A stretch of 64,000 nucleotides of DNA from an uncultured Candidatus Peribacteria bacterium (lineage in GTDB: Bacteria; Patescibacteriota; Gracilibacteria; Peribacterales; Peribacteraceae), in NCBI GenBank assembly GCA_964497975.1, contig CAZCFO010000003.1, positions 6,620 to 70,619 of the forward strand. The letters run 5' to 3'. The notes beneath the pieces are model-generated. The model was not told the origin of the DNA. It made no database searches and saw only the letters and a program-made list of their open reading frames with translations. Of this stretch, positions 1-64,000 are shown piece by piece (position 1 is the first letter of the stretch; each line of letters begins with the position of its first letter). Both the position numbers and the translations under genes were made by a program.

Positions 1-798
1 ACAGGCGATCACACGCGGACTCAGCAGAATTCCCGTCACGGCTGCAGCCGCGCAGGCGAGGAGCAATCCCCGCCATGACCGGGAGATGAGCATGACGGCG
101 ATCCAGGCCGCGAGGAACAGCATGACGGCCATCAGATGGGGTGCCCGGACCCAGATGAGCGTCGCGAGCAGGAATCCCCCCGCCGCGGTCCATGCCCATG
201 CATTGCGCGTGCGGTCTTCCAGTGCGCGGAACACGCAACAGAGCGCAAGCAGCATCAGGCTCACCGCCAGCCCGTCGCTCAGCGGAAGCGCCGCGTGGGA
301 TGTGAGACCCGGATGTGCCAGCAGGAGCATTAAGGCCGCGGGATGGAGGGGATACGCGCGGCGCGCGGTCCGGTAGAAGAAGAATCCCGCGAGCAAATGA
401 ATCACAAGCGCGGAGATCGCCGCAGCATTCACCCAGAGAATCTGGCTGGTGATGCCGATCATCCGCAGTGCGTATTTGTGGATCGCCAGGAACGCCGGAT
501 ACCCGAGCGGCCGGTACCCGGCGTCGGTGAAAATCAAACGGACGAGGCCGCTGATTTTTCCCGTTGAGGGTGTTTCGACCGTTGTTTCCGTCGTCGTGTC
601 CGAAACAGAGGAATCAGACGGCTCCATCACTTGTTCCAGCTTCGCGCTCCCGGCTCCGCGCAGGTAATCCGCCGCGTCGCAGCAGAGCATGCCCCGGTAC
701 ACCGACGGGAGCAGGATCGTCGGGGTGAACCACGCAAGAGCAAGCATCACGCCCAGCGATCCCCATAGGATTTCCGATGAGAGGAGTCGGCGCTTCAT
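1..798 (-). CDS. integral membrane protein, PMT_2/ArnT-like glycosyltransferase candidate (partial, runs off window start)
   Basis: Absent from the ORF track because it has no stop inside the window. My reverse-strand translation from ATG at 798-796 reads MKRRLLSSEILWGSLGVMLALAWF...RRAYPLHPAALMLLLAHPG...LIWVRAPHLMAVMLFLAAWIAVML. It is multi-TM and open to base 1. The family assignment is at motif level only. Confidence 0.6.
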   Translation of the reverse strand, partial: MKRRLLSSEILWGSLGVMLALAWFTPTILLPSVYRGMLCCDAADYLRGAGSAKLEQVMEPSDSSVSDTTTETTVETPSTGKISGLVRLIFTDAGYRPLGYPAFLAIHKYALRMIGITSQILWVNAAAISALVIHLLAGFFFYRTARRAYPLHPAALMLLLAHPGLTSHAALPLSDGLAVSLMLLALCCVFRALEDRTRNAWAWTAAGGFLLATLIWVRAPHLMAVMLFLAAWIAVMLISRSWRGLLLACAAAAVTGILLSPRVIAC

Positions 799-911
799 CT
801 TGGGGAGAGTAATACCAATTTCTGATCATCGGAAGGATGCCGCCATGACACACAGGAGCCCTTCCGTCTGCGCGCAATCCGCCCGACGTTTCTCCCCACG
901 AGCACCGCGGG

Positions 912-933
912 CGTTCCACGGCGTCATGGAACG
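912..933. repeat. 22-bp hairpin CGTTCCA-CGGCGTCA-TGGAACG (near-identical copy at 31143-31164)
   Basis: Perfect 7-bp inverted repeat in the intergenic region between divergent genes. The same stem with a 2-nt different loop recurs after the HTTM gene. Confidence 0.6.
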
Positions 934-1029
934 TCCTTTGCCGCATGCCGGCGCGGAAAATTCATCCCACCGCAAAAAAATCCCCGGCGCGACCCTCCTC
1001 ATCGGCCGCCGCAGACGTACGGTGCGACC

Positions 1030-2130
1030 ATGACAGATTCCTCCCAACGCGCGGCTCTTCTCTGGTCCTGCATGCAGGTTCTCAACCGGGAACGGCACAA
1101 GGCCCTCCTCTCGGTCTTCGGCAGCCTCGAAGCCGCGGCCGCGCACGTGGACGGCGAGCTCCTGCGGGGGCTGGGCTGCCGGGAAGAAACGATCATCAAC
1201 GTGCTGCAGCGTCTGGAGAAATGCGATCCCGATGCGGAGCAAAAGCTCCTCGCCTCCGCGGGGGCATCCATTTTTTCCCTCTCCGATAACGAGTATCCAG
1301 ATCGTCTGCGGGATATCCCGGATTGTCCCGTGTTCGTCTACGCGCGCGGCGATATCTCCGTGCTGTCGCAGCCGTGCGTGGGAATGGTCGGCACCCGCAA
1401 GATGAGCCCCTATGGCCGACGGATCGCGGAAGAATTCACAAGAGCCCTTGCTGAAGCCCAAATCGTGACGGTCAGCGGGCTGGCGCGCGGCATCGACGCT
1501 CTCGTCGCCCGCGAAACGATCGCGGTGCGTTGCGGAAAAGGCAGGACGGTTGCCGTTCTCGGTCAGGGCCTCCTGACGCTCTCGGAAGGCGCGAAGGAAC
1601 TGGCCGATGCGATCGTCGCGGCCGGCGGATTGGTCCTCTCCGAATTCCCGCTGCGGATGGGCGCCGACATGTTCACGTTTCCCATGCGCAACCGCATCAT
1701 CGCGGGTCTCAGCCTCGCCACCGTCGTTCTCGAGGCACCCGAAAGCAGCGGCGCGCTCATCACCGCCCGCCTCGCCTTCGACTACAACCGCGACGTGTTC
1801 GCCGTGCCCGGGCAGATCTTCGATGCCAACTTTGCGGGTTGCCATGCTCTCATCAAAAACCAGCAAGCCAGGCTCTGTACCTCGGCAAAGGATGTTCTTT
1901 CGGAACTGGGAGTGATTGTTCCCGAGGAGGATCCGCAGAGGACTTTCTATTTCGCTCAAAGCCCCGAAGAGGAGCAGGTATTGAAGACACTTTCGACCAT
2001 GCCGCAGCTGGTGGATGAGATTGTGGAGAAGAGCGGGATCGGCGCGAGTGCGGTGAGTGCGATTCTCACTGTCCTGGAATTGAATGGGGCGGCGAGGAAC
2101 ATGGGATTGGGAAGTTGGATACGCACTTGA
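1030..2130 (+). CDS. dprA: DNA processing/protecting protein DprA (Smf)
   Basis: Motifs GMVGTRKMSPYG, VSGLARGIDA, FPMRNRIIAGLS, VVLEAPESSGALITA, and a C-terminal winged-helix-like tail. 366 aa. Confidence 0.9.
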   Translation: MTDSSQRAALLWSCMQVLNRERHKALLSVFGSLEAAAAHVDGELLRGLGCREETIINVLQRLEKCDPDAEQKLLASAGASIFSLSDNEYPDRLRDIPDCPVFVYARGDISVLSQPCVGMVGTRKMSPYGRRIAEEFTRALAEAQIVTVSGLARGIDALVARETIAVRCGKGRTVAVLGQGLLTLSEGAKELADAIVAAGGLVLSEFPLRMGADMFTFPMRNRIIAGLSLATVVLEAPESSGALITARLAFDYNRDVFAVPGQIFDANFAGCHALIKNQQARLCTSAKDVLSELGVIVPEEDPQRTFYFAQSPEEEQVLKTLSTMPQLVDEIVEKSGIGASAVSAILTVLELNGAARNMGLGSWIRT

Positions 2131-2131
2131 T

Positions 2132-2157
2132 CGAATTTCGAATTACGAATTACGAAT
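2132..2157. repeat. left arm of inverted repeat (CGAATTTCGAATTACGAATTACGAAT) flanking the four-helix-bundle gene
   Basis: Tandem GAATTAC units. The reverse complement matches the right arm at 2544-2569. Confidence 0.7.
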
Positions 2158-2162
2158 TTTTT

Positions 2163-2558
2163 ATGAATACAGCCCTCTCATCACAGAAAATTCGTACAGT
2201 TTTTGATATGCATTCTTGGCAGCAGGCGCATCAATTATTGTTATTGGTCTACAAATACACGGATTCCTTTCCGCCAAAGGAGATATACAAGCTCACGAGT
2301 CAGATACGCAGCGCCGCCGTTTCCATTACTTCAAATATTGCGGAAGGATTTGGCAGAAAGTCTTACAAAGAAAAACTTCAGTTCTATTCCATTGCCATGG
2401 GCTCCCTCATTGAAGTGCAAAACCAGTTATTCATCAGTAAAGGTGTGCAATACCTCTCTCAAGAAGGATTCGATCACATTTACAGGCAAAGCATTCGTGT
2501 TCACAAATTACTGAATGGACTCATGAAGAAAACCAAGACGGTGATTCGTAATTCCTAA
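2163..2558 (+). CDS. four-helix-bundle protein (23S rRNA intervening-sequence protein family)
   Basis: Motifs LTSQIRSAAVSITSNIAEGFGRKSYKEKLQFYSIAMGSLIEVQNQL typical of the family. Start taken at MNTALSS (2163) rather than the ORF-track start. AT-richer than its neighbours. Confidence 0.85.
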   Translation: MNTALSSQKIRTVFDMHSWQQAHQLLLLVYKYTDSFPPKEIYKLTSQIRSAAVSITSNIAEGFGRKSYKEKLQFYSIAMGSLIEVQNQLFISKGVQYLSQEGFDHIYRQSIRVHKLLNGLMKKTKTVIRNS

Positions 2559-2569
2559 TTCGTAATTCG
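2544..2569. repeat. right arm of inverted repeat (ATTCGTAATTCCTAATTCGTAATTCG)
   Basis: Complementary to 2132-2157. Contains the stop codons of both convergent genes (four-helix gene TAA at 2556-2558, tpiA TAG at 2555-2557). Confidence 0.7.
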
Positions 2570-3256
2570 TTCGGCCGCCTCAACAATTTTTTTGAATTCA
2601 TCAAGTTTTAACGACGCCCCTCCGATCAACCCACCATCAATATCCTTCTGCTTGAGCAACTCTTCCGCATTCCCGGCGTTCATCGAGCCGCCGTAGAGAA
2701 TCCTCGTATCCTTCTCCGGGAGCAGCCCCCGGATAAACGCATGCATCTCCTGCGCATCCTTCGGCGTGGCGGTCTTGCCCGTGCCGATCGCCCAGACGGG
2801 TTCGTAGGCAACGGTCACGCCCGCGGGGATCTCCTTCAGCTGCCTTTTCACGACGTCCTTCTCCTTTCCCTTCTTCCGCTCCTCTTCCGTCTCCCCCACG
2901 CAGACGATGGGATGCAGGCCCGCTTCGAGCGCGGCGACCGCCTGCTCTGCGACCTGCGTGTCGGTCTCGCCGTGATACCGGCGGCGCTCCGAATGTCCGC
3001 ACAGGACGTACCGGCAGCCGATGGTCTTGAGCATGGCGACGCTCACGTCTCCGGTGAACGCGCCCGACGGCTCCGCCCGGCCGCACTGGGCGCCCGTCAT
3101 CAGTTCCGCATCCAGGCACTTCCGCAGGTCCACGAAAGAGGGGAGCACGACCACGTCGACGTCGGCATGCGTGCGGTAGGGGGAATCCTGTCCGTCAAAT
3201 CCCGCGGGGGCGGCATTCATCTTCCAGTTGGCGGCGATGAGGAACTTCTTTGGCAT
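2555..3256 (-). CDS. tpiA: triosephosphate isomerase
   Basis: IAANWKMN, CGHSERR, AYEPVWAIGTGKTA, ILYGGS motifs. 233 aa. Confidence 0.95.
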   Translation of the reverse strand: MPKKFLIAANWKMNAAPAGFDGQDSPYRTHADVDVVVLPSFVDLRKCLDAELMTGAQCGRAEPSGAFTGDVSVAMLKTIGCRYVLCGHSERRRYHGETDTQVAEQAVAALEAGLHPIVCVGETEEERKKGKEKDVVKRQLKEIPAGVTVAYEPVWAIGTGKTATPKDAQEMHAFIRGLLPEKDTRILYGGSMNAGNAEELLKQKDIDGGLIGGASLKLDEFKKIVEAAERITN

Positions 3257-3277
3257 GTGCGCAGTCTAGCGTCTCGG

Positions 3278-3967
3278 CTATGCCTCTGCCACGGGCGCCA
3301 GTTCCGTCTCTCCTCCCACTGCCGTTCTCCGGCGGCTGCCGGTCAATTCCGCCAGCCGGTCTTCCATGGCGGGCAGCGCGTCCCGGGGATGCACTTCGGT
3401 GAATCCCAGATGATAGGTTTTGCAGAGGAAAAGAAGCCTCTCCAGTTCTCCGGCATTCAGACCGTTGATCATCGTGTACGGGAGGTTCAGGGGGCCTCCG
3501 AGTTTTCGCTGATGCCGGAAGACCAGCACGTCCTCGATCTCCTTGAGCGAGAGCACCGGCGGCAGCGGGACGTCGCGTTCCGCGTTCACCGAAAAATGCA
3601 GCTCGTCGCCCATGTCCACGCCTTTTCCCGAATTCAGCCCGTCATGCAGAAAGTCCTTCATGATGGTGCCTGCGGCGGCCTGCACGACGATGGGTTTTCC
3701 TCCGAGCAGTTTTTTCGCTTCATCGCGGGACATCCTCAGGAGATATCCGAATGCAGCTTTTTCCCGCTGGTGATTCAGATTAAAGCGGCGTTCGCCATGT
3801 TCAAGGATCCATTGGAGCACGATCAGTTCAAATGCCACTTTCTCCCGCCCGTGCGAAATCCTGTCCGATACTTCCACCTGCACCATCGTTAGGCCTTCGG
3901 CTTCGTCGGCGGGACGGATGGCCGTTGTATCTTCACGCACGGGAGCAGGGGGCATGCGCTGCATCAT
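3278..3967 (-). CDS. hypothetical protein
   Basis: 229-aa ORF in the same orientation as tpiA and 21 nt upstream of it. No family recognised. Confidence 0.6.
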   Translation of the reverse strand: MMQRMPPAPVREDTTAIRPADEAEGLTMVQVEVSDRISHGREKVAFELIVLQWILEHGERRFNLNHQREKAAFGYLLRMSRDEAKKLLGGKPIVVQAAAGTIMKDFLHDGLNSGKGVDMGDELHFSVNAERDVPLPPVLSLKEIEDVLVFRHQRKLGGPLNLPYTMINGLNAGELERLLFLCKTYHLGFTEVHPRDALPAMEDRLAELTGSRRRTAVGGETELAPVAEA

Positions 3968-4095
3968 GCGAGTATTCTCGCTCCTGATGGGGCTGAAAAG
4001 AATTATCCTCAGGCGTCCTGTTTTTTGCTCTTGCCCTTGAGCTTAAAAAGAATGAAGGGACTTTCCGTTTCTCGCGCTTTCTGTATTCTGTAGAC

Positions 4096-4530
4096 ATGCG
4101 AAAGCCCCCGCGCGTCGCTCTCGGCACGGACCATGCCGGCTACAAGCTGAAGGAAATCATCAAAGCCCATCTGATGAAGGAGGGGATCGACGTTGTCGAC
4201 GAGGGGACGTTTTCGGAGGATCCCGTCGACTATCCCGTGTTCATTCGCAAGGCATGCGCGGTCACCCTCGAGCAGGACTGCCCCGCGGTCGTCTTCGGCG
4301 GAAGCGGCATCGGTGAGTCGATCGCGGCCAACAAAGTGCGCGGCATCCGCGCGGCCCGCTGCTGCACCCTCGAAGACGCGGAACTCTGCCGCAGGCACAA
4401 CGACGCCAACGTGCTCAGCCTCGGCGGGCGCATGCTCGATCCGGAACTCGCGAAAAAAATGGTCGATGCGTTCCTCTCCACGGAGTTCGAAGGCGGACGG
4501 CACGTCGCGCGGATCCAGGATCTGGAGTAA
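4096..4530 (+). CDS. rpiB: ribose-5-phosphate isomerase B
   Basis: GTDHAGYKLKE, GGSGIGESIAANKVRGIRAA, HNDANVLSLGGR motifs. 144 aa. Confidence 0.9.
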   Translation: MRKPPRVALGTDHAGYKLKEIIKAHLMKEGIDVVDEGTFSEDPVDYPVFIRKACAVTLEQDCPAVVFGGSGIGESIAANKVRGIRAARCCTLEDAELCRRHNDANVLSLGGRMLDPELAKKMVDAFLSTEFEGGRHVARIQDLE

Positions 4531-4560
4531 GCGGATCCCGCTGACCGGTACACTCTCTCC

Positions 4561-5478
4561 ATGGATGTCTTTCTGATCCTCCTCGGCAAACTCAGCCCCC
4601 TCTATCTGCTCATCGGACTCGGCGCCGCCGCCGAGCGGCTTCTGCGCGTCCCCAAGGAAACCGTCGCGCGGCTGCTCATCTATCTCATCGGGCCGCTGAT
4701 GATCTTCCACGGTATCGCGACCATGGAACTCGAATGGGGCCTGCTTCTGCTCACCCCCATCATCGTCCTCATGGGCGTCTGCCTGTGCCTGACGTTTCTC
4801 GCCATCGGCCGCCGCCTGTTTGACGCCGAAACCGCGCACCTTCTTGCATTCGGCGCCGGCATGGGCAACAGCGGCTACTTCGGCTTTCCTCTGGTCCAGG
4901 CGCTCTTTCCGCCGGGTCTCTTTCCCGTTGCGCTCCTCATCGACCTGGGCATGGGCATCTACCAGCACACGTTCGGCGCGTTCATCGCCGCCCGCGGAAA
5001 CCGCACGCTGCGGGAGAGCATCGTGACGGTCCTGCGGCTCCCGATGATCTACGCGATGCTGGCGGGACTCGCGTGGAATGTTCTGGGATTCGGCATGCCG
5101 GCGGTCCTCCACGATCTGGGGCTGCAGATGCGCGGCGCGTACATCGTGCTCGGCATGATGCTCATCGGCATGGGCCTCTCGGCCGTGCGCATCCGCGGCA
5201 TGGACACGCGTTACCTGTCGCTCGTGTTTGCGGCCAAATTCCTCGCCTGGCCGGTCGTCATGATCGCCTTCATCCGCCTCGATACGGCCTGGCTCCATCT
5301 GTTTTCCGGGCCGGTGCATCAGGTCCTCCTCTCGCAGGCCATCGTCCCCGTGGCCGCGAACGTCGTCGCTTACGCGTCGGAATTCCGCCTGCATCCCGCA
5401 AAAGCCGCGGCTGCGGTGTTCGCCACCACGGTGTTCGCCTGCGTTCTCGCGCCCGTCGCTGCCGCGCTGCTCTTTTGA
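4561..5478 (+). CDS. AEC (auxin efflux carrier) family transporter
   Basis: 305 aa, about 10 TM segments, N-terminus MDVFLILLGKLSPLYLLIGLG typical of AEC/malate-permease-like proteins. Confidence 0.8.
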   Translation: MDVFLILLGKLSPLYLLIGLGAAAERLLRVPKETVARLLIYLIGPLMIFHGIATMELEWGLLLLTPIIVLMGVCLCLTFLAIGRRLFDAETAHLLAFGAGMGNSGYFGFPLVQALFPPGLFPVALLIDLGMGIYQHTFGAFIAARGNRTLRESIVTVLRLPMIYAMLAGLAWNVLGFGMPAVLHDLGLQMRGAYIVLGMMLIGMGLSAVRIRGMDTRYLSLVFAAKFLAWPVVMIAFIRLDTAWLHLFSGPVHQVLLSQAIVPVAANVVAYASEFRLHPAKAAAAVFATTVFACVLAPVAAALLF

Positions 5479-5498
5479 GCGCCGGGCGGAGGAGTACA

Positions 5499-6155
5499 AT
5501 GGCCGTCATGACTCAGGGGTCCGTCCTCATCACGCCTTCCATTCTCTCGTGCGATCTGGCGCGGCTGCAGCAGGAGGTCGACAGCGTCGAGGCCGAGGCC
5601 GACTGGCTGCAGGTCGACGTGATGGACGGGCATTTCGTGCCGAACCTCAGTTTCGGCGCGCCCGTGATCAAGTGGCTCAAGACGAGCCTTCCGCTCGATA
5701 TCCATCTGATGGTCAGCAATCCGCATGAGCGCCTTCCCGAGTTCCTCAAGATCGGCGTGAAGCACGTCACCTTCCATGCCGAAGCCGTCGCGAAGACCGC
5801 CGACCGCAGGCATCTCATCAGCGAAATCCGCTCCCGCGGAGCCACCGCGGGCATTGCGATCAACCCGGGGACGCCCGTCAGCGCCATTGAGGACGTCACG
5901 GACGACATCGATCTCGTCCTCGTCATGTCGGTCCATCCGGGCTTCAGCGGCCAGAAGTTCATCCCCGAAGTGCTCGAGAAAGTCAGCGCGCTCCGCGCGA
6001 AGTATCCCGCGCTCATGATCCAGATGGACGGCGGCATCGACGCGAAGAGCGCCGCGCAGTGCAAGAAGGCGGGCGCGGACAACCTGGTCGCCGCGAGCTT
6101 CATCTTCGGCGCGAAGGACCGGACGGCCGCCATCAACGCCCTCCGCGACGCATGA
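5499..6155 (+). CDS. rpe: ribulose-phosphate 3-epimerase
   Basis: ITPSILSCD, VDVMDGHFVPNLSFG, MSVHPGFSGQKF, MDGGI motifs. Start at 5499 (GGAGG 7 nt upstream) instead of the long antisense-extended ORF start at 5073. Confidence 0.92.
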   Translation: MAVMTQGSVLITPSILSCDLARLQQEVDSVEAEADWLQVDVMDGHFVPNLSFGAPVIKWLKTSLPLDIHLMVSNPHERLPEFLKIGVKHVTFHAEAVAKTADRRHLISEIRSRGATAGIAINPGTPVSAIEDVTDDIDLVLVMSVHPGFSGQKFIPEVLEKVSALRAKYPALMIQMDGGIDAKSAAQCKKAGADNLVAASFIFGAKDRTAAINALRDA

Positions 6156-6685
6156 AGGCATCGGTGTTCGCCAGCGGTCTCGTCAGCACGTCCGTCTTGC
6201 TGCTCATCGGCTGTGCCGGCCAGACCGCGGTTCCGCCGCCGCCGGCTCCGGTTGTGTCGTCGTCTTCCGTCCCGTCATCGTCGGCATCATCGGTGACATC
6301 ATCCGCACCTGCGACGACCGCCATCCATTTGAGAGGACCGGGCGGCCGTTCCGTGACCGTGCAGGCCGAACTCGCCCGGACCGACGCGGAGCGCTCCACC
6401 GGCCTCATGCACCGTACGCATCTGGATGCCGATGCCGGCATGCTCTTCGTCTTCGACGAGCCCCAGGAACTCTCGTTCTGGATGAAGAACACGCTGATTC
6501 CGCTCGATATCGCCTTCTTCGATGCCGCCGGCACATTCGTTTCCGCGACGAGCATGGAGCCCTGCAGAGCCGATCCGTGTCCCAGCTATCCCTCCTATGG
6601 CGCGGCGACGTATGCACTCGAAGTGAATGAGGGATTCCTGAAAAAGCACGGAGTGAGGGAGGGATGGATGATGATCCATGAGTGA
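6152..6685 (+). CDS. DUF192-domain lipoprotein with Ser-rich linker
   Basis: ATGA overlap with the rpe stop. Lipobox LLLIGC, poly-Ser/Val linker, then STGLMHRTHLDADAGMLFVF...FWMKNTLIPLDIAFFD (DUF192 signature). Confidence 0.8.
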   Translation: MKASVFASGLVSTSVLLLIGCAGQTAVPPPPAPVVSSSSVPSSSASSVTSSAPATTAIHLRGPGGRSVTVQAELARTDAERSTGLMHRTHLDADAGMLFVFDEPQELSFWMKNTLIPLDIAFFDAAGTFVSATSMEPCRADPCPSYPSYGAATYALEVNEGFLKKHGVREGWMMIHE

Positions 6686-6691
6686 ACTCTC

Positions 6692-6751
6692 AACTCACAA
6701 AAAACAACTCACAATGCGTTATTGTGAGTTGAAAACCGGGAATTGTGAGTT
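6692..6751. terminator. tandem-unit palindrome (AACTCACAA x2 / TTGTGAGTT x2) between convergent genes
   Basis: AACTCACAAaaaacAACTCACAATgcgTTATTGTGAGTTgaaaaccgggaaTTGTGAGTT. The purC stop codon lies at its right edge. Confidence 0.55.
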
Positions 6752-7721
6752 AGACCATGTACTCCTTCAGATTCCTCCCGATCCGTCCGATCACATCCGG
6801 ATCTTTCGGCACCTGGAATTCCAGACCCGTCATCTTTTCGTAGAGGCTGATGTACTTGGCCGCGAGCATGACCCGCACGTCGTCGGTGACTGGCGGGCGC
6901 GGGCGTCCGTCGTCCACGAAGCCCTGTTCCTTCAGCCACAGCCGGAAGAATTCCTTATCCAGGGATTCGGGCTCCTTCCCCGCCTTCATGCGTTCGTCGT
7001 AGCTCGACGCGAGCCAGTAGCGGGACGAATCCGGCGTGTGCACCTCGTCACCGACGCGCAGGACGCCGTCCTTGTCGTAGCCCATCTCGTACTTGGTATC
7101 CACGAGGATCAGCCCCCTCTTCGCGGCGACCTCCTGCCCCCGGCGGAACAGCGCGAAGGCGCAGTCCTTCACGCGGTCGATCTCCTCGCGGTTCGTGACG
7201 CCCAGTTCGATCAGGCCCTCGGGGCTCATCGATTCGTCGTGGCCGGTTTCGGGCTTGGTGGAGGGCGTGAAGATGATGTCGTCGAACTTCTGGTTCTTCC
7301 TCATGCCGTCGGGAAGCCTGTTGCCGCAGAAGTCGCGCACGCCCTTCTCGTAGTTCACCCATGCGGAGGTTGACGTGGAGCCGGTCAGGTACGCGCGCAC
7401 GACGACTTCGAACTTGATCATGCGCAGCTTGCTGGCGACCGTCACGTTGGGGTCTGGCGTCGCGAGCACGTGCGTCGGCATCACGTCCTTCACCTGGTCG
7501 AACCACCAGTCGCTCAGCTGGTTGAGCACCTGTCCCTTCAGCGGGATCGTGCACCATTGATAGTCGAAAGCCGACTGGCGGTCGGTCGAAATCAGCACGA
7601 CGCGGTCGCCGCTCGAATACACGTCGCGGACTTTGCCGCGGTACTTGGATCCGAGTCCTGCGAGGTCCGTGGCATCCAGGCAGGTCGTGAGGAACGGGCG
7701 GAGGGCGTCGTGGGTGATCAT
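6750..7721 (-). CDS. purC: phosphoribosylaminoimidazole-succinocarboxamide (SAICAR) synthase
   Basis: GKVRDVY, LISTDRQSAFD, LILVDTKYEMG motifs. 323 aa (long form). Confidence 0.93.
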   Translation of the reverse strand: MITHDALRPFLTTCLDATDLAGLGSKYRGKVRDVYSSGDRVVLISTDRQSAFDYQWCTIPLKGQVLNQLSDWWFDQVKDVMPTHVLATPDPNVTVASKLRMIKFEVVVRAYLTGSTSTSAWVNYEKGVRDFCGNRLPDGMRKNQKFDDIIFTPSTKPETGHDESMSPEGLIELGVTNREEIDRVKDCAFALFRRGQEVAAKRGLILVDTKYEMGYDKDGVLRVGDEVHTPDSSRYWLASSYDERMKAGKEPESLDKEFFRLWLKEQGFVDDGRPRPPVTDDVRVMLAAKYISLYEKMTGLEFQVPKDPDVIGRIGRNLKEYMV

Positions 7722-7824
7722 GCCGGCATTCTAGAATCATCCGCGGTCCGGATGCCAGTGGATGCCGTCTTGCGCATGGCTCGGCCCCGGCCTACCATTT
7801 CTGCTGACTTCCCCATTCTGCTTC

Positions 7825-8367
7825 ATGGAAACAACCGCCTCCCCGTCCCGCTCCAAGAAAGGCTCCGCGATCGGGAAATTTTTCGGATTTCTCGTCGTCC
7901 TGGGCCTGATCGGCCTCGTCGTCGTCCTCGACATGCAGCGTCGTCAGGCGGAGCAGAAGCTCACCGAGCTTTCCATGAAGTACGACGGCGCCAATCCCTC
8001 CCAGAATCAGGAGGCCGCCAAGGAAATCGTCGCGCGCGTCCGCAAGATCTACTCGATCCCCGCCGGGATCGATCCGACGGTCGCCACGATCGTGGACGTC
8101 ACCCAGCTCCGCGCGCGCAACGCCTTCTACAACAAGGCCAAGAACGGGGACCACCTGATCGTCACCAGCGACCGGGCCATCCTCTACGATCCCATCGCCG
8201 ACAAGATCATCGACGTCGTTCCGGTGCAGATCCAGGAGGCCGCGGCCTCGTCGGTATCGACTTCCGCCGCCGCGTCGCTCTCTTCCGGACGTTCAACGTC
8301 CTCGGCACGCACGTCTTCATCCGCCGTCTCCTCGTCCGCCAGGTCGTCCTCCGTCAGCAGCCGCTGA
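7825..8367 (+). CDS. membrane-anchored hypothetical protein with Ser-rich C-terminal tail
   Basis: Start taken at METTASPS. One TM (FFGFLVVLGLIGLVVVL), a globular part, then a tail ASSVSTSAAASLSSGRSTSSARTSSSAVSSSARSSSVSS. Confidence 0.6.
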   Translation: METTASPSRSKKGSAIGKFFGFLVVLGLIGLVVVLDMQRRQAEQKLTELSMKYDGANPSQNQEAAKEIVARVRKIYSIPAGIDPTVATIVDVTQLRARNAFYNKAKNGDHLIVTSDRAILYDPIADKIIDVVPVQIQEAAASSVSTSAAASLSSGRSTSSARTSSSAVSSSARSSSVSSR

Positions 8368-8371
8368 GGCG

Positions 8372-10198
8372 TCAGACCGAGAGCAGCAGGATCACCCACA
8401 GCACCACGGAGGACTGCAGCAGTCCCGTGGCGATGTGCCGCGGCAGCGTGGGAAGCCGCGATATGCCGTACACGATGAAGTACGCCGCCGGCACCAGCAT
8501 CGCCGTCGAGTAGCGGAAGTCCTGCGACGTGGAGAAAGGCGAGATCCAGCGGAAGGCCATGTGGCCCGCGGCGAACACCGCGAGGCTCGCGAAGAAGGGG
8601 AGTGCGTCGGGCAGCCTCCTGCGGACCGCGTCGACCATGCCCCAGAGGCCCGCCGGCAGCAGCATCAGGGCGAACATCAGGATCCACATGCACAGGATCT
8701 TCAGCGGTTCGCCGAAGTTCCACTCGCCGAAGAAGGCTGAGCGGAAGAGGTACTCCCAGAAGTATTTCCGCCGCGCGCCGTCGTCCCAGGGGTTCGCGTA
8801 CGGATACTGGAGCATGCCCGCCGGGTTGAACGTGACGTAGCTTTCGACGTCGTTGGGGATCGCCAGGGGCCCGTTGAGCGACACGATATTGCCCACCATG
8901 TACCGCTGCACCGACGACGTATCCGTCCGCGTCGAGAGCACCGCCGAGGCGCTGGCCACGATGAGGACGGCCGCGAGCCCGTGCAGCATGCGCTCCTTCC
9001 ACCGGATCTCGCCGCGGATCGCCAGCAGCAGGAGGGCGATCGGGAGCAGGAGGAGGCCGTTGCTCTTCGTCATGACGGCGAGCGCGGCCATGACGGCCAT
9101 CCCGTACCAGAGGGGATGGGAATGTGGACGTTTCCACCAGGCGAAGAGCATCGCCAGGAACACGAAAGCCAGCGCCGTCTCCAGCACGTCGTTATTGATG
9201 AAGGCGACGAGGTACAGAAGCCCGGGAAACGCCGCCATGATGGCCGTATAGTGCAGGCGCTCGGGCCGGTTCGCGTTTCCGGGGAACGCGGCGAAGGCAA
9301 TCCACATGCCCGCCGCGAGAATCACCAGCGACAGCAGGAGCGACTGCACCTGCACGCCGAAGAGCATCGCGCCGCTGCTCCAGGAAAGAAGGATTCCCAG
9401 TTCGTACCACAGCGCCGACACGGCGTAATACAGCGGCGGCTGCCAGTACTCCCATCCCGCGTTGGGGGGCGGCAGGGCCCAGTTGTCCACGAGGTACTGG
9501 ATGTATTCGATGTGCCCGTCCGTGTCGTGTCCCCGCAGCGGAACGGGCGTGAGGAGCATGTACACGAAGCGGAACGCGATGCCTCCCACCGCCAGCGCCA
9601 GGATGCCGATGTCGTCGGACGCCCCGCGCACCGGGCGCATCGCGGCCGATACCGCCCAGAGGATCACCATTCCGAGCAGGGCCATCAGCCCGATGACGAG
9701 GGGGTCATGGGGGGCCGTCTGCACGATGAGCCCCGCGCCGCCTCCGGCATTGGTGGAACGGACCGTCACGGTGTTTTCCCCGGCATGAAGGTACTCTCCC
9801 AGATGCAGGACCTTGTAGCGTCCGTAATCGCAGAAGGGGAGGGCCGCACCGGTCACCGGCTGCCCGTTCACTTCCACCGACTGCAGACAATCGTCGGTCA
9901 CGAACAGGTACGAGCCGGGATGCAGGAATCCCAGCCGCATCGGAAAGCGGATCTCGAAGTTCCCCTGGGGGTCTCCCGGGATCCGCAGCGGCAGGGTGAA
10001 GCGGACCGGGTCCTGGCCGTTCACGGCGTAGGTTCCGGTGCCGAAGTCGGGGGCGATCGCCATCCAGAGCGTCGCGCCCAGCAGCAGCGAGAGCATGGAG
10101 GGAAAGACGATCCGCCGCGCGGTCCGCACGCGGCGAGCCCAGCGTTTTTTTCGCCGCGTCTCGTACGGGGGAGGGAGTGCAACGGGTTTGTGAGGCAT
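8372..10198 (-). CDS. PMT_2/GT39-like membrane glycosyltransferase with N-terminal extracytoplasmic beta-rich domain
   Basis: Start at MPHKPVAL (10198), because the longer ORF overlaps the divergent GT2 gene. Motifs HDTDGHIEYIQYL, WQPPLYY, and many TM helices. Confidence 0.75.
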   Translation of the reverse strand: MPHKPVALPPPYETRRKKRWARRVRTARRIVFPSMLSLLLGATLWMAIAPDFGTGTYAVNGQDPVRFTLPLRIPGDPQGNFEIRFPMRLGFLHPGSYLFVTDDCLQSVEVNGQPVTGAALPFCDYGRYKVLHLGEYLHAGENTVTVRSTNAGGGAGLIVQTAPHDPLVIGLMALLGMVILWAVSAAMRPVRGASDDIGILALAVGGIAFRFVYMLLTPVPLRGHDTDGHIEYIQYLVDNWALPPPNAGWEYWQPPLYYAVSALWYELGILLSWSSGAMLFGVQVQSLLLSLVILAAGMWIAFAAFPGNANRPERLHYTAIMAAFPGLLYLVAFINNDVLETALAFVFLAMLFAWWKRPHSHPLWYGMAVMAALAVMTKSNGLLLLPIALLLLAIRGEIRWKERMLHGLAAVLIVASASAVLSTRTDTSSVQRYMVGNIVSLNGPLAIPNDVESYVTFNPAGMLQYPYANPWDDGARRKYFWEYLFRSAFFGEWNFGEPLKILCMWILMFALMLLPAGLWGMVDAVRRRLPDALPFFASLAVFAAGHMAFRWISPFSTSQDFRYSTAMLVPAAYFIVYGISRLPTLPRHIATGLLQSSVVLWVILLLSV

Positions 10199-10334
10199 GC
10201 GCAGGTTCGGTCCATCGACTCTACGACCCAAACGCCGCAACAGGAAGCCAATGCGCTGGACACCGCCGCGGAGAATGGACCAATCATGGTCGTTTGGAAT
10301 TGACATCATTCGCCGCCCTCCCGAAGATGCCGGC

Positions 10335-11039
10335 ATGGAAGCCTCCACGCTTTCGCTGGTTCTCCCGTGCTTCAATGAAGAAGCGAACGTCGAGCGCACC
10401 GTCCGCGACGTTCTCGGGTGGTACGACCGTTCCGGCACGCAGGGCGAAGTGGTCGCCGTCGATGACGGCTCCCGCGACGGCACGCGCTCGCTCCTCCAGA
10501 AACTCGCCGCAACGGATCCGCGTCTCCGCGTGGTGTGGCACGAGGTCAACCAGGGCTACGGGGCGGCGATCCGCACGGGATGCGACAGCGCCCGCATGGA
10601 GATCCTCGGCTTCATGGACAGCGACGGGCAGTTCCATGCCGAAGACCTGCGCCTGCTTCTGCCGTATATCAAGGACTTCGCGTTCGTCACCGGACGCCGC
10701 CGCCGCCGCGCCGACTCCTTCACGCGCAATATGCTCGGCAAAGTCCTGGGGCTGATGAACTGGATCGTCCTGGGCCTCTGGGTGCGCGACGTGAACTGCG
10801 GCATGAAGATCTTCCGCAAGGATCTCTGGCCGAAGATCCGTCCCGTCCACGGCATCGAGAAGCTGTTCAACACCGAGCTCTTCATGCATCTGCGCGAGAA
10901 CGGCATCGCCTGGAAGACCATCGACGTGCCGCACTATCCCCGCACGGCGGGCAACCCCACGGGAGCCAAGTGGTACGTGATCCGCAGGATGCTCACGGAG
11001 CTGAGGGGGCTGCGGAAGGTGAGGAAACCCTACAAATGA
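10335..11039 (+). CDS. family 2 glycosyltransferase, polyprenol-phosphate sugar synthase-like (Dpm1/Ppm1/GtrB type)
   Basis: LSLVLPCFNEEANV, VVAVDDGSRDGT, GFMDSDGQF, VNCGMKIFRK motifs. Start at MEAST (10335). Confidence 0.85.
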   Translation: MEASTLSLVLPCFNEEANVERTVRDVLGWYDRSGTQGEVVAVDDGSRDGTRSLLQKLAATDPRLRVVWHEVNQGYGAAIRTGCDSARMEILGFMDSDGQFHAEDLRLLLPYIKDFAFVTGRRRRRADSFTRNMLGKVLGLMNWIVLGLWVRDVNCGMKIFRKDLWPKIRPVHGIEKLFNTELFMHLRENGIAWKTIDVPHYPRTAGNPTGAKWYVIRRMLTELRGLRKVRKPYK

Positions 11040-11065
11040 TCGTACAGCTGTTTTTCGTTCCGAGG

Positions 11066-11134
11066 CGAATTACGAATCATGAATTATGAATACTTTCTAG
11101 TAAGGTATTCATAATTCATGATTCTTGATTCACG
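11066..11134. terminator. long palindrome GAATCATGAATTATGAATAC / GTATTCATAATTCATGATTC between convergent genes
   Basis: 20-bp perfect arms at 11074-11093 and 11105-11124, with related flanking units (CGAATTAC, TTGATTCACG). Confidence 0.6.
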
Positions 11135-12661
11135 TTATTCCCCGGGCCTCTTGTTCGGGATGACCAGCCCGTTGTTGCGGGGACAGTTGACGCAGTGCAT
11201 GTCCCACAGACTGAAGATGTTGCGCAGATTGAACTGGGCGTCGGTGAGAGGCTGGTAATACGTGAAGGGCCGGTAGAACTGGAACGAGATGAAGATCATC
11301 GTTGCGAAGCCGAGCGCCAGCAGCGTCTTGCTGTGCTCCTTCAGCACGTGGCGGCCCAGGTTCTGGAGGTCATCGAAGACGAGGCCGAGCATCACGAAGC
11401 TCAGCGTGAGCGGGATGAAGTAATGGTACAGATAGAGCACGCGGTCGATGCGGCTCACGGCGATCATGAACGAGACATACATGCCCAGGAACACGCACAT
11501 GAGGAACCGGTTCTTGAGCGGCTTCTTGGGCGGGCACAGGACGGAGCAGGCGAGCATGGCGGCGGTGAGCAGGACTGCGCCGAACGCGGTCCACCAGACG
11601 ACGGGGTTCGGGACCAGGTACAGGTAGCGGTAGCTCGAGCCGTCGGGCGTCTCCCACCGGAAGTTGATGGTGCGCGCGCCGAGCGGCCAGAAGTAGAACG
11701 GGCTGCCGTTCTCATCCTCTTTGCAGAGGTCGAGCCGGGGCGCGCCGTTGTTGTAGTGCGACACGAACGCGAGGGAATCGCGCAGCAAAATCGGGAACGA
11801 CAACCAGGAGCCTGTTGTTCCCTGCGCGATCACGGACTTGTAGGTCTCGGAGGCCTGGTAGTAGCCGTTGTCGGGCAGGTTGGGGTTGATGGTCTTGCCG
11901 AGCGAGAAGTGGATATGCCACACGCTGCAGTAGACGATGATGAACGGCAGGATGAAGCAGCCCAGGAAGATAAACATCTTCTTCGCGTGCGGGAACATCA
12001 CCCACCAGAGCGGCAGCAGCAGGAGAATGAAGAGCAATCCGAGGACCTTCGTCGTCACGATCAGCGCGAAAGCCACGCCCATTAACGCGCTCCAGACCAG
12101 CCATCGTCTCCCGGGCTTCTGCCAGTCGTTGAGCAGCAGGAAGAACATCAGCGTCATGAGCACGCAGAAGAACATCAGCGGGCCCTCGAGCATCGCGCCG
12201 CGCGTCTGCACGATGATGCCGTTGTCGAAGATGTAGAAGAAACTGAGCAGCGCGCTGTGGAGGGGATTTTTGAGAATCAGCAGGAATATCAGAAACAGCA
12301 GGGGCGCCGTCCACCATGCGAGCAGCGCCGAGAAGAAGCGATACCCCACGAACGAGAAGCCGCCGCTGAAGTCCGTGCCGTAGTCCGTCCCGAGGAACTG
12401 GTCGGTGCGTTCGTTGGCATGGAAGAGTTTTTCGCCCGCGGCGACGAGCAGCTTGCCGAGCGGGGGATGCTGCTCCATGAAGTACACGCCGTTGAGGTAC
12501 TTCTGCGCGCTGGCGATGTGGTAGTTCTCATCCCAGTACACCGCCTGCGGCTGCCAGTACCGGTGGAAGTAGGTCAGGTACGAGAGGGCGATCACGAAAC
12601 CGAGCAGGAGCAGCACATGGGAGCGCTTCCAAATAGTGGGGGAGTCGGGCTTGGTAGTCAT
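11135..12661 (-). CDS. protein O-mannosyltransferase homolog (GT39, PMT family)
   Basis: YWDENYHIASAQKYLNGVYFMEQHPPLGKLLVAAGEKLF matches the PMT signature (DE..H...Y.....F.D.HPPLGK). Multi-TM. Start at MTTKPDS (12661), not the 744-aa extended ORF. Confidence 0.85.
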   Translation of the reverse strand: MTTKPDSPTIWKRSHVLLLLGFVIALSYLTYFHRYWQPQAVYWDENYHIASAQKYLNGVYFMEQHPPLGKLLVAAGEKLFHANERTDQFLGTDYGTDFSGGFSFVGYRFFSALLAWWTAPLLFLIFLLILKNPLHSALLSFFYIFDNGIIVQTRGAMLEGPLMFFCVLMTLMFFLLLNDWQKPGRRWLVWSALMGVAFALIVTTKVLGLLFILLLLPLWWVMFPHAKKMFIFLGCFILPFIIVYCSVWHIHFSLGKTINPNLPDNGYYQASETYKSVIAQGTTGSWLSFPILLRDSLAFVSHYNNGAPRLDLCKEDENGSPFYFWPLGARTINFRWETPDGSSYRYLYLVPNPVVWWTAFGAVLLTAAMLACSVLCPPKKPLKNRFLMCVFLGMYVSFMIAVSRIDRVLYLYHYFIPLTLSFVMLGLVFDDLQNLGRHVLKEHSKTLLALGFATMIFISFQFYRPFTYYQPLTDAQFNLRNIFSLWDMHCVNCPRNNGLVIPNKRPGE

Positions 12662-12866
12662 ATGGCGGGAGTATAGGAGGCGGGTGGGGGAAGGAATAGG
12701 GCAGATCGGCCAATGGCCCGCATGTGCACGCCGGGTCTTGCTTTTTAGACATTTGTTGTTTATGACATTACAGCTTTGTGCCGTCAAGGTACCAGGGAAA
12801 CACTGATGGTGCAGACGCACCGCTCCTTGGAACCGCAGATGGCACGACTCAAAGAAAAGGTGTCCC

Positions 12867-13724
12867 ATGAACCGTTTGATCGCAGCCTGGATTCTCGTCG
12901 CCGTGTTTTTCGGCGGCGCCCACATTATCAACACGGGCGCACAGGATGCGCCCAAGGAACTCGGCAAGAAGCCGATGGATCCGCCACCCAAGCAATTGAC
13001 GCTTACCGTCATGATCGAGAGCGCGTCCCATCTCACGCAGACCGTGTTGATGGGCCAATCGAGTGGCATGTACGGTGAAGTCGTCACTGCCAAGAAGGTG
13101 GGTGACAACGTCAAAAAGGGTGAGAAGCTCTTCCAGCTTCGTTTTTTGGAAGGGAAACACGCCGAGCTGAAGGCACATCTCCATGCCGCCAAGGACCTGG
13201 CGCACGCCGCTGAGGCGGCATTCGAATGGAACGAGCACCTCAATAAAACGGCTGCAGTGCTTGCAAACAAGGGCGCATCAGCCAAGGAGGAGGCGGAAAA
13301 GCGCAAGCTTGGCGCGCTCAAGGCCAAGTTCGAATGGGAAGCTGCGGAGCAGCATGTTATTGCCGCCAAAGAACGTTCGTCACCTCACAATCCCGTCGCC
13401 GAAATCGACGGCGAGGTCATCTCGATGGATCGTCGGTTGATCCGTGGTTTCCAGATCACGGACCTCCCCATCACTATTGAGTTGATGCGGATCGCGGATC
13501 TGAAGGAGCTGGAGGTCACCCTTCAGATTCCTTTTAAGGTCCGCCATCGTATCCAAGGATACGAGGTGACGCCGGTGCGCGACGGAAAGAAGCGCATCGG
13601 TCGTGAAGTGCGCGTCAACAAGCTCACGGATGAGCTCCTCGAAATTTCCGTCGTCTTCGGCAACGAAGACGGCACCCTGCGGCCATTCGAGGCCGCCGAC
13701 GTTGTTGTCCGTCTGCGAGACTGA
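12867..13724 (+). CDS. HlyD-type membrane fusion (periplasmic adaptor) family protein, orphan
   Basis: Signal anchor, lipoyl-like motif GMYGEVVTAKKVGDNVKKGEKLFQL, alpha-hairpin region, second half-lipoyl PVAEIDGEVISMD, beta-barrel-like tail. Confidence 0.75.
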   Translation: MNRLIAAWILVAVFFGGAHIINTGAQDAPKELGKKPMDPPPKQLTLTVMIESASHLTQTVLMGQSSGMYGEVVTAKKVGDNVKKGEKLFQLRFLEGKHAELKAHLHAAKDLAHAAEAAFEWNEHLNKTAAVLANKGASAKEEAEKRKLGALKAKFEWEAAEQHVIAAKERSSPHNPVAEIDGEVISMDRRLIRGFQITDLPITIELMRIADLKELEVTLQIPFKVRHRIQGYEVTPVRDGKKRIGREVRVNKLTDELLEISVVFGNEDGTLRPFEAADVVVRLRD

Positions 13725-13731
13725 GGAGCTT

Positions 13732-13782
13732 GCCGTCTGTCCGTTCGCCATTTGGCGGACGGACGGGCGGCGGCTATTTTTT
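13732..13782 (+). terminator. rho-independent terminator
   Basis: 18-bp stem GCCGTCTGTCCGTTCGCC / GGCGGACGGACGGGCGGC with loop ATTT, followed by a T-run (CTATTTTTTCG). Confidence 0.7.
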
Positions 13783-13822
13783 CGTGTTTTGCGAAATTGT
13801 CCGCTTCCCATGCCAACAACCA

Positions 13823-13850
13823 TTGACACCCTGAGCGTTCGTCCTAGCAT
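13823..13850 (+). promoter_or_regulatory. candidate sigma70-type promoter (TTGACA-N16-TAGCAT)
   Basis: Hexamers read directly. 21 nt upstream of ATG 13872. Confidence 0.35.
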
Positions 13851-13871
13851 GCGCCCCTTTCCCTCCTCCCC

Positions 13872-15047
13872 ATGGAAAAGCGCGTCACGCTCTCGGTCGA
13901 ACCACTGCATGCCCGCATTCTGCCGTCAGCGACTCCCATGCCCATGCCCGCGCCGGAGCTCGCGCCCGCGCTCGTGTCGACTGTTCACGAGGAAACGATG
14001 GAGGTGTTGGGAGCCTCTGCGGAGGATGCATTCGAGGCGGAAGGCGTGGCGGATCTCAGCGGCGTCGAGCATCCGGAGGCGCTCTTTGAGGAGAGGCCCG
14101 CAAACCTGCACGTGGAGTTCGACGGTCACAACACCCTGACGCTGCACATGGATGAGTCCATCGCGGACGTGCATGTGTCCATCACGGTCGCCGGCGACGG
14201 TTCCATCACCGAGGCGGGCGATCACACGTTCATCCTCTCGCCCGAGGTCACGTCGGTGACGATCACCACGAAGGCCACGCTGCCCGGGTCCGCCGATTAC
14301 CCGGAGGAAGTGGAAGAGCTGTTTGATCACGGACACATGGTTTCCTTCACCGTCGCCACGCCCCACGATACTCCGTCCGAAACCGAACACGGCGCCAGCA
14401 TCGCGACGCATTCGCACGATTCCCATCACGAGGGTGAGGAAGAGGAAGAAGAAGAAGAAGAGGAGGAGGAAGAAGAGGAAGAAGAGCATCATCACGAGCA
14501 TGAACATGAGCATGTCCACGCGCACGAGCATGAGCACGCGCATGAACATGCGCACGAACATGCCCACGAGCACGCCCATGCGCACGAGCATGAACACCCG
14601 CACGAACACGGGCACGCGCACGCGGAGCACGAGGAGGAAGAGGAAGAAGAAGAAGAAGCACTCGTCGATCCCCCCGCCGAGAATCCGGCCGGGCGCCCGG
14701 ACGAGGATCCCGAGGATCGTCTCACGGATGGATTGGAAGAGGATGTCGGTGCATCTGCGCTTACCGTTGAGGAAATGACGCCCGAGGAACCCGTGGAGAT
14801 CGTGATTCCCGCGGGGTACTCCGTGCAGACGACTCCGGAGGCAAAAGCTGCCGCGATGCAGGAGTGGCTTGCCCGGGATGCCGGGGGCCCGTCCGCCGAA
14901 ACCCCCGTGTTCCTCCACACGGAGACGCTCGACGAGGCGCTCGCCCAATGGCTGGCCGCGGCGCAGCTTGCCGTCCTTCCCGCCGTCCCCGCGGAGCAGG
15001 AAGACGCCGATGCCCGCCGGAAAAAGTCGCGCAAGGCCGTGTCATGA
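13872..15047 (+). CDS. highly acidic His/Glu-repeat protein (putative metal-binding)
   Basis: 391 aa. Central tract HSHDSHHEGE(E)n HHHEHEHEHVHAHEHEHAHEHAHEHAHEHAHAHEHEHPHEHGHAHAEHE(E)n. No signal peptide seen. Confidence 0.75.
   Translation: MEKRVTLSVEPLHARILPSATPMPMPAPELAPALVSTVHEETMEVLGASAEDAFEAEGVADLSGVEHPEALFEERPANLHVEFDGHNTLTLHMDESIADVHVSITVAGDGSITEAGDHTFILSPEVTSVTITTKATLPGSADYPEEVEELFDHGHMVSFTVATPHDTPSETEHGASIATHSHDSHHEGEEEEEEEEEEEEEEEEEHHHEHEHEHVHAHEHEHAHEHAHEHAHEHAHAHEHEHPHEHGHAHAEHEEEEEEEEEALVDPPAENPAGRPDEDPEDRLTDGLEEDVGASALTVEEMTPEEPVEIVIPAGYSVQTTPEAKAAAMQEWLARDAGGPSAETPVFLHTETLDEALAQWLAAAQLAVLPAVPAEQEDADARRKKSRKAVS
14436..14657 (+). repeat. in-frame coding microsatellite-like tract: (GAR)n - (CAY GAR / CAY GCN)n - (GAR)n
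   Basis: Direct reading of gaggaagaggaagaagaa...catgagcacgcgcatgaacatgcgcacgaa...gaggaagaagaagaa. Confidence 0.8.
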
Positions 15048-15105
15048 AAAGCGACCGAGACCGTCCCGTTTCCTTCGGAATCCGGAGTGACCGGTCCGGG
15101 CGGGA

Positions 15106-17079
<1,974 letters not shown>

Positions 17080-17116
17080 CGTTCTTTAGGGCACTCTCAT
17101 ACGTTGAATCATGATT

Positions 17117-17144
17117 TTTACAAAATCAAATTTTATGTTATAAT
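17117..17144 (+). promoter_or_regulatory. sigma70-type promoter TTTACA-N16-(TGt)TATAAT, 6 nt before ATG 17151
   Basis: AT-rich island after ftsH. The -10 hexamer is at 17139-17144. Confidence 0.55.
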
Positions 17145-17150
17145 AACATA

Positions 17151-18707
17151 ATGGGAACGATCCTCGGTGAATCTTCTGCGCTCTTTCCCGGCTTCGCGCG
17201 CCCGGAGCTTTCGCATGTCGACCCGGCCGTGCCCGAGCAGCGGGTGCACGCCGACGCGGCGCTGCGTGCGCGGGGCATCCTGGAAACCCGGTGGTCTCTT
17301 GAGCTGGAACAATCGCTGATTCCCCGGATGCTTTCTGCGGATGAGCAGCGCGTGACGGATGAGCGCGTTGCGGCCCTGCGGCAACGGATTTTCGCGCACA
17401 TGAACCGGCGCGTCGCGGAGGCCCGCACACCCGAAGAACGTGCGACCGCGGAGCGGGAGCGGGCCGCCGTGGAGACGTTCGGCGCCAAGGCGCTGTTGCT
17501 CTTCGAGCTTCATGACCTGCATCCCGAGACCAGCCCCGTCCTCCAGAGGCTCTTTGGCGAAGGAAGAGGCGATGGCGGGTACTACGACGCTCCCGGCCTG
17601 CCGGAGTTCAAGTTGAAGCCGGTCCCGTCCGGGCAGTTGCAGACGAACGTGGAATCCCTGCTTCGGGTGATCCAGGAGAAAGCTGCCGAATACGGCTTCG
17701 ACGCGCCCCCGCCGTCCCCTCATCTCAATGCCAGTTTCTGGGATGCCGATGGCAACGTGTGCAATCCCCGTCATCCGCGGTTCACGACCGTTGGAGGACG
17801 GATTGCCTCGGGGGTCGCCCGGGCGGTTTCCCTCGCGGACAAGGCGGTTCCTCTTCACTGCGACGCCTCCATCGGTCCTGACCGGAAGCGCGCGATTCGC
17901 ATGACCGGCGAAGATGACGAAGGGCGTATGGAATTCCGCCTCCAGGGCGACAGCCACGGCATTGCACTGATGCATCTCCCGTCCATGATCGAGGGCGTCA
18001 TCAAGCCCGGCGCCACACAGGGTCTTGATGGTGACCGGCTTATGCCTGCGGCCTCCCGGGCCGTGCTTGCCATGGAAGGGGGCGCGTACAAGATGATTCT
18101 TCATGCGATGCAGGGTTCGCTCGTGGAGAGCGAGGGGCCTTCCACGTACCGGCTGAAGCCGCCGGAGAGGTACGTGATCGACGCTATGCGCAAGAATTCC
18201 TCCGCAATCTGCCGCGAGCTTGGCAAGGAATTCGTGCCCGAGCTCGATAAGGTCGATCTCGACGGCTTGCAGGACGATACGCGGATGCAGGACATTGTCT
18301 GCCGCATGCACACTCCCGATCTTCCCAAGCAGAAGAGCTACGAGGATTTCGTCGCGGCAAAGCTCCAGGCTATCCGCGAGCGGGGCATGGGCCCCCGCGA
18401 ACTTCTGGAGTTCTTCCAGGGCATCAGGATCCGGGAGGAGGACGGCCGATACCAGATCGTCTTTCCCGGCTCGTACCGTCTGTTCGGGGAGTCAAAATCC
18501 GTGGATGCCGCTGCTCTCTCCCGCGCCATCCGGTGCGAGGGCATCGTGCCGACGCTCGTCGCCCCGCATGCCGATGTGGACAAGGCGGAGGTGGCCGTGA
18601 GTCATCTCGCGTCACTCCAGGCGGACTTCCGGGATCGTTTTCAGCATTGCCTGAAGAAGGGCGATGTTTCCTGGCACTTCCGAGGTGGGGGACGATGGGG
18701 AAGATGA
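17151..18707 (+). CDS. hypothetical protein with glutamine-synthetase-like catalytic motifs (GS-fold amidoligase candidate)
   Basis: 518 aa. SPHLNASFWDADGN resembles GS H-x-H/N-x-S-L-W..DG. DRKRAIRMTGEDDEGRMEFRLQGD resembles GS [9 protein letters not shown]...RRIEVRFPD. Motif-level only, compared from memory. Confidence 0.65.
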   Translation: MGTILGESSALFPGFARPELSHVDPAVPEQRVHADAALRARGILETRWSLELEQSLIPRMLSADEQRVTDERVAALRQRIFAHMNRRVAEARTPEERATAERERAAVETFGAKALLLFELHDLHPETSPVLQRLFGEGRGDGGYYDAPGLPEFKLKPVPSGQLQTNVESLLRVIQEKAAEYGFDAPPPSPHLNASFWDADGNVCNPRHPRFTTVGGRIASGVARAVSLADKAVPLHCDASIGPDRKRAIRMTGEDDEGRMEFRLQGDSHGIALMHLPSMIEGVIKPGATQGLDGDRLMPAASRAVLAMEGGAYKMILHAMQGSLVESEGPSTYRLKPPERYVIDAMRKNSSAICRELGKEFVPELDKVDLDGLQDDTRMQDIVCRMHTPDLPKQKSYEDFVAAKLQAIRERGMGPRELLEFFQGIRIREEDGRYQIVFPGSYRLFGESKSVDAAALSRAIRCEGIVPTLVAPHADVDKAEVAVSHLASLQADFRDRFQHCLKKGDVSWHFRGGGRWGR

Positions 18708-18810
18708 AGAAAAGTCAAAGAGCTGTTCGTGATCGCAGTATTGACCTCTTCGGCACCACCGGTTTCGCATGCGTACGTTTTTGATCAACGATGCGCTACA
18801 ATGGGTCCCG

Positions 18811-20118
18811 ATGCAGCCCCTCAGCCCCCTCGACGGCCGCTACGCGAAGTCCGTTGACGCGTTGCGACCGTTCTTCAGCGAAGAAGGCCTGATGCAGGCG
18901 AGAGTCGAAGTCGAAGTGCGGTACTTCATCGCGCTGTCGAAGGAGAAGGGCGTCAAAGAACTGGCGCCCGTCAACAGCAGCCAGGAACGGCTGCTGCTGG
19001 GTTTGTTCGAGAATTTCACCGATGCCTCGTACGCGGCGATCAAGAATTTCGAGAAGACGACCCGGCACGACGTGAAGGCCGTCGAGTACTTCATCAAAGA
19101 GAAGGCCGCGAAGATCCCCGGACTCAAAAAGTCACTCGAGTTCGTCCACTTCGGCCTCACGAGTGAAGACGTGAACAATCTCGCGTACGGCCTGTGCATC
19201 CACCGCGCGATGTTCCAGGTCCTGTCGCCGTCCTTCTGCGGGTTGCAGGACGCGATGACGGCGCTCGCCAAAGAGGCGCGCGGTCTCCGCATGCTCAGCC
19301 TCACGCACGGCCAGCCAGCCACGCCCACCACGCTCGACAAGGAGATCATGGTCTTCATCTCCCGGGTGCACCGCCAGTGCGATCAGCTCTCGAAATTCCG
19401 CATGCAGGGCAAGCTCGGCGGAGCCGTCGGCAACTTCTCGGCGCACAAGGTCGCGTATCCCGACGTGAATTGGGAGAAATTCCGCATCACGTTCGTCAAA
19501 AGTCTCGGCCTGATCCCGCTCGAGCACACCACGCAGATCAATCCGCATGACGACCTGGCCGAGCTCAGCCATCACCTGTTCCGCATCAACACGATCCTCA
19601 TCGGCTTCTGCCGCGACGCGTGGATGTACATCAGCCGCGGCGTGTTCCGCCAGAAGGTCGTCAAAAACGAAGTCGGCTCCTCCGCGATGCCGCACAAGGT
19701 GAACCCCATCGACTTCGAGAACGCGGAGGGCAATCTGGGCCTCAGCAACGCGCTCTTCAGCCACTTCGCGGAAAAACTGCCCATCAGCCGCCTGCAGCGC
19801 GACCTCACCGATTCCACGGTGCAGCGCAACCTGGGCGTCGCGTTCGGCTATCACCTGCTCGCCATCGAATCGCTCAGGCGCGGACTCTCCAAGCTCTCCA
19901 TTGACCGCGACCTGATCGCGTGCGAGCTTGCCGACCATCCCGAGGTGATGGCCGAGGCGATCCAGACGATGCTCCGAAAGCACGGCGTCGACGGCGCATA
20001 CGAGAAGCTCAAAGAACTCACGCGCGGCGAGGCGATCACGCAGGAATCGCTGGAAGTGTTCATCGGCAACCTGGAGATCCCCAAAGCGGAGCGCGAGCGG
20101 CTGCTGGGGATGTTCTGA
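18811..20118 (+). CDS. purB: adenylosuccinate lyase
   Basis: SPLDGRY N-terminus and the SSAMPHKVNPIDFENAEGN signature. Start at 18811 (an in-frame upstream ATG at 18769 is also possible). Confidence 0.93.
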   Translation: MQPLSPLDGRYAKSVDALRPFFSEEGLMQARVEVEVRYFIALSKEKGVKELAPVNSSQERLLLGLFENFTDASYAAIKNFEKTTRHDVKAVEYFIKEKAAKIPGLKKSLEFVHFGLTSEDVNNLAYGLCIHRAMFQVLSPSFCGLQDAMTALAKEARGLRMLSLTHGQPATPTTLDKEIMVFISRVHRQCDQLSKFRMQGKLGGAVGNFSAHKVAYPDVNWEKFRITFVKSLGLIPLEHTTQINPHDDLAELSHHLFRINTILIGFCRDAWMYISRGVFRQKVVKNEVGSSAMPHKVNPIDFENAEGNLGLSNALFSHFAEKLPISRLQRDLTDSTVQRNLGVAFGYHLLAIESLRRGLSKLSIDRDLIACELADHPEVMAEAIQTMLRKHGVDGAYEKLKELTRGEAITQESLEVFIGNLEIPKAERERLLGMF

Positions 20119-20327
20119 AGGACGCTGAAACGGGGTCGGTTATTTCTCAGAATATCTGCCAACATCCATTGTGGGCTTTTGGAGAAATCGATTTTTGTAG
20201 CCCTGTATCGGTCTATACGCGTCTTCGTCGTCAAAATAGACAAAAATGAATATTAGGTAATAATAACCATTAGCTGGTCCGGCACAGTGCCTGTACTGGC
20301 TACTCGCCCTTTCACATTGAGGTGGTC

Positions 20328-20615
20328 ATGCCTGGCCTGTTTCAGTTCATCGGGTTTTTAATTTTTGGTTCGAACGCCGCGTTTGCGTTCGTTTTCATTT
20401 TGGCGGGGGAGGGAAACCTCCTCCACGTTATTTTGGCCCCCGTCCTGGGGGTCTGGGCCATCCGCTGTTTTGCAGCCTACCGGCGGGCCTGGAAAAGGGC
20501 CCACCAGTGGGTGGGCCCGGAAAATATGCGGAGCGAGTACGCTCGCCGGCTGACTTGGAGTCAGCCGGGATTTCGGTTCCACCACCATCTCCTGTGGTAT
20601 TATCTCAGGAGATGA
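20328..20615 (+). CDS. small 2-TM membrane protein, hypothetical
   Basis: GAGG 5 nt upstream of ATG 20328. MPGLFQFIGFLIFGSNAAFAFVFILAG...VLGVWAIRCFAAY, followed by a basic tail. Confidence 0.45.
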   Translation: MPGLFQFIGFLIFGSNAAFAFVFILAGEGNLLHVILAPVLGVWAIRCFAAYRRAWKRAHQWVGPENMRSEYARRLTWSQPGFRFHHHLLWYYLRR

Positions 20616-20743
20616 AAGGGCTTTCCCCTGTTTCCGGCCTCGTGCCGGGAACAGGGGATCTGTTTTTTTCTCCACAAGCAAAAACCAAAAGCATGCCGGG
20701 CATGCCGCAGCGGCGCTTCTGTTTCCGGGTATACTTCTCCGCA

Positions 20744-21340
20744 ATGCTCGCCTCCTCCGCGGACGTTTTCCTCTGGCTGCAACAGTACGGCTATTTCGCG
20801 ATCTTTCCATTGATGATCATCGAGGGGCCCATCGTCACCATCATCGCTTCGTTCCTCGCGTCTCTGGGAACGTTCAGCGTCCCTTGGGTGTACGCGTTGG
20901 CCGTGGCCGGCGACATCACCGGCGACATCATCTATTACGTGATCGGCCGGTGGGGAGGCAAGCCGCTCATCGAGCGGTGGGGCAGGTGGGTGGGCCTGAC
21001 GAAGGAGCGGATGACCGCCGCGGAGCAGTACTTCAACCGGCACAGCGGCAAGGCGCTGGTGATCGGCAAGCTCACGCACGGCGTGGGCATGTGGGTGCTG
21101 ATGGGCGCGGGTGCGGCGCGCACGCCGTTCTGGCCGTTTGTCTGGTTTAACATGATCGGAACGATCCCCAAGGCGTTGTTGTTCGTGGTCATCGGCTACT
21201 TCTTCGGGCAGGCGTACGCCAGCATCGGCGGCTACATCAACGATGTGTCGATTGTCCTGGGCCTGATCGTCCTCGTAGTCGGGGGAGGATACGTCCTCCA
21301 CCGTCGGCTCAAGAAACCCTCCGCTTCGGATCTCCGATGA
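20744..21340 (+). CDS. DedA (SNARE-associated/VTT) family membrane protein
   Basis: LQQYGYFAIFPLMIIEGPIVTIIASFLAS and GRWGGKPLIERWG motifs. Start at MLASS (20744). Confidence 0.8.
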   Translation: MLASSADVFLWLQQYGYFAIFPLMIIEGPIVTIIASFLASLGTFSVPWVYALAVAGDITGDIIYYVIGRWGGKPLIERWGRWVGLTKERMTAAEQYFNRHSGKALVIGKLTHGVGMWVLMGAGAARTPFWPFVWFNMIGTIPKALLFVVIGYFFGQAYASIGGYINDVSIVLGLIVLVVGGGYVLHRRLKKPSASDLR

Positions 21341-22512
21341 GAATCGCCCTCTTCTCCGACAACTTCTATCCCGAGATCGGGGGCATCCAGGATTCCGTCC
21401 TGACGCTGGGACGGGCACTCGCGGCGCGGGGACATTCCATTGCGTTCTGCGTCCCGAGTTTTTCGGAGCGCGACTGCCGCCTCGCGGGAGTTCCTTTCCG
21501 CGAACTGGATCTTCCCGGCAACATCTCGGTCCTGCGATTCGCGTCGATTCATGTTCCCAGTTCCACGCAGCAGTCGCGGCTGGTGATCCCCACGTGGCGG
21601 CGATGGAAGGCGCTCAAGGACTTCCGGCCCGAGATCATCCATGCGCATACCTTCCTCGGCCTCGGTCTTGAGGCGATCACCGCGTCGCGCCGTTTCTCCG
21701 CCCCCCTCATCGGGACGAACCACACGACGGAGATATTGTTTTCGCGGTTCAGCTCCGTCCCATCCGGTTTTCTCGCGCGCGTCGCAGGCCGGTTGATGGT
21801 CTGGTACTACAACCGGTGTCTGCGGGTGACGGCTCCATCGCAATCCCTCATCGATGAGATGCGCAAAAACGGGCTGCGCGTCGCTGCCGTCTCCATATCC
21901 AATCCCATCGATACAGATGCCTTTTCGCCCGTGCCGGACGAACGCCGGCGGGAACTCCGGAAAACGTTCGGATTCACCGCTCCGGTGGTCATGTACGCGG
22001 GACGGCTCGCGCTCGAAAAAAGCATCGACGTCGTGATGCGCGCCGTGGCATCCGTTCCGGACGTCACGCTCGCGCTCGCGGGACACGGGAATTTCCGCCC
22101 GGAACTGGAACGTCTTTCCCGCGATCTGGGCATCGCGGACCGGGTCCGCTTTCTGGGCACGCTCGACAAACCGGCGTTGGCCGATCTCTTCCGCGCATCG
22201 GATGTCTTCGCGATGGCGAGCACCACCGAGACCCAGAGCATGGTCACGCTGCAGGCGATGGCGTGCGGCGTTCCCGCGGTCGGCGTGCATGCCGAAGCGC
22301 TGCCGGAGTACATCGAGAACGGCGTGACGGGTCAGATCGTTCCCCGCGGGGATCACGCGGCGATGGGGGAGGCGATTCGGCGGCTGCTCTCGTCTCCGGA
22401 GCTGCGGCACCGGCAGGGCCAGGAAGCCGCGCGGCAGGTGCGTGAACACTACGGCATCGAGGCGATCGTGAAGAAGTTTGAGGAGGTGTATGAGTGTCAT
22501 GGTGAGGTGTGA
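21337..22512 (+). CDS. family 4 (GT-B) glycosyltransferase
   Basis: MRIALFSDNFYPEIGGIQ at the N-terminus and ETQSMVTLQAMACGVPAV (E-x7-E region). ATGA overlap with the DedA stop. Confidence 0.88.
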   Translation: MRIALFSDNFYPEIGGIQDSVLTLGRALAARGHSIAFCVPSFSERDCRLAGVPFRELDLPGNISVLRFASIHVPSSTQQSRLVIPTWRRWKALKDFRPEIIHAHTFLGLGLEAITASRRFSAPLIGTNHTTEILFSRFSSVPSGFLARVAGRLMVWYYNRCLRVTAPSQSLIDEMRKNGLRVAAVSISNPIDTDAFSPVPDERRRELRKTFGFTAPVVMYAGRLALEKSIDVVMRAVASVPDVTLALAGHGNFRPELERLSRDLGIADRVRFLGTLDKPALADLFRASDVFAMASTTETQSMVTLQAMACGVPAVGVHAEALPEYIENGVTGQIVPRGDHAAMGEAIRRLLSSPELRHRQGQEAARQVREHYGIEAIVKKFEEVYECHGEV

Positions 22513-22542
22513 GGCCCGTAGGGCCGAGCCTCGAACCATGAC
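22496..22542. repeat. GTCATGG...CCATGAC palindromic element (expanded copy)
   Basis: GTCATGGTGAG[gtgtgaggcccgtagggccgag]CCTCGAACCATGAC. It contains the GT4 stop codon (22510-22512). Confidence 0.6.
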
Positions 22543-22555
22543 ACGCTCAGTATGC

Positions 22556-23269
22556 TCACCGCACATCCACGTACTTCTTCGTCACCGTCTTCCCGATCAC
22601 CGCCTGCGAGAGAAAATTGGCAGCGTACACGGCGCCGGTGCGGAGAATTCCCCGTTCGCGCAGCCGCCGTCCCGACGTGAGAATCACGAATTCCTTCAGG
22701 AACTTCACCGGGCCGATGGCATGCAGCCGCCGGGCGATGTTGGCGTCCTCGCCGTAGAAGGGGATCTGCGTGTCGAAGCCCCCGATGCGCAGGAGGGCGT
22801 CGCGCTTCGCGACGAAATTTCCTCCCACCACCATGTACTTGGTCATGCGGTACGTCGACATCGCGAGCATGTTCCAATACAGCCCCACGGCGGATTTCTG
22901 CCATCCGGGGATATCGAAGTACTCGTACGGGCCGCTCAGGCAGACCATCACCGGATCCTTTTCGAACTCCCGGTTGACCGTCGGAAACCAGCCAGCGGGC
23001 ACGCGCGTGTCGGCGTCGATGCTTGCGAACAGGTCGCCGCGCGCCTCCGTGAGGCCCCGCTGCCGCGCGCAGGTCAGCCCTTTCTTCGGCTCATGGACGA
23101 CGCGCACCTTCGGGAACTGTTTCGCCACTTCCGCGGTTCCGTCGGTGCTCGCGTTGTCCACCACGATGATCTCCAGCAGGTTTTCCGGCGCATGCTCGAT
23201 GCAGCTGCGGAGGCAGTCGCCGAGATATTTTTCCTCGTTGTACGCGGGGATGACGACGCTGATGGTCAT
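22556..23269 (-). CDS. family 2 glycosyltransferase
   Basis: MTISVVIPAYNEEKYLGDCL, VVDNASTDGT, DADTRVP motifs. Start at 23269, not the extended ORF. Confidence 0.88.
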   Translation of the reverse strand: MTISVVIPAYNEEKYLGDCLRSCIEHAPENLLEIIVVDNASTDGTAEVAKQFPKVRVVHEPKKGLTCARQRGLTEARGDLFASIDADTRVPAGWFPTVNREFEKDPVMVCLSGPYEYFDIPGWQKSAVGLYWNMLAMSTYRMTKYMVVGGNFVAKRDALLRIGGFDTQIPFYGEDANIARRLHAIGPVKFLKEFVILTSGRRLRERGILRTGAVYAANFLSQAVIGKTVTKKYVDVR

Positions 23270-23490
23270 GGGGCGGAGAGGGGGCGATGCGGGGATTCCG
23301 CAACCGCGGCTCCATTCTGCCACGTGGACGCCAGACGGTATATGGTCGGAACGATGAACGGCACGGCGAACACGTCGATGGAATAGTGCGTGTGGGCCAG
23401 CAGCACCCCCATCGCGATGCCTTCCCCGTACGCGCGGGTGCGCCAGACGCCGGTGGAGGGGAAAACGATATCCATAGGAAGAACGCTCAA
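23266..23490 (-). pseudogene. PAP2_C-like C-terminal fragment (possible truncated gene)
   Basis: 74-aa ORF with LLAHTHYSIDVFAVPFIV (H-Y-x-x-D-V motif of PAP2/sphingomyelin-synthase-like proteins). It lacks the upstream TM and catalytic segments. 4-bp overlap with the GT2 start. The tRNA lies about 95 nt upstream. Confidence 0.35.
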
Positions 23491-23583
23491 CGGCCCGCGT
23501 TACGGGCACATCAAGAAGACGGGAATCCTCATCGGACCTGACAGACAAAGGGGCTGACGTCCGTGTTTGCGTATCGTTGATTC

Positions 23584-23669
23584 TGGTGCCCAGGAGAGGA
23601 CTCGAACCTCCACGGCCTTGCGGCCACCAGCCCCTCAAGCTGGCGCGTCTGCCATTTCGCCACCTGGGC
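23584..23669 (-). tRNA. tRNA-Leu (anticodon GAG), CCA encoded
   Basis: Folded by hand. 7-bp acceptor stem GCCCAGG/CCTGGGC, 3-bp D stem with a GG loop, anticodon stem CCAGC/GCTGG with loop TTGAGGG, long variable arm GGCC-GCAA-GGCC, T-loop TTCGAGT, discriminator A plus CCA. Confidence 0.95.
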
Positions 23670-23867
23670 AGGTGAACGACGCTCAAGTCTAGCAAGCGCT
23701 AGCGGAAGCGCAATATCGAGTTCCGAGGCCTTTTTGACCCGCAAAGGTCTTCCGGTGATTACGGGTTCCGAATTATCGCTTCACGGACAGCCGCCCATCG
23801 CATGCCGTGCGATTTTTTGCAGGCCGTTTGCGCAAAGAGTACCATCCGGAACCTCTATTTTTTCTCC

Positions 23868-24632
23868 ATGAGCCCGAAAAGCCCTGATTATCTCGCCGAA
23901 AAAGCGTCCGTACGTCTCTTTGACAGCATGGCGATCCGGCCTTCGGAATTCATCCCGCAGTTGGAAGAATGGGAGGAGTTGAATGCGGATACAAAAAGAA
24001 TAGCCGCGGCCTCCCTGGGAATGCATTTCGCCGATGACCGGTTGACGGACGCGTCCGGGGCGCCGACCCGGCGGGCAGACAATGAGGAGCTGGCACGTGT
24101 CGTGAAGGAAGAGCTCCATGAATGGCAGCAGACAGGTGTCCTGTCCGAGGATCGAAAAAGACTGTTCTATTCCATCTTCCGCTCTCTTGCTCCCAAGACA
24201 GAGCTTGCTCCGGACTGCGGAGCAGACGAGCTGCTCGAGAGTCTGCAACAACTCCTCAAAGGACGGGAATTGCCCCCGATCCACGTGATGCTGGAAAAAA
24301 GCGATCAGGAATACAGCGCGCTGATGCGGGTCCTGAGGGGCAGTGCGTTCGAGACCATCATCAGCGGCACGCTCAAAAAAATCGGGAGGATACTCGGTCA
24401 AGACGCAGAATTCATGGAGCGGTGCCGCCGGGAAAGCCATTGCATTCAGGACGGCAGCTCTGCGACGGCGGTTCTTGATCTCTTCGCGGAGAAGCTGGTG
24501 ACGTTCGCCTTACGGCGTTCGCCGCTTCTGCGGATGACCCGCTGCAGAAAAGGCGTTGAGGAACGGGTACATGTCCACCTGACGCGGATGTTCAAAACGA
24601 GAATCGAAGAGACATTCGGCAAAAAAGCCTGA
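23868..24632 (+). CDS. hypothetical protein
   Basis: ORF with GC3-rich codons. Start chosen at MSPKSPDY. No family recognised. Confidence 0.55.
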   Translation: MSPKSPDYLAEKASVRLFDSMAIRPSEFIPQLEEWEELNADTKRIAAASLGMHFADDRLTDASGAPTRRADNEELARVVKEELHEWQQTGVLSEDRKRLFYSIFRSLAPKTELAPDCGADELLESLQQLLKGRELPPIHVMLEKSDQEYSALMRVLRGSAFETIISGTLKKIGRILGQDAEFMERCRRESHCIQDGSSATAVLDLFAEKLVTFALRRSPLLRMTRCRKGVEERVHVHLTRMFKTRIEETFGKKA

Positions 24633-25013
24633 TCAGGCCTTCTTCAGCAGATCCCGGATCTCGGTAAGCAGACGGACCTCCTCGGGCGGCGGCGGAGGGG
24701 CCGGGGGCTTGGCCTCCTCCGGCTTCTTCTTTTTGAAGCGCTGCAGCTGCTGGATCATCAGGAAGATGCAGAACGCGACGATCAGGAAATCCACGATCGT
24801 CTGGATGAACGCGCCGTAGGCGATTTTCGAGTCGCCGACCTGCAGGGCGAGCGTCGAAAAGTCGACCTTGCCCATCAGCAGTCCCACCGCGGGCATGATG
24901 ATGTCGTTGACGAGCGACGTGACGATTTTGCCGAACGCGCCGCCGATGATCACGCCGACGGCGAGATCGATCACGTTGCCGCGCATCGCGAATTCCTTGA
25001 ATTCCTTGAGCAT
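24633..25013 (-). CDS. mscL: large-conductance mechanosensitive channel
   Basis: [32 protein letters not shown]-terminus is canonical MscL. Start at 25013. Confidence 0.92.
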
Positions 25014-25123
25014 AGGGGAGGGGGAATGCAATAAGCATAATCGGGCGCGTCGAAATTTCCAGCAGGTTGCGGAGAATCGGGGCTCGGGTTCGGGCCCGGA
25101 GAGGAGCGTGGCATACTGACGAC

Positions 25124-26401
25124 ATGCAGAGCCCCCGCCTGCCGGCTGTTCTGGTGCGCCATCCCTGGATCACGGCGGCAGCGCTCGGTCTCGGGCTCAC
25201 GCTGTTCCAGATTTTCCTCGCGCTGCTCGTGCAGGCGGATTTTTCGCCGCACGGGTACCGCGGGCTCTTCCGGTGGGACAGCCTCCATTACGGGCGGATC
25301 GTCGAGAAGGGATACTTCAACAATCTGCCGCCGCTCATCGGCGACACGGATCCCAGCCGCGCGAGTTACCAGCGCAACACCAACGTCGCGTTCTTCCCCG
25401 GATACATCATCGCGGGACGCGCCGTCCGCGCCGTCACCGGATTCTCCATCCCATTCTCTCTCCTTCTCGCGGCCGCCATCGCCGCGTGGGGGTTCTGGAC
25501 GGAGCTCCTGCTCCTGCTGCGGCACTGGAACCTGTCCGTGTGGTCGCGCTTTGCGGTGACGGCGGCGGTCCTCGCGCATCCCACGGCCTTCTATCTGGTC
25601 GCGGCGTACTCGGAATCGCTCTTTCTGCTCGGGATCGTCGGATTTTTCTTTTGGGCGCAGCGGGGCGTTGCGTGCAACGCCCCTACAAAATTCGTGCCAT
25701 CGGGACTCCTGTGCGCGGCCGCGGCGATCGGGCACGGCATCGTCATGACGGCGACGCGCATCTTTGGGCTGCCGCTCTGCCTGTACCCGGTCATCGTTGC
25801 GGCTCTGCGACGCGGAAAAACCCCCGATCTCGTCCGTGCGGGAGTCATCGCGACCGGCGCAAGCCTGGGCGCGCTGCTCTTCTTCCTCTATTCCTCCGTC
25901 GCGCTCGGCAAGTGGAACCTGTACATGCTGACGCAGGTGAAGCAGTGGGGCCTCGTTCCCGATTACCTGTTCTTCCTGCACGCGCCGCTCAATCTCTGGC
26001 TGCCCGTCCCGCCGCCCGCGCTCTTCGTGAACAACGCCATCGGGCCGGTGGCGACATCGCTCACGCTCTGGCTGCTGCTCGCTGCATCGGCGGCGGAATT
26101 TTTCTCGGGCAAGCACACCGGCACCCGTCCCCAGCGCATCGCGCTCCTCGCCTGCGCGTTCATGAGTCTCTACGTCAGCCTGATTGCGCTGGCGAACGCC
26201 GGGATGCGCAGCATGGTCCGGTACGCGTTCATTCCCTACGTCTTCATCGTTCTGCAGCTGGCGCTGCTCGCCCGCGAACATGCGTGGACGCGCGGACGCC
26301 GCGTCATCGCGACCGGCGTGATCGGCGCGGCGCTCGTCCTCCTCTTCGTCACGCAGGTGATTCTCCTGGACATCTTCACCTCCGGCGGGTGGGTGGCATA
26401 A
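25124..26401 (+). CDS. PIG-V/GT76-like membrane mannosyltransferase family protein
   Basis: [16 protein letters not shown]...VAFFPGY matches the Mannosyl_trans2 signature (WD..HY..IA..GY...aFFP). Multi-TM. Confidence 0.75.
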
Positions 26402-26477
26402 CGTACAGCGGGCGCAGCGTGCTGCGCCCCTACCGGACATGCGCGCGAATGTCTGGACCCGAAAATCAAATCCCGTC

Positions 26478-27440
26478 ATGATGAACGGTGATTTCCCCCG
26501 ATCACTCATGACCACGTTCCCCGATCTCCTCAAAAAGTCCGCCGCCGACTGCAACCGCGCGGGCAAGCCGCTCGGCATGGCCGTGTTGCTCGCCGGATGC
26601 GTGACCATCGCGATCACGCTGGTGCTCTGGGGCACGGCCCTGCGCAGCGGCATCCGGGAACTCTCGACGATCATCGGCCCCGATGCCGCATCCCGCATCC
26701 AGGAACAGGTGATGTATTCCGGCTCGCGCTCCGAGATGCAGACGCTGATGTCGGAGGTGAGCAAAGAGCTCGATGCAAAATTCAAAGATATGACGCCGGA
26801 GCGCAAGGCGGAGATGATCGGACTCTCCTTCGGCCGATTCATGACCGACGTGGCTCCGCTGTTCATCGGCTTCATCGTGTTTTCCGCCATCCTCGGCGTG
26901 TGGATGCGCGGCTTTTTCCTTCTTCTCGCCATCCGCAAGACCGGTGACTTCAAAGCGCTCGCGGGCGAGGCGCTCACATGGATGCTGCCCCTGCTGGGCC
27001 TGGGCCTGCTCCTCGGCGCGGCCTTCGGGGCCATCGCGCTTGTTCCGTTCGTGCTCGGTGGTCTGCTGGACAATTCGTACGTCATGGGCATCGGCGGATT
27101 TCTGGGAGTCGGTTTCGTCCTCTATCTCGTTCCGCGCGTGGCCTTCGCGCCGGTATTCCTGATCCAGGACAAAACCGGCATCCGCGGCGGCATCCGCAAG
27201 AGCCTCCTCCTCTCCGAAGGAAAGTGGTTCAAGATCGTCGGCAACCTGCTCGGTGCGGGCGCGATGGTCTGGATCGCGGTGTTCGTCTGCCAGTTCTTCA
27301 TCAACGTGCTCAGCAGCATCGCCGGTCCGGTTCCCGCGTTCGGGCTCATCATCGGGCAGGTGATGGTCTTCATCACGCTCATCGGAAAGGCCTACTCGAC
27401 GGTGTTCCTCGTGCGGTTGAAGGAGGGATTGAAGGCGTGA
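26478..27440 (+). CDS. multi-pass membrane protein, hypothetical
   Basis: About 6 TM segments. The start is ambiguous (26439, 26478 or 26508, all in frame). Confidence 0.6.
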   Translation: MMNGDFPRSLMTTFPDLLKKSAADCNRAGKPLGMAVLLAGCVTIAITLVLWGTALRSGIRELSTIIGPDAASRIQEQVMYSGSRSEMQTLMSEVSKELDAKFKDMTPERKAEMIGLSFGRFMTDVAPLFIGFIVFSAILGVWMRGFFLLLAIRKTGDFKALAGEALTWMLPLLGLGLLLGAAFGAIALVPFVLGGLLDNSYVMGIGGFLGVGFVLYLVPRVAFAPVFLIQDKTGIRGGIRKSLLLSEGKWFKIVGNLLGAGAMVWIAVFVCQFFINVLSSIAGPVPAFGLIIGQVMVFITLIGKAYSTVFLVRLKEGLKA

Positions 27441-27441
27441 T

Positions 27442-27468
27442 GTCATGGTGAGCCTGTCGAACCATGAC
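27442..27468. repeat. palindromic element GTCATGG-TGAGCCTGTCGAA-CCATGAC
   Basis: 7-bp perfect stem. Same loop as the GTCATCC/GGATGAC copies, but with the stem dinucleotide swapped in a compensatory way. Confidence 0.7.
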
Positions 27469-27476
27469 ATCTGAGT

Positions 27477-30190
<2,714 letters not shown>

Positions 30191-30194
<4 letters not shown>

Positions 30195-31135
30195 TGAAAA
30201 CACTGTTCCATGACCGGCGATTCTTCCCGCCCGCGCCCCGCGGCGCGACTCCCTGGCAGACCTTCGCGGGCGCATGGAATCACTTCTGGTTCCGGCAGGG
30301 TCCGCCGCATCTCCTTGCGGTCTTCCGCATCGTCTTCGGCGTGTGGCTCCTCTTCTATTTCGGCCTCCAGCTGCCGAGTATTGTCATGCTCTACTCGCGT
30401 GAGGGCATCCATCTCCCGCTCTTCACACCCTCCACCGCCCTCACGCTCGTCTTCACGCCTCCTCCCCCGTGGGTGGCGTGGACGATCTTCCTCACCTTCT
30501 ATGCCGCCATCGCGCTGTTCACCGTCGGGGCGCTCACGCGCGTGATGGGCTGGGTCGTCGTGATCCTCTACGCGTACTATTGGATCCTCTCACTCTGGCA
30601 GTTCGGCACCTCGTTCGACCGGCTCTTCCTCTTCATCATGCTCATTCTCGCGCCGAGCGGATGCAACAAGACGTTCTCGGTCGACATGCGCGTCAAACAC
30701 GGCTCGTGGCTCGCGTGGGAGCCCATCAGCATCGTGGCGCAGCGCATCCTCGCCGTGCAGGTGATGATGACGTATCTGGGGGTCGGTTGGCAGAAGCTGT
30801 ATCTGCCCGCGTGGCAGACGGGCAAAGTCCTCTCCGTCGGGTTTATGGGCCGGTGGGCGACGCCGCCGGCGTGGTGGATCGCGCGGCTCAATCTTCCTCT
30901 TCCGTTCTACGACGTGATGACGTGGGCGATCAAAGTGTTTGAGTGCACGATTCCGTTCGGGCTCTGGAGCAGGAAGTTCCGCTGGTGGTTCTTCGCCGGG
31001 GGAGCGGCGTTCCACATCGGGATCTCCATACTGCTGAATATTTGGTGGTTTCTCCCCTTAATTCCTGCGTACATCCTGTTTTTTGAGCCGGAGGAGGTGC
31101 AAATGGCGCTCAAGCGCTGGATGAAGTTCGCGTAA
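30191..31135 (+). CDS. HTTM (vitamin-K-dependent-carboxylase-like) domain membrane protein
   Basis: WNHFWFRQGPPHLLAVFRIVFGVWLLFYF is the characteristic HTTM N-terminal motif. Multi-TM. 314 aa. Confidence 0.75.
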
Positions 31136-31141
31136 TCCGCA

Positions 31142-31173
31142 CCGTTCCACGGGCTCATGGAACGTTTATTTTT
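31142..31173 (+). terminator. hairpin CGTTCCA-CGGGCTCA-TGGAACG followed by TTTATTTTT
   Basis: Direct reading. The same hairpin occurs at 912-933. Confidence 0.65.
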
Positions 31174-31322
31174 GGCCTTAAATAGCCAAAATTCATAGAT
31201 CACGGTGATCACCCTCCTTCACTCGTTCTTGTGTTTGCAGTTGCCGCTTCCCCTCAATTTGACTCCTCTACCTTAATGTAGTCTTTACTTACTTCGCCCA
31301 CCCCGGTAGCGTACGGATTTGT

Positions 31323-33092
31323 ATGAATTCCATCCCCGCCGGAATCGAAACATCATTGCTTGCGGCTGGCTTCACTCCGACCGAAGTCCTGGTGGTGCGG
31401 AAGCTGATGGAAAGCGACGCGCTCACCCTGCGCGAGCTTGCCGCGCGTACGGGAAAGGGGATCGGCGTGCTCGATCAGGCGGTAAAGAAGCTTCTCCGCA
31501 AGAACATTCTTCGCCGGGACACCATTAATGATTCCGCAAAGTACACGCTCACTTCCCTCGATCAGGTTTTGCATTGGGTGGAAACCGACATGAACCAAAA
31601 ACGCGAAGTTCTCCAGCGCCAGCATCAGAACTTCGAACAATTCATCCGCACGTTCGAGCAGGATAAAAAGAGGCCCGATATCCAGTACTTTGACGGGCTT
31701 GATGGGCTTGCGACCGCCTATCGGAAACTTCTCGAGCGGGGAAAAGAGATGCTCGCGTACGTTCCGGTCTTTTGCAGCATCGAGGATCACCCGCTGCGCG
31801 ACTTCATGGTGGAATGGTTCCGCATCCGTCGGAATCATGGAGTGTTCTTGCGCGTCATCGCTCACGACACTCCTCTGGGACGCCGGTACGTTTCCCGCGA
31901 TCCGTTCGAATACCGTCAGACGGTTCTGGTGGATGAGAAGACCTACCCCTTTACCTTTGAAAAGATCATCTCGGGGGACACGGTCGCCTGTATTAATTAT
32001 GCCGAAAAACGGGCGTGCCTACTCCGGTATCCGGAGTTGTCCACCATGGAAAAGTCGCTCTTTGAAGGCATTTGGAAGCAGGAACAAAAAAAAGATGTAT
32101 CTATAAAATCCACTGAAGCCATTGTGACAGCAATTAAAGTACCAAATACTGCGACGATACGAGTTCGTGTTCTCTCTGCGCTGCGAGAATTTTTTCTTAG
32201 CAAGAAGAGTGCTGCCATTATTTTGGTAATTATGCTCTTGGCCATAGTTGTAGCATTTGCAGTCCAAGCCTTATCAGAGCCCCATTCTGCAAGTGAAGTT
32301 TCAACAAGGATTTTCAAGTTTATGCTTTCGTTTTCAGCTACTTTCTTATTGTTTATAACAGTTCGCCTAGCTGCTGCCAATAAGTCATTAATAAAGGAAC
32401 TATGGTCGGTATTTAAAATTAAAAAAATTCTGTTAATTGCGGCACTATGTCTTGAACTTTCTTTTGCAATAACATTTGCAATTTATAAATATTCATTAAA
32501 TCAAATAATTGATGAAATCGGAATGAAAACTATGGCAGCAATGGCTACTGCTTCGACGGAAATAAAAACAGAGGATCTAATAAAAATTCAGTCAGCTGAA
32601 GATATGAAAACAGATAGTTATCAAAGCTTATTCCAAAAACTGAATCTAATTCGCACTACAAATCCTCATATAAAATACGTATATATAATGCGGTATTTGC
32701 CTAAAGAAAATGTCTTTGAATTTGTAGTTGATGCTAATTCAAACTTCAATTTGCCTGCGATTGGCCCCGATCTTAATGGAGATGGAATAATCAATCAGGC
32801 AGACGAAAATGTTTTTCCTGGAGTAAAATATCCTGTTGAAGGGAAAATGTTACAAGCTTTGGAAACCCCTTTATATGAATCTGAATTTTTTGCAGATCAG
32901 TGGGGCACTTGGATATCGGCGTATGCCCCACTCAAAAACAATAAAGCGAAGTATGCACTCTTAGGGGCTGATGTTGATATTTCAGATGTTTATGCATCTC
33001 AAAATCGAAAATTTTCGCCATGGTTATGGTTTTCGGGAATCTTTGGCCTTTTGGCTTTATTGTCCATTTTAATCAAGAGTATAAAGCCCTAG
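31323..33092 (+). CDS. membrane-tethered TrmB-family HTH regulator with extracytoplasmic Cache/PDC-like sensor domain
   Basis: N-terminus LLAAGFTPTEVLVVRKLMESDALTLRELAARTGKGIGVLDQAVKKLLRKNIL (TrmB-type wHTH), followed by 3 TM helices. The sensor region YVYIMRYL...EFVVDANS...DLNGDGII...WGTWISAYAPLKN...ALLGADVDI is homologous to the HK sensor at 35408-36874. There is a final TM helix. Confidence 0.75.
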   Translation: MNSIPAGIETSLLAAGFTPTEVLVVRKLMESDALTLRELAARTGKGIGVLDQAVKKLLRKNILRRDTINDSAKYTLTSLDQVLHWVETDMNQKREVLQRQHQNFEQFIRTFEQDKKRPDIQYFDGLDGLATAYRKLLERGKEMLAYVPVFCSIEDHPLRDFMVEWFRIRRNHGVFLRVIAHDTPLGRRYVSRDPFEYRQTVLVDEKTYPFTFEKIISGDTVACINYAEKRACLLRYPELSTMEKSLFEGIWKQEQKKDVSIKSTEAIVTAIKVPNTATIRVRVLSALREFFLSKKSAAIILVIMLLAIVVAFAVQALSEPHSASEVSTRIFKFMLSFSATFLLFITVRLAAANKSLIKELWSVFKIKKILLIAALCLELSFAITFAIYKYSLNQIIDEIGMKTMAAMATASTEIKTEDLIKIQSAEDMKTDSYQSLFQKLNLIRTTNPHIKYVYIMRYLPKENVFEFVVDANSNFNLPAIGPDLNGDGIINQADENVFPGVKYPVEGKMLQALETPLYESEFFADQWGTWISAYAPLKNNKAKYALLGADVDISDVYASQNRKFSPWLWFSGIFGLLALLSILIKSIKP

Positions 33093-33140
33093 CAGTGAAC
33101 ATTACATTTGCTCTTTAAATAGAGTAAAGTTCTTTTTATT

Positions 33141-33491
33141 ATGAAAAATTTTGTATGGGCAATGGCCATTATGGGGGCTGTCGCAATCGCTGCCTTGGCA
33201 GATTCCGTTAGTACCCTTTGGGCAAACGGTAATAATAGATTTTCAATTTATTTATTGTTAATTTTTCTTTTAGGCCCTCTAGTCTTCATAAGCTTTGGTT
33301 TAGTAACGACAAAAGTAGGTTTGGCCATAACATCGGGGGTGGTGAATTCCTTATTGGTACTAACATCTATTTCTATCGGACTTTTTGTTTTTGGAGAGTG
33401 GAATAAAGTTTCCTTTCTTCAGTATGTCGGAATGGCTTTTGCAATTACGGGAATAATTTTTATGTTGTTTTTTCCGAAGGTAAATTCCTAG
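33141..33491 (+). CDS. SMR/DMT-superfamily 4-TM protein (EamA-half / ArnE-like)
   Basis: 116 aa with four hydrophobic helices. Low-GC codon usage. Confidence 0.7.
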   Translation: MKNFVWAMAIMGAVAIAALADSVSTLWANGNNRFSIYLLLIFLLGPLVFISFGLVTTKVGLAITSGVVNSLLVLTSISIGLFVFGEWNKVSFLQYVGMAFAITGIIFMLFFPKVNS

Positions 33492-33494
33492 GCT

Positions 33495-35360
33495 ATGCCT
33501 AAAGCTTTTGAAAAAAAACTTCTTCATGTATCAAATGTTTCGATTAAGAGGCAAGCTGCATCAGAAAAAGAGGGCAGCTATTTGGAAATATTAAGCTTTG
33601 AACGAATTAGCAAAAAAACAAATGCTTTTGCAGATCACATTCAAAAAAATCTTGAAAAAATCACAAATGTGCTTTTGGAATATGAAAGTTATGAAGTAGT
33701 AATGGACGAGATTTCACGTTCGCTAGATTTGTTACAAAATTTACAGGAAAACAGGACCTACTTCTCCTTAAGGATTGGGAATATTGTCGCCTTTTTACCT
33801 CGTAACCAGCCTCTTTATGCATTTACATGTTTTGTGATCGTCCCATCACTGATGGCAACAGAAGTACACTTTAGAATTCCTCACAGCATGAAAAAGTTTT
33901 TTCCTCAATTATTAGACATTCTTGAGGTAAGTGACTTTTTTCCAAATGTAAAAATTTCTAAAAAGGAACGAGTGGAATTTTTAAGTGAGCATTCCTCATT
34001 AAGATTTGATCCACTCACAAATCGGGCATTGCCTTTAACTGAGGCGGTAATATTTACTGGAGCCTCACATCATGCTGAAAAATTACGTTTAGTTTTTGAT
34101 AAGCGAACCCTGTTTATTACAAATGGAGCAGGCCACAACCCTTTAATTGTCAGTTGCGATGCAGATATGCAAGCGGCAGTTACAGCGGCAGTTAGTCTGC
34201 AATTTTATAATCAAGGCCAGGATTGCGCTGCTCCGAATGCAGTTTTAGTTCATTCTAAAATATTTAATAAATTTGCAAAATTGCTCAGGGAAAAAATTAG
34301 TCATCTTAAGGTTGGGCCATATAAAGATCGATCTTGTCGGATAGGACCCATCAGTGACTCTAGGGATTTGGTTAGAATACAAACCATATTAGTGGATAAT
34401 GAGAAATGGTTGGACCCAAATACTCCTGGCGTAATTTCAACAGCTCAATCCCTTGTAATGCCGACTATTATTAATAAGCCCCTACAGGAAGGAGGTAATT
34501 TTACAGAAGTATTTGCACCAATACTTTTTTTGCAAAAATATAACGACGACCCAAGTCTATCTTTGTATTTTGAGGATAAAAGCTATGCACGAAATGCAAT
34601 GTACGTAACGCTTTATGGTAGCAGTTCATATGTAGAATCCTTGGTGGGTAAAACAGTGCATGGAAAAATACTCCACGATACGGATTCCATATTAATTAAT
34701 AAGCATTTGCACGAAAAAGGTATTGAAAGAGGGACTAAGCCGTATGGTGGATATGGTATTGGCGCTTCAAGTCTTAGTATTAATTCGAAAACAATTTGCA
34801 TGCCGACCCTTCCTCAGCGCGATATCTATGAGCATCTTGCAAAACCGTTTTTAAATGAGAAAGAAAGGAGTATTCAGCAAGAAATGATCAGTCGTGCTTC
34901 CATCCTTCTCCCGAAAGACATAAAAAAATTCTTGGCATTTAGATCAATTGAGGACAAGGAAAAACAGCAAATATCCTTATTAGATTCTTACATTGACTTG
35001 CAGGGAATGAAAGTGGACGGAAAAAGATATGTAAAACTACAACCTGAAAATAGTTATACGCTTCTTGATAAGCCAAACATTCCATATGCAGCTCATTTGC
35101 ATCCAAAGGACCTACAAAATATTAGATTACTAAGAGAGTTTTTAAAAATTGATAAGAAAATTTCTCCCGAAGAGTTTTCAAGGTTTTTATACGATTTACC
35201 CAAGGGACGGGAGGAAGCTTCGGAAGCAAATCACACAGCACAAGCGAACTTCTTTACACACATCTATTATTTGGTATTTGGGAAATCAACAGGTCCTCGA
35301 CTTGCTAGATTTCTTTTGGAAGTTGATAAGCAAAAGATATGTGAACTGTTGGATGTATAA
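33495..35360 (+). CDS. aldehyde-dehydrogenase-superfamily domain fused to a class-I lysyl-tRNA-synthetase-like C-terminal domain
   Basis: ALDH core: FTGASHHAEKL, LFITNGAGHNPLIV (the ELGGK position lacks Glu), YNQGQDCAAPNAVLVH (catalytic Cys motif GQ.C.A), LKVGPY. Tail: SPEEFSRFLYDL...FFTHIYYLVFGKSTGPRLARFLLEVDKQKICELL resembles the LysRS-I C-terminus (..Y..L.GK.RGPRLASFL..), compared from memory. Confidence 0.7.
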   Translation: MPKAFEKKLLHVSNVSIKRQAASEKEGSYLEILSFERISKKTNAFADHIQKNLEKITNVLLEYESYEVVMDEISRSLDLLQNLQENRTYFSLRIGNIVAFLPRNQPLYAFTCFVIVPSLMATEVHFRIPHSMKKFFPQLLDILEVSDFFPNVKISKKERVEFLSEHSSLRFDPLTNRALPLTEAVIFTGASHHAEKLRLVFDKRTLFITNGAGHNPLIVSCDADMQAAVTAAVSLQFYNQGQDCAAPNAVLVHSKIFNKFAKLLREKISHLKVGPYKDRSCRIGPISDSRDLVRIQTILVDNEKWLDPNTPGVISTAQSLVMPTIINKPLQEGGNFTEVFAPILFLQKYNDDPSLSLYFEDKSYARNAMYVTLYGSSSYVESLVGKTVHGKILHDTDSILINKHLHEKGIERGTKPYGGYGIGASSLSINSKTICMPTLPQRDIYEHLAKPFLNEKERSIQQEMISRASILLPKDIKKFLAFRSIEDKEKQQISLLDSYIDLQGMKVDGKRYVKLQPENSYTLLDKPNIPYAAHLHPKDLQNIRLLREFLKIDKKISPEEFSRFLYDLPKGREEASEANHTAQANFFTHIYYLVFGKSTGPRLARFLLEVDKQKICELLDV

Positions 35361-35407
35361 GCAAATTAACTCTTTATTGAAAGAGCCATTTGTGCTAGAA
35401 TATTAAG

Positions 35408-36874
35408 ATGGATTCTCAGTCCAAGACAAAAAAGAAGTGGCAGTCAACATTAATACAAGGGTTCATTGTATTAGTAGCTATTCTAATAACAGCAGGGGTT
35501 TCTTGGTTTTTGTATGAGCATACCGTTAATCTTTTAACTGATAACTTGCGTCAGCGACTTCTTTCTATAGGAACCACTCAAGTAGCTAATATTGATCCGT
35601 CAGATGTAGAAAAATTGCAAAAAGAAGATGATTGGAAACGACCCGAGTGGGCCAGAGTTGTAGGGCAATTAAAGAGGGCAAAAAATAACAACTCAAATAT
35701 TGTTTTTATGTACATTTTTAGAAAGAAAGGAAATGATGCCACGCAAATGGAATTTGTAGCAGATGCAGAGTCAATTAATCCATATGCCAACATTGATACA
35801 GACTCTTCAAATGACGTTGATGCTAATGGAGATGGAAAAATTGAACCGGATGGAGCTGACCAATTACAATGGCCCGGGCAAGATTATCCAGAGCCACCGG
35901 ACGAAGCCTTTCTGGCATATGACGGACCTCTTACCAATAAGGATCTCTATGCTGATGCCTATGGGCAAGTACTCACAGGTTATGCACCCATAAAAAATGG
36001 TAGTGGGAAAGTAATCGCAATCCTAGGTACTGATATAAAAGCCAATGACTTCTTTACGGTTACACGACAAACACTTTATCCATTTTTAGCTTTCATTATT
36101 TTGCTTATAGGGATTTTGCTCATCCTTGCCAGTAGCCTTATTAAAATTTGGTCCAAGCAAGTGGATTTGATTGTTGAACTAGATCGTCAGAAAGACTCTG
36201 TTTTGCATATGGTTGCCCATCAATTTAAAGGGCCTGTTTCCACCATTAACTTCACTACGGAGCTGCTTCTCGATGGCACTTATGGGAAGCTTTCCCCTGA
36301 GCAGCAGGAGAACGTAAATGTTATTCGTACGGCTTCGCAAAAGATGGGATCGCAATCAGAAATGGTCTTGGATGCTGCAAAAATTACGCTCGGGAAGCTG
36401 CCGCTTGAACCCAAGCCCGTTGAGCTTGATCAGCTCTTCAAGGAAGTAGTGAAGGAGGCCGAGACTCACGCAAAGGAACGCAAAGTGAATTTGAAGGTTG
36501 TTCTTCCCAACGAACCGCTTCCCACAGCGACTCTCGATCGGAGATATACACAGCTGGCCTTCGATAACCTTCTCAGTAATGCCATTAAATACACCGCTCT
36601 GAAAGCGGAGGGCGGCAGTGCTGAATTCATCGTCCAAATGCAGGGTAAGACGTTACGTGCTTCCGTGAAGGACACCGGCATCGGTATCCCCAAGGCAGAA
36701 CAGGACAATATCTTCAAGGAACTCTATCGTGCCTCGAATGCTGGCAAGGATGGCAATGGGCTTGGTTTGCACGTCACCAAGGGCGCCATCGAAGCCCAGG
36801 GCGGCAAGCTGTGGTTTGAAAGCGAAGAAGGGAAGGGAACGACGTTCTTTGTGGAGCTTCCCTTGAATTCTTAA
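35408..36874 (+). CDS. sensor histidine kinase with Cache/PDC-like periplasmic domain
   Basis: TM1, sensor (IVFMYIFRKK...EFVADAES...DANGDGKI...YGQVLTGYAPIKN...AILGTDIKA), TM2, H-box HMVAHQFKGPV, N box LLSNAIKYT, G boxes DTGIGIP and GNGLGLHV. Confidence 0.88.
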   Translation: MDSQSKTKKKWQSTLIQGFIVLVAILITAGVSWFLYEHTVNLLTDNLRQRLLSIGTTQVANIDPSDVEKLQKEDDWKRPEWARVVGQLKRAKNNNSNIVFMYIFRKKGNDATQMEFVADAESINPYANIDTDSSNDVDANGDGKIEPDGADQLQWPGQDYPEPPDEAFLAYDGPLTNKDLYADAYGQVLTGYAPIKNGSGKVIAILGTDIKANDFFTVTRQTLYPFLAFIILLIGILLILASSLIKIWSKQVDLIVELDRQKDSVLHMVAHQFKGPVSTINFTTELLLDGTYGKLSPEQQENVNVIRTASQKMGSQSEMVLDAAKITLGKLPLEPKPVELDQLFKEVVKEAETHAKERKVNLKVVLPNEPLPTATLDRRYTQLAFDNLLSNAIKYTALKAEGGSAEFIVQMQGKTLRASVKDTGIGIPKAEQDNIFKELYRASNAGKDGNGLGLHVTKGAIEAQGGKLWFESEEGKGTTFFVELPLNS

Positions 36875-37308
36875 AAAGTCGCCTCCGCGTACCAGTGAGA
36901 GTTTTCTCGATTTTCAACTCCTAACATGTGAATTTTGTCCTTCAGGAAAAAATAAAGCATGGGAGTATCGTTATCAGGCGATGGCTCAGGCTCAAGATGC
37001 ACACTTGGGCTATTAGGGTCAGGATCGAGATTAAAAAGAAGATCGACCTGTCCATTTTGGTCAGCGGTGGCTGGTGTATTTAAAGCAGGAATGTCGCACC
37101 AAGTTGATGGAGCTGTATTTTCAATCGTTGCTTCATAATCTCCATCTCTTACAGTTTTGTCAGAGCAACTTAAGCCCGCTCTCTGGATCACTGCTCCAGT
37201 CATTTTCTGGCCCATAAAAACAGAAACGACAAGATTATGCTTAGGGGAGTAAGAAAAAATTTGGCAGCCTGCTAAGATAAAACATCCGATAAAGAAAATC
37301 TTTTTCAT
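36871..37308 (-). CDS. lipoprotein, hypothetical (candidate immunity protein)
   Basis: MKKIFFIGCFILAGC lipobox. 145 aa. ATGA overlap with the stop of the 1327-aa gene. Low GC. Confidence 0.7.
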   Translation of the reverse strand: MKKIFFIGCFILAGCQIFSYSPKHNLVVSVFMGQKMTGAVIQRAGLSCSDKTVRDGDYEATIENTAPSTWCDIPALNTPATADQNGQVDLLFNLDPDPNSPSVHLEPEPSPDNDTPMLYFFLKDKIHMLGVENRENSHWYAEATF

Positions 37309-40300
37309 GATTCTATACGGTAAATAGTGGTGTAAGTTGCCTTCAAATTCAACGAATTAAAGGACATGAAATGATATCGTGGGGTATTATCTGGCTGTTT
37401 CCACAGAGTGGGTTGAATGCCTGCATTTTTTTCCTCAGCGGTTAATTCTCTTGGGCTGTGAGTGAATTCATCAATAACACCACGTGTAATTTCTAAATGA
37501 GTATTTATATCTCCAGGAAAATCTTTAATTTCCATCCAATTTTCATTATTTCCGAAATTCGTATCAAGAACCCACAAACCATCGCTTTGAATTTTTGTAA
37601 TCAACATTGTGTGCGGAATGCTCCCATATCCCATTTGGACAACATCTCCGACTTTCACATCAGAGCTATTATTAATCATTTCCTCAAACGTTTTGTCGCC
37701 TCGAATAGATGCAACAACAGTTACGTTGGCAGTAGTACTCGAAAATGAATTCCATTCATACGAGCCTATCCCTTTAATGTCGCTGGTTTTATTTGTCGGC
37801 AGTTTATTAAGAGTAATTCCACTCGATTGTAGCCAGTTTTGAATCCAAGTTTTGCACTGCTCCAGTCCAGTTCCGTGAAGTTCTCCAATAAAGGGATATG
37901 TGCCATTATTTTGATATTTAAGGGTAGGAATAATGGAATTCATCACATACGTCAGGATTTTCTGATTTGTTTCCGGCAGTTCATTAAAGTTGTCGATGCT
38001 TAAAACCTCTTGGGCAATTTTCTTTTGTGCGTCAGTAAGATCATCCCAGTTGCGCGGAATGCCACTTGTGTTGGCAGCTCTCTCCACCACCTTCTGCACT
38101 CCTACCTGCAGAGCCGGCTTCAGAGAATTGAAAAACGAGGTGAATGAGGACGACACTCCCGTTACAAGCTGCTCCGTTCCTTGCATTTTGGCAGAAATCC
38201 ATTTGGATACTTCGGAAAGGTCTCTTGCGATGAGCGTAATGGGATTGAACGTCGAAGGAGGAATGCCCCCTGCCGTCGCAACGAGATAGGCCGATTGCCG
38301 CAGGGTGAATGTGCCGTCGGAATTGCGCTGCAGAATGAGTCCCTCACCCATGGAATTTCTATAGGCGATGGCGGTGCCCTCCTGAGTGACAAATTCCTTG
38401 GGAGGCTCCACTTTCGAAGCGGCCACAACGGCGCCGGAGAACTTCGTAAACTCGGCCACCGTCCACCCCGCCCGGTCCGGTGCGCCGGCGACGGCAACGA
38501 AGACTTTATCGAGTGCAAGCTGCTGTTCAGTCGTCCGTTGCGCAATGGGAATGTTCTGGACGTGCAGCAGCCCCGCTGCCGCCAAGGCATCGTGCAACGC
38601 CTGGTCCTGCTCCTGCGAGCGCACGCTCGCGGCATGCTCGGCGTTGAACACGGCGATGCTGTCGGCGCAGATGCGCTCGTACTCCTGTTCGTAAATCTCT
38701 TCGCACCTCGCCTTGCACATCCGGTAGATCTCGTCCCGCGACGGGAGATTGGGGATGGAGGCCTGCGCATTGTGTCCAGTGGGGTCCTTGATGGGGGAGG
38801 TGTTGCGCGGCAGCACCACGCCGTTCATTTCCATCAGCACCGTGTTCCAGGTGTCCTGCACCGCGACGAGATAGGCGTCCCACATGCGCCCTTTCGCGAC
38901 TTCAATGGCATTGCGCAGGTCTGACTGGCCCTGGGGGCTCAGCTGGTCATAAGCGGCGCTGCCCATCTGCCACCGCGCGATATCGGTACTGGACGAATTG
39001 ATCGTGACGACCCCCGGCCCGCGGTCAAAGAGGTTCAATTTCTCGATGATGCCCGTTGCGAGGAGGTTCTGCAGCGCGGGGTTCACGTTGCCCATGCCGT
39101 ATTCGCCCTGCCGCGGAACGCTCGTGGGGACGAAAGCCGCTTTCAGATCGACCTGGATGGAATCGCACAGATCGTCCGCGCCGCTCGTGATGGTCAGGAC
39201 GATACTGTCGCCGGCTGCAAGTCCGAAGAGGCGCTGGTCGAGGGGGAGGTTGTCGAAATTGGAAAGAGCCCCGCCGTTGGCGATGGCCTTCCTCCACTGC
39301 TCGCGCATCGTGCCATCCGCCGAGCGGATACTCAGCGCCACCGTTACGCCGTCCCCCACGCGTGCGTCCAGATCGGTGATCGATCCGCGCAGCATCGCGG
39401 TGCCCGAACCGTTGGGGGTGAACAACACCCGGACGTCTTTGTCTGTCGTCGGGTGGACAAGAAGGGTCTGGCCGGCGAGAGGAGCGGCATTGCCGGTTCC
39501 TTCCAGGGCGGCCGGTGCATCGCTGCGGTTGACCGCCACGCTCAGCGGAAGGTCGCGCGTGCCCGCCGGCGGCGCGTAGGCGATCTGCGAGAGATTGAAG
39601 GCGCTCGGCTGGCCGGTGTAGGTATCACCCATTACGTACGCTCCGGCCTTGGTGCGGATATTCCAGTCCCGGGCATCGAGCGGAATCTCCATGACCGATG
39701 TGCCCGCGGCGATATCCAGCGTCACGGGATTTTTCCACGGCCGGATGTATTCGAGCACGTACCCCTCCGCGAAATTCCGCAGGGTGAACCGCTGCTTCTG
39801 CGTGTCGCCATCGGGGTAGATCTCCACGCGCGGCGTGATCCTGGGGATCTCTTTCCCCTGCGTTCCGTCCGGCGACACGCCGCTGAGCGTCCCGATGGGG
39901 GCTAGCTGGGAGAAGGAAAGGGGAGTCGCATTGCCTCCGGTCGTCACCACTTCCGCGCTCCAGGTTCCGATGACGGAATGGGAAAACAGATCACCGGTGG
40001 CGGTCATTGCGGCGGGCATATCCCAGCTTTGCATCTGCCTGTTCACGATCGTCTGGATTGCCGGAAGATCGCCCCGGATGGTTTCGGGAACAACCCATCG
40101 CGGCACCTTGATCACGCGGTCGCCGGCTTCGGGCGTGATCGTCGCGCTTCCAAGAGTGAATGACGCCGTTCCGCTGAAGTACTTCGTCCGCAGGTACAGC
40201 CAGTCCATGTCGCCGGTGATCTCCACGCCCATGGACATCCGCACAAAGGATTCCTTCACCGTCGCCTGAGGGACGAGCGGCGCTTGGGGAGAGAGCAGCT

Positions 40301-41288
40301 CCTGTTGTTTTGCGAGGAACATCTCCACCAGTCCCTCCACTTCCGCATCCAGCGCATCCACGAGCAGCGTTTCGTTCTGCAGCGTCTGCCAGACCGTCCC
40401 CAGTTCTTCCTGCCGTTCCTCGAGAAGGTTTTCCGTTTCCGAGAACGCGGCGAAGACCGCGTCATATGCCGCGCGTGAGGCCTTCACTTCCCCCCGCAGT
40501 CGCTCCACGGCCGCATCCAGGGACGACAGCGCTCTCTCGGCGTCCTGGCGGCGGGTCTGGGCCCCGGCAATGTCGGCCGGCAATACGTTCAGCCGGTCCT
40601 GCAGGCGGGCGAGCTCCGCTTCGTCCGCCGCTTTCGCCGCGTTGACCGCGGTGATCTGCGCAGATACGACCGTGCGCTGCGCCTGCACGCCGTCGATCTG
40701 GGGCTGCAGAATTTTGATCGAGGATTCCAGCGAGGATTTCTTGCTGAGCAATTTCTTGTCTCTGGGACGCTTGGTCAGTTCCTGCGTGACGATTACAAGG
40801 TCTTTCTGCAGCGTCTCCATTTTGGTGAGCATCGGGGCAAGCGTCGTCTGCAATTGCTCGCTTTGCGCGCCAAATGAGGTGAGCTGCGACTGAAATGCGG
40901 TGATTTCCCCCTGCAACGCGGAGACTCTCTGCAGCGCGGAGCCCTGCTCCGCACGCAGGGACGTTTCCTGTCCCTGAAAGGTCTGAACGTTCTGGGTCAA
41001 GGGGGGCCGCTGGTCGAGGGCTCCCTGCAGCTGACTGTTCACGACGTCCCACGCCGAGCGCGCCGCTTCCGTCCCCGCTTGTCTGGCGCCCAAATCCTGC
41101 GTGAGCAGGGAGACGTCGTTTTGCAGGAGGCCCGCGCGGGATGTGACGGTATCCAGGACGGCGTGCTCCTGCTGCCACGCCACTATCTGCGGGTCGGCGA
41201 CCAGGGCGGGAGGAACGCTCACTAGCGCGGGCGTGTCCCGGGTTTCGAGTTGTTCAACGTTCAAGGCTGTGTCGCGGCGGTTGTCCAT
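37305..41288 (-). CDS. 1327-aa protein: N-terminal coiled coil, large central region, C-terminal CHAP/NlpC-P60-like cysteine peptidase domain
   Basis: About 330 aa of Q/L/A/E-rich heptad-like sequence. The C-terminus has GLEQCKTWIQNW (Cys), GSIPHTMLITKI (His) and LWVLDTNF (polar third residue), arranged as in CHAP domains. No classical signal peptide. Confidence 0.85.
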   Translation of the reverse strand: MDNRRDTALNVEQLETRDTPALVSVPPALVADPQIVAWQQEHAVLDTVTSRAGLLQNDVSLLTQDLGARQAGTEAARSAWDVVNSQLQGALDQRPPLTQNVQTFQGQETSLRAEQGSALQRVSALQGEITAFQSQLTSFGAQSEQLQTTLAPMLTKMETLQKDLVIVTQELTKRPRDKKLLSKKSSLESSIKILQPQIDGVQAQRTVVSAQITAVNAAKAADEAELARLQDRLNVLPADIAGAQTRRQDAERALSSLDAAVERLRGEVKASRAAYDAVFAAFSETENLLEERQEELGTVWQTLQNETLLVDALDAEVEGLVEMFLAKQQELLSPQAPLVPQATVKESFVRMSMGVEITGDMDWLYLRTKYFSGTASFTLGSATITPEAGDRVIKVPRWVVPETIRGDLPAIQTIVNRQMQSWDMPAAMTATGDLFSHSVIGTWSAEVVTTGGNATPLSFSQLAPIGTLSGVSPDGTQGKEIPRITPRVEIYPDGDTQKQRFTLRNFAEGYVLEYIRPWKNPVTLDIAAGTSVMEIPLDARDWNIRTKAGAYVMGDTYTGQPSAFNLSQIAYAPPAGTRDLPLSVAVNRSDAPAALEGTGNAAPLAGQTLLVHPTTDKDVRVLFTPNGSGTAMLRGSITDLDARVGDGVTVALSIRSADGTMREQWRKAIANGGALSNFDNLPLDQRLFGLAAGDSIVLTITSGADDLCDSIQVDLKAAFVPTSVPRQGEYGMGNVNPALQNLLATGIIEKLNLFDRGPGVVTINSSSTDIARWQMGSAAYDQLSPQGQSDLRNAIEVAKGRMWDAYLVAVQDTWNTVLMEMNGVVLPRNTSPIKDPTGHNAQASIPNLPSRDEIYRMCKARCEEIYEQEYERICADSIAVFNAEHAASVRSQEQDQALHDALAAAGLLHVQNIPIAQRTTEQQLALDKVFVAVAGAPDRAGWTVAEFTKFSGAVVAASKVEPPKEFVTQEGTAIAYRNSMGEGLILQRNSDGTFTLRQSAYLVATAGGIPPSTFNPITLIARDLSEVSKWISAKMQGTEQLVTGVSSSFTSFFNSLKPALQVGVQKVVERAANTSGIPRNWDDLTDAQKKIAQEVLSIDNFNELPETNQKILTYVMNSIIPTLKYQNNGTYPFIGELHGTGLEQCKTWIQNWLQSSGITLNKLPTNKTSDIKGIGSYEWNSFSSTTANVTVVASIRGDKTFEEMINNSSDVKVGDVVQMGYGSIPHTMLITKIQSDGLWVLDTNFGNNENWMEIKDFPGDINTHLEITRGVIDEFTHSPRELTAEEKNAGIQPTLWKQPDNTPRYHFMSFNSLNLKATYTTIYRIES

Positions 41289-41556
41289 GAGAAAGGATGG
41301 GAAGAAATCCTGGCCATCAAAGCGTGTACGACGGAGGGGTGTCAGATGCCTGAGGAGTCTTTCTTTTGCATTCCCATTTTTTTGTCTTCAACTAGGGCTC
41401 TTCCCGGTTCCATATCCCTGTGGAACAGGGGCCAATATTCATACGATTCACAATAGCCAAGCCTTCGATGCAATGTCCATGAGTGCACCACCTTTCACTT
41501 GAACTGCTTCCGCTTGGGTCTCCATACTGTCCCCTGAACTTTCCCCACAGCCCGTT

Positions 41557-43014
41557 ATGAAATCCCGCCTCCTTCTTTCCGCAGTCTTCCTTCTCGGCCT
41601 CGGCGTCGGTGCGCTCGCGACCGTGGGTGCCGCGGACGTGCTCGGCTCCGCCGTCTTCAGCGACGTGCCCTCCGGCTCGTACTACGATGCTCCCATCGGC
41701 CGTCTCTACGGACAGGGGATCATCAAAGGATCTGGCGGCCGGTACAACCCCGCAGACTTTGTGACTCGCGCCGACATCGCCGTGATGCTCGATCGGGCGC
41801 TCAACGGCGGCGAAGGCGTGAGCAGCCGTTCCAGCAGCAGCCGCGCTCCGCGTTCGTCTTCCTCCAGCAGCAGCGTGTCGTCCTCGTCCAGCGTCAGCTC
41901 GGTTGCCAACATCGGCGCCGCGGGCGGATTCCGGTTCACGAACGAGAAGTTCAACTTCCCCGAGAGCGCGTCCAACGTGACCATCGGCGTGCAGCGCTAC
42001 GGCGGGACGGCTGGGAGCGTGACGGTGAAGTACCGGACGGTCGACGGGTCCGCCAAGAACGAGAAGCGGTACAACGCGAAGGAGGGGACGCTGTCGTTCG
42101 GCGACGGCGAGACGAACAAGACCATTTCGCTGCACTTCATCAACAACCTGATCGCCGATCCCAACGAGACGTTCACCATCGAGCTCTTTGAGGCCACGGG
42201 CGGCGCGGTCGTCGGTACCCCTGCGACCACCACCGTCACGATCCTGGACAACGACGGAGGCGGCGGCACCACGGTCTCGTCCTCGTCCTCGTCGTCCCTC
42301 AACTCCAGCGCCGCTGCCAGCGCGCCGGGCGGGGTGATCACCTTCAGCGCCTGGGCGTACGCGGTGGACGAGAAGGCCGGATCCATCACCGTCAACGTGC
42401 TGCGCAAGAGCAACAGCTCCGCGGCGGTCAACGTCGACTACGCCACGGTGGCGGGCTCCGCGACGGCCGGCACCAACTACACGCACACCGCGGGGACGCT
42501 CAGCTTCGCCGCCGGCGAGACCAGCAAGTCCTTCACGGTCCCCGTGCTCTCGCAGACGACCATCGACGGCAACAAGAGCCTCACGCTCAAGCTGACGAAT
42601 CCCACGGGCGGAGCCCTGCTGGATTCGCCGAGCTCCGTGACGCTCACCGTCATCGACAACGAAGCCGTGGGGGCGGCGGGCTCGGGCACGGTCATGCTCT
42701 CGACCTCCACGTACACGGCATCGCGCCGCGACGCGAGCGCGCTCATCACGGTCCATCGCCGCGGCAGCTACACGGGCACGGTCACCCTCAGTTACGCCAC
42801 CTCCGACAGCACGGCGATCGCGGGCACCAATTACACCGCCACGTCGGGCACCATGACCTTCGCGCCCGGAGAGTCGAACAAGTCGTTCACCATCCCGCTG
42901 CTCACCGCATCGTTCATCGGCGAGAAGAACGTGAACCTGACGCTCAGCAACCTGAGCGGCAACGCGGCATGGGGCACGCCCAACACCGGAGTGCTGACGA
43001 TCTACGGACAGTAA
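41557..43014 (+). CDS. S-layer-homology (SLH) domain protein with four Calx-beta domains
   Basis: Signal peptide, then SLH (FSDVPSGSYYDAPIGRLYGQGIIKG...VTRADIAVMLDRAL) and a poly-Ser linker. Four repeats follow of the type Y.T.DGSA.AG.DY....GTL.F..GET.K.F.......D..NE.F. Confidence 0.88.
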   Translation: MKSRLLLSAVFLLGLGVGALATVGAADVLGSAVFSDVPSGSYYDAPIGRLYGQGIIKGSGGRYNPADFVTRADIAVMLDRALNGGEGVSSRSSSSRAPRSSSSSSSVSSSSSVSSVANIGAAGGFRFTNEKFNFPESASNVTIGVQRYGGTAGSVTVKYRTVDGSAKNEKRYNAKEGTLSFGDGETNKTISLHFINNLIADPNETFTIELFEATGGAVVGTPATTTVTILDNDGGGGTTVSSSSSSSLNSSAAASAPGGVITFSAWAYAVDEKAGSITVNVLRKSNSSAAVNVDYATVAGSATAGTNYTHTAGTLSFAAGETSKSFTVPVLSQTTIDGNKSLTLKLTNPTGGALLDSPSSVTLTVIDNEAVGAAGSGTVMLSTSTYTASRRDASALITVHRRGSYTGTVTLSYATSDSTAIAGTNYTATSGTMTFAPGESNKSFTIPLLTASFIGEKNVNLTLSNLSGNAAWGTPNTGVLTIYGQ

Positions 43015-43015
43015 T

Positions 43016-43079
43016 CCCTCGATACGTTCGCATCTCCGATGCGAACTACCTGCCTGCCGGCAGGCAGGCTCGGGATGAC
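43016..43079 (-). repeat. GTAG-box hairpin element 1 (reverse orientation) with a nested 20-bp palindrome
   Basis: CCCTCGATACG TTCGCATC TCC GATGCGAA CTAC, then CCTGCCTGCCGGCAGGCAGG, then CTCGGGATGAC. Lies between the stop codon and the terminator. Confidence 0.75.
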
Positions 43080-43090
43080 ATGAGCATCCA

Positions 43091-43123
43091 GCCGGCGCTC
43101 CGCGAGGGGCGCCGGTTTTTTTT
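43091..43123 (+). terminator. rho-independent terminator
   Basis: GCCGGCGC-tccgcgagg-GGCGCCGG followed by T8. Confidence 0.8.
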
Positions 43124-43124
43124 G

Positions 43125-43168
43125 TTCCTCGTACGCTGCCGGCTCCGCCGGCAGCTACTCGGAATGAC
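43125..43168 (-). repeat. GTAG-box hairpin element 2 (reverse orientation)
   Basis: TTCCTCGTACG CTGCCGGC TCC GCCGGCAG CTACTCGGAATGAC. Confidence 0.8.
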
Positions 43169-43190
43169 AGTGCATTTTTTTAAAAGGTAA

Positions 43191-43235
43191 CCCCTCGATA
43201 CGAAACCTGCTCCGCAGGTTTCTACTCGGGGGCAT
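43191..43235 (-). repeat. GTAG-box hairpin element 3 (reverse orientation, degenerate GTCAT end)
   Basis: CCCCTCGATACG AAACCTGC TCC GCAGGTTT CTACTCGGGGGCAT. Confidence 0.75.
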
Positions 43236-43251
43236 CTGTAATAGTACGTGC

Positions 43252-43290
43252 GCCGAGTAGTTCAGCGCGGAGCGCTGAACGTATCGAGGC
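43252..43290 (+). repeat. GTAG-box hairpin element 4 (forward)
   Basis: GCCGAGTAG TTCAGCGC GGA GCGCTGAA CGTATCGAGGC. Confidence 0.8.
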
Positions 43291-43310
43291 GTTACTCTTT
43301 CAAACCCTAT

Positions 43311-43354
43311 GTCATTCCGAGTAGCCCGCTTCGGAGAAGCGGGCGTACGAGGAA
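43311..43354 (+). repeat. GTAG-box hairpin element 5 (forward)
   Basis: GTCATTCCGAGTAG CCCGCTTC GGA GAAGCGGG CGTACGAGGAA. Confidence 0.8.
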
Positions 43355-43391
43355 CGGATAATTCTGAGCCAGGCACGGGCGTATGAGCAAC

Positions 43392-43415
43392 AAAAAACCC
43401 TCTCATCCGAGAGGG
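43392..43415 (-). terminator. rho-independent terminator for the 43481-44389 gene
   Basis: On the minus strand: CCCTCTC-GGAT-GAGAGGG followed by T6. Confidence 0.75.
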
Positions 43416-43435
43416 CTCTTGGGGATTGAACGCCT

Positions 43436-43480
43436 GTCATCCCGAGTAGCTGGTGCCGGAGGCACCAGCGTATCGAGGGG
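43436..43480 (+). repeat. GTAG-box hairpin element 6 (forward)
   Basis: GTCATCCCGAGTAG CTGGTGCC GGA GGCACCAG CGTATCGAGGGG. Abuts the stop codon of the minus-strand gene. Confidence 0.8.
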
Positions 43481-44389
43481 TTAGTAGCAGTTGATGCCTT
43501 CCCTGCACGGGTACATTCCGTACACGTCCGTCGATGTGCGGCCGTTGTACCACGTGTTCTCGGTCCCGTAGACGGTGCCGCGCGGCGTCAGGCGGTAGCC
43601 GTAGTTGGGCGGCTGGACTTCCCCCAGGCGGCGGTAGACGGGCGGGTACCCGACCGGGCCGTAGATGCCGTCCTCGCGGTATTCGATCGCGTTGGAGCCG
43701 AAGCCGCTGGCCAGCACGCGGGTCGTCATGGAATCGAGGCTGCTTCCGGCGTGCGCCTGGAAGGCGAGCGTGCGGCCCACGGGGATGTTGCCGCGCACGT
43801 AGGCGTTTACCTGCACCGTGCGGCTGGACATGGGCGGCATCTGCATCGTGTTCCAGCGGACGTTCTTGCCGTCGCTGTAGCCGCCGAACGTGGCGCTTTC
43901 GAAGACCGTGTCGCTGTCGAGGTACGCGCGCAGGTCCACCGTGCGCGTCTGGCTGTCGTTGTTGCGGAGGTAGACGTTGTACGTGATGAGGCCGCGCGGG
44001 GCGACCGTGGTGGGCGACGACGAGACGCGGACCGTCACTTCGCCCGTGCAATCCGTCGTGGGGGTGCAGGCGTAGCGGTAACCGTACATGTTGCCGTTCA
44101 CCGTCGCGGACCAGGGCTGGCGGATGACCGGCTGCGCGTAGCGGACCGGCTGGCGGTACGTCGGTGCGACGTAGACGTTGCGGTAATCCGGGTCAGCGGC
44201 GTTGCGGTAGTCGATGTAGCTGTAATCGCTGCACTCGCCGCGGGCGTTCCAGGCATGGCAGACGAAGCCCGGGTAGGAGCGGAAGGGGAGCGACGCGTCG
44301 TACGCGAAGGCGGGGGAGATGAGAAGGGCGCCGGACACGATTCCCGTGAGGGAAGCGGCGATGCGGAGGGAGAGTGGACAATTTTTCAT
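43481..44389 (-). CDS. secreted protein with DUF11-like (conserved repeat) domain and Tyr/Pro/Arg-rich flanks
   Basis: Signal peptide MKNCPLSLRIAASLTGIVSGALLISPAFA. Core LITYNVYLRNNDSQTRTVDLRAYLDSDTVFESAT...VRW. Confidence 0.75.
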   Translation of the reverse strand: MKNCPLSLRIAASLTGIVSGALLISPAFAYDASLPFRSYPGFVCHAWNARGECSDYSYIDYRNAADPDYRNVYVAPTYRQPVRYAQPVIRQPWSATVNGNMYGYRYACTPTTDCTGEVTVRVSSSPTTVAPRGLITYNVYLRNNDSQTRTVDLRAYLDSDTVFESATFGGYSDGKNVRWNTMQMPPMSSRTVQVNAYVRGNIPVGRTLAFQAHAGSSLDSMTTRVLASGFGSNAIEYREDGIYGPVGYPPVYRRLGEVQPPNYGYRLTPRGTVYGTENTWYNGRTSTDVYGMYPCREGINCY

Positions 44390-44526
44390 AGGGATGATGC
44401 TATGCTGTACGTACGGCAACTGTCAATCGTTCTGTCAATCTCTCTGCGTCTTTCCGGAGGCGTGAATTTGCGCTCCGTCTTGCGAACGGGGGTAGAATTC
44501 GCCTGTTTCTTCCCCACCCCCTCTCT

Positions 44527-44847
44527 ATGTCCTGCGGATCCTGTTGCTCGTCGGGCTGCGGCCCGTGTCTCGTCTGCAAAATCGCCAGCGGCATCGTCGG
44601 GCTCCTCGTGACCGTCACGACCGTCGCGACGCTCATCGGCGTCTGGATGACGCACAACACCCCCGAGGGCTGGGCCTTCGGCACGCCGAACGGATCGCTC
44701 TCCGTGATCGCCTTCGTGGTCTCGGCCGCGGTCTGGCTGAAGATCTTCAAGAAGATGTGCGGCTGCTGCGGCAAGAAGGGCGGCGCCTGCAAGGATGGCG
44801 CCTGTACGGATGGCGGTTGCGGCGACGGCTCGTGCGGCGGCAAGTGA
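44527..44847 (+). CDS. Cys-rich 2-TM small protein
   Basis: MSCGSCCSSGCGPCLVCK, TM, loop, TM, then KKMCGCCGKKGGACKDGACTDGGCGDGSCGGK. 106 aa. Confidence 0.65.
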   Translation: MSCGSCCSSGCGPCLVCKIASGIVGLLVTVTTVATLIGVWMTHNTPEGWAFGTPNGSLSVIAFVVSAAVWLKIFKKMCGCCGKKGGACKDGACTDGGCGDGSCGGK

Positions 44848-44881
44848 GCCACGACGTGAATCGTGAATCATGAATCGTGAA

Positions 44882-44909
44882 GCGGTCCGCCTCGGCGGGC
44901 CGCTTTTTT
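44882..44909 (+). terminator. rho-independent terminator
   Basis: GCGGTCCGCC-tc-GGCGGGCCGC followed by T6. Preceded by direct units GTGAATCGTGAATCATGAATCGTGAA. Confidence 0.65.
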
Positions 44910-44913
44910 CGAT

Positions 44914-44993
44914 GTCATCCCGCGTGCCCGTCCGTAGCTCGGAAGAGCGAAGGCGGGAGTAGTTCGTGGCGGCCCACGAACGTAACGAGGGAC
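44914..44993 (+). repeat. GTAG-box hairpin element 7 (forward, with internal insertion)
   Basis: GTCATCCCG [34-nt insert] GAGTAG TTCGTGG CGGC CCACGAA CGTAACGAGGGAC. Confidence 0.65.
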
Positions 44994-45096
44994 AAACAGC
45001 GGCCCGGCTTCCCCCGTACCAGTCGCTGCGCTCCGGTACAGGACATGGCGCTACTCGGACACGTTCAAACAGCGGGGCAGCGCTGTCTGGAGTCTC

Positions 45097-45441
45097 CTAC
45101 TCCTTCTTCAATTTCGGGCGGACGAAGACTTCCCTCGCATCATCCTGATGCGTGAGGGCGACATAACTGGTGCCATTCAGGCCTATGTGCTTGACCTGGA
45201 TTTCACCTTCCTTGGCTTCGCGACTGACAAACGTTTTTGTGGTTCCGTCCGTGTAATCGATCCGGACGGATTTTTCTCCGATAGTGAAGCCGGAGACCGG
45301 AGTTGCGTTGGTCAACTCCGAATGCTGTCTCCAGGTTGTGATCGCCGCGAGGACGACCACGACAATAAGGGCCAGGATAACCGCATACTCGACGGCCGTC
45401 GGGCCGTCGTCGCGCTTCAAAAAAGAAAGAACTCGTTTCAT
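45097..45441 (-). CDS. Flp/Fap-type pilin-like protein with extended C-terminal domain
   Basis: MKRVLSFLKRDDG/PTAVEYAVILALIVVVVLAAI matches the Flp prepilin motif G/xxxxEY plus a hydrophobic helix. GGAG lies 8 nt upstream. About 75 extra C-terminal residues. Confidence 0.7.
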   Translation of the reverse strand: MKRVLSFLKRDDGPTAVEYAVILALIVVVVLAAITTWRQHSELTNATPVSGFTIGEKSVRIDYTDGTTKTFVSREAKEGEIQVKHIGLNGTSYVALTHQDDAREVFVRPKLKKE

Positions 45442-45715
45442 GGAAAAAACTCCGGTTGTTGCTGCCCCACATCGTCCTCCTTCCTTCGCTCTGCCCAGCG
45501 ACGGTCGAAAGACGATCGTGGGACGTTGCGGGTCCGCGGCCGGCAAACGGCCAGCCACGGTTTCCTCGGAATGAGGACGAGTGGGTCAAGGCGGTGGATT
45601 TTCAAAAAACAGTGGGTCATTCTGACCGCATGCCAACAAAATTCAATAGCAGATGAGCTCCGCACCGCTTTGTATCACGAAACGGCGAGGGCAGCGCCGC
45701 TTGGGGGAGTCGAGG

Positions 45716-45913
45716 TCACTTTTTGGTGACCCCGTGGATGACGGGATGCGCCGGACGCTGAGGCGGTTTTCTCAATTCAGAGAAAATCACCCAGGCGAAG
45801 ACGACGATGAGAATCATCGACGCATACACATTGCATTCCGTTGCACTCAGACTTTCCAGGAAAGCCTGAATCCGTGCGTGAATTCTTTTCACGAACTCGA
45901 CAATGTTTTTCAC
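45716..45913 (-). CDS. small single-TM protein (non-canonical Flp-like core), GTG start
   Basis: VKNIVEFVKRIHARIQAFLESLSATECNVYASMILIVVFAWVIF... GTGA overlap with the stop of the preceding 38-aa ORF. Confidence 0.35.
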   Translation of the reverse strand: MKNIVEFVKRIHARIQAFLESLSATECNVYASMILIVVFAWVIFSELRKPPQRPAHPVIHGVTKK

Positions 45914-46026
45914 AGGAATTTCTCCAAAACAATAACCAGAAGCAGAAGAAAAATGACCAGCAGGCCGAGCATGAATGCTTTCGCGTGCTCCACGCTGCCG
46001 CGACGCCGTCGGAAGCAATATTTCAT
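45910..46026 (-). CDS. 38-aa hydrophobic peptide
   Basis: My translation is MKYCFRRRRGSVEHAKAFMLGLLVIFLLLLVIVLEKFL. GGAG lies 5 nt upstream of the ATG at 46026. Confidence 0.35.
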   Translation of the reverse strand: MKYCFRRRRGSVEHAKAFMLGLLVIFLLLLVIVLEKFL

Positions 46027-46138
46027 ACGGACTCCTTATCTGTGCTGCCCCCACGATCCTCCTTCCTGGACGGAAACCGCACCGAGCGGTCTCACGGGAA
46101 AAGAGGAATAGTAGGGGAAGGGGAATGACAAAGAGCGG

Positions 46139-46390
46139 TCAGCCGAGCGGTGCCATCAGGCAGACGTTGCTTTCGCCGGTCTCGGGATCGATGTGGGTGC
46201 CGCACATGGGCAGGGAGATGGAGCGGTTCGCGCGCTTTTCCAAAACCCTCCGGAATTTTTTCTCATCCACTTCCCTCATTTTCTGAAGGTTCCGGCAGGA
46301 CTTTCCCATTTTCTTCCGTGCAGGGGCCACGGCCAATGTCGGAACAATGGGCTCGTCGTACAAGCCGTCGATTTCCACCTGGGAAGGCAC
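46139..46390 (-). CDS. small hypothetical protein
   Basis: 83 codons from GTG 46390, which sits 6 nt after a TTGACT-N17-TTAAAT promoter. An internal ATG (MGKSC) is an alternative start. Confidence 0.45.
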   Translation of the reverse strand: MPSQVEIDGLYDEPIVPTLAVAPARKKMGKSCRNLQKMREVDEKKFRRVLEKRANRSISLPMCGTHIDPETGESNVCLMAPLG

Positions 46391-46396
46391 GAAGCA

Positions 46397-46425
46397 ATTT
46401 AAAAATATTTATGACTTATAGTCAA
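46397..46425 (-). promoter_or_regulatory. sigma70-type promoter TTGACT-N17-TTAAAT
   Basis: Read on the minus strand directly after the terminator at 46446-46476. Confidence 0.5.
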
Positions 46426-46445
46426 TGTTCGAATTTCCGCACACG

Positions 46446-46476
46446 CAAAAGGCTGGGGGGCGACGGAATCCCAGCC
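46446..46476 (-). terminator. rho-independent terminator
   Basis: On the minus strand: GGCTGGG-attccgtcgc-CCCCAGCC followed by TTTTG. Confidence 0.65.
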
Positions 46477-46501
46477 ATGTTCGACGTGAGTCGAAAGATT
46501 T

Positions 46502-46618
46502 TTACATCAGGCCGAGAGCGTGCAGGACGCACCCGGCCAACATGAGGCCGCCCGCGAGAGCGGCGAGGCAATCGCGCCATGACATGTTTTCGACGACGGG
46601 GAACTGATTCTGGCTCAT
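46502..46618 (-). CDS. 38-aa membrane peptide
   Basis: My translation is MSQNQFPVVENMSWRDCLAALAGGLMLAGCVLHALGLM. AAGGAG lies 8 nt upstream. Directly preceded by leader copy A. Confidence 0.45.
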   Translation of the reverse strand: MSQNQFPVVENMSWRDCLAALAGGLMLAGCVLHALGLM

Positions 46619-46633
46619 TGTGGAACTCCTTGT

Positions 46634-46750
46634 GCCCCCACAGCATCCTCTTTCTCATTCACCTTGCCGGTGAATCGAAGATTCACTGTGGGCAAAATGA
46701 TGGTGCGTCGGCTTGGAGCCGACGTTCCCTCGAAAAAGAGGGTGCGTGGG
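46634..46750 (-). promoter_or_regulatory. structured leader element, copy A
   Basis: Shares the 5' arm CCCACGCACCCTCTTTTTCGAGG and the 3' arm GAGAAAGAGGATGCTGTGGGGGCA with copies B and C. The internal hairpins differ by compensatory changes. Confidence 0.6.
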
Positions 46751-46830
46751 GATGATGCGGTGATGACAAGGGCCAAAATCGCTGAGGGGCAGTCAGCGAG
46801 ATGTGGCATGGCGCGAGGCCCTGCCAAAAA

Positions 46831-47277
46831 TTATTTGATCGTCAGGGTGCCGGTTTGATCCGGCGCCCTTTTCAAAGTCAGAGACTTCGACTTGGTCGTC
46901 GAAATCCTGACTTCATCGGAGGTGACGTGAATGGAACTCACGTCACCCTCGAGATCGTGGCCTTCCTCAAGCCACGTGACCGTGATGCCCGGGCGGGGCG
47001 TCACGTCGTCGGGATAGCGGAGCTCCATCTGGAGCCCCGCGACGGTGTAGCGGCCCGCGGTCGTCGTGACCACGAGCCGGTTTTTTTTGAGCTGAACGGC
47101 CGTGATGGCTTTCCCTGCCATCTGCTGAGTTTTCTTTTCACCCGAGGCGTCGGTGGCGGTGACGCCGATTTGCATTCTGGGCGAACGTTCCTCCGTTGCC
47201 CAAAAGCCGATGGCCGTAGCGAGGCCAAGGAACGTGACGAGCATCAGGGCCGTCATACTTTGCGATCTGATAATCAT
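46831..47277 (-). CDS. membrane-anchored beta-rich protein, paralog B
   Basis: 148 aa. The end ...TTAGRYTVAGLQMELRYPDDVTPRPGITVTWLEEGHDLEGDVSSIHVTSDEVRISTTKSKSLTLKRAPDQTGTLTIK aligns along its length with the 47498-47944 product. Confidence 0.75.
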   Translation of the reverse strand: MIIRSQSMTALMLVTFLGLATAIGFWATEERSPRMQIGVTATDASGEKKTQQMAGKAITAVQLKKNRLVVTTTAGRYTVAGLQMELRYPDDVTPRPGITVTWLEEGHDLEGDVSSIHVTSDEVRISTTKSKSLTLKRAPDQTGTLTIK

Positions 47278-47295
47278 TAGATTCTCTCACTTTCT

Positions 47296-47418
47296 GCCCC
47301 CACAGCATCCTCTTTCTCATCGCCCTGCCCGGCGATTCAAAAAAGAATGCCTGAGGGCAAGACGTAATAGTTGCGTCAGCCTGCGGCTGACGTTTCCTCG
47401 AAAAAGAGGGTGCGTGGG
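47296..47418 (-). promoter_or_regulatory. structured leader element, copy B
   Basis: Nearly identical to copy C. Immediately 5' of start codon 47277. Confidence 0.6.
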
Positions 47419-47497
47419 AACGTGCGATGATGACAAAGGCCAAAATCGCTGAGGGGCAGTCAGCGAGATGTGGCATGGCGCGAGGCCGTGCCAAAAA

Positions 47498-47944
47498 CTA
47501 CTTGATTGTCAGGGTGCCGTATTGATCCGGCGTCCTAGTTAGGATCACGAGCTTCGACTTGGTAGTCAAAAGTGTGATTTCATTGGCGGTGACGCGAATC
47601 GAACTTACGTCACCATCCAAGGTGTGGCTTTGTTCAAGCCACCTTATCGTGACGCTCGTTCGCGGCGTCACGTCCTCGTGGTACTCGAACCGCATGTCGC
47701 GGCCCCCGATGGGGTAACGGCCGGCGGTGGTCAAGATGACCAGCCGGTGTTGCTCTACGCGAATACCGCTGATCGATTTCCCAGCGATAGGGTAGCGCGG
47801 ATCCGTCCGGTACCCTTCTGGGTCGATCCTGGGTATCACGACGATGTCATTGCCGCTCGGGTTGACGAGTGCCCAGTAGGCACAAGCCGCCGAAAGGCCG
47901 ACAAAAGTGACCGACAACACGATGACCAATGTTTTCTGCTTCAT
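47498..47944 (-). CDS. membrane-anchored beta-rich protein, paralog C
   Basis: Start at MKQKTLVIV (47944). The C-terminus ...LTRTPDQYGTLTIK matches paralog B. Confidence 0.75.
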   Translation of the reverse strand: MKQKTLVIVLSVTFVGLSAACAYWALVNPSGNDIVVIPRIDPEGYRTDPRYPIAGKSISGIRVEQHRLVILTTAGRYPIGGRDMRFEYHEDVTPRTSVTIRWLEQSHTLDGDVSSIRVTANEITLLTTKSKLVILTRTPDQYGTLTIK

Positions 47945-47960
47945 AGCTTTCTCGCTTTCT

Positions 47961-48081
47961 GCCCCCACAGCATCCTCTTTCTCATCGCCCTGCCCGGCGA
48001 TTCAAAAAAGAATGCCTGAGGGCAAGACGTAATAGTTGCGTCAGCCTGCGGCCGACGTTTCCTCGAAAAAGAGGGTGCGTG
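47961..48081 (-). promoter_or_regulatory. structured leader element, copy C
   Basis: As copy B, with one substitution that turns an A-U pair into G.U on the minus-strand transcript. Confidence 0.6.
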
Positions 48082-48114
48082 AGGGTGCTTGTTGATGACA
48101 ATGACCAAGATATT

Positions 48115-48143
48115 ATTATACCATAAATAATAAAATCAGTCGA
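48115..48143 (-). promoter_or_regulatory. sigma70-type promoter TCGACT-N17-(TGg)TATAAT driving the leader/paralog operon
   Basis: Read on the minus strand in the AT-rich divergent region shared with typA. Confidence 0.5.
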
Positions 48144-48222
48144 ATATGCGCTTCCGGAAGCGTGAAGTTTGCCCTACACTCTCGCCGCTCCGGGACCTCC
48201 GGAGGAGCTTCCCGCTGCTTTT

Positions 48223-50022
48223 ATGAGTATCCGCAATATCGCCATTATCGCCCACGTCGACCATGGAAAGACGACGCTCGTCGATGCGCTGCTCAAGCAG
48301 GGCGGGGCGTTCGCCGCGCATGAGCAGGAGAAAGTCGGCGAGCTGATCATGGACTCCAACGCGCAGGAGAAGGAGCGCGGCATCACCATCTACGCCAAGA
48401 ACTGCTCCATCCAGTACAAGGACTGCCGCATCAACATCGTCGACACCCCCGGCCACGCGGATTTCGGTTCCGAGGTCGAGCGCGTGCTGCGCACCGTCGA
48501 CTGCGTGCTGCTCGTCGTCGACGCGCAGGAAGGGCCCATGCCGCAGACGAAATTCGTGCTCAAGAAGTCGCTCGAGCTCGGCCTCAAGCCGATCGTCGTC
48601 ATCAACAAGATCGACAAGCCCGCGTCGCGCGCCATGGAGGTGGTCGACGAGGTCTTCGATCTCTTCGTCGCGCTCAAGGCCAACGACCAGCAGCTCGACT
48701 TCCCGTACATCTTCGCCATCGCCCGCGAGGGCATGGCAAAGCGCAAGCTCGAGGATTCATCCAAAGACCTGACACCGCTCTTCGATTTGATCATGGAGCA
48801 TGTTCCCGCCGTGGAGCAGAACATGACCGCGCCGTTCCGCATGCAGCCCTGCAGTCTTGCGTACGACAACTACGTCGGCCGCCTTGCCATAGGGCGTGTG
48901 ACCGAAGGCGTCGCCAAGGTCGGCGACAAGGTGTTCATCAAAAAGCCCGACGGACACACGCGCACCAGCAAGATCACGAAAATTCTGCTGTACAAAGGGC
49001 TCCGCCGAATTGAGGCCCCCGAGGCCGTCGCCGGCGACATCGTGACCATCGCGGGCATTCCCGACATCTACGTCGGCGAGACCATCACCACCAGCGATTC
49101 CGCCGAGGCGCTTCCCGCGCTCAACATCGACCCCCCGACGATCAGCATGGAATTCCTCGTCAACAACTCGCCGTTCGCCGGCAAGGAAGGCGAGCTCGTC
49201 ACCACGCGGCACATCAAGGCCCGCCTGGAGCGCGAGAAGGAGACGAACGTCGGTCTGCACGTGGAGGAGGTCCCGAATTCCGACACGTACAAAGTCTCCG
49301 GCCGCGGCGAGCTGCATCTTTCGGTGCTCATCGAGGACATGCGCCGCGAGGGCTTTGAGCTGCAGGTCTCCCGCCCCGAAGTGATCATGCGCACGATCGA
49401 CGGCAAAAAGCACGAGCCCATCGAGCAGGCGATCATCGACGTTCCCGAGGAATTCACGGGCACGGTCATCGACATGCTCTCGCGCCGCAAGGGCGAGCTC
49501 GTGGACATGAAGACCTCCGAAGGCCACGCGCGCATCGAGTTCAAAGTGCCCACCAGGGGCCTGCTCGGCTTCCGGGGCGACTTCATCATCGAAACGCGCG
49601 GGGAGGGGATCCTGAGCCATTCCTTCATCGGCTACGAGCCGTACAAGGGCGACCTGCCGGGCCGCACGCGCGGCTCCATGATCTCCATGGGCGGCGGCAA
49701 GACCGTCGCGTTCGGTCTCTGGGGCCTCCAGGACCGCGGCAAGCTGTTCGTCGTCCCGGGCGTCGACGTGTACGAAGGCATGATCGTCGGTGAGAGCGCG
49801 AAGAACGAGGACATGATCGTGAACGCCACCAAGGAGAAGAAGCTCACGAACATGCGCGCCTCGGGCTCCGATGAGGCGATCAATCTGACGCCGGTCAACC
49901 AGATGACGCTCGAGCAGGCGCTCGAGTACATCGCGGATGACGAGCTGGTCGAGATCACGCCGAAGAACATCCGTCTCCGCAAGAAGCTGCTCAAGGAACA
50001 CGAGCGGAAGAGGCAGAAGTGA
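48223..50022 (+). CDS. typA: translational GTPase TypA/BipA
   Basis: [31 protein letters not shown] motifs and EF-G-like domains. Start at MSIRN (48223). Confidence 0.95.
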
Positions 50023-50056
50023 GCGCACGTCTTCGATGTGCGATTGGACGCGTCAT

Positions 50057-50494
50057 TCACACGGCCGAAATATCGCTTGTTTCCCACCGTCTGTTAGCGG
50101 ACGACCAGGGATATTCATCAGCAGACTCACACAAATTTTTTTTCAAAGGGTTCGCATGGATGTAATCGCGTGCGTCGGGAATGCTATGTACGCATCGGAT
50201 ATGAAAACGTCTTTGCCAAAGGGAATGAATGCCTGTTTGAAAAGACAGCCCCATTTTATAGATGCGCATGATATTGGAGATGGTTTCCGGCTCAGGGATA
50301 CGGACCAGCAGATGCACATGGTCGGGCATGATGACGAATGCGTACAGGAGGAATGGCCGCTGTTTCTGAACCCGATAGATGTGAGTTGCGGCTTCCTGGG
50401 CAAATGCAGGAGATGCAAAAAACGGACGTCGGCCGCGGGTGACGCTCGTCACCAGCATGGTCTCTTCATTTTGAATGAAATGGCGCTGGGTCAT
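50057..50494 (-). CDS. IS200/IS605-like Y1 HUH transposase, RAYT (REP-associated tyrosine transposase)-like
   Basis: LYAFVIMPDHVHLLV (HUH), RDYIHANPLKKNL (catalytic Tyr helix), YPWSS. Start taken at MTQRHF, though longer in-frame starts are possible up to 50740. Confidence 0.8.
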   Translation of the reverse strand: MTQRHFIQNEETMLVTSVTRGRRPFFASPAFAQEAATHIYRVQKQRPFLLYAFVIMPDHVHLLVRIPEPETISNIMRIYKMGLSFQTGIHSLWQRRFHIRCVHSIPDARDYIHANPLKKNLCESADEYPWSSANRRWETSDISAV

Positions 50495-50783
50495 GACGTC
50501 ATCATTTCTTCTGAAACTGTCTTCCAGCAGATCGGAACTGTGCGATGGAAATATGCAAATGGGGGTTTTATGCATTGGCATGGGAAAGCAGTCGGTTCCA
50601 TGGAGCAGTGGAACGCCACGGCCGCACGTCGAAGACGTGCGGCTGACTGCCGACCCCATTTCCGCGGCTTTTTCATTGCCCAAACCCCCGTATAACCCTA
50701 TAAAAGGGCGCTCCAATTTGTCCGGAGACCCTATTAACACTATGCAACAATTCTGCTATAATAGCAATGAACCGCTCACACCC

Positions 50784-51515
50784 ATGCAAAAAAAACATTT
50801 CCGCGTCCTCCTGATGAATGTGGGCTATGCCACGGGCCTCGACGGGTCCATGCGGAGCTATCTGACGCAGTGGTACCGGTACCTGTACACGCCGCAGCGG
50901 ATCATCCGCCAGGTGCGCCAGTCCATCTACGGCCTGCTCAACCGCGAGAACCCCGATCTCTGCTGCTTCGTCGAAATCCACCGCCGCCACGGCTTTGTCC
51001 CGCACCCGCATGCCTACACGTCGCACATCGACAACAAGTACGGCCGCTTCTCGCCGTTGCGCTTCATGCCGTTCTTCCGTGACAACTGCAACGGCTTCTT
51101 CAGCCACCACCAGTTGCAGTTCAAAAAGCGCTACTTCAAGAACGGCTCCAAAAAGCTGATTTACGACATCAATCTGGGCAACGGCATGTCGCTGCTGCTC
51201 ATCCACTTCTCTCTCAACCGCGATACGCGCAAGCTGCAGTTCCGCGAGCTCAAGAAGATCCTCAAGGGCCGCCCGAACACCCTCATCTGCGGCGACTTCA
51301 ACATCTTCCGCGGCACGCGCGAACTCCATTCCCTCGCGGAGTCCTGCAATCTCAAGATCGTCAACGCGCATTCGCCCACCTTCCCGGCCGCCCGTCCCAA
51401 GCGTGCGCTGGACCTGTTCCTGGCCCCCAAGTCGCTGGAGCATGTGTCGGCGTCCGTGATGGGGGACGTGCAGGTGTCGGATCACCTGCCGGTGATGCTG
51501 GAGATGGCCTTCTAG
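50784..51515 (+). CDS. endonuclease/exonuclease/phosphatase (EEP) family protein
   Basis: RVLLMNVGY, LICGDFNIFRG, VSDHLPVMLE motifs. An extended -10 (TGcTATAAT, 50754-50762) lies upstream of ATG 50784, which favours this start over 50742. Confidence 0.82.
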   Translation: MQKKHFRVLLMNVGYATGLDGSMRSYLTQWYRYLYTPQRIIRQVRQSIYGLLNRENPDLCCFVEIHRRHGFVPHPHAYTSHIDNKYGRFSPLRFMPFFRDNCNGFFSHHQLQFKKRYFKNGSKKLIYDINLGNGMSLLLIHFSLNRDTRKLQFRELKKILKGRPNTLICGDFNIFRGTRELHSLAESCNLKIVNAHSPTFPAARPKRALDLFLAPKSLEHVSASVMGDVQVSDHLPVMLEMAF

Positions 51516-51516
51516 A

Positions 51517-51595
51517 GGGCAAACAGGGGACATAGGGCATAGAAGGCATACAGGATTTTCCTGTATGCCCTGTATGCCGTTTATGCCCTTTTTCC
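51517..51595 (+). terminator. tandem-unit palindrome (GGGCATA/AGGCATACAGG vs CCTGTATGCC x2/TTATGCCC) followed by a T-run
   Basis: GGCATACAGG-attttc-CTGTATGCC core with repeated units on both arms, then CTTTTTCC. Confidence 0.6.
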
Positions 51596-51685
51596 TTTAA
51601 AAAACGTGCGCGTACACGGTACTTGACGTAATACAATAAAAGTGATATCTTGCACGTCCTTCGTTTTCCTATCCCCCCTCTATCC

Positions 51686-52594
51686 ATGAGACTTTTGGCT
51701 TCTGTCAGCGCCGCAGTCATCCTCCTTGCCGGGGGCATGGGTATGATGCCGAATACCGCTTCCGCCTACACGTACTACGACGTGTCCTCCAGCGCCCCCA
51801 TGGTCCCGTCCAGCGCGGGTTCTTCGGCCGGAACCACCAGTTCCGTCACGGTGAGCCCCGCATCGGGCGATTCGACCTCCTCTGCAGTGCTCCCCCCCTC
51901 GTACTACAGCTCGTCGTCCGTATCGTCCGCTCCCCAGGCCGTCGATTCCCCGTACCCGTACTTCCGCCGCGATGACGGCGCGGGTTCCGTTTCGACCGAC
52001 CAGGGTCAGCAGCAGTACGTGCCCCAGGACACGGGTCGTCCGTCGTACATCAGCGACGTTCCCAAGGTCGGTCTCTCCGTCGAATCGGACCGCAGCGAGG
52101 CCAACCCCGGCGACGATGTCCGGTACTGGATCCGCGCGCGCAACCTGTACAGCCGCGACCTGCCGCAGTGGAAAGTCGCCTTCTTCTTCGACCCCAACGA
52201 CATGCAGATCCTCGATGCCGGCGGCGGCCGCATCCAGGGCGACCATATCCTCTTTAACGTCCCCGCCTCGCGCTCCGACGAAGAGCACGTCTACAGCGTC
52301 CGGGTGCATCTCTTCAAGAAGCACAAGAACGGCAAGGTCATCCGCGTCTACGGCTCCATGGTCTGGGACGGCACCATCAGCCCAGCCTGCTCCAAGAACG
52401 AGCTGCGCATCATCGAGAAGCCGCCCGTGACGGGTGCCGACGACGACTACACGGGTCCCGTCGAAAACCTCCAGGCCTTCCTCCGTCCCGTGAACGCCGC
52501 GACCCATGGTTCCCCGATGCCCCTTCTGGTCTGGATCGCCGTCGCCGCAGCGGGTATCGCCATCGGAGGAGCGGTGAGCAAGAAGCTTGCCTAA
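51686..52594 (+). CDS. surface protein with Ser-rich region, DUF11-like domain and C-terminal TM anchor
   Basis: Signal peptide MRLLASVSAAVILLAGG. ANPGDDVRYWIRARNLYSRDLPQWKVAFFFDPNDMQILDAGGG. PPVTGADD, then LLVWIAVAAAGIAIGGAVSKKLA. Confidence 0.7.
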   Translation: MRLLASVSAAVILLAGGMGMMPNTASAYTYYDVSSSAPMVPSSAGSSAGTTSSVTVSPASGDSTSSAVLPPSYYSSSSVSSAPQAVDSPYPYFRRDDGAGSVSTDQGQQQYVPQDTGRPSYISDVPKVGLSVESDRSEANPGDDVRYWIRARNLYSRDLPQWKVAFFFDPNDMQILDAGGGRIQGDHILFNVPASRSDEEHVYSVRVHLFKKHKNGKVIRVYGSMVWDGTISPACSKNELRIIEKPPVTGADDDYTGPVENLQAFLRPVNAATHGSPMPLLVWIAVAAAGIAIGGAVSKKLA

Positions 52595-52687
52595 GGCAAA
52601 GGAAGGAATCGAAGAAAACGACGCAAACGAGGAAGAAAACGAGGACTATCCTCGTTTTCTTCGTTTGCCTCGTTTGCGTCGTTTGCC
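52595..52687 (+). terminator. long tandem-unit palindrome (GAAAACGAGG/CAAACGAGG units)
   Basis: ...GAAGAAAACGACGCAAACGAGGAAGAAAACGAGGA-ctat-CCTCGTTTTCTTCGTTTGCCTCGTTTGCGTCGTTTGCC. Confidence 0.6.
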
Positions 52688-52964
52688 TCTCCGCTGGCAA
52701 GCCCAACTCCTTGAAAGACTGTCGGCTTCCTGCCATCCTTCGTCGTCCTTCCCACATACCCGCTATGCGTCGATTTTCCGTGGTTCTGGCGTGTCTGTCG
52801 CTGTTGATCTTGCCGCTGCTGAGCAGGGCGGTCTGAAGCAGAGTAGCGGGGATTGGAGTAGTAGAGTAATAGGGCGAGGCCAGGAGGCCTTGCTCTTCCG
52901 TAGTACGCTGATTCGCTTTCCTACTATCCTGCTATTCCAGTAGTCCAATATTCCTCATCGTTCG

Positions 52965-54089
52965 ATGCGTTTTCCGTCCTTACTTCTTCTCACCATCTTC
53001 GTTGCCTCCTGCTCCGCCAGCGCGGGTCCGGTTGACGGCACGGCCGGCGAAATGGGGGGAAACTTCGGCGACGAGATCAGCACGGTTCTCTTCGTCGATC
53101 CCGCGACGGTGACGGCGGAGCGTCAGGCGTTCATCGCGGAACTGCGGACGATCCCGGCCCGCGCCAGCAAGCGCGAGCTCTATGAGAAGTACGTGCCCGT
53201 CATCGGCGCCAACGGCGTGCTGGAGGGCATCACGCAGCTCTGGCCCACGTGCCACAGCGAAGCGCATGACCTGGGCAAAGTCATCCAGGCGACGATCAAC
53301 GACATCGGCACGTCGCTCCGGGTCTGCCGCGACGGCTGTTATTCGGGCTGCATGCACGGGGTGCTCATGGAGGCGTTCGCGGGCGCGCGGACGGGCGCAG
53401 AAAACGATCCGGAGCGGCATGTGGATGTCGAGCTGGTCAAAACGATGCTCAGCGATCTCTGCGCGCGCAATGAGACGATGACCGCGGCGTACTCGCCCGG
53501 CGATTGCGCGCACGGCGTGGGCCACGCGCTCATGGTCCTCTCGGACTACCGCATTCCCGAAACCATCCGGTACTGCGACGGGTTCGGCGAAGACCACCTC
53601 AATTATTACTGCGCGACGGGTGCTTACATGGAATACGTGACGGAGCGCGACGCCGAGGACGTCGCCACCGGCAAGCGCGAGTTCTATCCCTGCGATGTCG
53701 GCAAATATCCCGCGGCCTGCGCGCGGTACAAGATGGTCCACGTGATCCCCCGCAACGTGAAGTCGCGCGCGCAGATCGGGCCCTTCCTGCGCAAGTGCGC
53801 TCAGCTCACGGGCAAGTACCGAGTCGGCTGTTACCACGGCGCAGGAAACGGCTTCATGGGGCCCATCGTGCAGGGCAAGGTCACCCTCCTGGATGTCTGC
53901 GGCGGGGCGACGGGTGATGACCGGTTCGCGTGCATCGAGGGGGCCATCGAGCGGATGGTCAAGTACCACCCGGATCTCGCGAAAAAAACATGCGCCACGG
54001 TGCAGGGAAGCGACAGAGAGACGTGTGACGACGCCATCGCGCACGGCATGTACAATATGGAGAAGGACATGTCGCTGTACGCGCATTAG
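52965..54089 (+). CDS. lipoprotein with repeated Cys/His-containing helical units
   Basis: Lipobox LLTIFVASC. Recurring C-x-x-G/E-x-x motifs: CHSEAHDLG, CMHGVLME, CAHGVGHAL, CATGAYMEY, CYHGAGNGF, CIEGAIERM. Confidence 0.7.
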   Translation: MRFPSLLLLTIFVASCSASAGPVDGTAGEMGGNFGDEISTVLFVDPATVTAERQAFIAELRTIPARASKRELYEKYVPVIGANGVLEGITQLWPTCHSEAHDLGKVIQATINDIGTSLRVCRDGCYSGCMHGVLMEAFAGARTGAENDPERHVDVELVKTMLSDLCARNETMTAAYSPGDCAHGVGHALMVLSDYRIPETIRYCDGFGEDHLNYYCATGAYMEYVTERDAEDVATGKREFYPCDVGKYPAACARYKMVHVIPRNVKSRAQIGPFLRKCAQLTGKYRVGCYHGAGNGFMGPIVQGKVTLLDVCGGATGDDRFACIEGAIERMVKYHPDLAKKTCATVQGSDRETCDDAIAHGMYNMEKDMSLYAH

Positions 54090-54179
54090 GAAAAGCCGAC
54101 AGCTGCGGAATTCTTTGCCGTGTTTTTTTGTCATGGATGGGGGTGCCGTCTCAACGCCGCATTTCTCCTGTTTTTTTCC

Positions 54180-54368
54180 ATGCTGACGTCATCGAATGCG
54201 CGCCGGGCGCTCAGTCATTTCAGTCTGGCGACATTCCTGTTGTCGATATTTCTCGGCTCCCTCGCAGCGGCATTGCCGGTGGTCAGCGCCCCTGGGTTGA
54301 CAGCCTACGTTCCTGCCTCGCCGCCGACCGCCTGCAACGGTTCGCCGGCTGCCATCGATGTTGCATGA
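54180..54368 (+). pseudogene. 62-aa ORF homologous only to the N-terminal signal region of the downstream surface protein
   Basis: MLTSSNARRALSHFSLATFLLSIFLGSLAAALPVVS compared with MSSSFSRVRSALSTFSTTALVLNIAVGSLVAALPVFS. Confidence 0.35.
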
Positions 54369-54710
54369 ATCGCATACAAAAGAGCTGTGATTGCACGTGA
54401 AGTAGGATTTGCACAGAATCCCGTTCTTTCGCATAACGAAAAAAATCCTGCAGATCTCATCACTCTGTCGGACCAATCTTTCAATTTTCAGCCTTTCAGA
54501 GCTCTCTTTGGCGTATGTTGCCTCATCGATATCTGCGGCTGGAGTGGATTCCTGCTTTCGCTCTTGCCTATGACATCCGGCTTTGAATGTGTGGGCAACA
54601 ATGGTCCAGATCGCGGTAGAGATTCTCGCTTTTGATCTATTATATGGCTCCGGAAGCCTTGACTTGCTAAATGCCATCAATATGATTTGGATGATTTCCC
54701 CCTCCTCTTT

Positions 54711-57700
54711 ATGTCGAGTTCCTTCTCGCGCGTGCGGTCCGCATTGAGTACGTTTAGTACGACCGCGCTTGTTTTGAATATTGCTGTTGGTTCGCTCGTC
54801 GCGGCGCTGCCGGTGTTCTCACCGATCGCTGCAGCGGCGACTTTTGGTCCGAGTAATGCCGGCGCAGGCGCGAATGTGACGGGTGTCGGATCGGTAAACT
54901 GGTCGAACGCCGGATTCATCATCGCCGATGATACGAATTACGCCACGGCTACTCTCGGAGCATCAGCAACGTCTCGTTATCTGCAGGGCACCAATTACGG
55001 CTTCGCTATTCCCACTGGTGCGACGATTAACGGAATTCAGGTATCCATCATGCGTGAAACTTCTGACGTGACTCTGGGTGCCAGTATCGATGACAATATC
55101 GTCCGCCTGGTAAAGGCAGGGACTATTGTTGGTGATAACAAAGCAACATCCGCTGATTGGCCTACCTCTATGACTGCAGCCAGCTATGGCGGGCCGTCCG
55201 ATTTATGGGGCACAACCTGGACTGCAGCAGAAATCAATGCGAGCAATTTCGGTGTCGTCCTTTCAATTTTGAATGAAGGAATTGTGACTTCAAGAACGGG
55301 GAGAGTTGATTACATGCAGATTACCGTCACGTATACCCTTTCCACGGGAACTATTCACGTGACCAAGACTGCGGTGGGCGGCGACGGGACATTCAATTTT
55401 ACGAATGCGGCCAGCTTTGCGATTACCACCACCGGCGGTACGGGAACGCACGATATCACCGACTTGTCACCGGCGTCGTATTCGGTGGATGAGACGGCGC
55501 CCACGGGCTGGACGGTCACGAGCAACGGTTGCCAGAACGTGTCGGTGACCGCAGGCAATACCACAAACTGCACGATCACGAACACCAAGCTCGGTACGGT
55601 GACGGTTATCAAAAATTCCCTTCCGGTCAGTGCGCAGTCCTTCCCGTTCACCACCACGATCGGAGGTGGCGAGGGGGGATTCAGTCTCAGCGATGATGGC
55701 GAAGGCTCGGAGGACACGGTTGAATTTACGAGCGTCGCTCTCGGCAGCCACACGATTACCGAAGGATCGGTCGCGGGCTGGAGCCTCACGGGTCTCGTGT
55801 GTACCGGCGGCGATGCCGACGGATCCACCGATCTCGTGACCCGTACCGCCACGATCGACGTGGACGCGGGCGAACACATCACCTGCACGTTTACCAACAG
55901 TCAGTACGGAACGCTGCACATCACCAAGAACGCGTACGGTGGCGATGACGAATTCGACTTCACGATCGATGGCGAGGGCAGCGACGTCCTTGAGTCCGCT
56001 TCCATCACCACGACCGCCGGCACGGGCACCGCCGATGTGTCTCTCCCCGTGGGCGATTACAATGTGTCCGAAACTCTTCCCGAAAGCGGCGCATGGCAGC
56101 AGGTGAGCAACGGCTGTTCCTTTGCCGTCATCCAGCCCGGTCTGACCACGAATTGCACCGTCGAGAACGTTAAGCGCACCCGCATCTCGGTGGGCAAGGA
56201 GACGACCAACGGCGGCGAGGCGAACTTCACCTTCACCCGGAAATTCGGCAGCAGCAGTAGCAGCAGCTTCTCGCGTGGCGTCACGGAACCAGGCGTTCCT
56301 GTGGGCCTCGATTCGTTCTTCGAAATCTTTGCGTCGGTCAGCTCCAGCAGCGCGGCTGCGATCCCCGTCGAAATCGTCGAATTGAATCTTCTGAACTGGA
56401 ACTTCAACCAGGTGCAGTGCACCCTCAACGAGAGCCCGATGAGCGTCACGCCCCAGTTGGGAGAAGACGGCGTTCTGATCGGTTTCAACGCCCAGGCAGG
56501 CGATCAGATCCAGTGCCTCTTTAACAACAGAATGTCCGTGTGTGGCAACAGCGTTGTCCAGAGCGGCGAGCAGTGCGACGACGGCAATGCGACGGTCGGC
56601 GACGGATGCTCCGACACCTGCCAGTACGAACTTGGCTGGTCGTGTAATCACAACGAGCCGAGCGTTTGCACCACGAGCTGCGGCGACAATATCGTCGCCG
56701 GAGTGGAGGAGTGCGACAATGACCTCACCAATACCAGCGGCGACGGATGCGACGCCTTCTGCCACATCGAAGTCTGTGGCGATGGCGTTATCAACAATAC
56801 GCATGTCGAGGGTGAAACGACCGTTACCGAACAGTGCGACGACGGCGATGACGATGCGGGCGACGGATGCTCCGATACCTGCCAGATCGAAATCGGCTAC
56901 GCGTGTCCCACGGTCAACGAGTCGTGCGTCGCAATCTGCGGCGACGGCCTGGTCCTCGGCGGCGAGCAGTGCGACGATGGCGAGAGCAGTTGCGGCGACG
57001 GCTGTTCGTCCTCGTGCGAAGTCGAAACCGGTTACCAGTGCATCAACAGCACCGAAACCGATCCCAACAGCACCTGCGAGCTACATCTGGATTTCGGCGA
57101 CGCGCCGGATGGCGAGGGTGAAGACGCCGGATATCCGACTCTGCTGGAAGACAACGGCGCCCGTCACGTTATCGTCGAGGAGTACATGCTCGGTGCGACG
57201 ATCGACGGCGAGCCCAATGGCCAGCCGGATTTTGCGGCCGCTGGCGACGGTTCGGATGAAGACGGCGTTTCGTTCACGACGTCACTCACCCAGGGTGCCA
57301 CCGCAGGTGTGACGGTAGTCACCTCTCTGCCGGACGGCGAAGGCGAGGATGACGGTTATCTGGAGGCCTGGGTTGACTTCAACCAGGACGGCGACTGGGA
57401 CGATGAGGGCGAACACGTCATCGACAATCTCTCTCTTACGAGCGGCACGCATGCTCTGACGTTCTCCGTTCCCGCAGGCGCGGTTCTGGGCGAGACCTAC
57501 GCCCGGTTCCGCTGGAGCAGCATCGGCGGCATCGAGGAAAGCGGTCTTGATGTTACGGGGTACGCGCCGAATGGCGAAGTAGAGGACTATCTGGTCACGA
57601 TCACGGCTCCCGTTACCGAGACTACCTCCGACGACGAAGACGAGGGTCCGGTTTCGGATGACGGCGGCAACGGGGGTTCCCGCGGCAGCCAGACGAACCG

Positions 57701-58322
57701 TATTGGAGCGGCTATCAACAGGTTGATCTCCAACTTTATCGGCGACACCCCTCCTCCCGCGTTCGGAGGCACCGATGACGCTCCGTTCTCCGACGAGCAG
57801 AACGATCTGCTGCGGAGAATCAATCTGATGATCGGCTGCAACGCGTCGAATTCCGTCTTCCATGCTGCTGCTCAGATTATCGCCAAGAAGTTCAGCGGCA
57901 ACACGGCCGCCATCGAGGCTCAGATGCAGCTCATCTGCACGCAGCTTGCGGAGCGGTCGGGCATGAACAAGCCCGTGGTCCAGATCAAGCCCCGCCAGAT
58001 TGTGCTGGCCGAGGACGGTTACCCCGTTTCGAGCGACGATCTCTGGAACCTCTGCGTTCGTGGCAAGGCGACGCTTGCGGATTTCCGCAGCCACCCCATG
58101 GTGATCGACCGCGACACCGGCAAAACTGCGTCGAAAACATGCGGACTGTATCGCATATCCGGCACTCAGATCTGGAAGTTCCCGGATGATCTGTTCCTCA
58201 CGGGGCTCATCATCAATCCGTCAAAGTCCGGCAAGCCCGTCGTCAGCGTGTTCCAGAAGGGCTACGCGGTGCTGCCGTCCGCTCAGCGGACCGCCGAGGC
58301 CAGTTCGGCTGCGGCTCAGTAA
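54711..58322 (+). CDS. giant surface protein: N-terminal domain, prealbumin-like (SpaA/Cna-B-like) repeats, DUF4215 Cys-rich repeats, GEVED domain, C-terminal domain
   Basis: Repeats GT(I/L)H(V/I)TK.A.GGD..F.F. CG(N/D)..V...E.CDDGN...GDGCS..C (Myxococcus-type Cys-rich repeat). FGDAPD...NGEVEDY (GEVED). Start at ATG 54711, downstream of TTGACT-N16-TATGAT (54659-54686). Confidence 0.88.
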   Translation: MSSSFSRVRSALSTFSTTALVLNIAVGSLVAALPVFSPIAAAATFGPSNAGAGANVTGVGSVNWSNAGFIIADDTNYATATLGASATSRYLQGTNYGFAIPTGATINGIQVSIMRETSDVTLGASIDDNIVRLVKAGTIVGDNKATSADWPTSMTAASYGGPSDLWGTTWTAAEINASNFGVVLSILNEGIVTSRTGRVDYMQITVTYTLSTGTIHVTKTAVGGDGTFNFTNAASFAITTTGGTGTHDITDLSPASYSVDETAPTGWTVTSNGCQNVSVTAGNTTNCTITNTKLGTVTVIKNSLPVSAQSFPFTTTIGGGEGGFSLSDDGEGSEDTVEFTSVALGSHTITEGSVAGWSLTGLVCTGGDADGSTDLVTRTATIDVDAGEHITCTFTNSQYGTLHITKNAYGGDDEFDFTIDGEGSDVLESASITTTAGTGTADVSLPVGDYNVSETLPESGAWQQVSNGCSFAVIQPGLTTNCTVENVKRTRISVGKETTNGGEANFTFTRKFGSSSSSSFSRGVTEPGVPVGLDSFFEIFASVSSSSAAAIPVEIVELNLLNWNFNQVQCTLNESPMSVTPQLGEDGVLIGFNAQAGDQIQCLFNNRMSVCGNSVVQSGEQCDDGNATVGDGCSDTCQYELGWSCNHNEPSVCTTSCGDNIVAGVEECDNDLTNTSGDGCDAFCHIEVCGDGVINNTHVEGETTVTEQCDDGDDDAGDGCSDTCQIEIGYACPTVNESCVAICGDGLVLGGEQCDDGESSCGDGCSSSCEVETGYQCINSTETDPNSTCELHLDFGDAPDGEGEDAGYPTLLEDNGARHVIVEEYMLGATIDGEPNGQPDFAAAGDGSDEDGVSFTTSLTQGATAGVTVVTSLPDGEGEDDGYLEAWVDFNQDGDWDDEGEHVIDNLSLTSGTHALTFSVPAGAVLGETYARFRWSSIGGIEESGLDVTGYAPNGEVEDYLVTITAPVTETTSDDEDEGPVSDDGGNGGSRGSQTNRIGAAINRLISNFIGDTPPPAFGGTDDAPFSDEQNDLLRRINLMIGCNASNSVFHAAAQIIAKKFSGNTAAIEAQMQLICTQLAERSGMNKPVVQIKPRQIVLAEDGYPVSSDDLWNLCVRGKATLADFRSHPMVIDRDTGKTASKTCGLYRISGTQIWKFPDDLFLTGLIINPSKSGKPVVSVFQKGYAVLPSAQRTAEASSAAAQ

Positions 58323-58343
58323 TAGCATCGATTCTGCGTCATA

Positions 58344-58375
58344 AAGAAGGACGGCACGTGCCGTCCTTCTTTTGC
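58344..58375. terminator. bidirectional terminator between convergent genes
   Basis: AAGAAGGACGGCAC/GTGCCGTCCTTCTT, a perfect 14-bp palindrome flanked by an A-run and a T-run. Confidence 0.75.
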
Positions 58376-58388
58376 GCATGATCTTCAT

Positions 58389-59642
58389 TCACGCCCCTCC
58401 CGCGTAGCGCCGGATGAACTCGATGGGGTTCACCATCCAGCGGTCCGCTTCCGCGCGCGACATCACGCCCGACGGGACATACGGCACGTGGATGCCCGCG
58501 CCCTGCCCCCGGTCGACCTGCAGATGCAGATGCGGGGCGCTCGTGTTGCCCGTCATGCCCACCGTGCCGATGAACTCGCCCGGTTCCAGATCCTGTCCGG
58601 GCTTCACCGCGGCGAACCCCAGGTGTCCGTAGACCGAGTAGAACGTCTGATGCCCGATGCGGTGCTCGATGATCACGTGCAGGCCGAGCGTCTTGGTGGT
58701 GGTCACCGTCTGCACGCGGCCTCCCGCGATGGCACCGAGCGGCGTGCCGAGCGCCAGCTTGAGGTCCACGCCCGGGTGCGTGCCCTCGTACTCTCCGGCG
58801 TCGAGGCTGTAGGTGGAAAGGTACTTGGTCGAATAGAACAGCTTGCGGGTGATGTCGTCGGTGTCATCTTCCTGCACGTACTTCTTGAACGGCGTCAGGA
58901 GCTTCTGCAGGTCGTACTCCGGCACGGGCACGAAATCCTCGCTTGCCAGCTTGTCGTAGGGGCGGTTCCATTCCGCCGCAGCGTGCATTGCGCCCCAATT
59001 GGGCACTTTCCCCACGGGATAGACGGTACGGCCGAAAGCAGGGAAGTTCGTGCTCCCTTCGACGTCGCTCAGGGCCTTCGGCGTGCTCGGGCTTGGACTC
59101 GGACTCGGGCTCGGGTGCGACATCTCGCTGGAACTGCTGACCGGCGTCGCGACGGGCAGGGGGGTCTCGGTGGAGATCTGCGCCGGGACGGCGGCGCCCT
59201 GCGTGGGGGCTATCACCTGCTGGGGCCACTGCCGGACCTGGGGCGAAGCTGCCGCGTGGTAGGACGCCGAACTCTTCGTTGCCGGCACCCACGCGCGGCG
59301 GGAGATGACACTGCTGGAGGATGCCGCGCGGCTGATCTGCGAACTGCGCGCCACGGAGCGTGTCGCCGGGGATGACCGTCGAAGCCGGAAGATCACGCGG
59401 GAGCGGGACGACGTCGCGGAGGACCGGCGCGAGGACACTGCCGCTGTCCGTGACGACGATGACTGCATCAGCGCGTCGGAGCGCCACTGCTTCATGCTCT
59501 CGAGCACGTACCCCTGGAGTCCCGTGGAGTGCGTCGCGAGCGCGATGCCCCACAGAAAACTGGCCACGCAGGCAACGGCGATCCGGGGATCGATATGCAG
59601 CGACTGGCAGAGCCGGGAGAGGGTGTGTTTGAGTTTGTTCAC
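58389..59642 (-). CDS. M23 (LytM) family metallopeptidase, membrane-anchored with Ser/Pro-rich linker
   Basis: HPGVDL, YGHL, GNTSAPHLHLQV motifs. N-terminal TM. GTG start at 59642. Confidence 0.88.
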   Translation of the reverse strand: MNKLKHTLSRLCQSLHIDPRIAVACVASFLWGIALATHSTGLQGYVLESMKQWRSDALMQSSSSRTAAVSSRRSSATSSRSRVIFRLRRSSPATRSVARSSQISRAASSSSVISRRAWVPATKSSASYHAAASPQVRQWPQQVIAPTQGAAVPAQISTETPLPVATPVSSSSEMSHPSPSPSPSPSTPKALSDVEGSTNFPAFGRTVYPVGKVPNWGAMHAAAEWNRPYDKLASEDFVPVPEYDLQKLLTPFKKYVQEDDTDDITRKLFYSTKYLSTYSLDAGEYEGTHPGVDLKLALGTPLGAIAGGRVQTVTTTKTLGLHVIIEHRIGHQTFYSVYGHLGFAAVKPGQDLEPGEFIGTVGMTGNTSAPHLHLQVDRGQGAGIHVPYVPSGVMSRAEADRWMVNPIEFIRRYAGGA

Positions 59643-59650
59643 TTCCTTGT

Positions 59651-59679
59651 ATTATACAATATTATGTTAGTTTTGTCAT
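59651..59679 (-). promoter_or_regulatory. sigma70-type promoter ATGACA-N17-TATAAT, 8 nt before GTG 59642
   Basis: Read on the minus strand in the AT-rich spacer. Confidence 0.55.
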
Positions 59680-59764
59680 TATTTCAAAAGGCTGATTGAA
59701 GCGGAAGGAACACCAGGAACACAAAGAACACAAAGAATATCTCGTCTTTGCTCTCCTTGTGTTC

Positions 59765-60220
59765 CTACGCCCGTCGTCCGAGCAATCCCCACAGCCCCTT
59801 CCGCTCCGGCGGCGGGCAGAGGAACACGACGACGGCTCCGGCGATCGCGCCGTTGACGGTGCCCCAGGAGACATCCACCAGCGCCAGCACGATGTCCCAC
59901 CAGGGGAGCAGCGCGTGGTTCAAAAAGTTCACCGTTCCCGTCACCGTGAATCCCAGCAGCGCGCCGAGCCACACGGCATCACACACCGGCTGGCCCGAGG
60001 GGCGGCAGTGCAGGAGGATGTAGGAGAACGTCACTGCGTTGATGGCCTGCACGAGGAAGATGAACGGCGAGATTGAGGGCCCGCCCACCACATTGGGGTT
60101 CATCAGCGCCAGACGCTGCCCATAAAAACTCATCATGAGACCGCCGTGCCAGACGGCGTCCGAAATGGTGAAGAGCACGAAACTGACGACAAAGGCTTTG
60201 ACGAAACGGGTGGGGGTCAT
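59765..60220 (-). CDS. DUF2177-like membrane protein
   Basis: FVVSFVLFTISDAVWHGGLMMSFYGQRL pattern and 4 TM helices. Start at MTPTRF (60220). Confidence 0.7.
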   Translation of the reverse strand: MTPTRFVKAFVVSFVLFTISDAVWHGGLMMSFYGQRLALMNPNVVGGPSISPFIFLVQAINAVTFSYILLHCRPSGQPVCDAVWLGALLGFTVTGTVNFLNHALLPWWDIVLALVDVSWGTVNGAIAGAVVVFLCPPPERKGLWGLLGRRA

Positions 60221-60266
60221 GCGGCATCTATAGCACCGGTCCCGGCATAGGTACAATCCGCTCATC

Positions 60267-61307
60267 TTGCACTCTTTCGAGGACGTTCTCCGGCTCTATG
60301 ACTACGCCCTCCCCCCGGAGCGCATCGCGCAGGCCCCGGCCACGCCGCGCGACAGCGCCAGGCTGCTCGTCTACAGGAGAGCGGCGGACGCGGTTGAGTG
60401 GAGCACGATCAGCAAACTGCCCGCCCTGCTCCCGCCGCGCGCGGTCCTGGTTCTCAACGAAACCAAGGTGATCCCCGCGCGCCTGCCGGCCAAGCGGAGC
60501 ACCGGAGGGCAGGTTCTGTTGCTGTATCTGGGCCGCAATGCCCGGGAGCTGAAATTCCTCTCCAATCGACGATTGCGCCCGGGAGAGGTGTTGCGGATTT
60601 CCCCGCGCCGCACGCTCACCGTTCTCCGCGCCGACGCGAAGGTCTGGTTTCTCAAGCCCTCGTTTTCGCCGTCCGCGATCCGCTCCGTTCTCCATCGTCA
60701 TGGCATCGTCCCGCTGCCGCCGTACATCAACCGCACGCCGCTCAGTCGCGCCGAGGTCCGCCGCCGCTACCAGACCGTTTTCGCCAAAACCGAAGGATCC
60801 ATTGCGGCGCCCACCGCGTCGCTGCACTTCACCAGGGGGCTGCTCCAGAAGCTCGAACGCTCCGGGGTGTCCATCGCGCGCGTCACGCTGCACGTCCATC
60901 TCGGCACGTTCTCGCCGCTCACCGAGGAGCATTGGAAAACCGGGAAGCTGCATCCCGAGAGTTACTCCATCGATTCCCGCAGCGCCCGTCTTCTCGCGGA
61001 GGCGAAACGCACCGGTCGTCCCATCATCGCCGTGGGCACGACTGCCCTGCGAGCGCTCGAGTCTGCCGCCGACGGCCGCGGGCGCATTGTCCATCCGCAG
61101 GGCGTCACACGTCTGTTCGTCCGCGAGCCCTATCGGTTCCGGATCATCGACGGCCTGCTGACCAACTTCCACGTGCCCAAGAGCAGCCTGCTGATGCTCG
61201 TGGCCGCGCTCACCGGCCGGGAGAAGATTCTCGGGCTGTACGATGAAGCGATCCGCAGGGACTTTCGGTTCTTCTCGTTCGGCGATGCGATGCTGATTTT
61301 GCAGTGA
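60267..61307 (+). CDS. queA: S-adenosylmethionine:tRNA ribosyltransferase-isomerase
   Basis: YDYALPPERIAQ.P...RDSARLLV, LPPYI, AVGTTALRALES, FRFFSFGDAMLI motifs. TTG start. Confidence 0.9.
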   Translation: MHSFEDVLRLYDYALPPERIAQAPATPRDSARLLVYRRAADAVEWSTISKLPALLPPRAVLVLNETKVIPARLPAKRSTGGQVLLLYLGRNARELKFLSNRRLRPGEVLRISPRRTLTVLRADAKVWFLKPSFSPSAIRSVLHRHGIVPLPPYINRTPLSRAEVRRRYQTVFAKTEGSIAAPTASLHFTRGLLQKLERSGVSIARVTLHVHLGTFSPLTEEHWKTGKLHPESYSIDSRSARLLAEAKRTGRPIIAVGTTALRALESAADGRGRIVHPQGVTRLFVREPYRFRIIDGLLTNFHVPKSSLLMLVAALTGREKILGLYDEAIRRDFRFFSFGDAMLILQ

Positions 61308-61317
61308 TACGAGGATA

Positions 61318-61346
61318 TTGACAAATATAATCAAATAATTTCTAAT
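61318..61346 (+). promoter_or_regulatory. sigma70-type promoter TTGACA-N17-TCTAAT, 6 nt before ATG 61353
   Basis: Direct reading. Confidence 0.55.
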
Positions 61347-61352
61347 ACGAAC

Positions 61353-62267
61353 ATGTCGCTTATCATCCTTGAGGAGGGTTCGAACAATGAGGAGCAGGAC
61401 GAATATGACAGAGTGTCCCTGAAGGCATGGCAGCCGGAGTGTGAATGGATGCGGGAGCGGGGCGTCTACGCCGACATCGCTTTTCTCGTGGGGCTCAAGC
61501 GTGGCGACGTGTACATGAATCTCTGCGCGGGACTCTGTCCTCTGGAAGAAGAGCTTCTCCGGTCGCGCCCGGAGGCACACGTCATTTCCGTGGAGACGAA
61601 TCTCCGGACCATGGATGCCGCTGCACGCAGGCTTATCGAGCGGGGCATTCCGGTCCATCGCGTTACCACGCGCGCGGAGGATGATGTGTTCTGCCGGGGG
61701 CCGGGCGGCATTGCGGATGTGTATCAACGGTCATGGCAATCGCTCTCCGGGGAAGTGCTGGCGCTGCAGGCCGACATTCATGATCATTCCCGCGTGCGCA
61801 ATCTTCTGGGGACTCAGCAGCCGTCCGTGACGACGCTGACCTTCGCGGGGGCATCGCTCAAGGAGGTCTACAAAAAGTACGACATAGGGATCGCGGGGTC
61901 CCAGGGGATGCAGAACACCATCGATGACGTCATCCGTGCCGCGTATGCCCTGACGACGGCCATTACTCCTCCGGGAGGCAGGCTCGTTCGCGCGGAACGC
62001 GCAGCGAGAGGACAACGCGAGTCGCCGGCGTCCGTGCTGAATTGTGCTGCCCGGGAATACCGGGCCAAGGTGGGGCGGTATTGGGAAGTCGGAGTGCCGC
62101 AGTATGTCCAGGAGCTCACCGGCGCCCCGTGCGCCCACGAATTGCAGGCGCGCCTCGCCGGCATCACCCGATTCGCCTACGGCATCGTGCTGCAGCGAAA
62201 TGACCGGCCCTGCACTCTTCCGGAGGCCCAGACATTCATGGCATCCGCCGAAATGGATGGATTGTAG
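61353..62267 (+). CDS. hypothetical protein, class-I SAM-methyltransferase-like (weak)
   Basis: DVYMNLCAGLCPLE (motif-I-like), VISVETN, LQADIHD. Assignment is tentative. Confidence 0.6.
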   Translation: MSLIILEEGSNNEEQDEYDRVSLKAWQPECEWMRERGVYADIAFLVGLKRGDVYMNLCAGLCPLEEELLRSRPEAHVISVETNLRTMDAAARRLIERGIPVHRVTTRAEDDVFCRGPGGIADVYQRSWQSLSGEVLALQADIHDHSRVRNLLGTQQPSVTTLTFAGASLKEVYKKYDIGIAGSQGMQNTIDDVIRAAYALTTAITPPGGRLVRAERAARGQRESPASVLNCAAREYRAKVGRYWEVGVPQYVQELTGAPCAHELQARLAGITRFAYGIVLQRNDRPCTLPEAQTFMASAEMDGL

Positions 62268-62281
62268 ACGGTCGCACGGTT

Positions 62282-62311
62282 TTGGACTTAAAGGTGTTTT
62301 TGCGCTATAAT
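62282..62311 (+). promoter_or_regulatory. candidate promoter TTGGAC-N18-TATAAT
   Basis: Direct reading. 28 nt upstream of ATG 62340. Confidence 0.4.
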
Positions 62312-62339
62312 AGAAGGAATTCCACACACACAGAAACGT

Positions 62340-64000
62340 ATGCCCAAAAAATCCCGCGCCCGACGTGCCTGCCGCGTATCGCAACAGACGTTATTCGTGA
62401 TCATCGCGCTGCTTGCGTCCATCATCATCGTTTCCTCCCTGGAACTGTCCGGAGGACAGGCGCAGGTCACGCGCCCCACCATCTCGCGGCCCGTTCCGTC
62501 CGTGCCCCCGCCCGCGCCGGCCACCTACATCCAGATGCGCTGCGGCGACGGCGTCGTCAGTCCCACGTGGAACGAGAAGTGCGACGACCGGAACACCTTC
62601 AACGGCGACGGATGCAGCAACGTCTGTCAGATCGAAGCGGGATACTCCTGCCCGCCCACGGGCGGCCGCTGCACGAATACCAATCCGCCTCTCTGCGGCG
62701 ACGGGAAATGGAACCCTCTGGAAACCTGCGATGACGGTAACAAGGCGGGCGGCGACGGGTGTTCCGCCCTGTGCACGCTCGAACGGAACATGTACGGGAA
62801 TCAGACGCCGGTCTGGTACTGCACCACGGAGTATCCCACCCGGTGCTGGGTTATTTCGCTGTCGATGCAGACCACGTGCGGCAACGGCACGATGGATACG
62901 CGCCGCAACGGGGAGGCCGGAGAACAGTGCGACGACGGGCAGCTCCGCAACGGCGACGGCTGCACCAGCCAATGCAGGATCGAACCGGGATACCTCTGCA
63001 GCGGCAGGCCCAGCAAGTGCACCCAGGTCCCCACGTGCGGAAACCGGGTGCGCGATCCCGGCGAAACCTGCGAAGACGCAAACACTCTTTCCGGTGACGG
63101 CTGCTCGTCTCTGTGTCAGATCGAACCCGGCTACACCTGCCAGGGCTTCGTCTGCACGAAGCCCGTCTGCGGCAACGGCATCGTCGATACGCAGGAAAAC
63201 AGCCAGGAGCAGTGCGACGACGGCAACCTGCTTTCCGGCGACGGCTGCAGCAACCGGTGCGCGATCGAAAAAAATTACTCCTGCACCGGAGCCAGGCCCA
63301 GCGAGTGCGAGACCGTGTTTACGTGCGGAAATGCCTCGCTGGAAACAGGGGAGCAGTGCGACGACGGCAACAGGGTCACGGGCGACGGCTGCAGCGCGCA
63401 ATGCTCGACGGAAGCGGGATTTTCGTGCGGCAGGGTGTACCAAAATGGCGGGTATGTGAGCCAATGCATCAAGTTGTATCCCTGCGGCAACGGCATCGTG
63501 GAGCTCACGGATCGCTGCGACGACGGCAACAATGTCTCCGGCGACGGCTGCAATTTCAACTGCCAGCTGGAATCGGGATATGTCTGTTCCGGACAGCCGA
63601 GCAAGTGCGAGCGCAACACCTGCGGAAACGGAAAATATGACTGGGGCGAGTACTGCGACGACGGCAACACGGTTGCCGGCGACGGCTGCAACGCCACGTG
63701 CACCGCCGTCGAACCCGGCTACTACTGTTCCGGACTGCCCAACACCTGCAAAAAGCCCGTCTGCGGCAACCGGATCATCGAACCGACGGAGAGCTGCGAC
63801 GACGGCAATAACCGTCCCGGCGACGGCTGCTCCCTCTGCAGGCTGGAAGGGGGATTCCAGTGCATACCCGATTACGGCTGCACGAGAATCGCGCGCTTCT
63901 GCGGCGACGGCGTCACGCACCTTAACTACGGCGAAATGTGCGATGACGGCAACGGCGAACCCGGAGACGGCTGCAGCACTCTCTGCACCGTCGAACAGTA
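62340..64000 (+). CDS. secreted/membrane-anchored DUF4215 (Myxococcus-type) cysteine-rich repeat protein (partial, runs off window end)
   Basis: Absent from the ORF track (no stop in the window). My translation: MPKKSRARRACRVSQQTLFVIIALLASIIIVSS, then more than 10 repeats of CG(D/N)G.....E.CDDGN...GDGC...C..E.G(Y/F).C. The frame is open to base 64000. Confidence 0.85.
   Translation, partial: MPKKSRARRACRVSQQTLFVIIALLASIIIVSSLELSGGQAQVTRPTISRPVPSVPPPAPATYIQMRCGDGVVSPTWNEKCDDRNTFNGDGCSNVCQIEAGYSCPPTGGRCTNTNPPLCGDGKWNPLETCDDGNKAGGDGCSALCTLERNMYGNQTPVWYCTTEYPTRCWVISLSMQTTCGNGTMDTRRNGEAGEQCDDGQLRNGDGCTSQCRIEPGYLCSGRPSKCTQVPTCGNRVRDPGETCEDANTLSGDGCSSLCQIEPGYTCQGFVCTKPVCGNGIVDTQENSQEQCDDGNLLSGDGCSNRCAIEKNYSCTGARPSECETVFTCGNASLETGEQCDDGNRVTGDGCSAQCSTEAGFSCGRVYQNGGYVSQCIKLYPCGNGIVELTDRCDDGNNVSGDGCNFNCQLESGYVCSGQPSKCERNTCGNGKYDWGEYCDDGNTVAGDGCNATCTAVEPGYYCSGLPNTCKKPVCGNRIIEPTESCDDGNNRPGDGCSLCRLEGGFQCIPDYGCTRIARFCGDGVTHLNYGEMCDDGNGEPGDGCSTLCTVEQ

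Follow-up and report, generated by a model that had tools for sequence, protein, structure and literature searches.

A two-helix, GTAG-tagged hairpin repeat in Candidatus Peribacteria that keeps its pairing and not its stem sequence

A 64,000-nucleotide stretch of the genome of an uncultured Candidatus Peribacteria bacterium (hereafter the window) carries copies of a hairpin repeat whose unit is about 48 bases long and made of two helices that need only pair. Both helices covary, the fold is specific to one strand, and the units are present in many copies, come and go at orthologous sites, join into arrays and accept nested hairpins. The unit belongs with the GTAG-tagged palindromic repeats known as REPs and BIMEs, as a variant whose two-helix form is new. 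We hold with moderate confidence that these are REP/BIME-like miniature palindromic repeats which populate the genomes of Candidatus Peribacteria (CPR), which are mobile, and whose fold in single-stranded DNA (ssDNA) is read by a protein acting in trans.

The seven copies reported in the first-pass annotation were recovered both by pattern matches and by a covariance model, with the stems as listed there (Table 1); all seven stems are perfectly complementary and six of the seven are closed by C-GGA-G. When run without filters over all 64 kb, the model found seven full-length copies, A-G, and no other full-length element, and the core pattern CCGAGTAG-N8-GGA-N8-CGTA occurs five times in the window against 0.12 expected from shuffles. 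An eighth, degenerate minus-strand copy, which would bring the density to 7-8 copies in the 64-kb window, is weakly supported by its intact box and its tail but is too degraded to obtain a score in the covariance model scan of the window. Nested inserts had been described in copies A and G and are present in both: a palindrome of 19-20 nt (43050-43068) lies between CCGAG and GTAG in copy A, and an insert of ~34 nt (44923-44956) lies in the 5′ half of copy G. The 3′ end of copy A adjoins the TAA stop codon (43012-43014) of a Calx-beta/SLH gene, and that of copy F meets a convergent DUF11-like gene at its stop codon (43481-43483; TTA as read on the + strand). The proposed location in 3′ UTRs, between stop codon and terminator, holds for these two copies only, whereas array B-E lies beyond both terminators. 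The unit is not itself an intrinsic terminator, as no T run follows the units and the canonical terminators are separate structures that adjoin them.

Table 1. Hairpin elements and neighboring terminators in the 64-kb window (bits, covariance model score).
Feature	Position	Strand	Description
Short sister form, inverted pair	27441-27505	.	TGTCATCC-TGAGCCTGACGAA-GGATGACA and partner
Short sister form	29247-29277	-	Inside NAD-dependent DNA ligase ORF
Copy A	43015-43080	-	Stem TTCGCATC; model positions 12-42, 34.5 bits
Intrinsic terminator of + strand gene	43090-43125	+	Between copy A and the four-unit array
Copy B	43123-43169	-	Outer array unit (TGTCATT...CGTACGAGGAA); stem CTGCCGGC; 59.2 bits
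Copy C	43189-43236	-	Inner array unit without GTCAT; stem AAACCTGC; 58.2 bits
Copy D	43246-43293	+	Inner array unit; stem TTCAGCGC; 58.4 bits
Copy E	43310-43356	+	Outer array unit; stem CCCGCTTC; 59.9 bits
Intrinsic terminator of - strand gene	43388-43413	-	Between the four-unit array and copy F
Copy F	43435-43482	+	Stem CTGGTGCC; 66.9 bits
Copy G	44913-44993	+	7-bp stem TTCGTGG, CGGC loop; 24.8 bits
Degenerate copy	45012-45059	-	Exact CCGAGTAG at 45052-45059; 3′ half decayed, GTACGG-like tail

Read in order, the unit comprises an unpaired TGTCA, the outer helix P1 (AYCC/GGRT, sometimes lengthened to TGTCAT/ATGACA), an internal loop with GAGTA on its 5′ side and GTA(N)CGA on its 3′ side, the inner helix P2 (G, 8 bp, C; 9 bp in all) and the 3-nt loop GGA. 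Pairing is kept in 97.9% of the cells of P2 and in 94.6% of those of both helices together, and the covariation score is 0.707, compared with 0.18 for shuffles and 0.10-0.16 when the partners are slid. Two-sided changes occur at eight of the nine P2 pairs and at the variable P1 pairs, RNAalifold independently predicted the same two helices, and the P1 pair that our search pattern had fixed shows a joint switch from C-G to T-A in 12-13 further copies (TCGAG...CGAGA). Because MAFFT put an optional nucleotide in the wrong place in an alignment of 136 sequences, the covariance model and the pair counts were taken from 83 ungapped sequences. The flanks had been called conserved, and they do hold conserved boxes, but they also contain P1, a second covarying helix; the two flank subfamilies that had been distinguished reduce to one covarying base pair of that helix (ATCCC/GGGAT vs ATTCC/GGAAT) and the optional nucleotide. 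GTAG is invariant in the copies found with the exact pattern, which requires it, and is kept in nearly all copies found with a relaxed one. The internal loop is rich in purines and resembles an RNA motif, a point against the reading that we favor.

On which strand, and in which nucleic acid, is this fold under selection? On the GTAG strand G·T pairs outnumber A·C pairs by 62:2, and this strand has the more stable fold in 129 of 136 copies. The excess is found whichever way the neighboring genes run (16:0 for copies whose complement would be part of the adjacent gene's mRNA, 10:0 for those whose GTAG strand would be), which points to selection on the single-stranded fold of the GTAG strand. That fold is more likely to be selected in DNA than in mRNA, since both orientations of the element occur downstream of genes and array B-E is situated beyond both terminators. 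We regard it as unlikely that the units are instead a structured RNA read in the GTAG direction, such as a small RNA or a motif that binds protein or acts in regulation, with the internal loop as an S-turn/loop-E-like protein site. Strong covariation in both helices and frequent wobble pairs are typical of RNA families, the loop at P2 has AGUA opposite G(U)A (its bulged-G likeness is a reading by eye), 3′ UTRs contain copies A and F, outer units are preceded by A/T-rich spacers, and a short hairpin pair related to the element gives a sub-threshold match to the annotated sRNA family RF02901. Yet adjacent genes would transcribe the complement of the element more often than the GTAG strand (57 copies vs 25, approximate counts because gene calls were crude stop-to-stop ORFs), and in either class it is the GTAG strand that shows the G·T bias. 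The position of array B-E also speaks against RNA, as do a sequence search that found no sigma-70-like promoter inside the elements, the lack of any match to Rfam 15, its self-cleaving ribozymes included, at gathering score in the window or 16 related loci, and the finding of nothing relevant in Rfam at E up to 10 over 42900-45200. Furthermore, mobile DNA accounts better for orthologous sites at which the element is present in one genome and absent from another, or is turned round.

Three other RNA likenesses were discarded. A match to the Rfam family Acido-Lenti-1 in one related locus (L064) is unrelated to the element. A resemblance to the hammerhead (CCGAGUA-stem-GUA vs CUGAUGA-stem-GAA) fails as key core positions differ, there is no stem I and no Rfam match was obtained, and a CsrA-type sponge of GGA hairpins would leave the conserved boxes unexplained, while half of each array would show TCC loops on one transcript.

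A pattern scan of the whole collection yielded at least 108 loci, and about 90 of those listed come from Peribacteria MAGs; among the matches listed there are a few carriers in Anaerolineae, Proteobacteria and Bacteroidota, and the rest are almost all Candidatus Peribacteria. Viral contigs gave 0 matches to the element, and in the Peribacteria loci the copies are situated in intergenic regions. In Anaerolineae, what appeared to be the start of a group II intron (GGTGCG after the unit) proved on alignment to belong to an inverted-repeat element of ~170 nt, as its paired arm. The covariance model gave 226 matches in 645 kb of selected related loci, almost all of them from Peribacteria. The further copies that the initial proposal called for thus exist, with hundreds more found in related genomes, and its central claim, that pairing and not sequence is kept, is borne out by 92 different stems among 173 copies, 90-98% of whose stem cells are paired. 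Diverged copies still hold 7-8 of 8 stem pairs, which is not the frequency of unpaired stems that drift alone would bring.

Common descent links the stems, whose mean Hamming distance is 4.2 of 8 positions and some of which are found again, unchanged, in separate genomes. For each of the seven stems of the window, other genomes hold a relative with one difference at most (in the case of TTCGCATC, none closer than one mismatch), while the inner array stems AAACCTGC and TTCAGCGC recur exactly, the former again in inner units. The statement that the stem is different in every copy is accordingly true of the window but is partly a sampling effect, with near-identical relatives in other genomes. 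The first-pass annotation had offered a hairpin-regenerating mechanism as one explanation, and a templated process such as snap-back synthesis, renewing a perfect hairpin with each copy so that stems are new and not inherited, would account for seven window stems that are all perfect and all different. Such a mechanism is unneeded and fits poorly, however: about 40% of the copies beyond the window have a single non-Watson-Crick pair, in most cases G·T, several genomes of the AAAGCCGC lineage have inherited a G·A mismatch at position 4 of the stem, compensatory stem changes in closely related genomes are stepwise and in place, and the stems show the relatedness just described. We consider it very improbable.

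The array B-E has the order outer(-), inner(-), inner(+), outer(+), and we found nine complete four-unit arrays, ~13 partial ones and six head-to-head dimers, in agreement with the original description of a repeat family that has GTAG 5′ of the hairpin, forms BIME-like arrays and has copies in either orientation. The array spacers are fixed at 26-28 nt, and at 6-8 or 20-27 nt, and an entire array, when single-stranded, is able to form one long branched hairpin. Nested copies, with hairpins inside single-stranded parts, were also seen beyond the window, and units often directly adjoin a convergent gene's stop codon. Orthologous sites may be empty or differently filled (L058 vs L106, L050 vs L043, L044 vs L093, L083 vs L033), may hold the element in opposite orientation (L022 and L067) or may hold a long form in some genomes and a short form in another (L072/L018 vs L025). 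At one syntenic spot, shared by the window, L096 and L099, the four-unit array is present with identical boxes but unrelated stems and linkers, and this suggests purifying selection on the resident copies, i.e., a host function, rather than pure selfish turnover.

Could the units then be resident, host-selected DNA sites that are no longer mobile? Binding sites for nucleoid, gyrase or IHF-type proteins have been proposed for the BIMEs of E. coli, and sites of this kind would agree with the syntenic array in three genomes, its boxes intact and its stems and linkers fully diverged, with the fixed array architecture and spacers, and with our finding no cognate transposase in 0.7 Mb around elements or in 85 RAYT loci. 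We nevertheless judge this improbable, as numerous orthologous sites vary in whether, in which direction and in which form the element is present, and a site bound as double-stranded DNA would not give a strand-specific G·T excess of 62:2.

The first-pass annotation had named a RAYT-like protein encoded at 50057-50494 as a possible partner. The protein is indeed homologous to RAYTs, but its gene has flanking hairpins of another kind, CGCACGTC-TTC-GACGTGCG, and its orthologue in the element-rich Peribacteria MAG L109 has the same flanking hairpin type with one compensatory change (pattern TNAG-CCGCA(C/G)GTC-TTC-GAC(G/C)TGCGG). No RAYT was found by tblastn against 108 element loci (0.7 Mb around elements), and a GTAG-box copy is present in 0 of 85 RAYT-family loci (405 kb; 5 homologue contigs and 80 metagenome RAYT loci). 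Given the other flanking hairpin and these 85 loci, no enzyme can be assigned to the GTAG-box unit, and a RAYT gene flanked by the same repeats, as in a REP/RAYT system (REPtron), was seen for this unit neither in the window nor in L109 nor in the 85 loci. Two other marks of such a system are present in the unit: GTAG (GTRG in the general form) at the 5′ foot of the hairpin, and a short palindromic stem-loop (20-40 nt in REPs) whose stem stays paired.

The closest known kind of element is the GTAG-tagged REPs, above all the group-3 SMAG/REPSm (Di Nocera et al. 2013, PMC3733652; Corneloup et al. 2021, PMC8266576). The group-3 REP of S. maltophilia has GTAG, a perfect 8-bp stem and a 3-nt loop whose first G is essential, and its RAYT binds only one REP strand and is little affected by stem sequence, although one mismatch abolishes cleavage (PMC8266576). 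In published GTAG REP families, there are subfamilies whose stems differ but are again complementary, G·T pairs are common, inverted dimers are formed and copies are placed after convergent or unidirectional ORFs (PMC3733652). The statement that classical REPs keep their stem sequence was therefore too strong. Our unit likewise has GTAG directly 5′ of a perfect 8-bp stem with a 3-nt loop starting with G, is extragenic, mostly after convergent or unidirectional ORFs and near stop codons, and occurs in inverted dimers and clusters; its strand specificity is seen in wobble asymmetry, that of REPs in RAYT recognition. Unlike GTAG REPs, it has a second helix, P1, around the internal loop in which GTAG lies, the boxes TGTCA, CCGAG and CGTA(N)CGAGG, which are long and conserved, far more stem diversity and a CPR host, and, unlike the situation in REPtrons, the RAYT of the genome is flanked by another hairpin. 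To our knowledge, the extent of what it conserves far exceeds that of every REP described, another point against the reading that we favor.

The BIMEs of E. coli and the REPINs of Pseudomonas share with our arrays an ordered layout, alternating orientation, two unit types and fixed spacers, but the four-unit module is outer-inner-inner-outer, its arms share boxes and not stems, and no flanked RAYT was found. Like IS200/IS605 ends and MITEs (PATEs), the unit has a 5′ tetranucleotide at the hairpin foot and no obvious target-site duplications; IS200/IS605 hairpins are read as ssDNA, as the GTAG-box unit may be. In contrast to IS200/IS605, each unit is one piece of 48 nt and has no separate left and right end. 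Replication-strand bias, shown by IS608-type ssDNA transposons, was not significant among isolated copies scored by local GC skew (25 vs 39, p=0.10). Integron attC sites follow a similar logic of conserved structure and unpaired bases, variable paired bases and a strand-specific fold, and a parallel between REPs and attC has been discussed (PMC8266576). That the units are attC-like recombination sites is nonetheless extremely doubtful, for on direct reading the sequence has no RYYYAAC/GTTRRRY core sites, orientation is not uniform, as units of both directions share one array at distances of only 6-30 nt, no cassette ORFs intervene, and no integrase was present among the neighboring ORFs checked.

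The window also holds short sister hairpins without P2 and the GTAG foot, with which the GTAG-box unit shares the outer stem and the GAG...CGA loop frame, as is seen in the inverted pair at 27441-27505. Both in the window and in Peribacteria loci, the loop of this form is TGAGCGTAG(T)CGAA, closed by a stem of 7-8 bp. The Bpu elements of Cycas and Ginkgo mitochondria are short hairpins with a ‘TGAGC...CGAAG’ loop (PMC8297867), and the sister form is like them and the RF02901 consensus in loop and short stem; homology with the organellar elements is suggested by a motif match of 13-16 nt alone. It is conceivable, although we give it a low probability, that unit and sister form make up one self-nesting superfamily, a stem enclosing YGAG...CGAR, whose single-stranded loop would be both recognition motif and preferred landing site for further hairpins, which would be mobilized by a single-strand-specific enzyme other than a flanking RAYT, and whose range would extend from CPR, Chloroflexi and Proteobacteria to the cycad and ginkgo mitochondrial Bpu elements.

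For the GTAG-box unit itself, the REP/BIME-like reading that we favor would work as follows. We infer that a trans-acting protein reads the unpaired conserved bases by sequence and the helices by shape, so that stems can drift via G·T intermediates and compensatory changes and boxes cannot. The fold would form most probably in ssDNA, by analogy with the HUH/Y1 enzymes (RAYT, IS200/IS605 TnpA) that read GTAG and a hairpin, and such chemistry may also mobilize the unit. Units are gained and lost at orthologous sites, often landing exactly where a convergent gene has its stop codon, and they assemble into the fixed four-unit array and accept further hairpins in their single-stranded parts.

CPR bacteria have small, streamlined genomes, and if the density in the window were typical there would be >100 copies in a genome of ~1.3 Mb. 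In the literature searchable here we found no specific paper on REP/RAYT-type repeats in CPR/Patescibacteria, or on the motif. At a practical level, the units break MAG assemblies and create spurious ORFs and spurious ‘sRNA’ calls. The 92 stems, the 62:2 wobble asymmetry and the compensation in two helices form a data set that separates bases for protein contact from those for pairing only, and the RAYT is set apart from the dominant GTAG repeat of the same genome. This separation bears on how REP-like repeats spread or persist without a cognate flanked transposase.

The hairpins of the first-pass annotation are GTAG-box units, two-helix repeats of about 48 nt. Reading 42700-45400 together with a hairpin scan gave seven of them (copies A-G; table below) with the pattern TGTCAT(C/T)CCGAGTAG, an 8-nt stem, GGA, the complementary 8 nt and CGTA(T)CGAGG(G/A)A(C/T), whose core occurs five times in the window against 0.12 expected. 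An unfiltered covariance-model run over the whole 64 kb recovered the same seven and no further full copy, confirming the claimed elements; the eighth, "degenerate" copy near 45012-45059 retains the 5' box alone. What had been taken for conserved flanks base-pair with one another to form an outer helix, P1. Two P1 positions next to a fixed CC/GG covary (C-G, U-A or G-C; and U-A, C-G or G-C), and a scan with a relaxed pattern found 12-13 copies in which the fixed P1 C-G pair has become T-A (TCGAG...CGAGA). From these changes follows the layout of the unit: unpaired TGTCA, P1 of 4-5 bp, an internal loop of GAGTA and GTA(N)CGA, an inner helix P2 of 9 bp and a GGA loop. P1 is extended to 8 bp in some copies (TGTCATCC/GGATGACA), and rare loop variants read GAA, AGA or CGA. 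RNAalifold also predicted both helices; in the alignment of 83 ungapped sequences, paired cells make up 94.6%, with a covariation score of 0.707 versus 0.18 for shuffles and 0.10-0.16 for slid partners.

Features of the window around the GTAG-box units and the RAYT gene
Feature	Position	Strand	Remark
Calx-beta/SLH protein gene	41557-43014	+	
Copy A	43015-43080	-	nested 19-20 nt palindrome
Canonical terminator	43090-43125	+	
Copy B	43123-43169	-	
Copy C	43189-43236	-	
Copy D	43246-43293	+	
Copy E	43310-43356	+	
Canonical terminator	43388-43413	-	
Copy F	43435-43482	+	
DUF11-like protein gene	43481-44389	-	
Small Cys-rich protein gene	44527-44847	+	
Copy G	44913-44993	+	insert of ~34 nt
Flp-like protein gene	45097-45558	-	
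RAYT-flanking inverted hairpins	50024-50042, 50623-50641		TNAG-CCGCACGTC-TTC-GACGTGCGG; 9-bp stem, TTC loop; other kind than GTAG-box unit
RAYT ORF	50057-50494	-	NCBI REP-associated tyrosine transposase model, 93.1 bits (cutoff 80)

The proposed position in 3' UTRs holds for copies A and F, as the two terminators place them there, oriented such that the mRNA carries the complement of the strand with GTAG; it fails for copies B-E, which lie between the terminators. A small palindrome, CCTGCC...GGCAGG, is nested in units of three different genomes (window 43050-43068; related loci L048, 5594-5661, and L029, 6871-6938) and may be a further mini-repeat landing in single-stranded parts of the elements.

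The family is real and large, and resides mainly in Candidatus Peribacteria, a class in Peregrinibacteriota. The annotation had staked its proposal on copies elsewhere, and these were plentiful: scanning one genome per species with CCGAGTAG-N8-GGA-N8-CGTA-N0-1-CGAGG, which does not specify pairing, gave at least 108 loci, and model R1, a covariance model of the unit, gave 226 matches in 645 kb of loci from that scan. Among the matches listed, about 90 came from Candidatus Peribacteria MAGs, the other carriers being Anaerolineae and one MAG each of Rhodospirillaceae, Reyranella, Bacteroidota and Latescibacterota. Two Streptomyces matches were dismissed as chance, their "stems" being unpaired, and no units were found in viral contigs. 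The window itself is Peribacteria-like, with synteny to loci L096, L098 and L099 and typA nucleotide identity of 78-82%.

How free are the stems? Among 173 copies there are 92 different 5' arms (mean pairwise distance 4.2 of 8 positions). Each of the seven window stems has a relative elsewhere at a distance of one position or less, and the stems of the inner units, AAACCTGC and TTCAGCGC, are found unchanged in other genomes. In close genome relatives (flanks 94% identical), T-A pairs have turned in place into C-G by changes on both sides, and a G·A mismatch has been inherited. Copies with diverged boxes keep 7-8 of 8 stem pairs, and copies with lower scores have loops and stem lengths (5-10 bp) that differ but boxes that do not; the tail of unpaired, decayed copies expected from drift was not found. 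Judged from these comparisons, the stems are diverse but inherited, which leaves the suggested regeneration of hairpins unsupported.

Orthologous intergenic sites differ between genomes. About 150 nt of elements in L058, a dimer in L050, a four-unit array in L044 and a pair in L083 are missing from L106, L043, L093 and L033, respectively; L022 and L067 carry single units at the same site in opposite orientation with different stems, and L025 has a short sister hairpin, a form without P2, where L072 and L018 have full units. The 3' end of P1 abuts exactly on the complement of a convergent gene's stop codon in 17-18 copies, A and F included, the next distances being spread at about one copy per nucleotide; comparing L050 with L043 shows the stop codon to be native. 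Units also assemble into a recurrent module in the order outer(-), inner(-), inner(+), outer(+), with 26-28 nt between each outer unit and its inner neighbour and 6-8 or 20-27 nt between the two inner ones. It was found complete nine times and partial about 13 times, besides head-to-head dimers; as a single strand, the window module forms one long branched hairpin. The window, L096 and L099 share the module at one syntenic position, with boxes that agree exactly and stems and linkers that are unrelated, reflecting either purifying selection on resident copies or repeated refilling of the site.

Inside P2, several copies hold either other palindromes or the loop motif of the short family, and the Anaerolineae version is a ~170-nt inverted repeat made from a single pair of this kind. 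This element is conserved in unrelated genomic contexts (L004, L016, L024, L034, L037, L054, L080, L088, L092); the left arm consists of a GTAG-box unit whose stem, CGCGGAAC-GGA-GTGGAGCG, contains an internal loop, and in the right arm a GTGAGCGNAGCGAAAC motif stands in place of P2. Short sister hairpins, TGTCATCC-TGAGCC(Y)G(W)CGAA-GGATGACA, also occur in the window, as an inverted pair (27441-27505) that straddles the stop codon, and so the 3' end, of the ORF for NAD-dependent DNA ligase (27494-29809, minus strand) and as a copy (29247-29277) in its adenylation-domain region. The short-family loop motif TGAGCGTAG(T)CGAA (L058, L069, L001, L012, L053) matches the Cycas/Ginkgo mitochondrial Bpu core AAGGTTATCCCTTTCCTGAGCGTAGCGAAGGGAAGG (PMC8297867) and, below threshold (27.7 bits), the Aggregatibacter sRNA 41 consensus (Rfam RF02901).

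Other repeats share the window. A second, more classical GTAG repeat, GTAG-GGGCG(TT/CA)G-CACG-C(AA/TG)CGCCC, lies at 25663-25687 and 26410-26433 (both minus strand), the two differing by a compensatory stem change; a fully palindromic version, GTAGGGGCGTAGCATGCTACGCCCCTAC, occurs in L098 (reverse complement of 3480-4600, near position 905). Three direct repeats of ~665 bp (46630-48111; 78-92% identity) between the Flp-like gene and typA are absent from the syntenic L096 and L099, and their ORFs had no Pfam match. At 14415-14665 a repeat search found an extended stretch of repeats with periods of 12 and 18 nt, GAGCATGAACAT... and GAAGAAGAGGA..., which probably encodes or mirrors a low-complexity protein segment.

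The RAYT (REP-associated tyrosine transposase homologue), which the annotation had proposed as partner, lost support. Its HUH and Tyr motifs are kept among 18 homologues, and E. coli TnpA-REP (4ER8, E 9e-13) is the one relative with a solved structure. Its own flanking hairpins are of a different kind, rare elsewhere, and the same kind flanks the orthologue in Peribacteria MAG SICS01, a GTAG-box-rich genome. At the locus of this orthologue, L109, they lie at 5829-5855 and 6440-6640, where on the downstream side the hairpin is part of a ~42-nt unit repeated five times in tandem, and the stem differs from that of the window by a compensatory C-G to G-C change. No RAYT was found among the 108 element loci listed and no GTAG-box unit in 85 RAYT-family loci (405 kb); in the loci searched, the GTAG-box element therefore lacks the defining trait of the REP/RAYT system, a RAYT gene with its own REPs on either side.

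The annotation's REP reading was nonetheless broadly right. Published GTAG REP families have stems of 6-13 bp and loops of 2-3 nt, include subfamilies whose stem residues differ but remain complementary, often contain G·T pairs, form inverted dimers and favour positions downstream of convergent or unidirectional ORFs (PMC3733652). The inner half of the unit closely matches the group-3 REP of S. maltophilia (GTAG, 8-bp perfect stem, 3-nt loop), of which one strand only is a substrate and whose cleavage depends on GTAG and on the leading G of the loop, survives stem exchanges that preserve complementarity and is abolished by a stem mismatch (PMC8266576); this likeness offers a mechanistic reason for structure being kept while sequence is free. 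We place the units with known GTAG-tagged REP/BIME-like repeats, from which they are set apart by an enclosing helix and long conserved boxes, by how far the stems diversify, by the four-unit module, by a CPR host and by the lack of a flanked RAYT. No paper linking REP or RAYT terms with CPR was found in the literature searched.

Does the unit act as RNA or as DNA? Non-Watson-Crick stem pairs on the GTAG strand number 62 G·T and 2 A·C, versus the 1:1 expected under strand-symmetric mutation, and the bias holds equally next to long ORFs that would transcribe the complement (16:0) and next to those that would transcribe the GTAG strand (10:0). The GTAG strand has the more stable fold in 129 of 136 copies. 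Of the isolated copies downstream of genes, 13 are in sense and 20 in antisense orientation and 6 lie between convergent genes, on crude gene calls. This mixture, with array B-E outside both terminators, argues against selection on mRNA structure and favours folding of one DNA strand, although an RNA transcribed independently may also fit. A structured RNA is thus the chief rival; most likely, however, the GTAG-box unit works as single-stranded DNA whose fold is read by a putative protein.

Follow-up and report, generated by a model that had tools for sequence, protein, structure and literature searches.

A probable new structured leader RNA upstream of genes for small membrane proteins in a Peribacteria accessory island

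Irregular helices of ~20 bp with a bulge or an internal loop are found in the RNase III signals of the phage T7 early mRNA (R0.3-R1.3) and in the long stems flanking rRNA. The leader described in our study resembles the T7 signals, since both are repeated structured elements which stand before successive cistrons and are directly followed by the ribosome-binding site (RBS). However, the T7 and rRNA stems are simple hairpins whereas the leader forms a three-way junction; a phage is compared here with a CPR bacterium, kinship in sequence or in Rfam is absent, and cleavage of the leader is hypothetical. The 5' mRNA stabilisers of Gram-positive bacteria include the STAB-SD of cryIIIA and the 5' stem-loops of ermC and aprE. 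The leader shares with them a Shine-Dalgarno-like purine tract (GGAAGGAGGA or GAGAAAGAGGA) located far upstream of the real start codon and a stable structure near the RBS. Unlike in these stabilisers, the tract is paired in P1, the helix that closes the junction, and is not free for 30S subunits, ~20–30 nt of unstructured RNA lie ahead of P1 in the primary transcript, and a role in stability is putative. The translational purine and TPP riboswitches also contain a three-way junction in the 5' untranslated region near the RBS and P1 strands with alternative partners, but their P1 is 4–8 bp long against 20–21 bp here, and the leader has unconserved junctions and loops and a short form with two helices. 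To our knowledge, RNA-based gene control is very poorly understood in the Patescibacteria (CPR). A perspective from 2024 (PMC11665869) named riboswitches merely as possible genetic tools.

In our study, inspection of the sequence found leader copies A, B and C on the minus strand where the first-pass annotation had placed them, and the starts that it gave for the ORFs behind them (46618, 47277, and 47944) were correct. These copies share a 21-nt motif at the 5' end and a 24-nt motif at the 3' end, each of which occurred exactly three times in the window (the whole stretch of 64 kb of DNA that was analysed), against 0.00–0.01 occurrences expected by chance. The element had been described as triplicated; the island was found to contain five copies. 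A covariance model built from A, B and C, as had been suggested, recovered two extra and diverged copies (D and E) in the same 3.3-kb island, and one copy each (F and G) on two other metagenomic Peribacteria contigs, adjoining typA. All seven copies are on the sense strand, and in each of them P1 ends 16–23 nt before the start codon of a gene for a small membrane protein. The five copies of the window are all on the minus strand and span at most 2.7 kb (Table 1). The length of the element ranged between 77 and 140 nt, the long leader being ~125 nt. Motif and covariance-model searches found no further copies in the other 61 kb of the window, and none were found in ~144 kb of related and other loci or at the typA locus of the other relatives (L002–L008, L030, and L031). 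The Logan contigs L026 and L027 come from the same organism and are identical to the window, and therefore added no information.

Table 1. Features of the island, given in the direction of transcription. R1 and R2 are the covariance models used for scoring the leader copies.
Feature	Position	Strand	Remarks
Promoter-like site TCGACT-17-TGgTATAAT	48115..48143	-	Found by scan; precedes leader C and gene C; divergent from typA
Leader copy C	47955..48085	-	R1 160.4 bits; three-way junction with P1, P2, and P3/P3a
Gene C, 148 aa, N-terminal transmembrane segment	47498..47944	-	Paralogue of gene B, 63/148 identical
Spacer after gene C	47421..47497	-	Two small hairpins and the UUGUCAUCA motif
Leader copy B	47290..47420	-	R1 160.4 bits
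Gene B, 148 aa, N-terminal transmembrane segment	46831..47277	-	
Spacer after gene B	46753..46830	-	~95% identical to the gene C spacer
Leader copy A	46628..46752	-	R1 122.2 bits
38-aa ORF, one transmembrane segment, AAGGAG Shine-Dalgarno	46502..46618	-	Downstream of leader A
Terminator-like hairpin GGCUGGG...CCCCAGCC then UUUUG	46446..46476	-	Ends the C-B-A transcription unit
Second promoter-like site TTGACT-18-TAAATT, AT-rich stretch	46396..46425	-	Found by scan
ORF of 56–83 aa, basic	46139..46390	-	Without transmembrane segment and without own leader
Leader copy E, short form	46041..46117	-	R1 17.2 bits; R2 22.9 bits, E 8e-4
38-aa transmembrane ORF with AAGGAG Shine-Dalgarno (46026-45910) overlapping a 65-aa transmembrane ORF (45913-45716)	45716..46026	-	GTGA overlap
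Leader copy D, most diverged long form	45457..45587	-	R1 35.9 bits; R2 74.8 bits
Flp/Fap-type pilin-like gene, 114 aa	45097..45441	-	Downstream of leader D; unusual C-terminal extension

The leader was found to fold into a three-way junction closed by the 20–21-bp helix P1, which pairs CCUCUUUUU with the Shine-Dalgarno-like GAGAAAGAGG. P1 contained an anti-Shine-Dalgarno-like pyrimidine tract, CCCAC-GCA-n-CCUCUUUUUC, and a Shine-Dalgarno-like purine tract, GAGAAAGAGG-A-UGC-U-GUGGG. It carries one conserved bulged U nucleotide and, in addition, a C.A or U-A position, and the RBS proper starts directly 3' of it. In copy D, P1 contained UCG:CGA where the other copies show GCA:UGC, and in the short form E it closes a single hairpin without the P3 arm. 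The minimum free energy (MFE) of copies A, B and C ranged from −65 to −70 kcal/mol with z scores of −5.8 to −7.1 (A, −65 and −7.06; B, −69.5 and −6.35; C, −69.7 and −5.8), and 0/200 shuffles were as stable; P1 alone, as a duplex, accounted for −27 to −32 kcal/mol. The long helix that had been proposed to close a junction was present in each of these three folds.

Pairing was kept in diverged copies down to 54–64% identity. The six-copy alignment A6 (six distinct long sequences from three organisms, which are not independent since one island contains four paralogous copies) was fitted to the model structure; 93.9% of its cells paired against 44–60% with the partners slid, double-sided changes were found in 15 pairs, and six of the eight pairs of P2 covaried. 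When the five window copies were aligned independently with MAFFT, P1 was 92% paired against 54–65% in the control, and the changes included GCA:UGC to UCG:CGA. Sequence comparison showed that both double compensatory changes claimed earlier for hairpin 1 are real, as is the G-U pair of copy C. The hairpin 3 sequences exist and contain compensatory changes (UUCACC/GGUGAA, AUCGCC/GGCGAU, and UUCGCC/GGCGAA), but this hairpin is missing from the MFE structure and formed only in an alternative fold. On the sense strand 33 G-U pairs were found against 4 A-C, a bias which fits an RNA on the coding strand, and the sense-strand folds were 0.4–16 kcal/mol more stable than the antisense folds. The proposal of a structured leader that is encoded on the transcript strand, shows compensatory changes and lies close to the ribosome-binding region was supported and strengthened.

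P1 and the 3' strand of P3 were conserved in sequence, and J1/2, P2, and all loops were variable. A GAGG motif follows the 5' arm in 6/6 long copies, and the 23 nt GAGGAUGCUGUGGGGGCAGAAAG were strictly conserved in B, C, F and G. The conservation of this block goes beyond the needs of pairing and hints at a trans-acting partner. The constraint falls on P1 and not on a junction core, because E keeps only P1 and one hairpin and the sequences of P2 and the loops are unconserved.

The first-pass annotation did not recognise a known riboswitch class, and indeed the leader had no match in Rfam. At the gathering threshold of Rfam 15, the sole match in the whole window was a tRNA (23587-23669); a permissive scan of 46300-48300 gave best matches of 13–21 bits against thresholds of 39–100, and L028 and L029 gave 0 matches at E<=1. 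Pattern scans of larger collections returned only chance matches. The genome contigs gave one, in a Clostridia coding region, and the metagenome contigs gave 0 for the 21-mer and 12 for the structured pattern (R1 at most 13 bits, R2 at most 17, no significant fold); the viral contigs gave five in one scan and 0 in two others. A P1-like palindrome in L010 was unrelated in sequence and context. A hammerhead-like core (GAUGAG...AAA) was dismissed, as the required stem II was absent and Rfam gave no match, and so was a triple helix of the P1 purine strand with the U-rich box, whose parallel register was mismatched by eye. The ~125-base leader is a real and probably new regulatory RNA outside the described families, because it stands in front of five island genes and two related organisms carry it at the same locus.

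The order typA, promoter, leader, and small transmembrane gene was found in three organisms. The TGgTATAAT promoter noted earlier was recovered by the promoter scan at 48143-48115, and TATAAT boxes were present at the equivalent relative position in L028 and L029. The gene content at the locus is partly orthologous across the organisms, which indicates vertical descent. This bears on the main alternative of the first-pass annotation, a MITE, and more generally on a repeat acting at the level of DNA (a MITE/REP-like element or an attC-like cassette site), in which inverted-repeat ends would recombine and the RNA fold would be incidental. The attC sites of integron arrays are likewise imperfect palindromes, of 60–140 nt, with an extrahelical base and a variable centre, set among small, equally oriented orphan ORFs of a variable region. 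The leader has such a variable centre, one extrahelical base, imperfect terminal inverted repeats of ~20 bp and a length of the same order; its neighbours are small orphan ORFs with a shared orientation, the 3.3-kb island is missing at the same locus in equally close relatives, and the near-identical B and C elements beside diverged genes fit a mosaic or concerted pattern. However, when the flanking sequence was read for target-site duplications, direct repeats were found to flank no copy (A, ...GCATCAT|CCCCAC...GTGGGGG|CACAAGG; B, ...GCACGTT|CCCAC...|CAGAAAG; D, ...GCCTTGA|CCCAC...|CAGCAAC). The seven copies have one orientation and a position fixed to the promoter and the start codon, none were dispersed elsewhere in the 64 kb or in the loci of relatives, and identities of 54–64% with the pairing kept are unlike those of recently spread MITEs. 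The attC cores RYYYAAC/GTTRRRY were absent, the ends being CCCCAC/GUGGGG with no GTT triplet at the 3' boundary. Neither an integrase nor a transposase turned up in the island, among the flanking genes or in the 10 large ORFs that lie within ~15 kb, and matches to phages or plasmids were also absent. The G-U bias and the orthologous gene content indicate an RNA that was inherited vertically, unlike attC. As target-site duplications, dispersed copies and a recombinase were not found, the MITE or attC explanation is largely refuted and we regard it as very improbable.

The genes downstream of the leaders had no common metabolic theme. Four of the ORFs encode peptides of 26–43 aa with a single transmembrane segment, and the leader also stands before genes for proteins of 148–150 aa and the Flp-type pilin. 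The C-terminal part of the 38-aa ORF at 46502..46618 is homologous to the 26-aa peptide following leader G (12/23 identical). A word-indexed search for homologues of protein B returned the protein itself alone. In an exhaustive protein profile search P0137 was the only true homologue, and the giant MucBP and RHS repeat proteins were spurious repeat matches. The hairpin that had been named as a terminator (46446-46476) folds as described, but the terminator scan missed it owing to a loop of 12 nt and a short U-run. In the spacer after gene C, one hairpin is CGCUGA...UCAGCG followed by AUUUUGG; the second is kept in L032, where its stem is 2 bp longer.

The type I toxin mRNAs hok and tisB contain long-range 5'-3' pairing upstream of very small hydrophobic peptides. 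If the leader belonged to toxin-like genes of this kind, its 5'-3' pairing would keep the primary transcript inert until processed. The four short transmembrane peptides agree with this, as does a highly structured 5' untranslated region with Shine-Dalgarno- and anti-Shine-Dalgarno-like tracts, in which exposed GAGGA motifs are possible standby sites. In contrast to hok and tisB, the same leader also precedes the 148–150-aa proteins and the pilin, the RBS proper is not sequestered in the predicted folds, and neither an antisense promoter nor a small RNA was identified; the promoter-like sites that the scan found on the plus strand (48092-48124) lie outside the leaders. A toxin-type leader is therefore quite unlikely. 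The tandem unit of leader, gene and spacer is 665–668 nt long, and its mosaic identity pattern shows duplication and conversion. An ancestral hairpin of the 5' untranslated region that was duplicated in tandem with its gene, kept alike by gene conversion and devoid of function would produce such a pattern. We find this hardly credible, since unrelated genes follow D and E, other organisms carry F and G, and many of the changes are compensatory. The leader is also far more conserved than the coding sequence; leader F is 80–81% identical to B and C, whereas the downstream proteins are only 25–26% identical.

The 3' arm can also pair with an internal box, better than chance in copies A–D, and this could be a real conformational switch that a model centred on P1 does not explain. 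The leader would then be bistable, its 3' arm pairing either with the 5' arm (P1, P3/P3a) or with the internal look-alike box (hairpin 3, with the 5' arm on the nearby GAGG), and an effector would select the state and so set the expression of the island genes, in the manner of a riboswitch or under the control of a protein or small RNA. The alternative helix forms in all long copies once the 5' arm is withheld and is the MFE structure in copy D, and its duplex energy beats dinucleotide shuffles in A–D (1–5/300). Copy D contained CGA in the 3' arm and UCG in both the 5' arm and the internal box, and B and C contained GCA/UGC in all three. The compensatory changes of hairpin 3, the GAGG motif of the long copies and the block kept beyond pairing needs point the same way. 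However, in A, B, C, F and G the P1 fold surpassed the alternative in stability by 10–25 kcal/mol, a gap far too large for ligand binding to tip the states at equilibrium, and against shuffles the alternative helix was at chance level in G (54/300) and marginal in F (18/300). Junction and loop sequences are unconserved, E lacks the P3 arm, the switch leaves the predicted RBS accessibility unchanged, and neither scan nor sequence revealed a terminator-like hairpin with a U-run inside the leader; the lack of a metabolic theme in the downstream genes also speaks against it. We consider a bistable leader possible but unlikely. A riboswitch is recognised by a conserved core of junctions and loops with variable stems, and here the pattern was reversed. 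A metabolite riboswitch is unlikely, given the great length of the closing helix, the variable junctions and the existence of a short form. The alternative pairing on which the first-pass annotation based its idea of an expression platform does exist, but the unchanged RBS accessibility and an architecture that argues against a small-molecule aptamer leave the platform itself doubtful. Sequestration of the Shine-Dalgarno by a freed 5' arm was likewise rejected, as the duplexes of arm and RBS were weak (−4.6 to −7.8 kcal/mol; F, −13.8) and accessibility did not change. An upstream ORF from the AUG within the 3' arm is not conserved, for the main start codon marks its end in C alone, and in B and F the frame continues beyond that point.

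On balance, we favour the view that the leader represents a new family of cis-acting structured RNA, not in Rfam, which is transcribed as the 5' untranslated region of genes for small membrane proteins, within an accessory island by typA in some Peribacteria, and acts post-transcriptionally via P1. The molecular role that we infer would have P1, instead of a metabolite aptamer, as its working part, with each cistron of the polycistronic transcript carrying its own leader. The leader may lock away the anti-Shine-Dalgarno-like tract and may keep the RBS in a defined open context. Computation does not support such insulation, because omitting the 5' arm left the predicted RBS accessibility nearly unchanged. 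The long double-stranded P1 may also be a determinant of processing or stability, for example as an RNase III-type site or as a block to 5'-end-dependent decay. P1 has the length of at least 20 bp and the bulge or internal loop expected of an RNase III-site helix, and was 92–97.5% paired across the copies.

A more speculative and rather improbable idea is that a CPR-specific bistable leader, responding to a protein, small RNA or ligand, jointly controls all the small surface and membrane proteins of the accessory island, the Flp-type pilin among them, and travels with each gene as a portable module of leader plus small gene. If true, this would explain both the multiplication of the leader in the island and the patchy presence of the island among close relatives. 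The general impact of the finding is moderate because the known distribution of the leader is narrow. Small surface and membrane proteins and pilins belong to a class thought to mediate the attached lifestyle of CPR bacteria. The leader, attached to the genes of such small proteins and of a Flp-type pilin, would be a lineage-specific RNA with good covariation support. The ~125-nt element is testable, its clear compensatory mutants offer a way into the expression of such genes, and it may serve as a portable expression element in a group for which few genetic parts are known.

The three leader copies (A, B and C) were found on the minus strand where the first-pass annotation had placed them, followed by ORFs starting at 46618, 47277 and 47944, respectively. 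Exactly three matches to the 5' motif CACGCACCCTCTTTTTCGAGG were present across the 64 kb, and likewise three to the 3' motif GAGAAAGAGGATGCTGTGGGGGCA, where chance predicts 0.00–0.01. By folding, the proposed long helix closed a multi-helix junction in each of the three copies, with minimum free energies (MFE) of −65 to −70 kcal/mol (z −5.8 to −7.1), and 0 of 200 shuffles were equally stable. Both compensatory double changes claimed for hairpin 1 were genuine, as was the G-U pair of copy C. The promoter-like TCGACT-17-TGgTATAAT was recovered by a scan. The hairpin followed by UUUUG, annotated as a terminator, folded as claimed but was not flagged by the terminator scan.

All long copies folded into one common three-way junction. 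The closing helix P1 (20–21 bp) contained CCCAC:GUGGG, a bulged U, GCA:UGC, a C.A or U-A position and CCUCUUUUUC:GAGAAAGAGG, and enclosed P2, a GC-rich hairpin variable in sequence and length, and a third arm consisting of P3 and P3a. When the five window copies (D and E are described below) were aligned with MAFFT, P1 was 92% paired vs. 54–65% with the partners slid, and double-sided changes were present in four pairs, including GCA:UGC to UCG:CGA in copy D. The model-fitted alignment of six copies, which leans toward the model structure and whose copies are not independent, had 93.9% of cells paired vs. 44–60% when slid; 15 pairs were changed on both sides and six of the eight P2 pairs covaried. 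On the sense strand, 33 G-U and 4 A-C pairs were found. The sense fold was more stable than the antisense fold in copies B (−69.5 vs. −59.0 kcal/mol), G (−73.7 vs. −57.3), D (−72.2 vs. −66.7) and E (−41.3 vs. −35.6). This pair bias and the sense-fold stability are consistent with an RNA of coding-strand sense. In each of the seven copies, P1 ended 16–23 nt upstream of the start codon. We consider a functional sense-strand leader RNA highly probable.

With a covariance model (R1) trained on A, B and C, a check proposed in the first-pass annotation, two more copies, D and E, were recovered in the window, both on the minus strand; beyond A–E, neither covariance model nor motif regex found any copy in the window. 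Copy D was located directly 5' of a Flp/Fap-type pilin-like gene (ATG at 45441). In copy E, the same closing helix enclosed a single hairpin, and the ORF downstream encoded a 38-aa transmembrane peptide, preceded by AAGGAG as its Shine-Dalgarno (SD) sequence. The island (~44.87–48.16 kb) thus contained five "leader plus small gene" modules on one strand, in at least two transcription units. The Flp-type pilin had a C-terminal extension of ~70 aa, and database Flp pilins (62–67 aa) aligned only to its N-terminal 31–48%. The junction of copy D contained GAGGAAACC followed by an in-frame GTG at 45558, which adds 39 codons to the Flp ORF through the leader (153-aa ORF); since the ATG agrees with the Flp prepilin leader MKRVLSFLKRDDG, this extension is likely a coincidence. 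The only island ORF with neither a leader nor a transmembrane segment was a basic one (56–83 aa, containing ...MCGTHIDPETGESNVC), preceded by an AT-rich promoter-like site; it could encode a putative island regulator.

Location of the leader copies and associated features (R2, later covariance model; L032 has the same sequence as L028)
Feature	Position	Strand	Score or remark
Copy A	46628–46752	−	
Copy B	47290–47420	−	
Copy C	47955–48085	−	
Copy D	45457–45587	−	35.9 bits (R1), 74.8 bits (R2)
Copy E	46041–46117	−	17–23 bits; short form
Copy F	L028 173–310		75.6 bits (R1), 109 bits (R2)
Copy G	L029 362–222		64 bits (R1), 94.7 bits (R2)
TTGTCAT(CA) motif	47430–47436, 46763–46769, 48095–48101, 46125–46131	−	L029 ~374–380, L032 ~575–581
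Post-gene hairpin	47440–47470, 46772–46802	−	CGCUGA-loop-UCAGCG then AUUUUGG; conserved, L032 535–560
Promoter-like TCGACT-17-TGgTATAAT	48143–48115	−	
Hairpin + UUUUG	46476–46446	−	
Flp-type pilin	45097–45441	−	
Basic ORF	46139–46390	−	
AT-rich promoter-like site	46425–46396	−	
Cys-rich protein	44527–44847	+	106 aa
TypA	48223–50022		divergent from island
tRNA gene	23587–23669	−	

The leader matched no Rfam family; the sole Rfam match in the window at the gathering threshold was a tRNA gene. A MITE had been the main alternative. No target-site duplications and no dispersed copies were found, and the single orientation, the fixed start-codon distance and the pairing kept despite deep divergence also reject it. 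An attC site was rejected on wrong core sites, a missing integrase and a poor fit with the orthologous genes found at a constant locus. No recombinase was found in the island or among ten large ORFs within ~15 kb, and the island resembled neither phage nor plasmid sequences. A uORF within the 3' arm was not conserved, and a hammerhead-like core was absent.

TypA places the organism in Candidatus Peribacteria/Peregrinibacteria (CPR). In relatives with 79–92% identical TypA (L002–L008, L030), typA followed a conserved Cys-rich small membrane-protein gene by 120–270 nt, whereas this distance was 3.37 kb in the window, so the island either is an accessory insertion or reflects a polymorphic deletion. 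The whole 3.3-kb island (44870–48160) was absent from L002, L003, L004, L008 and L030 and at least partly present in L028 and L029; very closely related lineages differ in whether they have it. The Cys-rich protein (MSCGSCCSSGCGPC...CGGK) adjoined typA in every relative examined (85–106 aa) and matched no Pfam family.

Pattern scans of public collections gave chance matches only. One of these, an intergenic palindrome on an unrelated metagenome contig (L010 1445–1570, minus strand), had a very similar closing helix, CCCACGAUUCCUC / GAGGAAUC-U-GUGGG with a bulged U; it scored 16 bits with R2, showed no similarity to the leaders apart from that helix, and was judged to have been picked up by chance through the pattern used. 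When the aligned B and C proteins served as the profile in an exhaustive search, one genuine remote homologue was found, P0137/P0138 (E 2e-4; 25–26% identity to B and C). Its contig, L028, repeated the window's arrangement: a divergent typA start, a TtGTATAAT box, leader F, the gene, the conserved post-gene hairpin and a TTGTCAT motif. Leader F was 80–81% identical to B and C, vs. ~25% for their downstream proteins. Copy G, divergent from typA, was found on L029, the contig with 92% identical TypA. It was preceded by a TAGTATAAT box and a TTGTCATCA motif and followed by 43-aa and 26-aa transmembrane peptides, the latter a homologue of the C-terminal portion of the 38-aa ORF that copy A precedes in the window. 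Short-read assemblies break in or beside the leader/gene/spacer repeats (L026 start, L028/L032 ends, L029 end), so the copy number in the F and G genomes is probably undercounted.

The mutually exclusive pairings claimed for copy A were confirmed and found to be general. With the 5' arm of P1 withheld, the 3' arm paired with an internal box resembling the 5' arm, with "hairpin 3" at the tip; in copy D this alternative fold was the MFE. An equally good duplex arose in 1–5 of 300 shuffles for A–D, 18 of 300 for F (marginal) and 54 of 300 for G (not significant). A bistable regulated switch, the main rival, would draw on this alternative partner, which is better than shuffles in A–D; we regard such a switch as unlikely. 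Against a small-molecule riboswitch, the P1 fold lay 10–25 kcal/mol below the alternative in A, B, C, F and G, predicted RBS accessibility was equal in both states, no internal terminator was present, junction and loop sequences were not conserved, and the short form E lacked the whole third arm; selective constraint is therefore placed on P1. A 23-nt block, GAGGAUGCUGUGGGGGCAGAAAG, was identical in B, C, F and G, which exceeds the need for pairing and suggests a trans-acting partner.

For the leader RNA, each cistron would carry its own cis-acting copy, in which the long purine/pyrimidine helix may lock an anti-SD-like tract to an SD-like decoy, while the true RBS, which follows the helix immediately on its 3' side, would stay open. 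In polycistronic transcripts, the roughly two turns of dsRNA with a bulged U would also direct processing or set stability, in a manner comparable with RNase III signals located between early genes of phage T7 or with 5' stabilisers of Gram-positive mRNAs. This specific role is proposed tentatively; for the combined statement of leader RNA with such a role, we lean slightly in favour. A single-stranded UUGUCAUC(A) motif, conserved 7–12 nt 5' of P1 in A, B, C, E and G, could be a cleavage or binding site. TTGTCAT(CA), which lies 7–12 nt 5' of the closing helix in these five copies, was found again after the F gene; its sites upstream of leaders were 4 of the 10 window occurrences (both strands), and in C and G it followed the predicted transcription start by ~4–6 nt or more. 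The post-gene hairpin could be a weak terminator or 3' stabiliser between cistrons; its L032 form, CGCUGUGA-loop-UCACAGCG, had a stem 2 bp longer on both sides.

The leader is a new family among structured mRNA leaders, a known kind, and on present evidence it is not paradigm-changing. Its covariation support is good, but only three uncultured organisms are so far known to carry it, a very narrow distribution. The genes that it precedes encode small surface or membrane proteins and a pilin, in a phylum that is poorly understood.
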